A DNA stretch of 53,317 nucleotides from an uncultured archaeon (GTDB lineage Archaea > Asgardarchaeota > Thorarchaeia > Thorarchaeales > Thorarchaeaceae): assembly GCA_964458565.1 (NCBI GenBank), contig CAYWJO010000002.1, positions 137,008 through 190,324 on the forward strand. The letters run 5' to 3'. The first letter of the stretch is position 1. Every line of letters begins with the position of its first letter. The notes under the pieces were generated by a model. The model worked only from the letters and a program-made list of their open reading frames with translations, did not search any database and was not told the origin of the DNA. The position numbers and the translations under genes were made by a program. Of this stretch, positions 1-53,317 are shown one piece after another.

Positions 1-103
1 AAGAGGTAGTTATTGAGGAAGTTGAAGAGGTAATTGTTGAAGAAGACGAAGAGGTAGTTATTGAGGAAGTTGAAGAGGTAATTGTTGAAGAAGACGAAGA
101 GGT
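1..103 (+). repeat. 48-bp coding tandem repeat (2 exact copies plus a partial copy) encoding EEVVIEEVEEVIVEED
   Basis: 1-48 is identical to 49-96; 97-103 begins a third copy. Confidence 0.9.
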
Positions 104-854
104 TGAAGATCTAGTCATCACTGAGGACAAGGAATATACCGTTGAGGAATATATTCTATTCGAAGATGCTGATCTTGCTGTATCTTCGGAGAATGAAGAG
201 GGTCTTGAAGACGAGGATGCGGCTGAACTTGCTCCTGAAATAGACCTTGAAGAAACAGAGCCGGTAATTCAACAATCCGATGTTGAGGAGATGGAGGAAT
301 CTCAATTAATTGATGTTGAGAGCTCCCCTCAAGAAGAACCATCAATTTCTGTTATGTTTGATGAAGAATTCGAGATTGATGAAAGCCACCCTGACGAGAT
401 ATCTGATGCTTTTGAAGTCGCTACAATTTCTGAAGATCATACAATATCAGATGAACCCGTTGTTTATTTCATCGAAGAAGATCGGGCTGAAGATTTTAAT
501 GAAACCTCTCTTGCAAAAGATTTGATATCTGATAAGCTGGAGGCTGATGAGATTGTGTCAGAAGAGATCGGTCGTGTTTCAGAGGAAGATATTGACATAG
601 CGCTTGAAGCTCTCTCTTCAGATGAAGCAGTAGCAATTGATGAAGCGGAAGAACGTCCGGCTGAAGAAATTGATGATTCTGTGAAGGAATTTGCTGAAAT
701 TTTGGGCACGCTTGATTCTTATGAGAAAGAACCTGTCGTTGTAGACGAGGATGATGAAGATGAGATGGGATTTAGTGATTATCTAGCAGAAGAGTTAGAT
801 GACATCCTCAGCAAGATTCAGAAAGCTGGTAAACTCCCGAAAGATGAGGACTAA
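1..854 (+). CDS. Highly acidic, low-complexity (Glu/Asp-rich) protein, 5'-truncated by the window edge
   Basis: The frame of the 291..854 ORF is open back to position 3 (EVVIEEVEEVIVEED...), so the gene starts before the window; stop at 852-854. Confidence 0.8.
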   Translation, partial: EVVIEEVEEVIVEEDEEVVIEEVEEVIVEEDEEVEDLVITEDKEYTVEEYILFEDADLAVSSENEEGLEDEDAAELAPEIDLEETEPVIQQSDVEEMEESQLIDVESSPQEEPSISVMFDEEFEIDESHPDEISDAFEVATISEDHTISDEPVVYFIEEDRAEDFNETSLAKDLISDKLEADEIVSEEIGRVSEEDIDIALEALSSDEAVAIDEAEERPAEEIDDSVKEFAEILGTLDSYEKEPVVVDEDDEDEMGFSDYLAEELDDILSKIQKAGKLPKDED

Positions 855-913
855 TTTACCTTATGGCAAGGTTGATTTGTCAGTATTGCTTCATAAAAAC
901 TTAGGAATGCCAA

Positions 914-1270
914 TTGAAGTTAGATGAGATTGAGCCAGATTCGAACGTGTCTGAAGTAATAGTCCGAATTGTATCCAAAGCACCGCCACGATTGATTACT
1001 ACTCGTAGTGGACGAAAAACACAGCTGACAGAAGTTCTTGTATCAGACGGAACATCTAGAGTCATCCTCAGTCTTTGGGGATTCAATGAAGGGACAAATC
1101 TGTCCGCAGGAAAAGTGATTCGAATCACAAATGGTTGGGCGAAGGAGTGGCAAGGGAAGTTACAACTATCTCTTGGTAGAGAAGGACAATTCGAAGAAAT
1201 ACCTGATGACGGATCAATTCCTTCTATTACAGAACTTGGGGCAATGATGGATGCCGATATGACAGAATAG
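914..1270 (+). CDS. ssb: Single OB-fold ssDNA-binding protein (crenarchaeal SSB / hSSB1-like)
   Basis: OB-fold pattern V.DGT..V.LSLW...G.VIRI.NG..KEWQG.LQL.LG, plus a short acidic tail. Confidence 0.8.
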   Translation: MKLDEIEPDSNVSEVIVRIVSKAPPRLITTRSGRKTQLTEVLVSDGTSRVILSLWGFNEGTNLSAGKVIRITNGWAKEWQGKLQLSLGREGQFEEIPDDGSIPSITELGAMMDADMTE

Positions 1271-1301
1271 ACACTGCACGATTAACGAATGGTGAATAAT
1301 T

Positions 1302-1790
1302 TTGGTAGGGGTATATCTCTCAGGTCCTATTATTCATCAGAATCTTCGCAAGGATGATTTCTATAAAACAATTATTCAAATTCTAGAATCGAAAGGGCAC
1401 GAGGTGTTTGCACCACAATTCCTTCCACCAGCTGATTCAACTGTTATCTACAAACGAGATGTTGATGCAGTAGAGAGATGTGATGTACTTATTGGTGAAG
1501 TTTCAAGTCCCTCTCTTGGAGTTGGAATGGAGATAATGCTTGCCATCACACTGCAAAAACCTGTGTTACTCTTTCATAATCCAGAATTCGGATTACTCTC
1601 GAAGATGGTTAAAGGCGCTCTAGGGCTTGCAATCTTTTCATATAAGCAACTTCAAGATGTGCGTAAAGTCTTGGAGCGTATTGACCTGTTGAATCTTCAA
1701 CTTGGACCTTCTTGTCCATCATGTAAGGCTTCTATTGTTGAATTAAACGAAGAAAAGCTTCGATGTATTGTCTGTGGCAGGGAAGAGTAA
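1302..1790 (+). CDS. Nucleoside 2-deoxyribosyltransferase / DNPH1(RCL)-like N-glycosidase with C-terminal zinc ribbon
   Basis: VYLSGPI, IYKRD, CDVLIGEVS.PSLGVGMEI, SKMV motifs; CPSC...CIVC at the C-terminus. Confidence 0.8.
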   Translation: MVGVYLSGPIIHQNLRKDDFYKTIIQILESKGHEVFAPQFLPPADSTVIYKRDVDAVERCDVLIGEVSSPSLGVGMEIMLAITLQKPVLLFHNPEFGLLSKMVKGALGLAIFSYKQLQDVRKVLERIDLLNLQLGPSCPSCKASIVELNEEKLRCIVCGREE

Positions 1791-2736
1791 CTTGACTACT
1801 GAAGAAACCAAATTAGACGCATCAACAAGAACTCAGACTGAAATTATCTTACTAATCATATTAGCAGTCACAATGGTTTCAAGTGCTAGTCCACTGATAA
1901 AATTGAGTCAATCTCCTGATATTGTTAAAGTCTTCTGGCGAACCCTATACGGTGGCTTACTCATGGCTAGCGTGGGTGGATTGAAGGGTGATTGGAGTGA
2001 ATATAATAGCACATCAGTGAGAGAAAATTGGCCATGGATATTTGGCATCGGGATAATTCTTTCACTTCATTTCACAACATGGTTTGTGAGTCTATCACTC
2101 ACTACTATTGCTGCAAGTGTAGTTCTTGTTAATACTTCTCCAATGTTCACAGCAATCATCTCAGTTACGATTCTTGGAGAGTCCTTACGTCGTAGAACTA
2201 CATCAGGGATAATCATAGCTACACTTGGTGCAGTCCTTCTTGCTTGGAGTGATATTCAAGCCATCTTAGAGGGAGCAATAATCGGTGATCTATTAGCAGT
2301 GATAAGTGCTGTTTTTCTTTCAATTTATTTTCTGGGTGGGCAGAGATTTGCAAAGGGCATTCCAAATTCTGTATATACTTCCATCGTCTACCTTAGTGCT
2401 GCATTAGTGACATTGATCCAATGCTTAATCTTCCAGGTTGATTTTCTTGTATTTGACTCGACTGAAATGCTAATTTTCCTTGCTCTTGCATTATTCCCAA
2501 CAGCATTAGGTCATTCAGTAAACAACTATCTTCTTACAATCGTTCCTGCTTATGTTGTGTCATCTGTTGTACTTGGAGAGCCTATTGGTGCAACAATATT
2601 GGGAATTCTGATTTTTGGGGATTCTGAGATTCCCAATGCTATTCAACTACTCGGATTTGCTACAATCCTCATTGGCATTGCACTTGTGATTCTTGATCTC
2701 ACTAAAAGGAACCGGGCTGCAGTCATTAACCCTTGA
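1768..2736 (+). CDS. DMT/EamA family transporter (true start possibly TTG at 1792)
   Basis: About 10 hydrophobic helices; HF..WF.SL..T.IA.S..LV...P, GD..A and LGEP.GA motifs. Confidence 0.9.
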   Translation: MSVAGKSNLTTEETKLDASTRTQTEIILLIILAVTMVSSASPLIKLSQSPDIVKVFWRTLYGGLLMASVGGLKGDWSEYNSTSVRENWPWIFGIGIILSLHFTTWFVSLSLTTIAASVVLVNTSPMFTAIISVTILGESLRRRTTSGIIIATLGAVLLAWSDIQAILEGAIIGDLLAVISAVFLSIYFLGGQRFAKGIPNSVYTSIVYLSAALVTLIQCLIFQVDFLVFDSTEMLIFLALALFPTALGHSVNNYLLTIVPAYVVSSVVLGEPIGATILGILIFGDSEIPNAIQLLGFATILIGIALVILDLTKRNRAAVINP

Positions 2737-4171
2737 TTACTCCAATAGGTCGCAATCTTACAGCTTTTGTAGCAATACCAACAGCATCAGAAACTCTTAC
2801 TACTTCATCGACATCCTTGTACGCTCCCGGAGCTTCTTCTGCAATCACTACAGCCTTTGTGGATTTTACAATGATACCTTCACTAGCAAGTTTTGATTGA
2901 ATTTCCTTGCCAAAGAACTGACTTTTAGCTTTTGTACGGCTCATGAATCTTCCAGCACCATGTGCAGTTGAACCAAAAGTGAGTTCCATACCTTTCTGAT
3001 TGCCTACTAGGATATATGATGCTGTACCCATAGTACCCGGTATGAGAACCGGTTGACCAATCTCTTTGTATGCTTGAGGGGTTTCTTTATGCCCTGGAGG
3101 AAATGCACGTGTTGCACCCTTTCGATGCACAACTACTTTGGTTTTCTTTCCATCAATTTCATGCTCTTCCACCTTACCCATATTATGAGCTACATCGTAT
3201 ATGAGATGCATATCCATATCTTCTGGTGATTGACCTAAGACCTTTGAGAATGCTGACCTTGACCAATGCATCATTGATTGTCTATTTGCCCATGCATAAT
3301 TAGCAGCAGCACTCATTGCACCAAGATATGCTTGTCCTTCAGGAGATGTAATTGGGGCACTACAGAGCTCTCTATCTGGCACTTCAATGTTATATTTTCT
3401 CATTGCTTGGGTCATAGTCTTGATATAATCTCCGCAAACCTGATGGCCAAGTCCACGTGATCCACTATGAATCATCATCATAATCTGACCTTTTCTTGTT
3501 ACTCCCATTGCTTTCGCTGCGGTTTCATCATAAATATCATCCACTACCTGAATCTCAAGAAAGTGATTCCCCGACCCCAATGTACCAATCTGGTTTAAAC
3601 CTCTCTTCTTCGCTTGGTCTGAAACCTTTGAGGGATCTGCAATATCCAAACAACCACCTGCTTCCTGATGGAGTACATCTTCGTCCCAGCCATACCCATT
3701 TTCTACTGCCCAAACAGCACCGCCTTCGAGAACCTCATCTATGCCTTTGACTCCTTGAATCCGAATCTTCCCAGTCTGTCCAATTCCAGTTGGTACTTCA
3801 TCAAACAACCTATCAATAAGCTGTCTTAGATGTGGTCTCACATCTTTTTCATCAAGATTGGTTCTGAGAACTCTCACACCACAATTGATATCATATCCAA
3901 CCCCACCTGGAGAGATGACCCCTGATTCATAGTCAGTTGCAGCGACGCCTCCTATAGGAAAGCCATATCCTTGGTGGCCATCTGGAAGTATAATACTGTG
4001 TGTATATATTCCGGGTAGACATGCTGCATTTGCTCCTTGAGCGAAGGTTTTATCCTGTTGCATTTTCTTCACTAAATTATCAGAGGCAAAGATATGAACT
4101 GGGACTCTCATGCATTCTTGAAATCCCTTAGGTATCTCATAGATATTCTCGGAAATCTTATTGACTTGCAT
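2726..4171 (-). CDS. rtcB: RNA 2',3'-cyclic phosphate--5'-OH ligase RtcB (tRNA-splicing ligase)
   Basis: PDGHQGYGFPIG, GVGYDINCG, GTLGSGNHFLE, HSGSRG, DVAHN, HRKGAT, HGAGR and EEAP.AYKD motifs; length consistent with no intein. Confidence 0.97.
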   Translation of the reverse strand: MQVNKISENIYEIPKGFQECMRVPVHIFASDNLVKKMQQDKTFAQGANAACLPGIYTHSIILPDGHQGYGFPIGGVAATDYESGVISPGGVGYDINCGVRVLRTNLDEKDVRPHLRQLIDRLFDEVPTGIGQTGKIRIQGVKGIDEVLEGGAVWAVENGYGWDEDVLHQEAGGCLDIADPSKVSDQAKKRGLNQIGTLGSGNHFLEIQVVDDIYDETAAKAMGVTRKGQIMMMIHSGSRGLGHQVCGDYIKTMTQAMRKYNIEVPDRELCSAPITSPEGQAYLGAMSAAANYAWANRQSMMHWSRSAFSKVLGQSPEDMDMHLIYDVAHNMGKVEEHEIDGKKTKVVVHRKGATRAFPPGHKETPQAYKEIGQPVLIPGTMGTASYILVGNQKGMELTFGSTAHGAGRFMSRTKAKSQFFGKEIQSKLASEGIIVKSTKAVVIAEEAPGAYKDVDEVVRVSDAVGIATKAVRLRPIGVIKG

Positions 4172-4330
4172 CTCTTACTCTCCGGTCGGTTCCTAGCATC
4201 AATGTACCTAGTATATGCTATAAGATTTGTGAACTATCCTAATCCGTGACATTTTTCTGTATCCTTCTTCTGATAATATGTGAGTCTTTTGACTACAGAA
4301 AAATGGAGGCTATTGTATCAGGTGCCTGAA

Positions 4331-5356
4331 ATGCGATTGACTGCAATGGTAACAAACCACGGGTGAAGCTGCAAGGTCAAACAAGCTGAGTTAAAGCGGC
4401 TCCTGAGTGCAGCAGGTCTGCTCTCTCAAGATGCAGTGTGCACCGGGGATATTGGTGATGATGCGGTTGTTCGAGTTGTTTCGAAGGAAATCGCCATCAT
4501 TGAGAACGTAGATGTCTTTACACCTATACACGACGATCCCTTTACTCAAGGGGAAATTGTGGCATGCAACGCGACAAATGACGTATTTGCTATGGGTTGT
4601 ACAGATATTCTCTCACTCCAAGCATTCCTAGGAATACCAGATGATTTACCCGAGGTGATTTCAGTAGGAGTACTTCGGGGCATGGACGCATTCATGAGAA
4701 AACTGGGTGCCTGCATAACGGGTGGTCAGACTATTAAGAATCCTGTACCTGTTTTTGGGGGAATATGCTTTGGTTTAATGCATCCCAACAAAGTTGTACG
4801 TTCTGCAGGAGCTAAACATGGAAACGTTGTCTTACTAACAAAACCTCTTGGTATACAACCTGCAATGAGATCTTATCGTGATTTACAGGATGAGAAACGG
4901 GATGTACTGCTAGAAAACTTCCCGGAATCAAGCCTCCGGGAAATGCAGGATATAGCTGTACGAATAATGACTCAAAGCAATCTTGAGGTGGCACAAGCTA
5001 TGGATGCCATAGGAGTTAATGCTGCGACTGATGTTACAGGATTTGGCATTCTTGGTCATGCTGAGAACGTTGCAACGTTGAGCTGTATGGATATTGTCCT
5101 AGATAAAATCCCAGTGATTTCTGGAACACTAGAGCTCGCTAATTTCTATGGACATGACCTCGCCGCTGGTAGAGCAGCTGAAACCGCCGGAGGAATCCTT
5201 GCTTTCCTTGAACCTGAGAAGGTGCAGGGCTTTATTGAATTCCTTGAAGAATGCAATCTGCCTTGCTGGCCTGTTGGAGTTGTCACCGAACCCGTTGGTG
5301 TACCATCTGCTAAATTGGCATATGACGTCGAGTTTATTGAGACCGATTTCCCATGA
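4331..5356 (+). CDS. selD: Selenophosphate synthetase, selenoprotein (Sec codon TGA at 4364-4366)
   Basis: In frame upstream of the listed ORF: MRLTAMVTNHG-U-SCKV, matching the SelD (C/U)xCK motif. Downstream: GDDA, DVFTP, NA.NDVFAMG, GGQT, LTKPLG, TDVTGFGILGH, ETAGG. The start may instead be GTG 4322 or TTG 4313. Confidence 0.95.
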
Positions 5357-5394
5357 TGACCGCTACAAACCTACTGGGAAGCGGCTGAGGAGAT
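5346..5394 (+). promoter_or_regulatory. Candidate eukaryote-type SECIS element of selD
   Basis: AUGA(5353-5356)U, then stem G(A)CCGCU-A-C / G-A-AGCGGC, AAA(5367-5369), CC/GG mini-stem, UGAG(5386-5389); lower helix AUUUC/GAGAU. Confidence 0.7.
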
Positions 5395-5781
5395 GCTGTC
5401 GCAAACAGCCGGTCTCACATCCTATTTCTTCTATTCTGATGGATTGGCGCTATTCAAAGACTTGATTCAATCCCTAAATTCGTTCGATATTTTCTTCTGG
5501 AGTGCTAAGCTCAATTTCAGGAATAACGAATTTACCTATCTCAAAAATCTTATGCAATTCCTATTCAAGTAATCCGAATAACTAGTCTAATCCCTGTCTT
5601 ATTTCAGATATGTACTAATTTCCTCTCTCATAATCATGTGGCATAAGTTCGTTTTTTGTCGATGTACGTGATTGGATTTCAATTTTAACCATGGTAGAAG
5701 GAAATATTTACTCATTGAGGATAACACGATAAACCATAAAACCACTAACTAGTTAGTTCCAATAGGGATTCCGAGAGAAAT

Positions 5782-6498
5782 TTGAAGGTGCTAAAACTGA
5801 AAATAGTTGTAACAGGTCCATATGAAGCTGGAAAGAGCCTACTAATTAACAAGCTTACGGGGGGTGCATGTATCAATATCGAACGTCGAGGAACCACTAT
5901 TGCTATGGATCACGGGTTAAAGGATGTAGATGGGATGACTGTTTTTCTTTTCGGTACACCCGGACTATTACGATTTAGAACCATGAGAAAGATTCTTAGC
6001 TCAGGTGCTGATGGAATTATCTTCGTTGTAGATTCAGCGGATAAAGAATCTGATGCAAGAGCTAAATTATTTTTCAGGGAGATAGCATTCTTTCTTCCAG
6101 GGGTTCCGTGTGTAGTTGCTGCAAATAAGCAGGATTTGCCAAACGCTCGGAGGGTTGATGAGCTCAGAGATAGTATGCGCTTTCTCGTCGGTCTTCCTGT
6201 AATACCATGCTCCGCAGAAACTGGATCTAATGTAGATAATACTCTGAGAACTCTTCTATATCTCTCTATGATGCAGTGGAGTTCAGTATTCTCAAAGTTC
6301 GCTGAATTTAGTGGTAGTGATGAGGGCTTGAGGAATTTGATGGCTCAGCTTAACCTTGAGCGAAACCAAGCAGTCGGTTATTTACGGCGATTTGAATTAA
6401 GAAAACTATTAGAGGTTACTTTGGGTGATGAAACTTTTACAGTAAAGGATTCTGTCTTACCAATACTAGAAAATCCTACGTTGATAATGAAGCGATAA
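5782..6498 (+). CDS. Small GTPase (MglA/CvnD-like) with a probable C-terminal winged-helix domain
   Basis: G1 GPYEAGKS, TTIAMDHG, FGTPG, DGIIFVVDS, G4 NKQD, G5 CSA; tail LMAQLNLERNQAVGYLRRFELRKLL looks HTH-like. Confidence 0.88.
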   Translation: MKVLKLKIVVTGPYEAGKSLLINKLTGGACINIERRGTTIAMDHGLKDVDGMTVFLFGTPGLLRFRTMRKILSSGADGIIFVVDSADKESDARAKLFFREIAFFLPGVPCVVAANKQDLPNARRVDELRDSMRFLVGLPVIPCSAETGSNVDNTLRTLLYLSMMQWSSVFSKFAEFSGSDEGLRNLMAQLNLERNQAVGYLRRFELRKLLEVTLGDETFTVKDSVLPILENPTLIMKR

Positions 6499-6564
6499 TG
6501 CACTTGGGGAAAGAATCAAAAGCAAGATAGACCCGACCTCTCATAGTCTGAGAGGTGTTTAATA

Positions 6565-7428
6565 TTGAGCGACGAAGAAGCTGAATTAGAAGACATGGAC
6601 CCTACTCAACTCCTTGAAGAGGCAAATGCAGCAAAAGAATCTGGTGAAAAGGAAGTTGCTGCTAAATTGTTCAACGCTGCAGGCAACATCTACATGTCAG
6701 TGGCTGAATTCGAAGAAGCACTCACAAGCTTTCAGAGTGCTTTAGAACTTTATGAAGATCTTGGAGATAAGATTGGTATCAGCGATAGCATATACAATCT
6801 TGGAGTCGCCCAAATTAATTTAGAACAATGGGACGAAGCTGCAAAAACCTGTCAGACTGCGAAGGATCTATTCGAAGAAACATCTAACAATGAGGGTGTG
6901 GCTGATGCACTCTATGGGCTTGCATTGGCTCATCTAGGTCAGAAGCAATTCGAAACCGCACTTGATTTCTTTAAGCAAGCACAAAAGGCTTACAGTGCAG
7001 TCGATAATGAGCAAGGTGTTGTCAGTATAATTATGGATATTGGTAACGCATATGCAGATCAGGAAGATTTTATCACAGCGGAAAAAGAATTTAAAAAGGC
7101 TCTGAAAATCTATCGAGAACTTGACGACAAAGCGGGTATCGCTGATGCTCTCTCATTAATCGGTGATATCGCTGAGATGAACAATAACCAGAAGAAATCA
7201 GCAGAGTGTTTTATTGAAGCTGCACAATGTTACATGGATGCAGAAATCTATGAAATAGCTCGTGAAGTTATTGAACGAGCCGAGAGTAAAATGTGGGACC
7301 TTCCCAAAGCAACACGTAGGCGTCTTAGAAAAGAAGTAGACGATATCATCGACGCTTTGCCAGAGGATATACCTATCGATGACGACGAAGACGGAGACTT
7401 TGACGAAGATTTAACTGACTTTCAATAA
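6565..7428 (+). CDS. Tetratricopeptide-repeat protein (about 40-aa MalT/alpha-SNAP-like repeats) with acidic termini
   Basis: Repeats of G..(S/D)...(N/G)(L/I)G..(Y/H)......(E/D).A...F..A...Y; AKLFNAAGNIY and AECFIEAAQCY segments. Confidence 0.85.
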   Translation: MSDEEAELEDMDPTQLLEEANAAKESGEKEVAAKLFNAAGNIYMSVAEFEEALTSFQSALELYEDLGDKIGISDSIYNLGVAQINLEQWDEAAKTCQTAKDLFEETSNNEGVADALYGLALAHLGQKQFETALDFFKQAQKAYSAVDNEQGVVSIIMDIGNAYADQEDFITAEKEFKKALKIYRELDDKAGIADALSLIGDIAEMNNNQKKSAECFIEAAQCYMDAEIYEIAREVIERAESKMWDLPKATRRRLRKEVDDIIDALPEDIPIDDDEDGDFDEDLTDFQ

Positions 7429-7501
7429 GATTTCTCCAGCTTAACAACTCTATTGAATGGAATAACAGTCAGGAAAACCCTATTATCATTCATGTTTCAT
7501 A

Positions 7502-10500
7502 TTGGGTTGCACAGATGTGTGGAAGTGGCCCTATTTGCAAGGTAAGCAAAGAATATTCAGCATCATCATGATATGCATCCTTCTTTTCCAATTCACTTTT
7601 CTATTACATCCTCGAAAAGAAATAATTGCACCTGTCGTGTTGGAACCGCTAAATCATAATCTTGCTGCTGATGTTCCTATTCATCCTTTAAGTAAAGTCA
7701 CAGTTGTCGATTTTGATTCTGAATCCTATATTGACGATTTCTCATTTATGGCTGCAGTTCCGACTAGCGTTTATACATACAATGGTGAACAATACTTGTC
7801 ACCTCTCTTCTTTTCCACAGGTTCAGAGTCTGAATCTTGGTTAATAGATGATTGGGTTGAATATATGTCAGTGGATGATGGAATATCTAGTGCAGTAGCA
7901 ATCGGTGATTTATCTGAGACCAAACTACAAGATGTCCGAGAGAAACTTGGATCCAAGATATGGCCAAGGATTGATGGTGCGTCATCATCAGAGAATGCTG
8001 CTATGCTAGCAGCCTACGAATGGAATAGTTCAGATGTAGCTATCCTTGCACTTTCTCGTGATGAATTTCCCGAACCAACAATCACAACTGGTTCTAGTGA
8101 ACATACCTTAACTAATGAGGCTGTGCAGCTTTACACATACAACTTCACTGTGACTGATTCAAATCCTTATAACTTTGCATTTACTCCACCTAGTGATTCT
8201 TGCTGGATAGAGGGATATGTGGATTGGGCTGGATCTCAGGTCTTCACCCACACACTGAACACACCTGATGATTACATTGTGGATTATTCGGTTTACAGGC
8301 AAACAGTCTTCGAGCGTAACCCTCTTTATGTTTCTGAGCTGGTCCCACTTCATTTCTGGTATCCAATGATATCCGATGGCGAATGGACAATGACTATTAC
8401 TCCTAGGACCACCGTAACAACGCCTATCGATCTGAGTGCAGTAGTAAAGTATCATCCAGGATTCACTCAAGCAATTACTGTTCCATCGAATGCGAAATGG
8501 TTGAATGTAAGTATCAATTGGGATAATGCGGGGACTGATCTAAATCTTGCATTGGTGGATCCCACAAATCGTCTAACTCAATGGGCACCTGCTGAGAGCT
8601 TAATCTCTGGAGCTGGGCGTGACAGTATAGATATTCCATATCCCATGGGTGGACAGTGGAAGCTAATCGTGACATGGCCTGACGCGTCATCCGAAACAAA
8701 TAATGTTGATACTAATTGGATTATCGAATCACTCCCACAGAATTTAGACGCCTATATGGAGTCTGCTGCAAATGGTGCAGTCATTGCATCGCTGATGAAT
8801 GCCCCACTTCTTTACGTTTCTCCAAGTTCAGTTCCTACATATACTGAATGGGCTTTAGAATACTTGGATGTTTCAAACATTATCCTCATTGATCCTGCGG
8901 GAATACATCAGTCATCCTTAGAAACTCAGATTGATTCTATGGTGACTCGAATGAACGCAGATACCTATCCTGCTGTATCTGCAATCATTAATAGCTTGGC
9001 TAACACACTTGGAATTATGGAAAGAAATCTTGTCGTTACAACACCCTTGGGTCATGGTGAGGAGTTCTTTCCTGTTGCTGCATTTTCAGCAGCAAAACAA
9101 GCTGCTACCGTTCTTTCTCTGTCTGGAATTGATAATTCCGTTACCACGAGAGCTGAGGAAACATGGTATCCTTACCTTATTGGACCTGATATTGAAAATG
9201 TCTATGTTACAGAACGATGGACAACTCGTACCGAGAATGGGTGGTACGATGAAAGAATTCCAAATAGCTATTCGATGAACGCAGCAGCTAATACATTCAT
9301 TGATTTTCTTGATGACCGGGGCGCATATGATGCTGTAAACCAGCAAATGGTCACGATACTCTCCCCAACAGACATGATCAAAACAAGTTTCGACCGTGCC
9401 ATTCAAGGTGAATTCATTGTCGGACGACTTCCTGCTGCTCATGCACCGTTAATGTCAATATTTGGATGTAAAGGTGCACTTCATCGATTTCTATTCAGCA
9501 CAGCGGATTCTGCTGATACTTCCTTATTGTCAATGTATGCTTATACTGATGGCTACAATTATTTGGATAATTTTGGAACCACCCATTATATCCAGCAGTA
9601 TGATAATTCCTTAAACGCTCTTGAAGGAGCAGATTTCACTATAGAATCCCATGTGGGGAAAAATGAGGTTTATTCAATTCTAGGGTCACAGGTTGCGATT
9701 TGGTCTTTCAGTACCCATGGCACTCTTACAATAGCACCCACAGATCCTCCTGAACGACCTGGTGGTCTTGGCTTTTTCTCTCTTCGAAGCGAAGATGCGC
9801 CATATGGATTTGAAGAGAGCATAGCTATCAGAGAAAGTCCTCAAGATTCGGATAATCTAGTTAATCCAGTTATGTATCCAGATGAGAATGCATACCATGT
9901 TCTTGGAAATACTGAAGAGTTGGATTCTCAAATTGAGAATATCGGATCTCCTATCGTTCTTATTACAGCTTGTCTGTTGGGAGGTACCAACTTACCATAT
10001 ATGCTCATGGAGCATGGAGCCGTTGCAGTCATAGCCGCCCCCAGAACTGTATATTTTCAACCGGGCGGGTTACTCTGTGATATAGCTACGGAATCACTAG
10101 CTGATGGTAATTCTACAGGCGCCTCTCTTACATACGGATTGATGGCTGTGTCATCTAATTATGTTGACTATGTTGATGATACAGGTTCTGATTATGGAAA
10201 TCAGCAAGTTCTCTTTGGAGACCCATCAGTAAGGCTCTATGAAACAACAGCGTCACCCCATGTAGCTGCCGTAGACCCGCTATCAACTGAATTCGGAACA
10301 CATACACCAGGACGCGGTATTCCTGAGATTGCAGCTCTTGGATCTAGTAATGACCTACCTATCGCTCTCCAAGAACTAGAGATTGATTATGACTTCTACA
10401 CATCTGGTAATTATACCGAGTTCATGCTGCTCTTAGATTTAAGGAGAATCCTGATTATCTATCCAGAGTCCGATGCTTCCCTTCTATCAGAGCTGGAATC

Positions 10501-11341
10501 TCGCATTGATTCAATGAAAGATTACGTTGCCTCTGGTGGAGCTTTAACATTCTTTGGTGTGTCTGAAACCCTTGATTGGTTACCTTGGTCAGCTTCTTAC
10601 CAATCATCTGGACCTGGTTCTTCGGTTACTATTCTAGAACCAGAACACCCTCTAGTCACAAGCCCCAATCCAATCTCAGAATCACTCACATATCAGGGAA
10701 CACTGGATTCCCTTTGGAGTAACTTCTCAGTTATAGCCTCTGATGGTTCAGGTGCTGTTTTTGTTGCAGGTACATATGGAAATGGCAAGGTGGCTCTTTC
10801 GACTATCAATGTCATTGGGATTCAGGAAGAGCTATTGTTGGAGAATGTTGCTGGTTGGATAGATGCCCCCTCTTTGTATCTGCTTGATGTTGAACTGAGT
10901 CAAATCATCATCTGGGGTGGGGATAGAGTGACAATTACTTTAACAGTAGTCGATCAGCGGGGGATTGGAATAACAGGGTTGGCTCCAACAGTCTATCTAA
11001 ATTCTACTGAATTCGCAGTCACTGAGATTGGTAATGGCTTATACAGATTTATTGCAGATGAAACATGGACCTCTAACAATGCAGGTTGGATTGAACTCCG
11101 TGTGTATGCTACAAGAACGGGTTACGATCCACTCAATGCGGTCATTCTGGATCTAATGTATATCCGGCTGACTCCATATCTTATGATTGTGATAGCAGTT
11201 GCAGCCATTGTTATCATTGCAGGTGCAAGTTTCTATATTCGAAGACGTGGAAGTGGCAGTAGAAGTCGTACTAAAGATGAGTATAAGAAACAGCAGTCAG
11301 AAGACGCAAAGATTGATGCGAAGGAGCTATTTGGTGTTTAA
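7502..11341 (+). CDS. Large membrane-anchored surface protein: CWB2-like segments, beta-sandwich domains, C25 (gingipain/clan CD) peptidase-like domain, GATase-like domain, C-terminal TM helix
   Basis: N-terminal hydrophobic signal; ANGAVIASLMNAPLLYV (CWB2-like); DLNLALVDP (PPC-like); FSTHG...ITAC...GAVAVIA...LFGDP (C25-like His/Cys); C-terminal TM followed by RRR. Confidence 0.7.
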   Translation: MGCTDVWKWPYLQGKQRIFSIIMICILLFQFTFLLHPRKEIIAPVVLEPLNHNLAADVPIHPLSKVTVVDFDSESYIDDFSFMAAVPTSVYTYNGEQYLSPLFFSTGSESESWLIDDWVEYMSVDDGISSAVAIGDLSETKLQDVREKLGSKIWPRIDGASSSENAAMLAAYEWNSSDVAILALSRDEFPEPTITTGSSEHTLTNEAVQLYTYNFTVTDSNPYNFAFTPPSDSCWIEGYVDWAGSQVFTHTLNTPDDYIVDYSVYRQTVFERNPLYVSELVPLHFWYPMISDGEWTMTITPRTTVTTPIDLSAVVKYHPGFTQAITVPSNAKWLNVSINWDNAGTDLNLALVDPTNRLTQWAPAESLISGAGRDSIDIPYPMGGQWKLIVTWPDASSETNNVDTNWIIESLPQNLDAYMESAANGAVIASLMNAPLLYVSPSSVPTYTEWALEYLDVSNIILIDPAGIHQSSLETQIDSMVTRMNADTYPAVSAIINSLANTLGIMERNLVVTTPLGHGEEFFPVAAFSAAKQAATVLSLSGIDNSVTTRAEETWYPYLIGPDIENVYVTERWTTRTENGWYDERIPNSYSMNAAANTFIDFLDDRGAYDAVNQQMVTILSPTDMIKTSFDRAIQGEFIVGRLPAAHAPLMSIFGCKGALHRFLFSTADSADTSLLSMYAYTDGYNYLDNFGTTHYIQQYDNSLNALEGADFTIESHVGKNEVYSILGSQVAIWSFSTHGTLTIAPTDPPERPGGLGFFSLRSEDAPYGFEESIAIRESPQDSDNLVNPVMYPDENAYHVLGNTEELDSQIENIGSPIVLITACLLGGTNLPYMLMEHGAVAVIAAPRTVYFQPGGLLCDIATESLADGNSTGASLTYGLMAVSSNYVDYVDDTGSDYGNQQVLFGDPSVRLYETTASPHVAAVDPLSTEFGTHTPGRGIPEIAALGSSNDLPIALQELEIDYDFYTSGNYTEFMLLLDLRRILIIYPESDASLLSELESRIDSMKDYVASGGALTFFGVSETLDWLPWSASYQSSGPGSSVTILEPEHPLVTSPNPISESLTYQGTLDSLWSNFSVIASDGSGAVFVAGTYGNGKVALSTINVIGIQEELLLENVAGWIDAPSLYLLDVELSQIIIWGGDRVTITLTVVDQRGIGITGLAPTVYLNSTEFAVTEIGNGLYRFIADETWTSNNAGWIELRVYATRTGYDPLNAVILDLMYIRLTPYLMIVIAVAAIVIIAGASFYIRRRGSGSRSRTKDEYKKQQSEDAKIDAKELFGV

Positions 11342-11408
11342 GTAGATAGTATAACCATTTATTAGTCAACGTCAACGACAATCAAATACGGTTAATCATT
11401 TAGAGGTA

Positions 11409-11777
11409 ATGAAATTGTCCAGCCGTGTAGATGCAATCAATAGAGCGATACGTGATTTCGAAACTGTCCCAGGTGTAGAAGGCGCAGCCCTTGTATCCCG
11501 AGATGGTCTGATGATATCTTCTGCTCTTCCAGAGAGTGAACAGGAACGAGTCGCTGCTATAAGTGCTGCAATGTTATCTCTGGGCGAAAAAGCGACCGGA
11601 GAGCTTGACCGAGGGAATCTGCTAGAAATTTATGTAAAGGGTGATAGGGGTTATACTCTTCTCACATCAGTGGGGCCTGATGCTCTCTTACTCGTACTAG
11701 CAAAGGTAGATGCTCAATTAGGGCTCATCTTTGTAGACATGAAACGAATGGCAAATAGCTTATTGGAAATCCTATAA
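11409..11777 (+). CDS. Roadblock/LC7 (MglB/LAMTOR-like) protein
   Basis: VEGAALVSRDGLMISS, ERVAAISAAMLSLGE, L.EIYVKG..GY, QLGLIF.DMK. Confidence 0.95.
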   Translation: MKLSSRVDAINRAIRDFETVPGVEGAALVSRDGLMISSALPESEQERVAAISAAMLSLGEKATGELDRGNLLEIYVKGDRGYTLLTSVGPDALLLVLAKVDAQLGLIFVDMKRMANSLLEIL

Positions 11778-11785
11778 ATTCTAGA

Positions 11786-13021
11786 CTATGAACTAATCAT
11801 ATCTTTGACCAAATCCATAATCTCCTTTGCCACTAGCCTCTTAGATACAAGTGGGACCTTCTTGATAACTCCATTCTTACCCACTATCAGGACTTCATTT
11901 GTATCCCCACCGAATGCTACACCTTTTCTAGCCGCATCGTTGGCTACCACAATATTGCAGATTCCTTCATCAATCTTTACTATCGCTCTTGCTTCAAGCT
12001 CATCATCACTTACACCGGATTCGACCTTGAAACCGACAATGAAGAGAGTTCCATATTTCTTTCTTACCTCTTCAATTATTTTCTTTGTTGGAACAAGATC
12101 TATTGTGAGGGATTCGTTCTTGGATGGAATTTTTCTGTCCTCTGTCTTTGATGGTTTGTAATCAAGAACTGCTGCTGATGAGATGAAGACATCACAATCA
12201 TCAAGTGAGCTTAGAGTTGCCTCCAGCATATCATCACTTGTTGTCACTCGGATTGTATCAATGTGACTAGGTGGTTCCATCATTGTTGGTCCAAGTATTA
12301 ATTTGACATTTCCTCCCCTTGAAACAATCTCATTCGCGATTGCTATACCCATTTTTCCTGTAGACGGGTTTGTAATATATCGGACTCTATCAATCCACCC
12401 TTGGGTGGGTCCAGCTGTTATTACGAAGTTAATTCCATTGAAATCCTTTGGGCCAATCAATGAGATAATCTGAGCAACAATATCCTCCGGATTCGGGAAC
12501 TTTGCTTTTGCCTCTTCCATACGTGGCTCGACAAAGTGAATCCCCATTTGTTTTAGTTTCTGGATATTTTCAATTACTGCAGGATGGTCATACATTGACT
12601 CATGCATTGCTGGAACGATAACCACTGGGATTTTAGTACCTATAGCTGATGATATTGTGGTTGTGACTGAGGTGTCGTCTATTCCATTGGCAATCTTGCC
12701 TATGGTATTTGCAGTCGACGGGGCAATGAGTGCAAGATCGACATGTCCATCATGTTTTCCTGCAAGAGTAATATGTTCAATCTGACCCGTCAGCTCAGTA
12801 ACGACTGGATTCCCAGTTGCCCATTCCATCAGATATGGATGAATAAGTTTCTTCGCAGCTTCACTCATTACAACATGAATTTCAGCACCATGCCTCATCA
12901 AAAGCCGAGAGAGTGCCACACACTCCGCCGCTGCAACACTTCCTGTGATACATAATGCGATTGACTTTCCTTCGAGGTTGCTACTATACGTTGATTTAAT
13001 CAGCTTGGAAGTGTGATTCAT
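11786..13021 (-). CDS. coaBC: Bifunctional phosphopantothenoylcysteine decarboxylase / phosphopantothenate--cysteine ligase
   Basis: TGSVAA, APSTANTIGKIANGIDD, PAMHESM, TAGPT...ID.VRYITN.STGKMG, AAV.DY, VGFK.E, VAND. Confidence 0.96.
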   Translation of the reverse strand: MNHTSKLIKSTYSSNLEGKSIALCITGSVAAAECVALSRLLMRHGAEIHVVMSEAAKKLIHPYLMEWATGNPVVTELTGQIEHITLAGKHDGHVDLALIAPSTANTIGKIANGIDDTSVTTTISSAIGTKIPVVIVPAMHESMYDHPAVIENIQKLKQMGIHFVEPRMEEAKAKFPNPEDIVAQIISLIGPKDFNGINFVITAGPTQGWIDRVRYITNPSTGKMGIAIANEIVSRGGNVKLILGPTMMEPPSHIDTIRVTTSDDMLEATLSSLDDCDVFISSAAVLDYKPSKTEDRKIPSKNESLTIDLVPTKKIIEEVRKKYGTLFIVGFKVESGVSDDELEARAIVKIDEGICNIVVANDAARKGVAFGGDTNEVLIVGKNGVIKKVPLVSKRLVAKEIMDLVKDMISS

Positions 13022-13267
13022 TATTGGTTCTCACAATTTTATATTCTAAACCAATCTTGATAAAGTAGACGGAAATGTACAAAATCGTATTGATGAAGCA
13101 TCTAGAAGTCTGAGCAAAGGATATATTTGTGAAATTGTTTGGACAGCAGTGTCATTGACGTTCACCTCAGTGGTGATACCGAATGGAATACGCGCTATAC
13201 GGACTGGATTCGGAGAAACACAATCGTAGAAGACAGCCCATATTAGACAATAATAATACATGAGAAG

Positions 13268-14119
13268 GTGCGATGGTACTTGGCAGATTCTTCTGAGGAA
13301 CTGGAGGCCGACTTTAGTAAGTTTAAGCCAGAAAAAAAGGCCCGGTTCCAAGCGTATGATAAGGTTGTATCTGCCTTTAATACACCAACACAATCGCTCT
13401 TTGTTCTCGATAGTGATGCAGAAGTAGATACTTTTCAACGTGACTTCAATGAGTATCTGAAATACACAAATCGGATTGATGAGGGGTCGTTAGGTCTTCC
13501 ATATCATGTGGTTCGGATTGGCTATGACGGTGATATGTTAGATGATATGTTCCGATTGGTCGTATCTGATGAGTCTCACAATTTTAATCCAGCAGATTTA
13601 GACCCGAGTATGTTATATTCCAAACAGTCAATCTTTCAACATCTCTATCAGATCATCACAAAAGACAAGTTTGTGATTTTTCATATCACTGAATTTCCTC
13701 TCGCATATTATTTTGAAACTGCCGTTGTAGTTGATGTTGAAACATTATCTGATATTATGGATCCCTCTGTCCATGATGACACAATTATCAGGTATCTTAA
13801 TGACCTGCGAGAACAAGGTACTGAAGAACATAGGAAGACATATTCATTCTTTTACAGAATCAGCACTTCACTTCTCATGGAATTATCCAATGTTTTTCTT
13901 GTGGTACCCACTGCTGGAATGAATCGTCATCTGGTTGTTTCCAGCTGGCGTACACAGACACTTCTCCTCGGATTCAGTCCACTCACATGGTCCTCGGGTT
14001 CATTTGGTGTCTACGACCTGAGTGGACGGGACATTGATGCCAGATGGGCTTATCCTGCTCCGCAATCGAAAGATCCCCGCGCAAAATGGTATACGAGTCT
14101 TGTTCCGTTGAAGAAATAA
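13268..14119 (+). CDS. Hypothetical protein
   Basis: 283-aa ORF filling the gap with no long competing ORF; no motif recognised. Confidence 0.65.
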   Translation: MRWYLADSSEELEADFSKFKPEKKARFQAYDKVVSAFNTPTQSLFVLDSDAEVDTFQRDFNEYLKYTNRIDEGSLGLPYHVVRIGYDGDMLDDMFRLVVSDESHNFNPADLDPSMLYSKQSIFQHLYQIITKDKFVIFHITEFPLAYYFETAVVVDVETLSDIMDPSVHDDTIIRYLNDLREQGTEEHRKTYSFFYRISTSLLMELSNVFLVVPTAGMNRHLVVSSWRTQTLLLGFSPLTWSSGSFGVYDLSGRDIDARWAYPAPQSKDPRAKWYTSLVPLKK

Positions 14120-14231
14120 CAACGAATGTATAATGTATATACATGTATATCCCCGTCCAAGATTGTATTAGTAATCTATAATAAGTCGAAATCAAGAATC
14201 ATTCTTGCAAGACATCTTGGACTAACAGAAG

Positions 14232-15143
14232 ATGACATATCCCAAACATGCCCGTGCTTTTGTACCCGGTCATATAACAGGAATGTTCAGAATTCATGAC
14301 GACTCTGAAAACCTCCTTCATTGTGGTTCTACGGGTGCAGGTTTTTGTATAATGGCAGGGACTGTCACGTCTGTGGAGATGAAAAAGAACGAACGATTTG
14401 AGGTAGAAGTGAGATATAACTCCGAACTCATAGATGGACCTGTAACTAAAGCGGTGATAAGAAAATTGGTTGATGATTATGAACTCAAGTGTAAAGTAAG
14501 AGTACATCATGATTCAGCACTACCGATTGGAGTGGGATGGGGTGCATCAGGAGCTGGTGCATTGGGTACTGCTATTGCCGCAACATCTTTGATTTCTAAG
14601 GATATCACCCCTTACCAAGCTGCAAGTTATGCTCATGTTGCAGAGGTTGAAAATCATACAGGTCTTGGAGATGTCATTGCTCAGTTTATGGGTGGATTCG
14701 AAATACGTCATCGGCCAGGTCCGCCTGGAATTGGAGAGATCACCAATTTAACATATGATGAAGAATACCATGTTGTCTTGGCAGGTGGTATAGGTCTTGA
14801 GACCGGTCAGGTTCTTACTAATGACTATCAAAAGACCAAAATCAATACTTTTGGTGATCAGCGTATCACCGAGTTGATGGAGAATCCAACGGTTGAAACG
14901 TTTATCGATTGTTCTAGATTGTTCTCTTCTGAAACTGGATTAGAAACATCTAGAGTCCATTCTGCTCTGGTTGACCTTGATTCCAATGAAATAAAATCTG
15001 GAATGGTCATGCTTGGGGATTCGTTATTCTGTCTCTGTAGTGAATCAGAGGTGAGTACTGCTGTTGGAATACTATCGCTTTATTGGAGTGAACATGAAGT
15101 ATTAGTCACTTCGATTGCGAACGATGGTGGGAGGCTCCTTTAG
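14232..15143 (+). CDS. pok: Pantoate kinase (archaeal, GHMP kinase family)
   Basis: AFVPGHITG.F, GS.GAG, LP.G.G.G.SGAGAL, AHVAEV...TGLGDV, MVMLG; operon with pps and panE. Confidence 0.92.
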   Translation: MTYPKHARAFVPGHITGMFRIHDDSENLLHCGSTGAGFCIMAGTVTSVEMKKNERFEVEVRYNSELIDGPVTKAVIRKLVDDYELKCKVRVHHDSALPIGVGWGASGAGALGTAIAATSLISKDITPYQAASYAHVAEVENHTGLGDVIAQFMGGFEIRHRPGPPGIGEITNLTYDEEYHVVLAGGIGLETGQVLTNDYQKTKINTFGDQRITELMENPTVETFIDCSRLFSSETGLETSRVHSALVDLDSNEIKSGMVMLGDSLFCLCSESEVSTAVGILSLYWSEHEVLVTSIANDGGRLL

Positions 15144-15932
15144 ATGAGTCGAATCGAAATACCTCAAGATCATCCCAGACGGATATCTCTTGAAACGCGT
15201 GAGAAAGCAATTGAAGGTTATGAAAATCATGTTGTTGCTACAGCAGGACTGCTAGCACATGGGCGTGGTGAAGCTTTTGATTATCTTATCGGAGAGATTA
15301 CCACAAGTCAAGCCAAAGTAGCCATTAGAGCTGCTGTTGCTAAATTACTTCTAGCAAAACACCCGGTGATTAGTGTCAATGGCAATATTTGTGCACTTGT
15401 ACCCAATGAATTAGTACGACTCTCAGACTTAACAAATGCACGTCTGGAAATCAACCTATTTTATTATCAGAAAGAACGAGAGGATGCTATTCTTCATCAA
15501 CTTAGAACAGCAGGTGCTGAACGTGTTTTGGGAACTCATGACCGTCCATCTGAAACAATACCCGAATTGAGCAGTAACCGAAGGAAAGTTGATTCAGAAG
15601 GGATTGCAATTGCTGATGTCGTATTAGTCCCGTTGGAAGACGGTGATAGAACAGAGGCTCTCCGTGCGATTGGAAAATATGTGATCACTATAGATTTGAA
15701 TCCAATGAGTAGAACATCAGTCTTCTCAAACATCACAATTGTCGATAATGTTGTAAGAGCGATGCCGCTTATGGTCGAAGAAGCACGTGAGATGTTGACA
15801 TGGTCTACGGAAAAGCTGTATGCGGTAGTTACTAATTTTGATAACAACGAAAATCGTGCTATTTCTATCAACTTGATGATTGAACACCTTGAGAATAGAG
15901 CAAGAGAAGCAATGGAGGTCCAACAATTATGA
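15144..15932 (+). CDS. pps: Phosphopantothenate synthetase (4-phosphopantoate--beta-alanine ligase)
   Basis: HPR..SL..RE, AHGRGEAFDYLIGE, PVISVNGN, VLVPLEDGDR.EAL, IDLNP.SRT. Confidence 0.95.
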   Translation: MSRIEIPQDHPRRISLETREKAIEGYENHVVATAGLLAHGRGEAFDYLIGEITTSQAKVAIRAAVAKLLLAKHPVISVNGNICALVPNELVRLSDLTNARLEINLFYYQKEREDAILHQLRTAGAERVLGTHDRPSETIPELSSNRRKVDSEGIAIADVVLVPLEDGDRTEALRAIGKYVITIDLNPMSRTSVFSNITIVDNVVRAMPLMVEEAREMLTWSTEKLYAVVTNFDNNENRAISINLMIEHLENRAREAMEVQQL

Positions 15933-16918
15933 AAATAGCTATAATGGGATCTGGTGCTATTGGTAGCTTGTATGGCGGCTTACTCAGTATTGCCGGAGAA
16001 GATGTTGTTCTATTGGTGGGTAGACAACGAAATGTTAATGCCATAAATGATAGAGGCCTTCGAATAACAGGTGTTATGGGAGATCACATTGTAAGGGTGC
16101 CTGCAAGTGAAGACCCCTCAGGGATTGAAGAAGCAGACTTGGTAATAATCACAACTAAGGCCTATGACACCAAAGATGCTGCTCTGGCAGTTAAACACCT
16201 GACTGATTCTGGTGCATATATTTTGGTGCTTCAGAATGGACTTGGGATGGAAAAGAGTGTGGCAGAAATTCTGAACACTACTCGTGTACTAAGGGGTACT
16301 ACCTGTGCTGGTGCAGTGATGACCGGTCCTGGAGAAGTTATGGCAACTGGAAGAGGGCTTACAGAGATTGGATCGCACTTTCCTGAGAATCGTTCCATGG
16401 TTGAACAAATAACTGAAGCTCTATCAAGGGCGGGATTTGAAGTAAGGGCTTCTGAGAATATCGAGGGTGTGGTTTGGACTAAAACAATAGTAAACTGTGG
16501 TCTTAATCCAGTTGGTGCCTTGACTCGATTGACAAATGGGGAAATTTACTCGAATGATGATCTTCGTGATTTAATCATTACCCTGGTTGAAGAAACTACG
16601 CTGGTAGCAAAAGAATTGGGTATTGAACTTACTACCGATGATCCTGTTCGATATACATTGGGTACTGCAAAAGCAACAGGTGATAACATTAATTCAATGC
16701 TGCAAGATATCCTCACGAGAAAGAGAACCGAAATTGAGCACATAACAGGAACTGTCATTAGAGAAGCCTTGAAGAGAGGTATTAGGGTTCCTGTAAGTCA
16801 AGCCGTTTATGCTCTGATTAAAGCAATTGAATCCAAGTATATATCTGACCCAACCGTAGAGTCAAAGGATATTCATCTAAGTATCTCAGAACTCCTCGAA
16901 TTGATGTCTAAACATTAA
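15929..16918 (+). CDS. panE: 2-dehydropantoate 2-reductase (ketopantoate reductase)
   Basis: GSGAIG Rossmann motif, TKAYDT, LQNGLG, W.K..VN..LNP, N..SM.QD...R.TEI..I.G. Confidence 0.94.
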   Translation: MKIAIMGSGAIGSLYGGLLSIAGEDVVLLVGRQRNVNAINDRGLRITGVMGDHIVRVPASEDPSGIEEADLVIITTKAYDTKDAALAVKHLTDSGAYILVLQNGLGMEKSVAEILNTTRVLRGTTCAGAVMTGPGEVMATGRGLTEIGSHFPENRSMVEQITEALSRAGFEVRASENIEGVVWTKTIVNCGLNPVGALTRLTNGEIYSNDDLRDLIITLVEETTLVAKELGIELTTDDPVRYTLGTAKATGDNINSMLQDILTRKRTEIEHITGTVIREALKRGIRVPVSQAVYALIKAIESKYISDPTVESKDIHLSISELLELMSKH

Positions 16919-17591
16919 ACCAATTCTTCGCTGTTTGATATGATATCTCCGCTGATCTCTTGGCATTGTGTTTGATTGACTGATTATGACCTGGAAGTGC
17001 GATTTCGAAATCTATCTGGGACAATCTCTTCAGCGAATCAACAATCAATCTTGCAGACCCATTCGGAAAATCAACTCTTCCGAAACTTCCTCCTGCAAAT
17101 AAGGTGTCTCCAGTTACAATAAGCTCCTGCTCCTCCAAATGCAGACATACACTCCCACTTGAATGACCTGGAGTGTGTAAGACTCTCATCATGATATCGC
17201 CAAAAACAAGGATTTGGCCTTCTTCAAGAATGCCTTCGATTTTCATGTCAGGTAGTTGAGCACCAAATGTATCAGCGAGAGTCCCGCTCATATCCCCCGC
17301 ATTAATTAGATTAGCTTCTTCTTTGTGAAGGTGAATTCTCGGTGAGTTGTTCTCTAGCATTGGAACAAGGCCTCCTATATGATCTATATGGCTATGCGTG
17401 AGTATGACATCGGTAATCTTTGAAAGAGAACTTCCAACATTCTGTAGATCTTTATCTAGTTCCTCTGCAAAGAGCCCTGTACCTGTGTCAATGAGGATTT
17501 GATTTTCGTTTGCATCAATGTATACAATATTGCTATCAAAGGAGCGACTCGTTTTCATGAATATCGATTCTGCAATCAGCTCGAACATCAT
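16908..17591 (-). CDS. MBL-fold metallo-hydrolase (glyoxalase II-like)
   Basis: IDTG, THSHIDHIGG, HTPGHS.GS, TGDTLF, PGH. Confidence 0.92.
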   Translation of the reverse strand: MMFELIAESIFMKTSRSFDSNIVYIDANENQILIDTGTGLFAEELDKDLQNVGSSLSKITDVILTHSHIDHIGGLVPMLENNSPRIHLHKEEANLINAGDMSGTLADTFGAQLPDMKIEGILEEGQILVFGDIMMRVLHTPGHSSGSVCLHLEEQELIVTGDTLFAGGSFGRVDFPNGSARLIVDSLKRLSQIDFEIALPGHNQSIKHNAKRSAEISYQTAKNWFNV

Positions 17592-17592
17592 A

Positions 17593-18717
17593 TCACCTCA
17601 ACGCATCAATCAAGGTATCAATTTCGTTTGTTGAATTGTAAAAGTGAGGTGATACTCTCAGTCGACCATTCCTGACTGAACAGAATATCCTCTGTTCGTT
17701 TAGCTTCTTAAACAACTCATCAATGTCCTTGGGGGCGCTTGATACAATGGGTGAAGAATTGTTTTCAGGAAACTCAAAATAATCTATATTCTCCTCCTGA
17801 AGACGTTTTCTTAGATAATTCCCATTTTCTAGAGCTGCAAGTTCTCTTTGTTTTGCTGGAATCTTTAACAATACTTTCAGTGATTCAGAGAATCCAGTGT
17901 ATGCCGCTACAGCTGGAGACCCAACTTGGAACATCCTCGCGTCATCGAGAGGCTCTCGTTCCATGTAGCTGAAATCTGTGAGTTTCTTAACTCCCCACCA
18001 ACCGAGAAATCTAGGTTGAAGTGTCCCAACAAGTTCCTTCTTTAAATAGACAAATCCCGCACCTATAGGGCCAACCAACCACTTAGCTGCTTGCGCTGTT
18101 GCAAAATCTATATCCATTTCTTTGAGGTCAATATCCGCCCAACCCGCAGATTGAATTATGTCTGCTAGAAGATAACCCCCTTCGTTATGTACGATTTTAG
18201 CTAACTCAGCTATATCAGTTCTATATCCTGTGCCAAATTGAACATGACTCACAGCTACAACTTTTGTGTTTTCATCTATCTTCTCTTGATAATCCTCTAG
18301 TCTTGTTGCACCATTTTTTGATTTGACGATTCTAAGTTCAATGCTATGAATCTTGCAGATATTTTGCCATGGTACATAATTTGCTGGAAACTCAAGATCA
18401 CATAGTACTATGTTTGAGTTTTTGGGATAGCTAATTGCATGAGCGAATGAGTTTACACCTGCTGATGTGCTTGGCACCAGACCATACTGTGAGTAATCGC
18501 CTCCAAGTAGTTTAGCTAGATTCTGTCTAACATCTTTAATCATATTCAATGTATCATCAAAATTGCCAATGGCTTTGGTTCTATTGTTAAGATACTGAAT
18601 AATTGCATCTATTGTTGATATTGGAGGGATTCCAGTTGCAGCATTATTCAGGTAGACCATATCAGAAAGCGTTGGAAACATTTTTCCAATGAATTCTCTA
18701 TCGATTTTTGCAGACAT
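17593..18717 (-). CDS. Class V PLP-dependent aminotransferase / lyase
   Basis: YLNNAATG, EFPAN..PW, SHVQF.TG, DIIQ..G, KWLVGP.G.GF, RVSPHFYN; no obvious cysteine-desulfurase catalytic Cys loop. Confidence 0.88.
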   Translation of the reverse strand: MSAKIDREFIGKMFPTLSDMVYLNNAATGIPPISTIDAIIQYLNNRTKAIGNFDDTLNMIKDVRQNLAKLLGGDYSQYGLVPSTSAGVNSFAHAISYPKNSNIVLCDLEFPANYVPWQNICKIHSIELRIVKSKNGATRLEDYQEKIDENTKVVAVSHVQFGTGYRTDIAELAKIVHNEGGYLLADIIQSAGWADIDLKEMDIDFATAQAAKWLVGPIGAGFVYLKKELVGTLQPRFLGWWGVKKLTDFSYMEREPLDDARMFQVGSPAVAAYTGFSESLKVLLKIPAKQRELAALENGNYLRKRLQEENIDYFEFPENNSSPIVSSAPKDIDELFKKLNEQRIFCSVRNGRLRVSPHFYNSTNEIDTLIDALR

Positions 18718-18769
18718 GTCTTGATAAAATAGGGGATTTGAAGATAAACTTCCCGACTAGTAAATCCCC

Positions 18770-18782
18770 TAAAGGTTTAAGA
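18770..18782 (+). promoter_or_regulatory. BRE/TATA-like promoter of the mglA-like gene (probably leaderless)
   Basis: TAAAGG-TTTAAG, with the TATA-like box about 27 nt upstream of ATG 18804. Confidence 0.55.
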
Positions 18783-18803
18783 CCCAGCAAAGACCGATAA
18801 AAT

Positions 18804-19652
18804 ATGGAGAGCGGTTTGTCAGTATTCAGGAGGATACGAAGTCGTTTTCGGAAGGAACGGGCTGAAACTCCCGAGATGTCCGAAACAAAGACCGAAACAA
18901 CTTCCACCGTCGAGGTGACCCCTTTAGATGATACCATCTCCCCTCCTGCAACAATTCGCCAGATGGAACCATCGGGTACTCTTGTAGTCACAGGTGAGGA
19001 CTGGCAAATTGATGCCACAGAAACCGCAAATCTAGCAAAAGCAGCTCGAATACGTCCACACAGAGTGAGTGAGATTGTACCAGGCAAAGATCTTAAGCGC
19101 GATGAGGAAGGTCGCATTCATATCAAGATCGTCTTCTACGGCCCATCTCTGTCTGGAAAGACAACCGCTCTGCGTTGGTTATTTGCCAACGTGCGATCTA
19201 TAACAAAAAGTAGGATTATCGAGATATCCGACGAACTTGGAAGAACAACCTTCTTTGATTTTGTACCTATTTCTGCGAATGATCGTGTAGTTTTTGATGT
19301 CTTCACGGTTGCGGGACAAAGACGACATGCCAGCAGTAGAATATCTGTTCTACGTGATGTTGATGGTCTCATCTTCATGGCAGACAGCCAACCAGAACAG
19401 ATGAATGAAAACCTGGCATCTATCCAGGAATTGAGGATCGCTCTTGGTACAGATAGACTTGCAACGATGCCAATTATTGTTGCACTCAATAAAAGAGATC
19501 TTCCAAATGCATTACCAATCGAATATATGGTCAATATGCTTGACCTAGAGGGTTATCCAGTTTTTCCAACAACCGCAACTGAGGGTAAGAATCTTCTGCG
19601 TATGTTTCAGAAAATTTTGAAAGAAGCACTCATTTTCAAGATAGGAATTTAA
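18804..19652 (+). CDS. MglA-family small GTPase with long N-terminal extension
   Basis: KIVFYGPSLSGKTT, RTTFFDF, FTVAGQ, VDGLIFMADS, NKRDL, TATEG, all matching MglA. Confidence 0.9.
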   Translation: MESGLSVFRRIRSRFRKERAETPEMSETKTETTSTVEVTPLDDTISPPATIRQMEPSGTLVVTGEDWQIDATETANLAKAARIRPHRVSEIVPGKDLKRDEEGRIHIKIVFYGPSLSGKTTALRWLFANVRSITKSRIIEISDELGRTTFFDFVPISANDRVVFDVFTVAGQRRHASSRISVLRDVDGLIFMADSQPEQMNENLASIQELRIALGTDRLATMPIIVALNKRDLPNALPIEYMVNMLDLEGYPVFPTTATEGKNLLRMFQKILKEALIFKIGI

Positions 19653-20392
19653 TCCCTGACTATCGGAAGTTCTCCTTTCTCAAGTTGTTCTATGAGCTCT
19701 ATTAACTCATTGATTGCATCTTCTATGATTGCCTTTCCCTTTTCTTCATTTGCGGCTTTCGGATTACCATAAATTGCTGATGGCATAAGTTCCTCTCGAT
19801 ACACTCCCGAAATGATGCGATATTTTGTTTCCACTCTTGCAGAAACAACGTTTGACACATCTACCAAATCCGGTCTTACAAACAAGACCTCTGACGTCTC
19901 ATCTTCTGCAGCGTGACCATCAGGAGTTTCTAACACTTCCTTTCTTGTTTTCGCTGCTAAATCTTTCCACCAGTTTACAACAATGACTGCACGCTCATCC
20001 GACGATGTAGCGATTGATGCTGCCTGTCGGAGCGAACCCTCATTTCCGCCATGACCATTCAATGCAATAAGAAACCTGAAGCCCTGGCGAAAGACTGATT
20101 CCATCACATCCACGTAAAATTTCGTCAAAGTTATTGGACTAATTGCAATTGTCCCTCTAAAAGGAATAAATGTCCAGCTATCACCAAAGGGTATTGCAGG
20201 AAGTACTATTGCATTTGTCTTCTCTGCGATATGGTTTCCCAGATATGAAGGTAAAATCATGTCTGTTCCTAATGGTAGGTGTGTACCGTGAGCTTCAGTT
20301 GCACCAGTAATCATCACTGCTACTCTAGTATTCTGGGAGATTTTACTGAAATTTACCTGAGTTAGTTCAGACCAAAATGGCATTTCAATCAA
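19649..20392 (-). CDS. Creatininase family amidohydrolase
   Basis: GATEAHG.HLPLGTD, NGHGGN, GHA.E.ETS, G.P..A..EKG. Confidence 0.92.
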   Translation of the reverse strand: MIEMPFWSELTQVNFSKISQNTRVAVMITGATEAHGTHLPLGTDMILPSYLGNHIAEKTNAIVLPAIPFGDSWTFIPFRGTIAISPITLTKFYVDVMESVFRQGFRFLIALNGHGGNEGSLRQAASIATSSDERAVIVVNWWKDLAAKTRKEVLETPDGHAAEDETSEVLFVRPDLVDVSNVVSARVETKYRIISGVYREELMPSAIYGNPKAANEEKGKAIIEDAINELIELIEQLEKGELPIVRD

Positions 20393-20485
20393 TTAAAGAA
20401 ATGAACTCATTTTCTAATTAATCATCTGGCGTGATTGGATTTCACCGAAAAGGATAATTAGCAAACAGAGATGTTTCGTTTTCGA

Positions 20486-20595
20486 AGCCCCGTGGTGTAG
20501 CGGTCCAGCATCAGCGGTTCTGGAGCTCCAGAGCTGCATATGCTCCGCAGCGGAAATCCCGCTGGACCCAGGTTCGAGTCCTGGCGGGGCTACCA
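20486..20595 (+). tRNA. tRNA-Gln(CTG) with a 34-nt intron at 37/38 (20524-20557) and encoded CCA
   Basis: Acceptor stem AGCCCCG/CGGGGCT-A-CCA; anticodon stem AGCGG/CCGCT; CTG at 20520-20522; T arm CCAGG-TTCGAGT-CCTGG; canonical bulge-helix-bulge (TTCT/GGAA helix, 3-nt bulges GGA and ATC, GCT/AGC). Confidence 0.96.
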
Positions 20596-20740
20596 ACTCT
20601 TCTTATCATCGACAATTTACGAATTTTTGTATCGATAAATGCAAAATAGCATAATTTGGAATAATGGTCGATATATAGACGGGTTTGATTTTTTAAGGAG
20701 TGACCTATACATTTATAGGGAAAATGGGGAATTAATTATC

Positions 20741-20839
20741 GGAGACCATTGACTCGCACATTATGCTCATCTGTCCGAGTTTCCTGTTGTCTGCAACCCT
20801 CCCGGCAAGACAGCTCAACAGGGTGCGAGTCGTTTCTCC
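20741..20839 (+). ncRNA. Putative structured ncRNA or cis-regulatory RNA, family unknown (three-way junction)
   Basis: GGAGA/TCTCC, GACTCGCAC/GTGCGAGTC, GCTC/GAGT and CCTGTTG/CAACAGG helices; TTTATA 29 nt upstream; followed by T-rich sequence. Strand is not certain. Confidence 0.55.
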
Positions 20840-20904
20840 TTTAAATTTCTCATCATGGCAAGCTTCATATCTTGGCGTAGTTGCCACCAACAGTGTGACA
20901 GACC

Positions 20905-21684
20905 ATGGAGCATATCGAACTTGGCTGGAATGATTTTTGGGCTGAATTATTCCGAGTGAAACATCGTCGTTCAATCCCTGGTATTGAGCAATACGATGAA
21001 ATGATTGTAAAATTCTGTTTAGAGGTTCTTGGACTTAAACCTGGAAATGAAATTCTTGATATTGCCTGTGGTGCAGGTGAACATTGTATTGAATTCGCTA
21101 AATCTGGCTTGATTCCCACCGGATTCGACCTCGCTCCAATATTAATCAAATCTGGGAATAAGCGGGCTGCAAGTGAGAATTTGAATATCAACTTCTATGT
21201 AGGAGATATGCGTGAAATCAATTTTACTCAACGTTTCCATGGTGCTGTTATCCTTAGTCATAGTTTTGGCTTCTTTAATCATGAGGAGAACAAACTGGTG
21301 CTGCAAGGATCTTACAATTCCTTGTTAGATGGTGGGAAGCTTCTATTAGATTTGATGAATCCATATAACTTACCTAAATTTCAAAAAACATGGATGAAGA
21401 TGGAAGACGGCTATCTTCTAAGTGAACCCCATACCTTGGATGCAACTGCAGGTCAATTACGTGGACGTCCTGCACTATTCATTGATACTATAAATCAAAA
21501 AATTGTGAATATGAACGAGGATGCAATGTCTAACAATGATATCAGAATGTATTCTGCTCTGGAGATTCGTGACCTTCTTACCGAGGTTGGTTTCCATAGG
21601 GTTGACTTGTACGGCCAGAATAAACTCCCAAGAATGCCTTACTCTGTAAATAGTGAAAGAATGGTCGTCGTTGCTGAGAAATAG
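20905..21684 (+). CDS. Class I SAM-dependent methyltransferase
   Basis: ILDIACGAGEH, GFDL, GDMR, SFGFF, L..GGKLLLD. Confidence 0.92.
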   Translation: MEHIELGWNDFWAELFRVKHRRSIPGIEQYDEMIVKFCLEVLGLKPGNEILDIACGAGEHCIEFAKSGLIPTGFDLAPILIKSGNKRAASENLNINFYVGDMREINFTQRFHGAVILSHSFGFFNHEENKLVLQGSYNSLLDGGKLLLDLMNPYNLPKFQKTWMKMEDGYLLSEPHTLDATAGQLRGRPALFIDTINQKIVNMNEDAMSNNDIRMYSALEIRDLLTEVGFHRVDLYGQNKLPRMPYSVNSERMVVVAEK

Positions 21685-21686
21685 AA

Positions 21687-22610
21687 TCAGGGCTCTATCT
21701 CACACATGAGCTTCTTAATTCTCTGAGTCATCTCTAGTGCTTCATTCCAAGGTCTCTGCCATAGATTTCGACCAAATAAAAGCCCATTACCTCCATATTC
21801 CAGACAAGCTCTAGCTCTATGTATTAAGTCATCATCACTCAGCTTACTACCCCCGGAGAAAAGGACGAGCGTCTTGCCAGCAGTCTTTACAACTCTACTG
21901 ATGCCTTCTTCATAGGTGAACTCTAGTGATCCATAGGGTTCTGGTTGTTCTTTCCTATTTTCTGGATCATCAACAGGTACATTGAGCTTCACAGCATCAG
22001 CCCCTAATTCCATAGCTACTCTTGCTGCATAATCTATTGCATAGAGTGACTTCTTTCCTCCTTGAGAATTGACAGCTTCACCCCGTGGATAAGACCATAG
22101 AATAATGGGCATTCCATATCGATCTGCATCAGCTTTTATTTTCCTGAATTGGTTGAAGTCATCAGGCTGTTTAGGGCTGCCAACATAAAGAGTGTAACCT
22201 ATAGCATCTGCCCCAATCCTAACTGCATCCTCAACTGTGGCTGTCAGTGGAGAGAATGCATGATCATCTGGGGGTATCCTTGTCTTACCATTGACCTTCA
22301 ATACTATGGGTACTTTTCCTGCATACTTTTTAGCATACTTCTCTGCAAGTCCTAGATGCAATGCTATTCCTGAAAAGCCTCCTTTCTCAGCTAGTTTGAA
22401 TTGAAACTCGGGATTTGCAGAATCAGGATTTGGGAAAAAAGTTGCTGGACCATGCTCGAGACCTTGATCAATTGGGAGAATCAACATTCTTCCATTGCCA
22501 GGTCCATGTTCATACATGAGTCTGTGAAGTCTCACGCGTTTTCCAAGAGATAGGTGATCTAATTTATCAAGAAGACTCAATCTTATCATTCTCCCTTTAC
22601 TAGAGGTCAT
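21687..22610 (-). CDS. fbaB: Class I (DhnA/archaeal-type) fructose-bisphosphate aldolase
   Basis: LPIDQGLEHGP, VE.A.R.GADAIGYTLY.GS, WSYPRG, YAARVAMELGAD.VK, SGG, FGRN.WQR. Confidence 0.92.
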   Translation of the reverse strand: MTSSKGRMIRLSLLDKLDHLSLGKRVRLHRLMYEHGPGNGRMLILPIDQGLEHGPATFFPNPDSANPEFQFKLAEKGGFSGIALHLGLAEKYAKKYAGKVPIVLKVNGKTRIPPDDHAFSPLTATVEDAVRIGADAIGYTLYVGSPKQPDDFNQFRKIKADADRYGMPIILWSYPRGEAVNSQGGKKSLYAIDYAARVAMELGADAVKLNVPVDDPENRKEQPEPYGSLEFTYEEGISRVVKTAGKTLVLFSGGSKLSDDDLIHRARACLEYGGNGLLFGRNLWQRPWNEALEMTQRIKKLMCEIEP

Positions 22611-22798
22611 CTATGTAATCAAACCATTATAGAGTCTTCTCTATAGGTCATGAACTATTTTGTTGACCGCGTCACAAATCTTTTAAGACTCGTTAAGAGT
22701 GAACGCGCAAGTCACCGATGAGGCTATCGGTGCCCTCGGCCGAGTTCTCTCGAGATAATAATACAAGGTTGGGGATAGACTATAAGAGCGTGAGAAAT

Positions 22799-25012
22799 GT
22801 GGTCAAAATTAAAGACCCTGAGGCAATTAAACGACTAATCATGTCGGACGATTATAAACATAAGAGGATTATATCAATCAGTGCTCATATCGACCATGGT
22901 AAGACAACTACAACTGACTACCTTATGCGTCGTGCAGGTCTAATGAGCGATGCAGCTGCTGGTCAAGCACTCATGACTGACAGTGATGAAGAGGAGCAGG
23001 AGCGAGGTATCACTATCTTCACATCAGTTGTACTGCTTAACTTCGAGGTTGATGGTGAAGAATATCTGGTTCAGCTTAGTGATACTCCCGGACACTTGTC
23101 ATTCACTGGTGAGGTATCACGCGCGCTGAGAGCTAGTGATGGTGCTGTTATATTAGTAGATGCATTAGAAGGTGTCATGACCCAGACAGAAACCAATATT
23201 CGTCTTGCAGTCGGTGGTGAAGCCTGTAAACCAGTTCTATTCATCAATAAGGTTGACCGTTTGATAAACGAGCTCAAATTATCGCCTGCTAAGGTGTATG
23301 AAAGAATTGACATCATCGTAGCGAAGGTCAACGAGCTCATCAAGAAATTAGCTCCCAAAGAATTCGTGAAAGAGTGGCAGGTTGGATTTGAACGTGGAAC
23401 TGTTGCTATAGGCAGTGCAAAGACTGGCTGGGCTTTTACTATGAAGACCTTGGAAAAACGTGATATTAAACCAATCATCGTGTTTGAGAAGTACAATGAA
23501 GGTGACGAAATGTGGCTCCGAGAGAACCTTCCACTTGATGAGGCTCTTCTTGAGATGATTGCTCACCATCTACCTGATCCAAAAACAGCTCAGAGATACA
23601 AGATTCCTCGAATCTGGAAAGGTGATATGGATAGTCCAGAAGGTAAAGCCCTAATGGAATGTGATCCCAATGGTCCTCTCCTTGGAATGATCACAAAGAT
23701 TTTCGTAGATCCAAAAAGCAAACGACCGACCTTAATTGGTAGAGTGTTCTCTGGTACATTAAAAACAGGTGATGAGATTCGTCTTGTAAACATGCGTCAG
23801 AATGCTCGAATTAAAAGATTAGGGGTTCAGGAGATTACTGACATTCTACCTATGGAAGCGGTACCAGCTGGAAATCTTGTTTCTATATTTGGTTTCATCT
23901 GCCCATCTGGAGAAACATTTGTTGGGGGTGATTCGGACATGAAAGGATTTGAAGCCATTGAGTATGTCAGTGAGCCTGTTGTAAGTCGAAGTATAAAACC
24001 GATTGATCCACAGGACATCGCCCGGCTAGGTGAAGTTGTTAGGAAGTGGATCATGGCTGACCCAACAGCAAGATTTACCCATGACAAAGAGTCAGGTGAA
24101 TACCGTCTAGATGGAATCGATCCTCTACAGATTGAGATTCTAACAAAGCGAATCAACGAACAGGTTGAGATTTCAGTTTCCGAACCCATTATCGTATATC
24201 GCGAGAAAATGACTGACACTGGTGATGAGTTTCATACAAAGTCACCTAATGGCCACAACCGTATCAGAATGTTTCTTTCACCTTTGGATGATAAAACAGT
24301 AGAACTCATCAAAAGGAAGAAAGTAACTGCTGATATGAATGATCGAGAACGTGCTCAAATACTGAGAGATGAAGCAGGTTGGGATGCAAAAGAAGCACGT
24401 AAGATATTGGATATCTATGAGAATTGCATGTTAGTCGATGCTATGACTGGTGTGCAACGATTTGACAGAATTCTTGCTTATCTCAAAACTGCATTCAGAG
24501 AGTTTGTTGATGAAGGACCAATTGCTCATGAACCAGTCCTAGGAGTAAAAGTTGTTATAACAGATGCAACTGTTCATACTGACCCTGCACACACAGGATA
24601 CAATGAAGTTGCGACTATGGTTTCATCTGCTCTGAACATGAGTTTTCTCACAGGTAAACCAGGTCTGTTCGAACCAGTTCTTAATACAGATATCAAGACT
24701 CCCACTGATACTCAAGGCCAAGTAATAAAGGTCCTAACGGGTCATAGAGGTCAAATTCTGGACATCGAAGCTGAAGAAGACAACGTTACTGTAAGGGGAT
24801 CCTTACCTACTGCAGAAACAATAGGGATTGCTGATGAATTCAGAAGTGCCACTGCTGGAAGAAGTTTCTTTGGTTATGAATTCCGAGGATTCGAACCTGT
24901 CCCGTCAAGTCTCCAAGAAGAAGTAATTCTTGAGATTCGTAAGAGAAAGAGTATGCCTGAGGAAATGCCTAGCTTGTCTTCATGGTCACGTTATCTCTAC
25001 AAACGAACCTAA
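22799..25012 (+). CDS. fusA: Translation elongation factor 2 homolog, probably the Asgard paralog aEF-2p
   Basis: AHIDHGKTT, ERGITI, DTPGHLSF, NKVD, KSPNGHN; diphthamide loop reads DPAHTG. GTG 22799 is taken as the start (ORF track starts at 22718). Not in a ribosomal-protein operon. Confidence 0.88.
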   Translation: MVKIKDPEAIKRLIMSDDYKHKRIISISAHIDHGKTTTTDYLMRRAGLMSDAAAGQALMTDSDEEEQERGITIFTSVVLLNFEVDGEEYLVQLSDTPGHLSFTGEVSRALRASDGAVILVDALEGVMTQTETNIRLAVGGEACKPVLFINKVDRLINELKLSPAKVYERIDIIVAKVNELIKKLAPKEFVKEWQVGFERGTVAIGSAKTGWAFTMKTLEKRDIKPIIVFEKYNEGDEMWLRENLPLDEALLEMIAHHLPDPKTAQRYKIPRIWKGDMDSPEGKALMECDPNGPLLGMITKIFVDPKSKRPTLIGRVFSGTLKTGDEIRLVNMRQNARIKRLGVQEITDILPMEAVPAGNLVSIFGFICPSGETFVGGDSDMKGFEAIEYVSEPVVSRSIKPIDPQDIARLGEVVRKWIMADPTARFTHDKESGEYRLDGIDPLQIEILTKRINEQVEISVSEPIIVYREKMTDTGDEFHTKSPNGHNRIRMFLSPLDDKTVELIKRKKVTADMNDRERAQILRDEAGWDAKEARKILDIYENCMLVDAMTGVQRFDRILAYLKTAFREFVDEGPIAHEPVLGVKVVITDATVHTDPAHTGYNEVATMVSSALNMSFLTGKPGLFEPVLNTDIKTPTDTQGQVIKVLTGHRGQILDIEAEEDNVTVRGSLPTAETIGIADEFRSATAGRSFFGYEFRGFEPVPSSLQEEVILEIRKRKSMPEEMPSLSSWSRYLYKRT

Positions 25013-25027
25013 TCAACACTTTGCAGA

Positions 25028-25070
25028 GAGCGATACAAAATGTGTCGCTCCTTTCCAATTTTCTTTTTGT
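25028..25070 (+). terminator. Hairpin plus pyrimidine tract after the EF-2 homolog
   Basis: GAGCGATACA-AAA-TGTGTCGCTC followed by CTTTCCAATTTTCTTTTT. Confidence 0.6.
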
Positions 25071-25125
25071 ATTTGTATTTGGAAAGCTATTTCTTTGTGG
25101 ATGTTATCCACCAGCATGATTTACA

Positions 25126-26457
25126 ATGACCATTGACCTGACAAAAGAACTAGCACATCTTGTATCGTTCAATACTGTTACTAATGCTAGGGAGATAACT
25201 CGTCCATCGTCCGACTGCCCTCAGTATATTAAGACAAGACTGGATGAAATGGGTTTTATCACGGAGTTACTAGAGTCAAATGGAGTAATTACTGCTTTAG
25301 GTCGAAAAGGCCAAGGGCGTTTCAAAATCTTATTCCTCGCACATTACGACGTTGTGCCTCCAGGTGAAGGTTGGAATACTGATCCTTTCTCGATGAAAAT
25401 CGATGGCGATCGTGCTTATGGACGTGGTACCTGCGATGATAAAGGAAACATCGCATCTTTACTAGGACTTGCAGAAATGCTACAAGAAACTGAGCTTCCC
25501 TGTATGACGATGATTGCTACTACTGGCGATGAAGAAATAGGTGGAAGAAATGGTGCAAAATATCTCCGTGAATATCTTATCAGTCAGGGTCTCTTTCCTG
25601 ATTTTGTAGTCATCGCTGATGGTATAAATCAGGTAGTTATTCATAGACGAAGGAATGCGATGCCTGTCGAAATAAAAGCACGTCAAAAGAAATCTATACT
25701 TACGGGTCGAATTGATACAATTCGCTTCAAGACAGAGACTTTTGGTAGTGAATCTAGACATAGCGCATATATGCGTCCTGGAGTAGATCGCCATGCCATG
25801 CTCACAGCCTGCAAGTATCTTGAGCTTAATGCTCATAGCGTAGTATCTGATGCTCGAGGTGCCTTTGTTAAATCCAATGTTGTTCCTGATTGGGTCGAGC
25901 TTGATATTATCCATCCTGATGAATCTGGAACTGAACTTGAATATGATGAAACTTTGACTGGCTTATTCCGCTCGCTCCTTCCATTGAGTCAGGCTCCGTT
26001 TCCAACAGAATATTCAGACTTTGGAACGATTGTATCACCAAATCTTCTTTCATTAGAGGATGACCTCTGGTATCTGTATCTCGATGTTCGTGCAATGACT
26101 AATGATTCAGAACCAATTGAAAAAGCATTCAAGAGAGCATTAGAAGGGCGCGCAGAGATATTCACACTGAAAGCCAGTGCTGGGGCAGGATATGTGAACT
26201 CCGATCCGGATTCTCACTTAATTAAGGCAGCTGAGTGGGCTCTACAAAAGGAGAAGATACAGTACAAACTGATTGAGGGATATGGTGCATCAGATTCTAG
26301 ATACTTTGCAGATAGTGCTCTTGTGTTTGACTTTGGACCTGTAGGTGATAATCTCCACGGACCAAATGAATGGGTTTCATTGTCATCAATAAGTGAGAAT
26401 ACTAAATTCTACTATAGCTTGATAGATGTCCTTATTCGAAAGCCTGATTCAATTTAA
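25126..26457 (+). CDS. M20/M25/M40 family metallo-hydrolase (DapE/ArgE-like)
   Basis: AHYDVVP, YGRGTCDDKG, DEEIG, SD.RYF, FGP...HGPNE. Confidence 0.92.
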   Translation: MTIDLTKELAHLVSFNTVTNAREITRPSSDCPQYIKTRLDEMGFITELLESNGVITALGRKGQGRFKILFLAHYDVVPPGEGWNTDPFSMKIDGDRAYGRGTCDDKGNIASLLGLAEMLQETELPCMTMIATTGDEEIGGRNGAKYLREYLISQGLFPDFVVIADGINQVVIHRRRNAMPVEIKARQKKSILTGRIDTIRFKTETFGSESRHSAYMRPGVDRHAMLTACKYLELNAHSVVSDARGAFVKSNVVPDWVELDIIHPDESGTELEYDETLTGLFRSLLPLSQAPFPTEYSDFGTIVSPNLLSLEDDLWYLYLDVRAMTNDSEPIEKAFKRALEGRAEIFTLKASAGAGYVNSDPDSHLIKAAEWALQKEKIQYKLIEGYGASDSRYFADSALVFDFGPVGDNLHGPNEWVSLSSISENTKFYYSLIDVLIRKPDSI

Positions 26458-26490
26458 TTTGTAATAGGTCCCCCCTAGTTCATAAAGATT

Positions 26491-29400
26491 CTATAAATTA
26501 CTTGGGGAAATCGCTATTACTAGTTCTTCATCATCAAACGTATATTTGGCATGGAACTCACCTGCGGGCTTTTTCGCTCCCTTCAATTCAGTTGCTAGTG
26601 TTTCCTCTGCAATGTATGATTCAAGAAACTCAATTGCTTCAGCTAGCTTACTACTTGCGGAATATTGTACTTCGATTCTCTCATCCACATTCAAATCAGC
26701 AGATTTACGTAAGTTCTGAACACGGCGCACGAATTCACGTGCCAATCCTTCAAGCACAAGTTCATGTGTCAGTTCCGTCGTCAAAGCTGCAAGATAAGAC
26801 CCTTCAGAGGCTGTTGAAAAACCCTCTCTGGCTTCAACCTTCACTTCCACCTCTTCTGGTAGAATCTCAAGTTTGTCACCATTCACCTGCACTTCTACAC
26901 AATCACCATTCTGTAATAGTGTAGCAGTGGTGCGGGGATCCAGACTTAATATCGCTTCTTTAATTTCAGGAAAGCGTGAACCATATTTCTGGCCTAATTG
27001 CTTTGGTAGTGGTTTGAGTTGGTAACTCACTACTTCTGCTGTAACATCCAGCAAACGAACTTTCTTGACATTAAGCTCATTACCGATCAAATCTGCATAA
27101 CGCATGACTATCTCCCGTTCATCATCTAACCCTACTGCAAATGCGACTTCAGATAATGGTTGTCGAAGTTTACGATTTGCTTGGTTTCTCGCCGCGTGGC
27201 CTAGTGAAACTAGTCGAAGAACAAGTGCCATCTCGTTATTGAGTATCTCATCAATGGAATCAATGCCACTGAAAGGCCAATCGCAGTGATGAACACTTTC
27301 GGCTGCTTCCGAATCAAAGGTGCGAACCAGATTCTGATACATTGTTTCTGATACAAATGGCACAAATGGTGCAAGTAGTTTAGAGAGTGTCACAAGAACC
27401 TGATAGAGTGTTTGATATGCTGCATTCTTATCCGCATCAAGCTCATCACTGACACCTGCTTCTGCCCAGAAGCGTCTACGGCTTCTACGCAAATACCAGT
27501 TACTAAGGTGATCTATGAACTTGTTCACAGCTGCTGTGGCCATATTTGGTTCGTATAAATCTAAATATTCTGTGACTTCTCTAGTAACTTCGTTCATCCT
27601 TGAAAGTATCCATCTGTCCAAAAGGCTCAGAGTCGATTCACTTTTGGTGTTTGAAGCCCAATTGTCAATATTGGCATAGGTTACAAAGAACGAATAAACA
27701 TTCCAGAGTGGTATCAAGAAATGTCTTCGTACATCATCAGCACGATGGTACCCGAAGGCTAGATCCTTCTCTGGTTTATGCTCACTAAAGAGCCAACGCA
27801 TCACATCCACCCCTATTTTGTCAGCTGCATCATTGAACTCTACCATATTTCCCCAAGACTTGTGCATTGCTCTTCCATCTTCAGCAACCAGTGTGGCATA
27901 CGTGAAAACGTTTCTGAATGGTGCTCTTCTCTCAAGAATAGTACTCATTGCGAGAAGGCTATAGAACCAGTTTCGAAACTGTCCTGGAAAACTCTCACTG
28001 ATGAGATCTGCTGGAAACCATTTATTCCAGAACTCCCTGTCAGAGCTATATCTCATCGTGCTCATGGCTACAATACCAGCATCTAACCAGGGATTTCCTA
28101 CATCTGGAATCCGTTTCATTTGTTGATTACATTCGCCGCAGACTATCTCAATCTCATCGATGAACGGGCGATGTGGTGAATGACCGTCGAATGCATCCCA
28201 GCCCGCAACTGCACGTTTCTGCAGTTCTTCTTTACTACCGATCACATCAAAATGCCCACAACTTTGACACTCCCATATTGGTAATGCGAGTCCCCAATAT
28301 CGTTTCTTTGAAATCATCCAGTCATCCATGTTACGTAGCCAATCCATCTCTCTCTCTTTCCCGAAGGATGGGTACCATTTGGTTTCATTGACAACGATTT
28401 CCATGATTTGATAACGTAGGTTGTTTTCTTTCTGTTTCTCAGTGACCTCTTCATAGGGAATGTCAAACTTGCTACCCATCGAGATGAACCACTCATCTAC
28501 TAGGCGGAACACCAATTCTTCTTGGCATCGCCAACACACAGGGTATCTGTGGGTATAATCTTTGACTTTGTAGGTCAAACCTTTCTTACTGAGATTGGCA
28601 AAGATTGGTTGAGCAACTTCGCTTACATTCATACCGGATAACCAATCGAAACCATCAATGAATATCCCGTTTTCTGTAAGTGGTGCAATTACGGCAAGGT
28701 CATGTTCTTTGGAGAGTTGGAAGTCTTCAGCTCCACAACCAGGTGCGATGTGCACAATTCCTGTACCTTCTTCTTCACCTACCTCGTCCCATACAATCAC
28801 CTTGTGTTTTCCAGCAACTCCACTCACTTTCTGCGCTGGGAGTTCATCAAAGGGACCATGATAGACCCAGCCCTCCATGCCCATTCCAAGTATCTCTTCT
28901 TCAACTTCGTAAGCCCCCTTCAGCATATGAAGCGTCTTACTACTCAGGTAGTAGGTTTCTTCTTCCTGTCGCACTTTTACGTAAGTCAACTCAGGGCCTA
29001 CAGCAGCGGCTACATTGCTACTAAGAGTCCAAGGAGTTGTTGTCCACACCAAAAGGCTTTCTCCCGGTCGATCTACCAATGGAAATCTTAAAGTGATACT
29101 TGGATGTGTTAATTCATTATATCCCTCTGTGACTATCTCATGTTGACTGATGCCAGTCCCACATCTAGCACACCATGGTATCACATCTCTTCCCTTGTAT
29201 ATCCAACCTCTGTCGTGACATGATTTTAAAACGCTCCAGATAGTATAATTGTTCTCTTCAGAGAATGTGAAATATGATCCTCCAATCTCTGGAGTCCCCA
29301 GTTTTCCAACAAGCTGCTCAGCTGTATCTGTAACTGGTCCTTCTGTACCATAGATTGTAATGACTTCTAACGGGTCCTTCCCAAGAGCATCATGTAACAT

Positions 29401-29868
29401 AGCCAGAGTCTTTGGTTCATCCCAGTTCATCCAGTATCCTAATCGAATGCTCTGTTCAGTTTGAACTGCTGCATATTTCAAGACACGTTGTTTACAGAGG
29501 ATGATAAACTTCTCTAACCCATAGTCTTCTATATCCTGTTTGCCTTTGAACCCCATCTCGCGTTCAACATTAACCTCAACCCATAGGCCTTGACAGTCAA
29601 AACCGTTCTGATATCGAGTCTGGAATCCTTGCATAGCTTTGAAGCGCTGGTATAGATCTTTGTATGTTCTTCCCCATGCATGATGTACACCCATCGGATT
29701 ATTGGCAGTTATTGGTCCATCAAGAAAGGACCATATTGGACCATCTAATCTTAATTTCTTCAGTGTGTCAAAGGCTTGGGTCTTGTCCCAAAAGTCAAGA
29801 ATTTCTTTTTCCTGAGCGACGAAGTCAATTTGATTTGATACTGGTTTAAACATTGCAGTCACCAACAT
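26491..29868 (-). CDS. ileS: Isoleucine--tRNA ligase (IleRS2-like, non-canonical GVHH and AMHKS signatures)
   Basis: DGP.TAN, GFDCQGL.VE, WTTTPWTL.SN, GTGIVHIAPG, H.YP.CWRC, DW.ISK.RYWG, LSNWYLRRSRRRFW, EGLARE.VR.VQ.LRK (IleRS2 C-terminus). Confidence 0.95.
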   Translation of the reverse strand: MLVTAMFKPVSNQIDFVAQEKEILDFWDKTQAFDTLKKLRLDGPIWSFLDGPITANNPMGVHHAWGRTYKDLYQRFKAMQGFQTRYQNGFDCQGLWVEVNVEREMGFKGKQDIEDYGLEKFIILCKQRVLKYAAVQTEQSIRLGYWMNWDEPKTLAMLHDALGKDPLEVITIYGTEGPVTDTAEQLVGKLGTPEIGGSYFTFSEENNYTIWSVLKSCHDRGWIYKGRDVIPWCARCGTGISQHEIVTEGYNELTHPSITLRFPLVDRPGESLLVWTTTPWTLSSNVAAAVGPELTYVKVRQEEETYYLSSKTLHMLKGAYEVEEEILGMGMEGWVYHGPFDELPAQKVSGVAGKHKVIVWDEVGEEEGTGIVHIAPGCGAEDFQLSKEHDLAVIAPLTENGIFIDGFDWLSGMNVSEVAQPIFANLSKKGLTYKVKDYTHRYPVCWRCQEELVFRLVDEWFISMGSKFDIPYEEVTEKQKENNLRYQIMEIVVNETKWYPSFGKEREMDWLRNMDDWMISKKRYWGLALPIWECQSCGHFDVIGSKEELQKRAVAGWDAFDGHSPHRPFIDEIEIVCGECNQQMKRIPDVGNPWLDAGIVAMSTMRYSSDREFWNKWFPADLISESFPGQFRNWFYSLLAMSTILERRAPFRNVFTYATLVAEDGRAMHKSWGNMVEFNDAADKIGVDVMRWLFSEHKPEKDLAFGYHRADDVRRHFLIPLWNVYSFFVTYANIDNWASNTKSESTLSLLDRWILSRMNEVTREVTEYLDLYEPNMATAAVNKFIDHLSNWYLRRSRRRFWAEAGVSDELDADKNAAYQTLYQVLVTLSKLLAPFVPFVSETMYQNLVRTFDSEAAESVHHCDWPFSGIDSIDEILNNEMALVLRLVSLGHAARNQANRKLRQPLSEVAFAVGLDDEREIVMRYADLIGNELNVKKVRLLDVTAEVVSYQLKPLPKQLGQKYGSRFPEIKEAILSLDPRTTATLLQNGDCVEVQVNGDKLEILPEEVEVKVEAREGFSTASEGSYLAALTTELTHELVLEGLAREFVRRVQNLRKSADLNVDERIEVQYSASSKLAEAIEFLESYIAEETLATELKGAKKPAGEFHAKYTFDDEELVIAISPSNL

Positions 29869-30170
29869 TGGTTTCGAGATTGATTAGGGCTTTCAGATGC
29901 AGAATTGCAATACCTGTTAGTTGCGGTTTTCATTTTGGTTTCCTCTTAGGTGATATGAAGTTTTCAAGAAATCGAACAGGTATGTAATCAGAGAATGGAC
30001 TACAATCTTTTCACGTGACTTAGTGAATTTGGCAATCCATCCTATATTCTCCTGCTACTAGGGTTATTGGATTTACGATTCTTGTCGTGGTTAAAAATCT
30101 TAGGCTAATACCCATTGACCTATACGCGGCTAAGATTTAATTGTTAGTCATGCAATTTTCCCTTTGATTT

Positions 30171-30857
30171 GTGAGTGTGTTTCACATGAGCTCATTGGAA
30201 GAACGTTCCCTCGATAATCTTGCTGACATGACATTGAATGTGATGCGGCAGAACCTGTTAGAGGTTGCAAGCGTTATTAGGAAGAAGATGGATGTAGAAG
30301 GTCCTCAAGCTGTGAAATCGGCTTTTGAAGGTGCGAAATCTAGATTTCTTGAAGGCGCCTTTAAGGACCATATTGAAGTTCGATGGGGAATGAGTCTATG
30401 CCCACTTTGTAATGATGAGAATGTGGATAAGAATGGAATCGCATATGCAGATGCAAGTGGAGATGGCGTAGAATTCAATCAATGTCTAAACTGTCGAATT
30501 GGAATTCTGTATAAACTTGTAATAGCTAAAGCAACAATGGAACACTATGTTATTGGTTTGGGAGAAATGGATCAATTCGCTGGGATGTCATTCTTCTGGG
30601 ATGCGATCTTTCCTGATGAAATGAGTCAATTTCAACCGATGTATGAGATCATCTCAGAGGGTCAATGGATGGGTACTGTTTCATTTGATGAATCCATGAT
30701 TCCTTCCTTCTTGTCTTTTAAGAATATGAAGGATTATACATCTCGAGGCTCTCCTGAATTTTGGACGAGTGAAATTTCCTCGGAAATCAAACTAGCTATT
30801 GATGAATTCATCAAAGCTGCACGTGATCAGATTGAGGTGGCTCTTGCTATAAGATAA
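30171..30857 (+). CDS. Hypothetical protein with an internal zinc-ribbon-like CxxC...CxxC
   Basis: CPLC...CLNC; stop lies 1 nt before the next gene. Confidence 0.7.
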   Translation: MSVFHMSSLEERSLDNLADMTLNVMRQNLLEVASVIRKKMDVEGPQAVKSAFEGAKSRFLEGAFKDHIEVRWGMSLCPLCNDENVDKNGIAYADASGDGVEFNQCLNCRIGILYKLVIAKATMEHYVIGLGEMDQFAGMSFFWDAIFPDEMSQFQPMYEIISEGQWMGTVSFDESMIPSFLSFKNMKDYTSRGSPEFWTSEISSEIKLAIDEFIKAARDQIEVALAIR

Positions 30858-30858
30858 G

Positions 30859-31182
30859 GTGTCTTTGTTGGGAAAAGAAAAACTAGTCCGTGATAAAATA
30901 CCTGATCTAATCCGCAGAGAAGGGCGCAACCCATCAGTTCGAATAGCTTCTAATGATGACCTCGACTATCTATTTAGAATGAAGCTCTTGGAGGAAGCGA
31001 CCGAACTGTTAGAATCAGGAGCAGATGAAGAAATCGTTGATTTATTAGAGGTTCTTGAAGCGCTTATCTCTCATAGAAAACTACATCGAGATCAATTGGA
31101 GCACTTTAGGAAACAGAAGGCTAGAATATGTGGTGTATTTGAAATGGGCTACGTTTTAGAGATTGAAGATGACCAATTGTAA
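30859..31182 (+). CDS. MazG-like nucleoside triphosphate pyrophosphohydrolase (all-alpha NTP-PPase)
   Basis: KLVRDKIP..I, KL.EE..E, EE..DLLEV, K....G.FE.G. Confidence 0.88.
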   Translation: MSLLGKEKLVRDKIPDLIRREGRNPSVRIASNDDLDYLFRMKLLEEATELLESGADEEIVDLLEVLEALISHRKLHRDQLEHFRKQKARICGVFEMGYVLEIEDDQL

Positions 31183-31212
31183 CACCCCTATTTCATACTC
31201 TGAAACATCGGA

Positions 31213-31225
31213 CAAAGGTTATATT
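31213..31225 (+). promoter_or_regulatory. BRE/TATA-like promoter of tes
   Basis: CAAAGG-TTATAT, the same pattern as at 18770 and 35559. Confidence 0.5.
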
Positions 31226-31305
31226 CATCTTTTTGAGTTCCGCAACATAGAATACCACTCCGTTCAGTGGTGGTACTATCAATTATTAGTTAGGAGCTGC
31301 TTAAG

Positions 31306-32952
31306 ATGACAGCTGATGAAGTAAAACGAATCCCCGAAGAACCTATTACGCATGGAAAAGGTGAGTCTCTCGCCAGATATCACGTTGAGCGATACCCTGT
31401 GAGACCAATGCCTTACACTACACAATCAATCTGTCCTGAGTGTCTACTCAGTGATGACAAAGTCCACGTGATTGATGCCACAGTATATGAAGAAAATAAC
31501 AAAGTTATGTACAAGAAGTCATGTGAAACACATGGCGAATTTATTGATGTTTATTGGGGCGATGCAGAGATGTTCAAAAAAGCACAGACTTGGTGGTACA
31601 AGTCTGTTGGTCTTGATAATCCTCGAACTGAAAGTATCAAAGGATGTCCTGAGGACTGCGGCCCCTGCACTGAGCATAAATCCCACACTGCTCTTGCTTT
31701 ACTTGATGTCACCAACCGTTGCAACTTGAGATGTCCAATTTGTTTCGCCGTTGCAGCAGAAGGTGGTACTGTCTACGAACCCAGTCCTGAAGAAGTTTTA
31801 GAGATGATGAGAAATCTTCGAAGCAATAAACCCGTTCCTGCTCCAGCTCTTCAATTTGCAGGCGGTGAACCCACTGTTAGCAAACATCTACCGCAATATA
31901 TCAAATGGGCTAAAGAACTAGGTTTTAGACATGTTCAGATTGCAAGCAATGCAATCCGAATCGGTAAGAGCAAAGAGTATCTGCAAGAATTGCGAGATGC
32001 TGGCCTTTCAACCATATACATGCAGTTTGATGGTGTTACTTCAGGTCCCTACTTGGAAGCTAGGGGTACAGACTTGCTTGCTGTCAAGAAACAGGCTATT
32101 CAAAATGCTCGAGAAGTTGGAATGGAATCAATTGTTCTAGTACCAACAGTTGTGCGTGGTGTGAACAGTGATCAACTTGGAGATATTATTCAATTTGCTG
32201 TTGATAATCGTGATGTCATCCGATGCGTAAACTTCCAACCCGTTAGTATAACAGGACGTATTGATCACGATGAACGTCTTAAATGGCGTATCACAATTCC
32301 TGACTGCATTCATCTCATTGAAGAGCAGACTGGAGGAAAGATACCTGCAACTGAATGGTATCCAGTTCCTGCAATGATGCCTGTTGGTCGAGCACTTGGT
32401 CTAATGAAAGGTGGACCAGAACTCGAGTTAAGCTCACACTTTGCATGTGGAATGTCGACATTCATCTACATTGAGGATGATGGTTCATACAAACCAATAA
32501 CAGACCTCATCGATGTTGACAAGTTTATAGTTCTATTAGAAGAAATCTCCAACCTTTATGCCGATGGTGCGCGCGGTGCAAGTAAAAGAGCTAAAGCTAA
32601 ACTAGCTGCTGGGATGCGTCACTTCAAGAAGAAGGGAATGATCAAAGATTTGGTCGGTTTATTCCTTGATCGGGGTGACTACGATTCATTAGCTCAATTC
32701 ATGAGGCGTATCATTATGATAGGAATGATGCACTTCCAAGATCCTTACAACTTTGATCTTGAAAGAATCCAACACTGTGACATCAATTATGCAGTACCTG
32801 ACGGAAGAATTATTCCCTTCTGCACAATGAATACAATTCACAGATCGCGTGTTGAGGACAAGTTCTCCGTTCCAATAGAGGAGTGGCGTGCAAGTCATAA
32901 GCCCACTCAGGTTGAAGAGGATAGCGTCACAAAACCATTCGGTAGTGAATAG
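31306..32952 (+). CDS. tes: Radical SAM tetraether lipid synthase (Tes / GDGT-MAS family)
   Basis: N-terminal CPEC...CETH, GCP.DCG.C..H, DVTNRCNLRCPICFA, QF.GGEPT, NFQPVS.TGR, H..CG, MHFQDPYNFD.ER..HC.I.YA.PDGRIIPFC. Confidence 0.88.
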   Translation: MTADEVKRIPEEPITHGKGESLARYHVERYPVRPMPYTTQSICPECLLSDDKVHVIDATVYEENNKVMYKKSCETHGEFIDVYWGDAEMFKKAQTWWYKSVGLDNPRTESIKGCPEDCGPCTEHKSHTALALLDVTNRCNLRCPICFAVAAEGGTVYEPSPEEVLEMMRNLRSNKPVPAPALQFAGGEPTVSKHLPQYIKWAKELGFRHVQIASNAIRIGKSKEYLQELRDAGLSTIYMQFDGVTSGPYLEARGTDLLAVKKQAIQNAREVGMESIVLVPTVVRGVNSDQLGDIIQFAVDNRDVIRCVNFQPVSITGRIDHDERLKWRITIPDCIHLIEEQTGGKIPATEWYPVPAMMPVGRALGLMKGGPELELSSHFACGMSTFIYIEDDGSYKPITDLIDVDKFIVLLEEISNLYADGARGASKRAKAKLAAGMRHFKKKGMIKDLVGLFLDRGDYDSLAQFMRRIIMIGMMHFQDPYNFDLERIQHCDINYAVPDGRIIPFCTMNTIHRSRVEDKFSVPIEEWRASHKPTQVEEDSVTKPFGSE

Positions 32953-32964
32953 TGTTAAAGATGC

Positions 32965-33003
32965 GAACGATGGGGTCAACCCATCGTTCATCCATGTTTT
33001 TTG
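32965..33003 (+). terminator. Hairpin plus T tract after tes
   Basis: GAACGATGGG-GTCAA-CCCATCGTTC, then ATCCATGTTTTTT. Confidence 0.6.
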
Positions 33004-33074
33004 GATTAGTATCTGGCCATCCCATCCAACAATCATCACTTTCACAATTTTTCCTAATGTAATGACCTCATCGT

Positions 33075-33833
33075 TCATGAGAAAATGAGAGGCCACTCTG
33101 GATTTTCTAATAACTGGTAGTTCAACCAACAAGCATTGATTATGCTGGAATTGTAAGCTACTCCTTCGAGCTGAAGAATCCTTGGTTCAACTTCGCGGAC
33201 TAACCTAATACTCACAACATCCTTAGCCCATAAATAACCATCAGTGAGATTTCCCTCCTCATTCAGCATGACCATTCGTAGTGGGCCCCCTTCTATGAGA
33301 GGTGATCCGTTCTCATAATATGCAAGCACTAATGTTGAGTTGATAATCCCTGCATCTTCACCTTCAGGTGTATACCCTGTGAAATATCCATCAACCTGCA
33401 ACTTTGTGAAATACGTTGTCAATCCATCGGAGGATAATACCTCAAGACTATAATCAACTGGAATTTCTCCAAGTTCTTGTAACAATGTTTTCACTAGGAT
33501 TCCTGTGTAATTGAAGGGTCCCAATATTGTACCCGTACTCTTCTTGAATCCACCACTCCCACTGACAGAAGGCAATTCCATCAATTTGGCCATGGTGTAT
33601 TCGTTCGTAGCATTATCCGAAAATACTGTAAGTGTAATAATTTCAGGAGCAGTTGTTGTTGAGGTCGTATTTGTTGTGTTAGTTGGATTTGGGGGGACTG
33701 GATTCTGGAGTAGGATAAATGTGAATAGTCCGGCAGCCAACACAAGAACGCCTACGATGACGGTTAATAACACCCTTGAATTTGCCAACACAATCACCGT
33801 TATGTTTAAACAAACACATCGCAACAAATTCAA
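33075..33833 (-). CDS. Membrane-anchored protein with Thr/Asn-rich linker and a molybdopterin-oxidoreductase-like domain (true start probably later than listed)
   Basis: TM helix, PTNTTNTTSTTT, YTGI.VKTLL, SSDG, LAYYENG.PL..GGPLR, WAK.V..I. Confidence 0.65.
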   Translation of the reverse strand: MNLLRCVCLNITVIVLANSRVLLTVIVGVLVLAAGLFTFILLQNPVPPNPTNTTNTTSTTTAPEIITLTVFSDNATNEYTMAKLMELPSVSGSGGFKKSTGTILGPFNYTGILVKTLLQELGEIPVDYSLEVLSSDGLTTYFTKLQVDGYFTGYTPEGEDAGIINSTLVLAYYENGSPLIEGGPLRMVMLNEEGNLTDGYLWAKDVVSIRLVREVEPRILQLEGVAYNSSIINACWLNYQLLENPEWPLIFS

Positions 33834-33931
33834 TATAAATACATTATTGTCAAAAATCTCTGTACAACGAATTGAACAGACTGTTTCAAACGTAGATTGA
33901 TATTTAATTTAGTGGAAGTAGAATTTGAGTA

Positions 33932-34180
33932 ATGATGGTAAATAACGAGAAAGACAAATCTTTGTTTAGGGGAATAAGAAGCCCTCCCGTTTTCTCTATT
34001 GGAATCGTTTTAACAATGAATGGTATTCTTAATGTGTTCGAGCGTATCACTATAGATGTGTCCACTGTTTCAACATATATTTTGTTTGCAATGATGTTAG
34101 GTTTCATTGGAATGATCTTTGTTGGCTTTGGTCTTCAATGGATTATAACAGACGCCATCACTAACTCTCAATTGGAGTGA
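33932..34180 (+). CDS. Small membrane protein (2 TM helices)
   Basis: Two hydrophobic segments; GTGA overlap with the next gene. Confidence 0.5.
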   Translation: MMVNNEKDKSLFRGIRSPPVFSIGIVLTMNGILNVFERITIDVSTVSTYILFAMMLGFIGMIFVGFGLQWIITDAITNSQLE

Positions 34181-34950
34181 TTATAATAATGCGAGAATTT
34201 GATTCAAGCCCTGGACGAACAATACTCATCCCAGTAATAATTGGAATAATAATAACTGCATCAGTTGTATCTGGTGCTTACTTCATTTCTACCTACACCC
34301 CCACAAATCCACCAACAGGTACTACAACGAGTACATCTACAACTACAGAACCAACGGAAACTACTACTACAACAACGATGCCTGTAGGGACATATGGCGA
34401 ATTAGCAGCTGATTTCATCAATAGTCGAAGAGACGACATAGTGTTTTTCTGGCATTACAATAATTCGTTCGTGAATCAGAACCTATCAGCATACTATGAC
34501 GAGCAACATTCAGGTGCATATGTTGATGGTCTATACATGCTCAATACGAATCTAACTCCTATGGTTCGATTGCTGTTCCATCCATATCATGATAACATCA
34601 GAGGTGAAGGTGAAATCACTCAACTTGAGTGGGAAATGTTGAGTGGGTTGCTAGTTGATGATGGGATTAAACTCATGCCTAATTCTGAATCAACCCAAGA
34701 ACTATGGCCTCCTGATTATATGGTGGAGGTCTGCTTTCTAGACGGAACCTCATTCCATCTATCTTATTTCAGGAGTACAGGTCTTGTGTTCATTGCAGAG
34801 GGTACTTGGTCCGGATTCAATGAATATGGATGGGCTATGTCATCGTTTGATGATGATAGCATAAGGTGGCTTGATGAGGATGGGCATTTACAGGCATATC
34901 TCACTGCCCTCTTTGACACTGTAACAACAAATGTTGATTATCCGGAATAG
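34177..34950 (+). CDS. Membrane-anchored hypothetical protein with Thr-rich linker
   Basis: N-terminal TM, PPTGTTTSTSTTTEPTETTTTTT, then an acidic globular domain. Confidence 0.75.
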   Translation: MIIIMREFDSSPGRTILIPVIIGIIITASVVSGAYFISTYTPTNPPTGTTTSTSTTTEPTETTTTTTMPVGTYGELAADFINSRRDDIVFFWHYNNSFVNQNLSAYYDEQHSGAYVDGLYMLNTNLTPMVRLLFHPYHDNIRGEGEITQLEWEMLSGLLVDDGIKLMPNSESTQELWPPDYMVEVCFLDGTSFHLSYFRSTGLVFIAEGTWSGFNEYGWAMSSFDDDSIRWLDEDGHLQAYLTALFDTVTTNVDYPE

Positions 34951-34961
34951 TATACTTGGTT

Positions 34962-34983
34962 CCACTCCCTTATTAGGGAGTGG
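34962..34983. terminator. Perfect 9-bp hairpin (terminator, stabiliser or operator)
   Basis: CCACTCCCT-TATT-AGGGAGTGG, 11 nt after the stop of 34177..34950. Confidence 0.5.
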
Positions 34984-35015
34984 GCTCTATTCTATTATTG
35001 TTTGTTCAGTGAGGA

Positions 35016-35471
35016 TTGCATAGCGTGGATTCAGAATCGGATCGTGAAACAATAGCAAAACTACTGAAAGGACGCACCATGAGTGTTTATGCTCTTCTAC
35101 TGACGAAAGAAAAAATGGGTGTTAGAGATATACAGAGAGCCCTTGGATTCTCTAGTCCTAGTTTAGCCCTTCATCACTTGACTAAACTTGCTGAGCTAGA
35201 TCTTGTCGAGAAAGATGTACACGGCGAATACTCAGTGATTAAGACCGTACGTGCAGGGTCTCTATCGTTGTTTGTGAAAATAGGGAAAGTGTTGTTACCT
35301 CGCTTTCTTTTTCTCATCACTCTATTCTCAGCTATGCTGGTCCTCTACATGTTATTCTTCTTCTCATGGCCGCCCTCAGGGGGAGATATAATGTATCTTG
35401 CACTTAGTATCATCGCAATCATTTTGATATTGCATGAGTCGCGTAGGATGTGGTTACTCAAACCATTTTGA
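35016..35471 (+). CDS. Winged-helix DNA-binding protein with two C-terminal TM helices
   Basis: LKGRT..VY..LL...MGVRDIQRALGFSSPSLA.HHL.KL..L.LVEK...GEY, followed by two hydrophobic helices. Confidence 0.85.
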   Translation: MHSVDSESDRETIAKLLKGRTMSVYALLLTKEKMGVRDIQRALGFSSPSLALHHLTKLAELDLVEKDVHGEYSVIKTVRAGSLSLFVKIGKVLLPRFLFLITLFSAMLVLYMLFFFSWPPSGGDIMYLALSIIAIILILHESRRMWLLKPF

Positions 35472-35558
35472 GGAGTTTATATGAGCTAGATATGAATTAC
35501 ATCTTGAGGAAGTGAGAAATTAGGGTGCCACCCTACTCATTCTTGTGACGATTACAAA

Positions 35559-35572
35559 GAAAGGTTAATAAG
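35559..35572 (+). promoter_or_regulatory. BRE/TATA-like promoter with no credible CDS downstream (may drive the putative ncRNA)
   Basis: GAAAGG-TTAATAAG; by analogy with 18770, the predicted TSS is about 35593-35595. Confidence 0.5.
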
Positions 35573-35593
35573 ATTCAAAATAAAAGATGAATC

Positions 35594-35803
35594 GGACTGT
35601 GTATAACACACTATGGCGGGTGCGTGGGCTAATTTTCGTTACATGCCCTCAATTACGAAACTCCCCCCTCCTACCACGATTTCCCGCGTACCCGCCACCT
35701 TCTTCTTATTCAAAATCATCGTCAAGATTATCTGTCCTAATCTAATGACCGTTAACTTGATTCTGTTTCAAATGTACACTTTCTCTGTTTATTTAGTATA
35801 GTC
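35594..35803 (+). ncRNA. Putative structured ncRNA, family unknown (core 35614-35697)
   Basis: 15-bp helix TGGCGGGTGCGTGGG/CCCGCGTACCCGCCA with two G-U pairs that work only on the + strand; inner TTTCGT/ACGAAA; second hairpin 35714-35762; possible closing helix GACTGTGT/GTATAGTC. Confidence 0.6.
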
Positions 35804-35806
35804 GGA

Positions 35807-36454
35807 TCATGTCTTTTGCATCACTAGGTAAATAGAACTCGTATTTTGCCTTTTGAATTCATCAATTTCTCTCTTTATTGGTCTAGTGATTTGCATATCT
35901 AGCTCGGATTCTCTTTCTTCAATAAATTTCTGCAGCGGTTCGTAGTACTCCTTCCACCAAATATCACTAGATATCTCAAATGAACTAAGAAGGGTATAAT
36001 CATATTTTAAGATCAGTTTCAATTTCCTATCGAGATTATCCATCTGATCATGAATAACAAGGAATCCGCTATCCTTGATATGCTCTCTCCAATCCCTTAT
36101 GCTATTCTCAAATCCAAGGACAAAAACTGAACCTTCCGCCCAGATAATATCAAATACCTTCCCACCAAAATCCATGTCACGAATCGACATAACAATTGGG
36201 CTAATTCTGTCCCTAAATCCTACCTGAATGCATTTTTTGCGAAGCCTACTGATAAGATCTTGATTATTGTCAATCGCTGTAATATGCCCATCGCTCAATC
36301 TGCATAACTCTAGAGTTGGTACTCCAGAACCGCACCCAACATCCAGAATTGATGGATTCTCTAATTTTGGGAGCATATGAAATGCAATTCGTGTGTATTT
36401 GAGTAATTTCGATCTGAATTGATCTCGATCGATACTAGTCTGCATTGATTTCAC
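35807..36454 (-). CDS. Class I SAM-dependent methyltransferase
   Basis: ILDVGCGSG..TL.L, AID, FDIIWAEGS, WW.EYY.PL. Confidence 0.9.
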   Translation of the reverse strand: MKSMQTSIDRDQFRSKLLKYTRIAFHMLPKLENPSILDVGCGSGVPTLELCRLSDGHITAIDNNQDLISRLRKKCIQVGFRDRISPIVMSIRDMDFGGKVFDIIWAEGSVFVLGFENSIRDWREHIKDSGFLVIHDQMDNLDRKLKLILKYDYTLLSSFEISSDIWWKEYYEPLQKFIEERESELDMQITRPIKREIDEFKRQNTSSIYLVMQKT

Positions 36455-36641
36455 ATCTATCTTAATAAATCACATTCGGCTATTTCTTTTCCGAACCGCG
36501 AAATATTCTCCAAATATGCTTTGAACAATCCTATTTTACATTGTCCATCAAGAATTATTCTGATGGTTCTCCCTTTCTTTAATCCCTATGCTATCTTTAA
36601 TTAGGTATCTAGAGTTATTTCGTTTCAGGGTACGAACAATA

Positions 36642-37556
36642 ATGAAGTCACGTCGAAATCTTAAGGTTCTGCAAGTTGATGCTTTTACAACCACTCCTTT
36701 TGGTGGAAACCCCGCAGCTGTAGTAATGGATGCAGATAATCTAAGTGAAGATACAATGTCCAAAATTGCTCGAGAGATGAATGTTCGAGAGACTGTCTTT
36801 GTTTCTCGTTCATCACATGCTGATTACCATTTTAAATTCATGACACCAGAAGGTCCCCTTGGATTCTCCGGTCATCCTACTATAGCAGCTTTTCATGCAC
36901 TTGTCGAGGAAGGAATGGTAGAGTTAGTTAATGATGTCACAATGTTTAGCCTCGAAACATCAACAGGGATACTCCAGGTCGAGATAGTAAAGGATGTTAC
37001 TTCTAACATGCATGAAGTTCAAGTCACACATAAAAAACCTAAATTCCTTACCACTTATGACCCATTGGAAATCGCGGAAGCCTTGGGTCTCTCATTAGCT
37101 GATATCATGGCTGGACTCCCTGTACAAACTGTGAGTACTGGAACTCCGGTTCTTGTTGTGCCTGTTAATTCTATGAAGTCTCTTGAGAGAATCAAGATTA
37201 ACGTGGAAGCACTATCTCAACTCTGTAAAGATGGCGATTATGTTTCGATTCAGGTCTTTGCAAAAGATGTACTTGAAGTAACTTCTGATATCCATGCAAG
37301 ACACTTCGCCCCTGCACTTGGAGTGAATGAGGATCCCGTATCAGGGATTGGAGCAGCAGCAACGGCAAGTTATGTGATCCGATACGGTATAATGGACACG
37401 GACATCCCTGTAAGAACTGTGGTCATTGAACAAGGGCACTATGTCAAACGTCCTGGAAAGGTCATTGTAGAGGTCAAGGGTGATACTGATCATATAGACC
37501 AAGTCAAAGTAAGCGGAACTGGTGTTGTTGTTCTCAAAGGGCGCCTCTATTTCTGA
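36642..37556 (+). CDS. PhzF family (diaminopimelate-epimerase-like) protein
   Basis: QVDAFT..PFGGNPAAVV, IAREMN..ET.FV, FSGHPTIA, STG.P, RHFAP..GVNEDPVSG, IEQG; ATG 36642 preferred over 36588. Confidence 0.92.
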   Translation: MKSRRNLKVLQVDAFTTTPFGGNPAAVVMDADNLSEDTMSKIAREMNVRETVFVSRSSHADYHFKFMTPEGPLGFSGHPTIAAFHALVEEGMVELVNDVTMFSLETSTGILQVEIVKDVTSNMHEVQVTHKKPKFLTTYDPLEIAEALGLSLADIMAGLPVQTVSTGTPVLVVPVNSMKSLERIKINVEALSQLCKDGDYVSIQVFAKDVLEVTSDIHARHFAPALGVNEDPVSGIGAAATASYVIRYGIMDTDIPVRTVVIEQGHYVKRPGKVIVEVKGDTDHIDQVKVSGTGVVVLKGRLYF

Positions 37557-37567
37557 TGAATAGCAAC

Positions 37568-38227
37568 TCATCTTGTTGAGATTAATCTTAAACTCAACAG
37601 AACTATCTCCTCTCCCTTGGATTGAAGGAGATGCTCTATTTGGTCTTTCATATCGGGAATATTTGACTCTAAATAACGGATCAGATCATCTTTCGAGTCA
37701 CTCAGAGCTCGCCTCATCTCTTCAGCATGTCGCAACAATGACTTTTGTAAATCTTCATTCCACTCTGGTGCAATAGTTTCCTTCATTGATGTCATAATAT
37801 CATTTGCAACAGACCTAGATACTGAAACTAAACCCTCTCCTGATGTATCTTGTGTAGGAGTTGTTATGGTTTGTACGATATCTCTCAGTGTTTCATCCTC
37901 TGGTGTTTCCAAATATTCCTCATCCGGTTCAAGACTGATTACTAATTTCTTCCATACCCGTTTTCCTTGAAAATTAAGGGGTGCAATGAAACCCTTTGAA
38001 TACATTCTTAGTAGGTGTTTGTGAAACATCTCTTCTGTTATCAATGATGCAGGACCCGAAGAAATCAAGTACTTGTGAAACAGCACTTGTTCAAATTCTA
38101 TAATCGAATATCCGAATGCTTGTATGATGCCCTTTTCAACATCAATGTCCTCTCCTATGAGGTTCATATGGTCTGACATCTTGTCGTCCCTCTCTTTCCC
38201 GGCATTTACTATAGTAAAGCATGACAT
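37568..38227 (-). CDS. Hypothetical protein (true start possibly ATG at 38179)
   Basis: 219-aa ORF filling the gap; no recognised family. Confidence 0.7.
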   Translation of the reverse strand: MSCFTIVNAGKERDDKMSDHMNLIGEDIDVEKGIIQAFGYSIIEFEQVLFHKYLISSGPASLITEEMFHKHLLRMYSKGFIAPLNFQGKRVWKKLVISLEPDEEYLETPEDETLRDIVQTITTPTQDTSGEGLVSVSRSVANDIMTSMKETIAPEWNEDLQKSLLRHAEEMRRALSDSKDDLIRYLESNIPDMKDQIEHLLQSKGEEIVLLSLRLISTR

Positions 38228-38296
38228 ATGAAGCTATTCTGAGCGGAATCCAATTTCAAAAACCGAATAAGTTTTCCAAAAAATCGTAAAGGATGT

Positions 38297-38332
38297 AAAA
38301 GAAAAATAAAGGAAGGTAGATGATACCTTCCT
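38297..38332 (-). terminator. Hairpin plus T tract after the 38343..40310 gene
   Basis: AGGAAGGTA-5 nt-TACCTTCCT, followed on the minus strand by TTATTTTTCTTTT. Confidence 0.65.
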
Positions 38333-38342
38333 AATTTCAGCT

Positions 38343-40310
38343 CTACCTTCTTTTCATAATTATTACCACAACTAGAATGACTCCTATTACTGCGACAACT
38401 CCAATTATGAGCAATGTCATATCTTGTGGAGCTGGTTCTGTAGGTGTTGTAGTTGATTCAGTTGTCATCTCTGTGGTAGTTGAAGGATTACCCCATGTCA
38501 ATTCAATTGGAGTTCTGATTGCAGTATTATTCAGTGAATCGATAGCTTCGATGGTTAGACTTAATGTGCCTTCAGGTTGACCTGGAATTGATGCTGTATA
38601 AGCATCGCCTGTTCCTTCATCCAAAAAGATGATAGATATGACATCATCAATCCTGTATTTCACAGTGACATTATCCACAGTACTCGCATCAGTCACTATA
38701 ACACTAAGTGTCACATCCGTTTCCGAATCCGGATTGGAAGGAGTGAAGGTGATATCGCCAATTTTAGGTCCCATCTCATCCCAATCTGGTACCACATCTT
38801 CGCTATGATCACCAAGAGTCCACTTCAAGAAATTATCAAAGAGCTCAACATTATCAAACTGTGTCTTTCCATAATCAAAGTCACTGAAGAAAGTTGTACC
38901 TGCAACAAGTAATCTGAGATCACCAACTTCTTCAACTGCAACTAGAGGTATTTGATTCCCATTTTCTCCGTCGATTGAGTTGTCATAGACTACATCAATG
39001 GTGGGACTCGTCTGATCTGTCTGATAACCAGATTCATCTGCAAAAATAATCGGTAGTGCTGGACCTTCGTCAATGAAGTATAGACTTGTAGGTGAGTATA
39101 GGGTTAATGAAAGGACATACTCTGTAAGACCTACTGTATTCTCTGGAGCGGGGATATCAACGAGATCGTTATACCACGGTTGATATGTGCCCTCCATGTA
39201 GACGTTGTCATCATTAATCCGAATATTCGAGCCTATACTCTGAAGAACTTGGTTTGCAGTCGCGATATCTGTGATCTCGCTAAAATCACCTCGTCCTGTA
39301 ACAATCAATCCCTTTTCACCACTTGATGCCCACGTGGAAATAGCTGAAAGTTCAGCAGCTGAAAATGAATCAAGGCCACAAGTAATAATGAGTAATTCAA
39401 CATCGGTCAGGTCTTCTGTTGAAAAAGCATCCTCTTGTGTCAGCATCTCAAAGTGGTTCCGAGCCAATGTCTGATTAACAGAGGTAAGGCCACCATCAGA
39501 ATAATCATTCGAGTGTGCATAATCAAACAATGCCTTGTAATCATAGGTTATTGTTACATTTGGTGCATCAATTCCTATGGTCAGAGTGTAAAATAGTGAT
39601 AGAATGCTGTCTATTGCTAATGACAGGCAATTCTCTGTAGCCGTTCTAACAGATGCATTTGAAAGTGCGGTTGAAGTACCAGTTGGATATGCGTCAGCAA
39701 TAAGATCAAAGTATTGATGTGAATATACTGCATTACTTACGACCAAATCCGATACATTGGAGATGATTGTTTCACTTGGAGTAGATAAGGTAAAAGTGTT
39801 GAGTTCACTATTTATCTCCCCCTCATACGCTGAATGCCCTGGCCATGCCAATTCAGGAATTTCATCCTCGATGTCATCAGTATGAACAGGAATACAGGGG
39901 TCTGATGCATAGTGTGACATTACTCCAGCTGAAAAGAATCCAACTTCCCAGTAGTTCATAGCTTCTGGTCCCTCTGCAGCCGCCGCCGCAGTAAAGTTGT
40001 TTCTTGCATAGTTATACCATCTCGATGCTGCACTAGGTGCATTATGTTCTCCCGTTTCAGGATAGTATAGATGGTTATCCCAATCCTGCCACGCTTGATC
40101 TGGCGTTGTTGAACCCCCAAGGAGTTCTGGTGAATAATAGTTGAAGGCCTCAGCCCATGTTTCATTGCTTAGATGTTCTGTTGCCTTATCTACTATGAAC
40201 ATATGTGTAGCTAATCCCCATGCATCCACTTGTGTCGCCATTGGTAAGATGGCAGCAATCGGGAACATGGGAATGAGCAATAATAGACCGATTAAACTTC
40301 GACGCTTCAT
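38343..40310 (-). CDS. Surface protein: zinc-dependent phospholipase C / P1 nuclease-like domain, DUF4350/GATase-like domain, Ig-like domain, C-terminal TM
   Basis: Signal peptide then WG..TH (mature N-terminal Trp), PD...D..NH, SHYASD...PVHT, H..YE; FDYAHSND domain; Thr-rich linker; TM followed by KRR. Confidence 0.8.
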   Translation of the reverse strand: MKRRSLIGLLLLIPMFPIAAILPMATQVDAWGLATHMFIVDKATEHLSNETWAEAFNYYSPELLGGSTTPDQAWQDWDNHLYYPETGEHNAPSAASRWYNYARNNFTAAAAAEGPEAMNYWEVGFFSAGVMSHYASDPCIPVHTDDIEDEIPELAWPGHSAYEGEINSELNTFTLSTPSETIISNVSDLVVSNAVYSHQYFDLIADAYPTGTSTALSNASVRTATENCLSLAIDSILSLFYTLTIGIDAPNVTITYDYKALFDYAHSNDYSDGGLTSVNQTLARNHFEMLTQEDAFSTEDLTDVELLIITCGLDSFSAAELSAISTWASSGEKGLIVTGRGDFSEITDIATANQVLQSIGSNIRINDDNVYMEGTYQPWYNDLVDIPAPENTVGLTEYVLSLTLYSPTSLYFIDEGPALPIIFADESGYQTDQTSPTIDVVYDNSIDGENGNQIPLVAVEEVGDLRLLVAGTTFFSDFDYGKTQFDNVELFDNFLKWTLGDHSEDVVPDWDEMGPKIGDITFTPSNPDSETDVTLSVIVTDASTVDNVTVKYRIDDVISIIFLDEGTGDAYTASIPGQPEGTLSLTIEAIDSLNNTAIRTPIELTWGNPSTTTEMTTESTTTPTEPAPQDMTLLIIGVVAVIGVILVVVIIMKRR

Positions 40311-40354
40311 AATTTCTGTACTGATACATGGTTTCTATTAAGTAATGCGACGGA

Positions 40355-42727
40355 TTACCGCTTTCTAAATCTGACTACAATCAATCCTAGAATTGCAGCA
40401 GCAGCTACTCCACCGATTATTCCTATGGTTAGAATATCGATTGATCCTCCTAGAAGAACTGAATGATAATCAGTTTTGTACAGAATCCCTTCTTGATCTG
40501 TAGCTTCAATATAGAATGTGATATTCTTGCCTGGATCAAACGGTCCAATATTAACGAAATAACTCGAATACTGAGGTTCCATCTCAATCGATTGTAAACC
40601 TGTACCGTCATCATAGTATAGTGTCACTTCTGATAGAGAAATTACTGCATCTCTATTTGTTACAAATGTCACTGACAGTCCCGTGAAATCAGATGAAATA
40701 ACATAAGAGATGTTATCAATCAATAACCCTCGAGCTATCAGAAGAGGTGTGATTTCATCTGAATCATTGAAGTCTCTGAAAACTATCCAAAGTCTCTCAA
40801 ATCCTCTTGACGCTGTATGACCAACACTAGATATGGTTGATGAACTTTGAGATGATACAGAAACATCCTGATCATCTTGGTCTAAGCTTACGCCTGATGT
40901 AGTGTATATAGTAGTATTGACTGAGATGGGTTCTGAGTATGAGTTGGAGATTTCGATTGCAATATCAAAGTCAGTGTATGCTTTTACTGCATCTTCTATA
41001 CTTACATCAATTGATAATGATTGCACGATTTCAGATGTTGCTATATTAGCTAATCTAATAGCTCTTGATGGATTCATCCAATATGCTATTGCTGTTTCAG
41101 CATTTTCAAGATAGAGCTCTGCTATTCCCACATCCTCAGTTTCCATCAGCGTATCAATCGTATTGCGCGCTGTTTCGACTGCATCCTCTGCCTCCTCCTG
41201 AAGGTCCAACCATCTATTTATCCAGACATCCTGCCCATAGATTAAATCGTTTATTCTATCTAGGATTACAACTCGCTTATCTAACACAGCTTCTTTGATG
41301 TCCTCTCCGCTTATAGTACCATCAGGCCCTGTCGGATTCTTTACAAAGACAGCGTTTGTTACTCCACCAACGAAAGATACACTATGACCATCACTCGCGC
41401 CAAAATATGGATGGAGAAATCCATCTTCGCCATTTCCTATGAAGTATCCCTTATTATCCACTTCAAAGGCGTCATATCCCATTGTTTCAAAGGCACCATA
41501 GACATCTCCGTAATTATACGAACCTGATGGATGGCATAGAGTTGCAAGACCCCCTTGTGCATGGATCCCATCGACCATTGCCTGTTGATTAGACGTGATT
41601 ATGTTCTCTGTCAGCGGAAATCCAGTGGTATGCTCCCCTCGTGAGAGTTCGGCCCCTACAATGATTTGAATATCTAAACCATAGGTCCGAGTAATTGCTT
41701 GCATTGTTTGGGCTCCTGTGACCCCTCCTATCGTAATTGGATTTTCATATGAGTGGTCTGTCATAACCATGAAATCTAAACCTATCGCCATTCCCTTCTC
41801 TAGCATTTGATAGGGTGTGTTCTGACCGTCGCTATGAGTCGTATGATCATGATAAAGTCCAACAAACATCTCGTATTCTTCAACTTCGGTTTCATTCAGG
41901 CTGGGTCCTGGTCCACTACTGATGATGAATCTCTCAGGAATAACCACTGTTCGATGATCATTCTGTGTCAACCAATCAAATGTATTCAAAGCAAATTGAA
42001 AGTGGGACACCTCGTACTCAGCTGAGCGGCTACCATACATTAGAAATGGTGCTGGCGTACCAACACAGACAACTCTGCCAGAGTCATACTCTGAGGATGC
42101 AACAACAATATCTTCAGATGCAGATATCATCGCCTGAGCGGATCCTGTTAGTGTGAGAGATTCTCCTGCATACCCTTCAGATGATGTAGTAATTTTTGTG
42201 AGATCTGTTGTTAGAACATTCGCATTGAATTCAGTGATTTCTCCTGCAACTCTATCACCATTAAATTCTATTCCGAATTCCTCGGCTAATGGATTCAATT
42301 TTGCACCGTCCAATCCCCAGTTATTTCCTCCTTGCGCTCCAACTAGAAGCAATCCGCCTCCATTACTTACGAAGGTAAGTATTGCTGCCTCCTCACCACT
42401 GGTCAAGGCTTCCCTGGGATGAAAAATAACAAGAACATCAAAATCTGCAAGAATACCTGAATCTAGAGCAATATCAAAATTTGTCGACGAATTATAGCCA
42501 TTTTCTACTAACATCGCACTAAGCATTGATGCGTTGCCAGGTGCCTGTAGACTGCTTCCATTGTAACAATGACTTTCGTCGAATAATATATTCTTTGACT
42601 CAAATACTGAGATCTCATGATGTCCGTCTATACTTGTTCTCGCAGTAGAGGAAATAATGCTTGGGAACATCAAGAGAATTAAAAATGAAATTACTAATAA
42701 TCTCGACTTTGCAACCATATGAATCAC
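40355..42727 (-). CDS. Surface protein: DUF4350/GATase-like domain, PHP-family metallo-phosphoesterase, C-terminal TM
   Basis: ILFDESH, FV.NGGGLLL; HDHTTHSDG, MTDH, GAE, CHP, EV.N, ASDGH; TM followed by RFRKR. Confidence 0.82.
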   Translation of the reverse strand: MIHMVAKSRLLVISFLILLMFPSIISSTARTSIDGHHEISVFESKNILFDESHCYNGSSLQAPGNASMLSAMLVENGYNSSTNFDIALDSGILADFDVLVIFHPREALTSGEEAAILTFVSNGGGLLLVGAQGGNNWGLDGAKLNPLAEEFGIEFNGDRVAGEITEFNANVLTTDLTKITTSSEGYAGESLTLTGSAQAMISASEDIVVASSEYDSGRVVCVGTPAPFLMYGSRSAEYEVSHFQFALNTFDWLTQNDHRTVVIPERFIISSGPGPSLNETEVEEYEMFVGLYHDHTTHSDGQNTPYQMLEKGMAIGLDFMVMTDHSYENPITIGGVTGAQTMQAITRTYGLDIQIIVGAELSRGEHTTGFPLTENIITSNQQAMVDGIHAQGGLATLCHPSGSYNYGDVYGAFETMGYDAFEVDNKGYFIGNGEDGFLHPYFGASDGHSVSFVGGVTNAVFVKNPTGPDGTISGEDIKEAVLDKRVVILDRINDLIYGQDVWINRWLDLQEEAEDAVETARNTIDTLMETEDVGIAELYLENAETAIAYWMNPSRAIRLANIATSEIVQSLSIDVSIEDAVKAYTDFDIAIEISNSYSEPISVNTTIYTTSGVSLDQDDQDVSVSSQSSSTISSVGHTASRGFERLWIVFRDFNDSDEITPLLIARGLLIDNISYVISSDFTGLSVTFVTNRDAVISLSEVTLYYDDGTGLQSIEMEPQYSSYFVNIGPFDPGKNITFYIEATDQEGILYKTDYHSVLLGGSIDILTIGIIGGVAAAAILGLIVVRFRKR

Positions 42728-42787
42728 ACAATTAATTTTTCAATTCACATGGTGATAAATATTCCCTAGTATCTGTATTTCCTGAAT

Positions 42788-42828
42788 AAAAAAAGAGAGT
42801 TGAAGTAGGCGGTTATCCCGACTACTTC
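42788..42828 (-). terminator. Hairpin plus T tract after the 42839..43879 gene
   Basis: GAAGTAG-G-CGG-TTATC-CCG-A-CTACTTC, followed on the minus strand by AACTCTCTTTTTTT. Confidence 0.6.
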
Positions 42829-42838
42829 TATTTGCATA

Positions 42839-43879
42839 TTATTTCTTTCTCATGAAGATGATTGCCACAATGATGACTATCACGACTACACCAACTCCTC
42901 CGAGAAGGAGAATCATAGTCATGTCTGATGGAGGTGTTACACCTTCTAAGTTCATTCCCATGTCAATGACCTGGGTTACAAAGGACATACCCTGAAGTGT
43001 TACGCCGTAGTAATCGTCGGCGGTCATTGGTCGGTAGTCACCATATGGTGATGCACCCGATACAACCACCGCACCATAATACAGATTCGCTTCATAGGTG
43101 GCGCCTACAAATGCGCCAACGTCCTCATCATCATGTGCAAATGGTTCAACAAGATCTGCATCTGTTATTTGCGCAGACTCATTGAACATGAGAATTGGCC
43201 ATACGTCATCAATTTCTTCAGTTTCAAGTGCTACAGCGCCCTCACCATCTGCTCCGGTAGTACTACCGTAGAGACAAGTTGGACCGTGCATGAGAATTTT
43301 GGAGATACCTGTGACATTTGCAAAATGAGTGGCCACAGGCCTATATCCTGCTACGCAGTTTGAGATTGGATCTTCAACTGATGTTGGTTCTCCATAGACA
43401 TGTGATCCAATACCATCGAGAATCATTGTCATATTCTTGCGGATATAGTCCCATCCTGAATAATCAGAATCGTATCCGATCCACATGAATTTACTACCAG
43501 TCTTGAACCAATTGACAATTGCATCAACTTCTGCACTAGTGTAACCTGCATCAGTTCCATAAATGGAACCAGCAATGAATCCCTTAGCACCTTGAAGTAT
43601 TGAAGCATTGATTCCTCCTTTTGCCCATACTACTGTGTATCCCATATCAGTCAAGTTGCCATCTAGATATTCATCTATAAAGGCAACTGCGGAACTATCT
43701 TGTCCGTGTGAATAGTCAAAGACTATAGTGCCAGTGCCATCTGCGGCTACTGGTACAATAGGAATTGCAATGTATGATGCAAAGAGGGTGGCAATGATTA
43801 CGTAAGTTAAAGCCTTCCTCGCGTTCATGTTTGTCTTCACCAAATTTGGTGTCCTCCTTCTAATTACATTAGAAGACAA
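42839..43879 (-). CDS. Surface protein, stand-alone DUF4350/GATase-like domain with C-terminal TM (true start probably near 43828-43834)
   Basis: Signal peptide; IVFDYSHGQ, (Y/F)T.AE..AI..W...G.K, DSDY, IL..IGS motifs shared with the neighbouring gene; TM followed by MRKK. Confidence 0.78.
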   Translation of the reverse strand: MSSNVIRRRTPNLVKTNMNARKALTYVIIATLFASYIAIPIVPVAADGTGTIVFDYSHGQDSSAVAFIDEYLDGNLTDMGYTVVWAKGGINASILQGAKGFIAGSIYGTDAGYTSAEVDAIVNWFKTGSKFMWIGYDSDYSGWDYIRKNMTMILDGIGSHVYGEPTSVEDPISNCVAGYRPVATHFANVTGISKILMHGPTCLYGSTTGADGEGAVALETEEIDDVWPILMFNESAQITDADLVEPFAHDDEDVGAFVGATYEANLYYGAVVVSGASPYGDYRPMTADDYYGVTLQGMSFVTQVIDMGMNLEGVTPPSDMTMILLLGGVGVVVIVIIVAIIFMRKK

Positions 43880-44063
43880 GTGTTACTTCACAATCTCCTC
43901 CCTGTTAAAACTTTTGCTAAAACAAAAGTCGCACAAATCACCAAAAATGTATAGGGTCTTTATAAGGAATAATCTCTGCTAGTGCAAAAGCTTATCTACT
44001 GCGAGTTTTCTCTGATTTTCTCGTCAGCTATTTTAAATCTAATCTTGTGAAAAGGTGTAAGAG

Positions 44064-45536
44064 ATGAGCGAGTTTGAAACTGCTGGGTCATCGAAAACGA
44101 TGTTCATTGCGATAATTGTGATTATTGTAATCGTTGGCGGTGGAATTGCTGGATTCATGCTTTTGAATCCGGGAACTCCTACGACAACCAATACTAATAC
44201 TACATCAACAACCACTACTGAGCCAGAGGGTACAACAATAACAGTCTTGACTCGACATGATGTGTCGATTCGAGCTGTATATGAACCCGCATTTCTTGCG
44301 AGTGCTTTTGCCGTGGCAAATGGCATTACAGATGTGCAATGGAAAGCGCCTAGTGGTGAATTCTGGAATGATTTGATCAATGCTGGAGATGTTGATGTGT
44401 GCTGGGGCGGAGGTCCTACACTATTCGATCAGCTGATGAGGGATGATTTGTTAGCACCACTCGATAGTCCGTTAATGCAGGAAGTTGCTGATCGAGTTCT
44501 TGATGAGATTGGTGGTGCCGATATGAAACGAAACAACTCGGAAAATCAATTAATATGGATTGCTGCTGCAATTTCTACATTCGGATTCACAGTCAATCAT
44601 GCTTTCCTTGACGACAAGAGTCTTCCGACCCCCCATAAATGGACTGACCTTGCTAATGCAACCTACGGACAATATCTTACTGCTATTCCGACGATAGCTA
44701 TGGGTAATGCTCCAGGAACAACATCAAATACTAGAATCTATGAGATTATCTCTCAGGCTTTAGGTTGGGACGAGGGATGGATCAATATGGCTAGGATGGC
44801 TGGAAACTCCAAAATTGAAGCAGGATCCGTTGAAACGCAGGCTGCATCAGAGAATGGTGATGTTGGTATCTCAATGTCTATCGACTTCTATGGATATCTC
44901 ACACAATTCAGAAATCCTGATTGCGAGTATATTGTTCCCACAGGTCAATCTATTGTGAATGGTGATCCAATCGCAATAGCTGAAACTTCAACTAAAAAGA
45001 ACCTTGCTGAGGGTTTTGTTGATTTCATCTTATCACCATACGGTCAGTCACTCTGGCTTTCTGAAAGCATTCGCAGAATGCCAGTGATGGCGGAAGCGTT
45101 TTCAGAACCTCTTGGTCTTGCTGCTCCAGATCTCTATGCAGCGTACAATGCCACGCTCGAAAATGTTGGCATCGACTTCAATGATACGATATCGCTCCTA
45201 ACAAATATGGCATTAATCTCTTATTGGGAATCAGTATTCTTCACAGCTCATGATGAGCTAGTTGATTGCTGGTCTGCAATAGTTGATGCATACTATGATG
45301 GTGACATCAATGAGGAAGAGCTAAACGATTTCGCTGCGGATATGGGAACTCCGGTGTCAATTTTGGACCCGAAGACTTCTGTGCTGGAAAAGTTCACGTT
45401 AGACTATGCTACACGAATCAATAATGACATGATTTACGATGATTCCTATAAGGCACAAGTACAGTCATCTTGGGCAAATGCAGCAAAGTTGCAATATAAT
45501 AGCGTCCTTAGCGCACTTCTTGCGTATATTGCCTAA
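44064..45536 (+). CDS. ABC transporter substrate-binding protein (AfuA/FbpA-like), N-terminally anchored
   Basis: TM, Thr linker, LTRHD, DVCWGGG..LF, W.DL, G.VGI..SIDFYG, VNGDPIAI, A..F..F.LS..GQ. Confidence 0.88.
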   Translation: MSEFETAGSSKTMFIAIIVIIVIVGGGIAGFMLLNPGTPTTTNTNTTSTTTTEPEGTTITVLTRHDVSIRAVYEPAFLASAFAVANGITDVQWKAPSGEFWNDLINAGDVDVCWGGGPTLFDQLMRDDLLAPLDSPLMQEVADRVLDEIGGADMKRNNSENQLIWIAAAISTFGFTVNHAFLDDKSLPTPHKWTDLANATYGQYLTAIPTIAMGNAPGTTSNTRIYEIISQALGWDEGWINMARMAGNSKIEAGSVETQAASENGDVGISMSIDFYGYLTQFRNPDCEYIVPTGQSIVNGDPIAIAETSTKKNLAEGFVDFILSPYGQSLWLSESIRRMPVMAEAFSEPLGLAAPDLYAAYNATLENVGIDFNDTISLLTNMALISYWESVFFTAHDELVDCWSAIVDAYYDGDINEEELNDFAADMGTPVSILDPKTSVLEKFTLDYATRINNDMIYDDSYKAQVQSSWANAAKLQYNSVLSALLAYIA

Positions 45537-45556
45537 ATTCCGAGGAGGATCGATTC

Positions 45557-47575
45557 TTGGCGATAGTCGAGGATGCAGAGAGAGATGTTAAACAGGACAA
45601 AGAATATTCAGAAATTGAACTTGAGCCATCAGATTGGTCATATGTTATCAAATCTGGATTATCTGTAGTGCCATCACGATTTGCATCCTGGATTATCAAT
45701 TTTTTCAGACGTTTAGGTAAGTGGTTTATCAAGTTTCTTAGGAGTTTGAAAAATCTTCCCTCAAATCCCGGACCTCGATTTAGGCGTGGATACCATAAAC
45801 TACGACAAGAGATGGACTCTCTAACATGGGTTCAATTAATCGCCCTTCTCTTTGCATTCACGTTATTTTTAATTTTGCCACTTGCTAGCGTCGTCATTGT
45901 TTCGTTTTCAAACCTCACATATTTTCAAACTGTTTTCAGAGATATCTCTCCCTTTCTATTTAATCCAGATGGGAGCATTGCAGGTTGGAATGTTCGATTC
46001 ACCATGTTAGACACAGAACTAGATACAATGCGAATAATTGGGTGGAACTTAGGACCATTCCTTAATTCAATCTACGTGGCAATTATCGTAACGATCCTAT
46101 CAGTCATCATGGGTACATTTCTAGCATTTATTATTGCCCGATATGATTTCACTGGGAAGAAATTCGTACGTACATTACTGATTTTTCCAATCTTAGCAAC
46201 TCCCTTCATAGGTGCAATAGGAATCAAGAGTTTTCTTGGTCCGTATGGGACTATCAATAATCTCTTTTACACAGCTTTGGGTTGGTGGGATCATAGGATT
46301 GTATTAGACGGACTAACAGCAGTAATATTCGTGCAAGCATTTTCCTTCTTTTCATTGGTCTATCTTAATGCATATTCTTCATTCATGGGTATTGATCCCT
46401 CCCTAGAGGAGCAAGCTGAGAATCTTGGAGCGACCGGATTCAAACTCTTTCGATCTGTCACATTACCCATGGCGATGCCTGGAATTCAAGCTGGTGCAAT
46501 TCTAACATTCATATTGAGTATCGAAGACATTGGAACGCCTCTGATTTTCGGAGGACAGGCAACAAAGACTCTTGCATACATGGTCTTTGATAATGTGGCA
46601 ACAGGTGCTGGTACAACAAGTGGAATCGGCCCTGCTGTGGGTATGATTTTGCTAACAATATCTCTACTAGGTTTCTATGTCATTCGCAAATACTCATCAC
46701 TACGTTCATACGCTTCAGGAACAAAAGGTGGGCAATGGAATCCTAGAACTCGCAGAATAGGTATCCGAACTACAATAATTCTCTATGCGGTTCTGATTTT
46801 GATTCTATTCTTAGCATTGATTCCGCAGATTTCTGTGATATTGCTTTCGATGACGGTATCTCGTCAAACTGATGCAATAATTCCTGAATTGACATTGAGC
46901 AATTATTTTGGAATGGCAGAAACGTATCCCGATACATTTTCTTCGATTAGTCTAACTCTTGGATATGGCGTGATTGCAACGGTTATTATTGTCGTATTAG
47001 GCGCGAGTGCAGCTTATATTATTGCTCGAAAGGATATTCCTGGAAAGACTGCATTAGATATGTTAGTGACGTCCCCTATTGCATTACCAGGTATCGTCAT
47101 TGCCACAGGATACTTCACACTGTTCTATAATACTCCCCTATTTCCATCTGGAAGCCCGTGGTTCTTGATTATCATGTCGTATACTGTACGTAAGTTTCCG
47201 TTTACAGTTCGGGCGGCTTTCGCTGGACTACAATCAACGCCTATAGATTTAGAAGAAGCATCTCAAAACATGGGTGCTAGCAAGAATAAGACATTTTTGA
47301 AAATTACGCTTCCATTGATTGGAGTAAGCGTTCTTGCAGGTTCTCTTTTATCATTTGTATATTCTGTGAGTGAAGTCAGTACGAGCTTGATATTAGGAAG
47401 TGTAGGTCCGAACCAAGCACCAATGACTTATTGGACGCAACAGTTGGCTGTATCACAAGATGGAGTTGGGTTTGCGGCATGTCTTGGGGTGTTGATGATG
47501 GCACTTCAGATGATTGTGATTACAATTACGAACAAAATCCTTGGAACTAGGTCTTCAGCCATTACGGGGATATGA
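45557..47575 (+). CDS. ABC transporter permease (AfuB/FbpB/ThiP-like, fused double domain)
   Basis: Two EAA loops: LEEQAENLGA...F..VTLP and LEEASQNMGA...F..ITLPL. Confidence 0.92.
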   Translation: MAIVEDAERDVKQDKEYSEIELEPSDWSYVIKSGLSVVPSRFASWIINFFRRLGKWFIKFLRSLKNLPSNPGPRFRRGYHKLRQEMDSLTWVQLIALLFAFTLFLILPLASVVIVSFSNLTYFQTVFRDISPFLFNPDGSIAGWNVRFTMLDTELDTMRIIGWNLGPFLNSIYVAIIVTILSVIMGTFLAFIIARYDFTGKKFVRTLLIFPILATPFIGAIGIKSFLGPYGTINNLFYTALGWWDHRIVLDGLTAVIFVQAFSFFSLVYLNAYSSFMGIDPSLEEQAENLGATGFKLFRSVTLPMAMPGIQAGAILTFILSIEDIGTPLIFGGQATKTLAYMVFDNVATGAGTTSGIGPAVGMILLTISLLGFYVIRKYSSLRSYASGTKGGQWNPRTRRIGIRTTIILYAVLILILFLALIPQISVILLSMTVSRQTDAIIPELTLSNYFGMAETYPDTFSSISLTLGYGVIATVIIVVLGASAAYIIARKDIPGKTALDMLVTSPIALPGIVIATGYFTLFYNTPLFPSGSPWFLIIMSYTVRKFPFTVRAAFAGLQSTPIDLEEASQNMGASKNKTFLKITLPLIGVSVLAGSLLSFVYSVSEVSTSLILGSVGPNQAPMTYWTQQLAVSQDGVGFAACLGVLMMALQMIVITITNKILGTRSSAITGI

Positions 47576-47584
47576 GGTGAAAAA

Positions 47585-48745
47585 ATGGTAGAAATTAGGT
47601 TAGAATCTCTTCGAAAAACCTTCGGTGCTGTACTTGCAACAGATGCAGTAACAATGACTCTGAAGGAAGCTGAGCTTTCAACATTACTTGGGCCATCAGG
47701 TTGTGGAAAGACAACCTTACTTCGTCTTATCGCAGGATTCTATGCCCCTGATTCAGGGAGAGTTTTATTCGATGACCGGGATATGACGAATGTACCCCCG
47801 CATAAGAGAAATACAGGCATGTGTTTCCAGAATTATGCCCTTTGGCCTCATATGTCTGTTTACAATAATATTTCCTATGGGTTGAAATTGAAGCGAGTAA
47901 AGGGCATGAAATTTACTAAAGGCGCAATCGATAAGAGAGTGAATAAAGCTCTTGATTTAGTGCGCCTTGAAGGTCTGGGGGAACGCCATATCCATCAACT
48001 CTCAGGTGGTCAGCAACAGCGAGTTGCCCTTGCAAGAGCTCTATCCATCGAGCCTGATGTTTTACTGCTGGATGAACCATTGTCAAATCTTGATGCTAAA
48101 CTCAGGATTGAGATGCGTGAAGAGATAATTCGAATCCAAAGGGAATTGAATATAACCACCGTTTATGTTACTCATGATCAACACGAAGCTCTCAGTATAA
48201 GTGATCGTGTTGCAGTCATGGACAAGGGTTATATTCAACAATTTGATACACCTCGTTCTATCTATTCACAACCTCAGACTATCTTTGTTGCAGATTTCAT
48301 TGGACAGTGTACTTTTGTAGATGGTGTAATTTCATCAATTGGTGACTTCATTGATGTACATCTACCCGATGGTCAAAAAATTTCAGGAGTTACAACCATA
48401 GACGATTATCCCTATGAGGTAGGTGAAGCAGTAAAATGTGCAATACGTCCAGAAGATTTGTTCCTTATACGGAAAGGATCGGATGACAACGAGATATCTG
48501 GTATAGTTGCTCGAACCATTTATGTGGGAAGTGAACTTGAAGTCTATTTTGATGTTGGAAATATTCACGCTCAAGCGCTTCTTGATCCAGATGCGCCTCT
48601 AAAAGAGGGTGATCCAATTAATCTATACGCTCCAAAAAGTGAAGTGATGGTTCTCCCGCTAGGTGGAGTCCACGCACTTAGAAAAGTTCCTGGCCATTAT
48701 ATGCAGGACGCAGAGGCCCCCTCAACTACTGAAGTGAGTGCCTAG
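47585..48745 (+). CDS. ABC transporter ATP-binding protein (AfuC/PotA-like, C-terminal TOBE)
   Basis: GPSGCGKTT, FQNYALWPH, LSGGQQQR, LLLDEPLSNLD, VTHDQ. Confidence 0.96.
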   Translation: MVEIRLESLRKTFGAVLATDAVTMTLKEAELSTLLGPSGCGKTTLLRLIAGFYAPDSGRVLFDDRDMTNVPPHKRNTGMCFQNYALWPHMSVYNNISYGLKLKRVKGMKFTKGAIDKRVNKALDLVRLEGLGERHIHQLSGGQQQRVALARALSIEPDVLLLDEPLSNLDAKLRIEMREEIIRIQRELNITTVYVTHDQHEALSISDRVAVMDKGYIQQFDTPRSIYSQPQTIFVADFIGQCTFVDGVISSIGDFIDVHLPDGQKISGVTTIDDYPYEVGEAVKCAIRPEDLFLIRKGSDDNEISGIVARTIYVGSELEVYFDVGNIHAQALLDPDAPLKEGDPINLYAPKSEVMVLPLGGVHALRKVPGHYMQDAEAPSTTEVSA

Positions 48746-50756
48746 TTTGAACTGCGACACCGCGTTGAAGTGATTGCATTTCCGAAGATGATAATAGGCT
48801 ACGGCCAACCCCAACAAGTGTGTTTTCTGAATTCATAATAAGAACTTCTTCTCCGGATCTAAGTTCTGGATGTACATGAGTGACGAATTTGGTGAGAGCT
48901 GATTTACCTTTTGCAACAAATTCCGCAGCTTCGTTATCCATAATCACCTTGTATTGATCCGTAATCCCACTTCTCAACAATAGCTCCGCTCCACTAATTG
49001 TTGGAGCTAGTAATCCTGTAGTTGGTACTAACGTAAAGAGAATGTCATCATCAGATTTGATATAGCGTATCTTTCCTGTTGTTCTTGAAAATGCAGCACT
49101 CAGATTTTTTAACATGAATAGTTGATCTGCTGGAATCTTCCATTGATATGCAAACAATCCCTGAATTTTCCTTTTCCACCATCTATCATCATCTGGTTCC
49201 ATTACTGGTAAAGAATCTAGTAAATCCTCTACTGAGCTATAACACACTGCATCGATATTTACTGCGTATTCCTGTAAGACCTCTGTTGGAGTCTCTCTTG
49301 AAAGCCAATATGCATTTTCAAACGTGATTTGCTGCAAAGTTGTTTGAAGCCGATTTAGAGCGATTTCCAGCGATATCGAATCTAATTCCTTTGGAAAAAC
49401 ACATTGTTGTGCAGGATGTACATGCTCGTATTCCCAAGGAACTGGTCCCATCGGAGTTACAAAGACAAGAATTACCTCATCATGTTTGTACCTTCTTACT
49501 GCGTTGGTTATTTGTTTCGCAGTTTCTGAATACGGTCTATCTCCCAGATGTGGTACCAGAATCAAATTATTGGTTTTTCTGAAAGGATATCGTTCATTAA
49601 TTCTATTCTGGAAACCAACGATGGATGGATGATTGAGACTTTCCCATCCAGTGTAAAGTATTGCAGACGTATTAGATACAGGGCTTTCTTTGGTTATCTC
49701 TTCAATATGCTTTATCATGACTCTAAAAGCTTGAATTAAGGTTGGATGTGATCGAGCACGCATTGAAGCAAGCTCGAAAAGATTCCCTTCTGAAATTGCT
49801 TGACGAACATTTCGCATCTCAGCTGCACTCACATACAAATTATGCTTCATCAATTCAATTGCTCTTTCTTCTTCTGATAGGGCCATTAAGGATTCGATAC
49901 TATTAGCACTGCATATTGGACAACTACATGGTAACTCTCTGAGATTCTTAAGATGAACTGTTCCTGTAGGAAAGAGCATACGACCTGCATCCGCAAATTT
50001 CGCGTAAGAGGCGGAATCAAAAAAATCACAGCCAAGTAGAGCTGCCTGAGCAAAGAACATTGGATGTCCACATCCAAAGAGGTGGACTGGTCGATTCGGT
50101 GGTAAATATCGTTTTGCAGCAATTGTTATGTCAACGATGTCGCTATATCTATATCGTTCCATCAGAGGAACTACTCCTCCAATTGGGTGGATGTCAAAAT
50201 CCATTTTTGCCATTGCTTTCGCGGATTCTTCTCGTAGTTCAGGATACACACCTCCCTGAATTGTTCCTGCTAGAAGCATATCCCCTTTCTCGCCAACAGA
50301 TAATCTAGCTCTTTCAATTGAGAGATGGCTGTCTTCTTCCGCCTTTAGTTTTCCAACACCAGGATCTGAAAATACGTCAAGAATCGTTCCTATATCAGAA
50401 CGAATTGATTTCTGAAACCTCACAATCTCCAGTGGGTCAATCTCTTCTTCTGGGAGACTATGAAAATACATCTGAAATGTACCTGAATCTGTCATAATTG
50501 GACCATTGAATCCTAATAGTTCATGCACTCCTTCATTCAATGCCTTTTCTCTAAACCTATCATGCGAATTGATGATATACGAATTTGTGATTACCATCTG
50601 AAATCCAAAATCTTCATTGAGAGCTGACGGTCTGATAGAGGACTTTCCAGGATGAACTACAGGCATTAGAAGTGGAGTTTTAACAGTACCATGATTTGTG
50701 GTGTAACTACCTAATCTGGCTAAACCTTCCTTTGCCTTGATTTCGAAACGACCCAT
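48726..50756 (-). CDS. tgtA: Archaeal tRNA-guanine(15) transglycosylase with C-terminal PUA domain
   Basis: TP.LMPV, ITNSYII, MTDSG.FQ, QGG, IGGVVPLME.Y, HLFG.GHP, FDSASY, C.C..C..HNL zinc site, PUA domain (FVAKGKS...LR.GEEV). Confidence 0.94.
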   Translation of the reverse strand: MGRFEIKAKEGLARLGSYTTNHGTVKTPLLMPVVHPGKSSIRPSALNEDFGFQMVITNSYIINSHDRFREKALNEGVHELLGFNGPIMTDSGTFQMYFHSLPEEEIDPLEIVRFQKSIRSDIGTILDVFSDPGVGKLKAEEDSHLSIERARLSVGEKGDMLLAGTIQGGVYPELREESAKAMAKMDFDIHPIGGVVPLMERYRYSDIVDITIAAKRYLPPNRPVHLFGCGHPMFFAQAALLGCDFFDSASYAKFADAGRMLFPTGTVHLKNLRELPCSCPICSANSIESLMALSEEERAIELMKHNLYVSAAEMRNVRQAISEGNLFELASMRARSHPTLIQAFRVMIKHIEEITKESPVSNTSAILYTGWESLNHPSIVGFQNRINERYPFRKTNNLILVPHLGDRPYSETAKQITNAVRRYKHDEVILVFVTPMGPVPWEYEHVHPAQQCVFPKELDSISLEIALNRLQTTLQQITFENAYWLSRETPTEVLQEYAVNIDAVCYSSVEDLLDSLPVMEPDDDRWWKRKIQGLFAYQWKIPADQLFMLKNLSAAFSRTTGKIRYIKSDDDILFTLVPTTGLLAPTISGAELLLRSGITDQYKVIMDNEAAEFVAKGKSALTKFVTHVHPELRSGEEVLIMNSENTLVGVGRSLLSSSEMQSLQRGVAVQTRHSLQ

Positions 50757-50810
50757 TAGTATTCCCTTGAATGCATGATGTACTATGGATGAATCTTTTG
50801 TTCTACCTAC

Positions 50811-52154
50811 TTGTCAAACAATTTAAGCGGATGTGCTCTCGATATCTGGATGGATTTCGGCAAAGTGCTACTCGTCCAACGAAGAGATTACAAATCTCCA
50901 GATCTTATGGATGAATTCAGGTCTTTAGCAAATACTGCAGGATACGATGTAGTAGGGGAATTTGACATAGTGAGTCCTCCGTCTGCGAGATATGGGATAC
51001 GCTCCGGTAAAGCTGAAGAAATATCAACATGGATTGAGGTCAATTCACCTGATGTTGTTTTATTTGCTCCCAGTCTTAAATCAAGTCAAGTATTCCGCCT
51101 CATGGAATTATGGGAAGTTGAAGTTCGTGATAGAAATCAGCTTATTTTGGAGATATTTGATAGACATGCACAAACACCCCAAGCAAAGCTACAGATTGAG
51201 CAAGCAAGACTGAGTTACGAACTACCCTTCGAACGTCATCAAATCCGGATGCGTCTTCAACAAGAGCATACCGGAGATAGACCAGTTGCTGAACAAGTTG
51301 GAGCTGGTGAGGACCTGTTGAATCTAAGAATCAAGGAGATTCGACGAAGAATATCAGCAATAAGAGATAAGTTGGATGAAATTTCACAAGCACAAAAACT
51401 AACAAAGAAACGCCGAGAGAGTATGGGGTTTCTGGAAGTGACTCTTGCGGGATATACAAATGCTGGAAAAAGTACATTACATAATACGATAACCGGTTCA
51501 TCAGTGAAAGTAGCTGATGAATTATTCACAACACTCTCAACAAAAGCAACCCGCTTAGACCTACCAGGGCGTCGCGCTGTTCTATCCGATTCTGTAGGAT
51601 TCATCAGTGATCTTCCAAGACAGCTCTTAGAAGCCTTCAATACAACACTTATCGAAATTGCTGACGCCGATGTCATTGTCCTTCTTATAGATGGTTCTGA
51701 CACAAAAGTAGAGATTGAACGAAAAGCACTGACCTGTTTTGATACATTCAATGAAGTAGGTATAAATGGAATTCCAATTATCATCGCTCTCAACAAGATT
51801 GACTTGATTTCAGAGTCCGAAATATCTGAGTGTATCGAACTACTGAATAATTTTTCAAAGATCATAATTCCTATCTCAGCCTCTGAGGGTAGAAATGTTG
51901 ACGTACTGCTAAAAGAGATAGACAGAGCTCTGCCCGATATGTATAGGTATTCTGTTGTCCTTCCCTCTGGCGATGTTGGAATGTCTATACTCTCTTGGTT
52001 GCATGAAGTTGCAGAAATTGATAGTCAAACATACAAGGCGGGTAGTATTGAAGTTGACGCCTATTTTACATTGGAGGTTCGAGAACGGCTTTCAAAGAAA
52101 TTACCCAATGGTTCGATACAAAGAACGAGTTCCAGAATGGATACAAGTGATTAA
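50811..52154 (+). CDS. hflX: GTPase HflX
   Basis: E..SLA.TAGY, DR..LILEIF, KLQIE.A.L.Y.LP, AGYTNAGKSTL, LFTTL, DSVGFI.DLP, NKID; start may be ATG 50850. Confidence 0.95.
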   Translation: MSNNLSGCALDIWMDFGKVLLVQRRDYKSPDLMDEFRSLANTAGYDVVGEFDIVSPPSARYGIRSGKAEEISTWIEVNSPDVVLFAPSLKSSQVFRLMELWEVEVRDRNQLILEIFDRHAQTPQAKLQIEQARLSYELPFERHQIRMRLQQEHTGDRPVAEQVGAGEDLLNLRIKEIRRRISAIRDKLDEISQAQKLTKKRRESMGFLEVTLAGYTNAGKSTLHNTITGSSVKVADELFTTLSTKATRLDLPGRRAVLSDSVGFISDLPRQLLEAFNTTLIEIADADVIVLLIDGSDTKVEIERKALTCFDTFNEVGINGIPIIIALNKIDLISESEISECIELLNNFSKIIIPISASEGRNVDVLLKEIDRALPDMYRYSVVLPSGDVGMSILSWLHEVAEIDSQTYKAGSIEVDAYFTLEVRERLSKKLPNGSIQRTSSRMDTSD

Positions 52155-52220
52155 TTCATCCCAAAGGAATTATAGGGACACCATTGTTTGAAGTATTAGC
52201 ATCAAGAAGGAGACGATATA

Positions 52221-53153
52221 CTGCTCGAATCCAGATTCGCTCGATTATTATCGGGTGACAATTTCGTAGTTACTAGTGAACTAAGCCCTCCTAGAGGAGC
52301 AAATCATGCACTTCTCCTCGAAAAAGTTGACTTGATGAAGGAATATTGTGATGCAGTAAATATAACCGATAACGTACGGGGCATACCGTCAATGAGCAGT
52401 GTCGTTAGTAGCTATCTTGTTAGCCAGGTGGGTATAGAACCAATCATGCACCTCACTACTCGAGATAGAAACAGAATCGCCATTGAGAGTGAGCTCTATG
52501 GAGCATATGCATTAGGTATCAGAAATATTCTGTTCGTATCGGGTGATCATGTTTTTCTCGGCTCTCATCACCAAGCTGAAACTGTGTACGATGTTAACTC
52601 GATTCAAGCTCTGAAAATCGCGAGTGACATGATGTCTGGATATAATTATGCAGGTGATGAGCTTGAAGGAATCCCCCACTTCTTTTTAGGAGCGTCTTTC
52701 AATCACAACGCAGACTCCTTAGAAGAGGAGGCTAGTAGAGTTGAGAAAAAGATGGAATCTGGTGCGCAATTCTTTCAATCTCAAGCTATTTTCGATACAG
52801 ACAGATTTGGAGATTTTTTAAAGCATATAGAGAACCTTCCCATCAAAATACTTGGAGGAATCATCCCTTTGAAAAGTCCAGATACCGCAGAATTCATGCA
52901 TCATCTAATTCCTGGGATTGAAGTCCCTCCGGATATCATTGAAAGAATACGTTCTGCAGGCAATGGATATTCTGAGGAAGCGGCTATTGAGATATATCAA
53001 CAGGCCGGATTAGAGATATCTTTGGAACTCATCGAAAAATTGCAATCGATAAAACGGATTGATGGTATTCATATAATGGGCGTAGGATGGGAGGAAAGCT
53101 TAGCTTTTCTTGTTCGACATTCAGGTCTGCTTCCGCGTCCACAAGTGAGGTGA
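52221..53153 (+). CDS. metF: Methylenetetrahydrofolate reductase (MetF family), probable non-canonical start (CTG 52221 or ATA 52218)
   Basis: In-frame FVVTSELSPPRG lies upstream of the listed ORF; DAVNITDN, EPIMHLTTRDRNR, GDH, KK..GAQFFQSQ, G.HIM. Confidence 0.88.
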   Translation: MLESRFARLLSGDNFVVTSELSPPRGANHALLLEKVDLMKEYCDAVNITDNVRGIPSMSSVVSSYLVSQVGIEPIMHLTTRDRNRIAIESELYGAYALGIRNILFVSGDHVFLGSHHQAETVYDVNSIQALKIASDMMSGYNYAGDELEGIPHFFLGASFNHNADSLEEEASRVEKKMESGAQFFQSQAIFDTDRFGDFLKHIENLPIKILGGIIPLKSPDTAEFMHHLIPGIEVPPDIIERIRSAGNGYSEEAAIEIYQQAGLEISLELIEKLQSIKRIDGIHIMGVGWEESLAFLVRHSGLLPRPQVR

Positions 53154-53159
53154 CTCGTT

Positions 53160-53317
53160 GTGTTTGTGTTTAAGAATAATCAAATTTCATTTGAGCTTGG
53201 TGATATTCATTTTGGTGGCAGTCCGGGTGAACATCCCACAATCTTAGTTGGTGGTCTATTCTTCAAAGGCCAGCCCATTGTTAACAATACTAGGGACGGA
53301 ACATTCGATGAAAAAAT
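53160..53317 (+). CDS. mtrH: MtrH-like tetrahydropterin methyltransferase, 3'-truncated by the window edge
   Basis: GAGGTGA RBS then GTG: MFVFKNNQISFELGDIHFGGSPGEHPTILVGGLFFKGQPIV....GTFDEK, matching the MtrH N-terminus (GGxPGExPTxLxGxxF). Confidence 0.85.
   Translation, partial: MFVFKNNQISFELGDIHFGGSPGEHPTILVGGLFFKGQPIVNNTRDGTFDEK

Follow-up and report, generated by a model that had tools for sequence, protein, structure and literature searches.

Masking of ribosome-binding sites has been reported or proposed for the cuckoo RNAs of Alphaproteobacteria (PMC4615179), for RsaE and for sRNA41 and sRNA154 of Methanosarcina mazei (PMC5867862). The cuckoo RNAs (RSs0680a-d, SmelC397/ar14) are built of two to four adjacent hairpins, each with the motif CCUCCUCCC (PMC4615179), and the two M. 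mazei RNAs are archaeal intergenic sRNAs which, according to a review, mask ribosome-binding sites by their loop sequences (PMC5867862). Archaeal genes may also carry BHB introns, whose hallmark is a 4-bp helix flanked by 3-nt bulges (PMC4090602); they are described from tRNA and rRNA genes and from the cbf5 pre-mRNA (PMC4090602; see also PMC2738675). For the Asgard archaea, almost no small RNAs have been catalogued. Y RNAs and nematode stem-bulge RNAs measure about 100 nt, have paired ends, a large pyrimidine-rich internal loop and a pyrimidine tail, and occur as several paralogues.

Here we analyse a 53,317-nucleotide stretch of DNA (the window) from an uncultured archaeon of the Thorarchaeaceae, the genome containing it being designated G000. 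A sequence-only reading had proposed a plus-strand, independently promoted, structured small RNA of about 105–115 nt at 35559–35803, and the comparative data support this proposal; judged from sequence, the region almost certainly contains a genuine RNA gene. It appears to be a real, uncatalogued small RNA gene outside every family tested, and literature searches found no description of this Thorarchaeota RNA family. The predicted RNA resembles the cuckoo RNAs in being small and multi-copy, with variable stems, invariant C-rich loops of anti-Shine–Dalgarno (anti-SD) type and lineage-restricted paralogues. It differs from them in having one nested, end-to-end stem and two different seeds, one of which, with the motif CCUCCUACC, lies in an internal loop, so that membership of that group was rejected; moreover, it is archaeal, has relatives with BHB introns and gives no sequence or Rfam match. 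Whereas sRNA41 and sRNA154 have defined targets, the Thorarchaeota RNA forms a three-paralogue family, and no homology to them was detected (Rfam negative). With the Y and stem-bulge RNAs it shares size, paired ends, pyrimidine-rich internal loop, pyrimidine tail and paralogues, but its type A stem runs through 14 bp without interruption and lacks the bulged-C Ro-binding site, and neither Ro60 (86 genomes) nor an Rfam match was found.

RESULTS

A predicted RNA gene between convergent genes

The predicted gene occupies about 35594–35710 on the plus strand (Table 1) and lies between an HTH gene (plus strand, ending at 35471) and a convergent class I methyltransferase gene (minus strand, ending at 35807). 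All parts pointed out by the sequence-only reading were recovered at the positions given: the BRE/TATA-like box, the pairing of 35614–35628 with 35683–35697 including two G–U pairs, the TTTCGT/ACGAAA hairpin, which corresponds to the inner helix, an exposed CCUCCU within a C-rich strand (unpaired probability in the fold about 0.9) and, after the stem, a pyrimidine tail at 35698–35708. The 15-bp stem is real, but its conserved length is 14 bp, the outer U35614–A35697 pair being lost in relatives. A longer form of about 210 nt, with a second hairpin and an end-to-end helix (35709–35803), had to be abandoned: similarity to relatives ends near 35700–35715, and 35709–35806 has no homologue among the fetched loci.

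Table 1. Features of the predicted RNA gene, in positions of the window
Feature	Position	Strand	Basis	Remarks
BRE and TATA box	35559–35572	+	Sequence	TATA core at 35565–35570
Short 5′ leader, about 20 nt, weak hairpin	35594–35614	+	Fold	Peculiar to the window copy, not conserved
Outer stem, 5′ arm, 14 nt	35615–35628	+	Covariation	
Box 1, U-rich linker and 5′ strand of inner helix (35634–35639)	35629–35640	+		Nearly invariant
Box 2, apical loop ACAUGCCCUCA	35641–35651	+		Anti-SD-like seed 1
Inner helix, 3′ strand	35655–35660	+	Fold, alignment	
Box 3, unpaired C-rich strand	35661–35677	+		Seed 2; CCUCCU at 35667–35672
Outer stem, 3′ arm, 14 nt	35683–35696	+	Covariation	
Conserved ACC(U) tail, then pyrimidine run	35697–35710	+		Likely terminator

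The segment 35610–35712 (103 nt) folds with z = −6.6 on the plus strand versus −2.3 on the minus strand, and none of 200 shuffles folded as well on the plus strand. A search of Rfam 15 with the window gave 0 hits, with nothing but noise (E ≥ 0.49) at the locus, and five paralogue loci likewise gave 0 hits; the RNA is thus uncatalogued. ARAGORN finds no tRNA, split tRNA or tRNA-like RNA at the locus, and a tRNA half was rejected since box 3, although its sequence reads like a tRNA 3′ end, lacks a T-stem partner. A small peptide from the 62-codon ORF at 35613–35801 was also rejected: third positions are invariant, the spacer has non-triplet indels and the frame is not kept.

Covariation of the outer stem around a nearly invariant core

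The outer stem covaries strongly among homologues. In 38 sequences of type A, to which the window copy belongs, it is 97% paired, with compensatory change at 10 of its 14 pairs. None of 500 shuffles matches it on any measure; kinship among the sequences inflates this test, with which the slid-register control nevertheless agrees, pairing falling to 38–54%. The stems of paralogue types B and C differ in sequence yet stay paired, in agreement with the type A stem. Over 42 distinct stems, the non-Watson–Crick pairs comprise 70 G–U, 3 A–C and 20 others, and it is this excess of G–U over A–C that fixes the plus strand. The inner 6-bp helix is 98% paired but invariant in sequence, without compensatory change, and for this reason is given here as a predicted helix.

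The core between the arms (about 50 nt) is nearly invariant, being nearly identical over 16 genera, and is more conserved than the stems that flank it. Box 2 is common to all three paralogue classes in an alignment that was selected on the box 2 motif; UGCCCUCA is retained as well in a sister-family homologue that was found independently. Of 89 type A copies, 88 agree exactly in the 3′ part of box 3; the C-run of this box is 5–8 long across the paralogues, and a few type C copies lack CCUCCU. Both boxes are single-stranded in the fold.

Distribution, paralogues and synteny

A BLAST match of about 90 nt, 80–95% identical and confined to about 35614–35700, is present in 35 of the 36 same-family genomes. 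The named records matched were Thorarchaeota or unclassified archaea, and one bin labelled Hermodarchaeota has Thorarchaeota-like copies and synteny. A two-box pattern occurs in 83/86 Thorarchaeota family genomes, at 1–8 copies each (G000 has eight core copies), and in 2/314 other Asgard genomes, the one inspected having neither stem nor seed. One diverged homologue was found in a sister family (G037, E = 2.7e-6), which retains a long stem along with the U-run, UGCCCUCA and the C-rich strand as far as CCUCCUA; in the other Asgard genomes the phylum-wide search, made with a sequence model without base pairs, returned only noise (E ≥ 0.001). Viral copies were not found with the strict pattern, and three loose hits are attributable to chance.

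Three types of copy, A, B and C, can be told apart by the spacer that separates the two boxes. Each type occupies its own syntenic site and has its own TATA box, and we regard the three paralogues as ancient. The type A site lies, in most genomes, between Tes and PhzF. In the window, the Tes gene (tetraether synthase, NF045702) is at 31306–32952 and the PhzF-family gene at 36588–37556; four ORFs separate the former from the RNA, and the methyltransferase gene separates the RNA from the latter. Extra copies in some genomes adjoin DNA methylase, HsdR or IrrE genes.

A type A-like subfamily (L064, L081, L107, L113, L145, L157, L158) has the same promoter and leader and is represented by several copies in each genome, at unrelated places of which some adjoin restriction-modification genes; it forms a minimal promoter-plus-RNA module whose spread seems recent. 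At L145:311–763, near an RNA copy in another genome, lies what looks by eye like a homologue of the window HTH-membrane gene (35016–35471). At L156:288, the 5′ arm seen in L125 (L125:7240) is joined to the type A 3′ arm before PhzF, and the mismatched stem of this chimera implies recombination inside the invariant core.

Promoter, leader and tail

Nearly all orthologues are preceded by a TTTAATAAG-type box. The distance from the TATA box to the first stem base is 28–33 nt in types B and C, and the RNAs of these two types would start at or near the stem. When the same spacing is applied to the window copy, its transcript would start near 35594 (35594–35595), giving an RNA of about 115 nt. With a fixed-spacing TATA box and a pyrimidine tail, the gene has, as far as its sequence tells, the promoter and terminator of its own that a stand-alone gene should have.

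The promoter of most type A orthologues is located 65–90 nt upstream, and the leader often folds into a hairpin. A 30–65-nt leader with complementarity to the core is present in most orthologues; of 36 leaders, 27 contain a stretch whose pairing with box 3 or box 2 surpasses that of shuffles (p ≤ 0.05, with two tests per leader and related genomes). The leader of the window copy showed no seed pairing above shuffles (p = 0.35). The type B, type C and sister-family copies have no seed-pairing leader either, and such a leader is therefore dispensable.

The tail is conserved as A (76/77), C (76/77) and C (77/77), followed mostly by pyrimidines. Together with the last stem base it reads CACCU, resembling the 16S 3′ end seen in G009. 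Mimicry of a tRNA acceptor end was rejected, since Thorarchaeota tRNA genes encode CCA and the stem of this RNA is followed by ACC and then U/C. Some Thorarchaeota 16S genes are themselves interrupted: in that of G019 (L168) the last helix contains an insertion, and the match in G009 (L169) spans 2.4 kb.

BHB introns in relatives of the window copy

Relatives of the window copy, which itself has no intron, contain eleven distinct inserts of 30–32 nt at six positions of the core. Three of these are in type A copies (L341, L342, L353), and box 3 is broken in four relatives. Each insert presents a central 4-bp helix, then 3-nt bulges, and its removal restores the core. The central helix has 4/4 pairs in nine inserts and 3/4 in two, the register having been picked among at most a few equivalents; by our estimate, a 4/4 helix arises by chance with a frequency of about 0.02 per register. 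The inserts thus resemble the BHB introns of archaeal tRNA, rRNA and cbf5 transcripts in helix and bulges, and many G000 tRNA introns (many of which are 29–34 nt long) in length; they differ in their host, a small RNA without a tRNA fold, and in having six insertion points. G000 encodes two splicing-endonuclease domains, at C1:27246 and C5:17476.

These motifs strongly imply that the RNA is spliced and functional; no other observation speaks as strongly for a product that is RNA and for which an unbroken core matters. That a non-tRNA gene has repeatedly gained tRNA-type introns, at six positions, suggests a part for the archaeal splicing endonuclease in the maturation of a small RNA, and the family offers a handle on how BHB introns move between genes. 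The L162 intron and the intron of a G000 tRNA-Met(CAU) gene (C11) have a 13-nt hairpin-loop word in common. Loops like it are found again in further introns of both sRNA and tRNA genes, a hint that these 30-nt introns may come from a single mobile pool.

Search for targets of the anti-SD-like strands

CCUCCU is the anti-SD sequence of 16S rRNA, and Thorarchaeota 16S rRNA ends in the anti-SD. The SD sites used by G000 genes are GGAGG (331 sites) and GAGGUG (100 sites), counted in the bin about 15 nt upstream of the start. Complementarity to such SD-type sequences is shared by box 2, box 3 and the tail, and it is the two anti-SD-like strands that the sister-family homologue has preserved. The seeds of the anti-SD regulator proposed by the sequence-only reading are conserved and single-stranded; with G000 start regions they pair no better than shuffled seeds. 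The best duplex of box 3 there was −24.1 kcal/mol, as compared with −25 to −28 for shuffled seeds; for box 2 it was −19.7 versus −17 to −18 kcal/mol, with equal tenth ranks, all in a ranking based on crude start-codon calls. Genome-wide, the complement of box 3 was found only in the family's own copies. Two candidate targets, uS11 and uS7, were rejected, their sites being kept in 1/30 and 2/29 cases, respectively. Seed-plus-ATG patterns sought family-wide gave 20–80 sites per genome, and their orthology was not traceable.

DISCUSSION

A three-paralogue RNA present in nearly every Thorarchaeota genome, with a core conserved above its stem, is likely to have a core cellular job. Its role as an anti-SD translational regulator is plausible from the seeds, and the RNA probably dampens translation. 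The mechanism that we tentatively prefer, rating it possible but short of probable, is SD masking of ribosome-binding sites in the manner of cuckoo RNAs or RsaE. The window gene, which is paralogue A among the three members of the Thorarchaeota family, would then encode a stand-alone small RNA that acts in trans and is presumably transcribed from its own TATA box. The ends of this RNA would pair into the covarying 14-bp stem, acting as a sequence-free clamp. To judge from sequence and folding, the clamp displays the apical loop and the C-rich strand as two fixed single strands, each of them complementary to G-rich SD-type sequences. Most likely, these strands would pair with the ribosome-binding sites of many mRNAs and thereby block 30S loading. 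In most orthologues the complementary 5′ leader may turn the seeds off, a device that the window copy would do without; in intron-bearing copies, the tRNA splicing endonuclease would have to splice the RNA to restore the seeds. Action in trans is supported by the promoter and terminator-like tail, by the three unrelated syntenic sites and by variable neighbours on either strand. The almost invariant 50-nt core, however, exceeds what SD pairing needs, and this counts against SD masking, as do the start-region duplexes that fail to surpass shuffled seeds, the non-conserved uS11 and uS7 sites and the few type C copies devoid of CCUCCU.

Alternatively, the RNA may be a stable housekeeping RNP or decoy RNA, whose invariant core and ACC tail would be recognized by proteins (an Sm-like ring seated on the U-run, say, or a KH-type protein, or a factor with affinity for the 16S 3′ end), and which would act like a Y RNA or 6S RNA rather than by pairing with mRNA. 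We consider this a serious contender, albeit a doubtful one. Its general plan, with several paralogues of about 100 nt, ends that pair and an internal loop rich in pyrimidines, is that commonly ascribed to Y RNAs, and the near identity of the core over 16 genera, an inner helix that is invariant rather than covarying, a tail resembling the 16S 3′ end and the lack of a stand-out mRNA target among G000 start regions all fit such a role, as does the accumulation of BHB introns and 5′-truncated remnant copies, as in tRNA genes. Against it, TROVE/Ro60 (PF05731) was found in 0/86 genomes, positive controls having been matched, and a Ro60-bound Y RNA is accordingly not supported. Furthermore, Rfam gives no Y RNA, sbRNA or 6S match, no partner protein gene adjoins all three loci, and the seed-pairing leaders suggest that the seeds act by base pairing.

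A more speculative proposal, which we think unlikely, is that of an ancient Thorarchaeales housekeeping RNA, as abundant as tRNA and of Y-RNA-like build but without Ro60, which would mimic the 16S 3′ end and titrate either SD-led mRNAs or the ribosome or an initiation factor, as a global translation switch gated by its self-pairing leader and, in some lineages, by tRNA-endonuclease splicing. If true, this would add a new class to the archaeal RNPs and give tRNA splicing a new way of controlling a regulator.

The invariant single strands inside variable stems would also suit an H/ACA-, C/D- or U3-like guide for processing or modifying another non-coding RNA, and type B, were its last stem pairs to open, would finish in ACA plus 3 nt. 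We nevertheless hold a guide function to be quite improbable, because duplexes with 16S, 23S, RNase P and SRP RNA, the four RNAs compared, were no better than with shuffled targets, K-turn and guide boxes are absent by inspection, and in type A the tail is ACC and the loop-to-tail distance about 35 nt versus 14–16. A cis-acting element, such as a riboswitch, attenuator or 3′ UTR element for flanking genes like Tes or PhzF, seems very improbable: the type A position between these genes and the alternative leader pairings of many orthologues would be in keeping with it, but the RNA has a promoter and a pyrimidine tail of its own, the genes that intervene before PhzF, in the window too, are unrelated and often oppositely oriented, and the neighbours of the B and C loci are unrelated. 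Least credible of all, to the point of being remote, is a DNA-level element (a MITE, an ssDNA attachment site or another recombination signal), to which one might ascribe the 1–8 copies per genome, many at contig ends, the extra copies beside DNA methylase, HsdR and IrrE genes, and two G000 copies that are 5′-truncated and fused to a gene fragment. Against it, BHB introns make sense at the RNA level only, the three loci are syntenic across the family, the G–U asymmetry speaks for RNA, no target duplication surrounds the window copy, no transposase adjoins the syntenic copies, and serving as an insertion site may be a secondary property, as it is in tRNA genes. A MITE in particular was rejected on finding the opposite pattern, variable termini with a fixed interior, in addition to the absence of target-site duplication and the syntenic loci.

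The two truncated G000 copies, at C2:971–1222 (L003) and C16:687–938 (L002), are of type B and lack the 5′ arm. They are fused at the same point to a shared promoter and a 26-codon gene fragment, amid repeated small membrane-protein genes; related sites occur at the C14 end, the C52 start and the C16 start, where C16 opens with another 3′ arm. The arrangement resembles an array of cassettes with the RNA gene as its foundation. G000 also contains orphan tRNA 3′ ends (T-loop to CCA) at C19:46771, C19:48300, C32:31573, C32:37737, C32:38323, C47:24236, C45:62, C25:995 and C39:32115, some of them following intact tRNA genes at a spacing of 0.5–1.5 kb, which suggests that small gene cassettes were inserted there repeatedly. 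Both the truncated type B copies and the orphan tRNA 3′ ends look like insertion remnants; no integrase linked to them was found in G000, where the only tyrosine recombinase detected lies on a different contig.

The window itself holds a tRNA-Gln(CUG) gene with a 34-nt intron at 20486–20595, found by ARAGORN -i and missed by intron-blind scans. It is immediately followed by a structured intergenic stretch (20650–20880) that has no homologue in the fetched loci or in the rest of G000; an 8-mer that this stretch has in common with 35730–35737 falls outside the conserved RNA. Finally, G000 carries a tRNA-Sec gene at C1:18648–18738.
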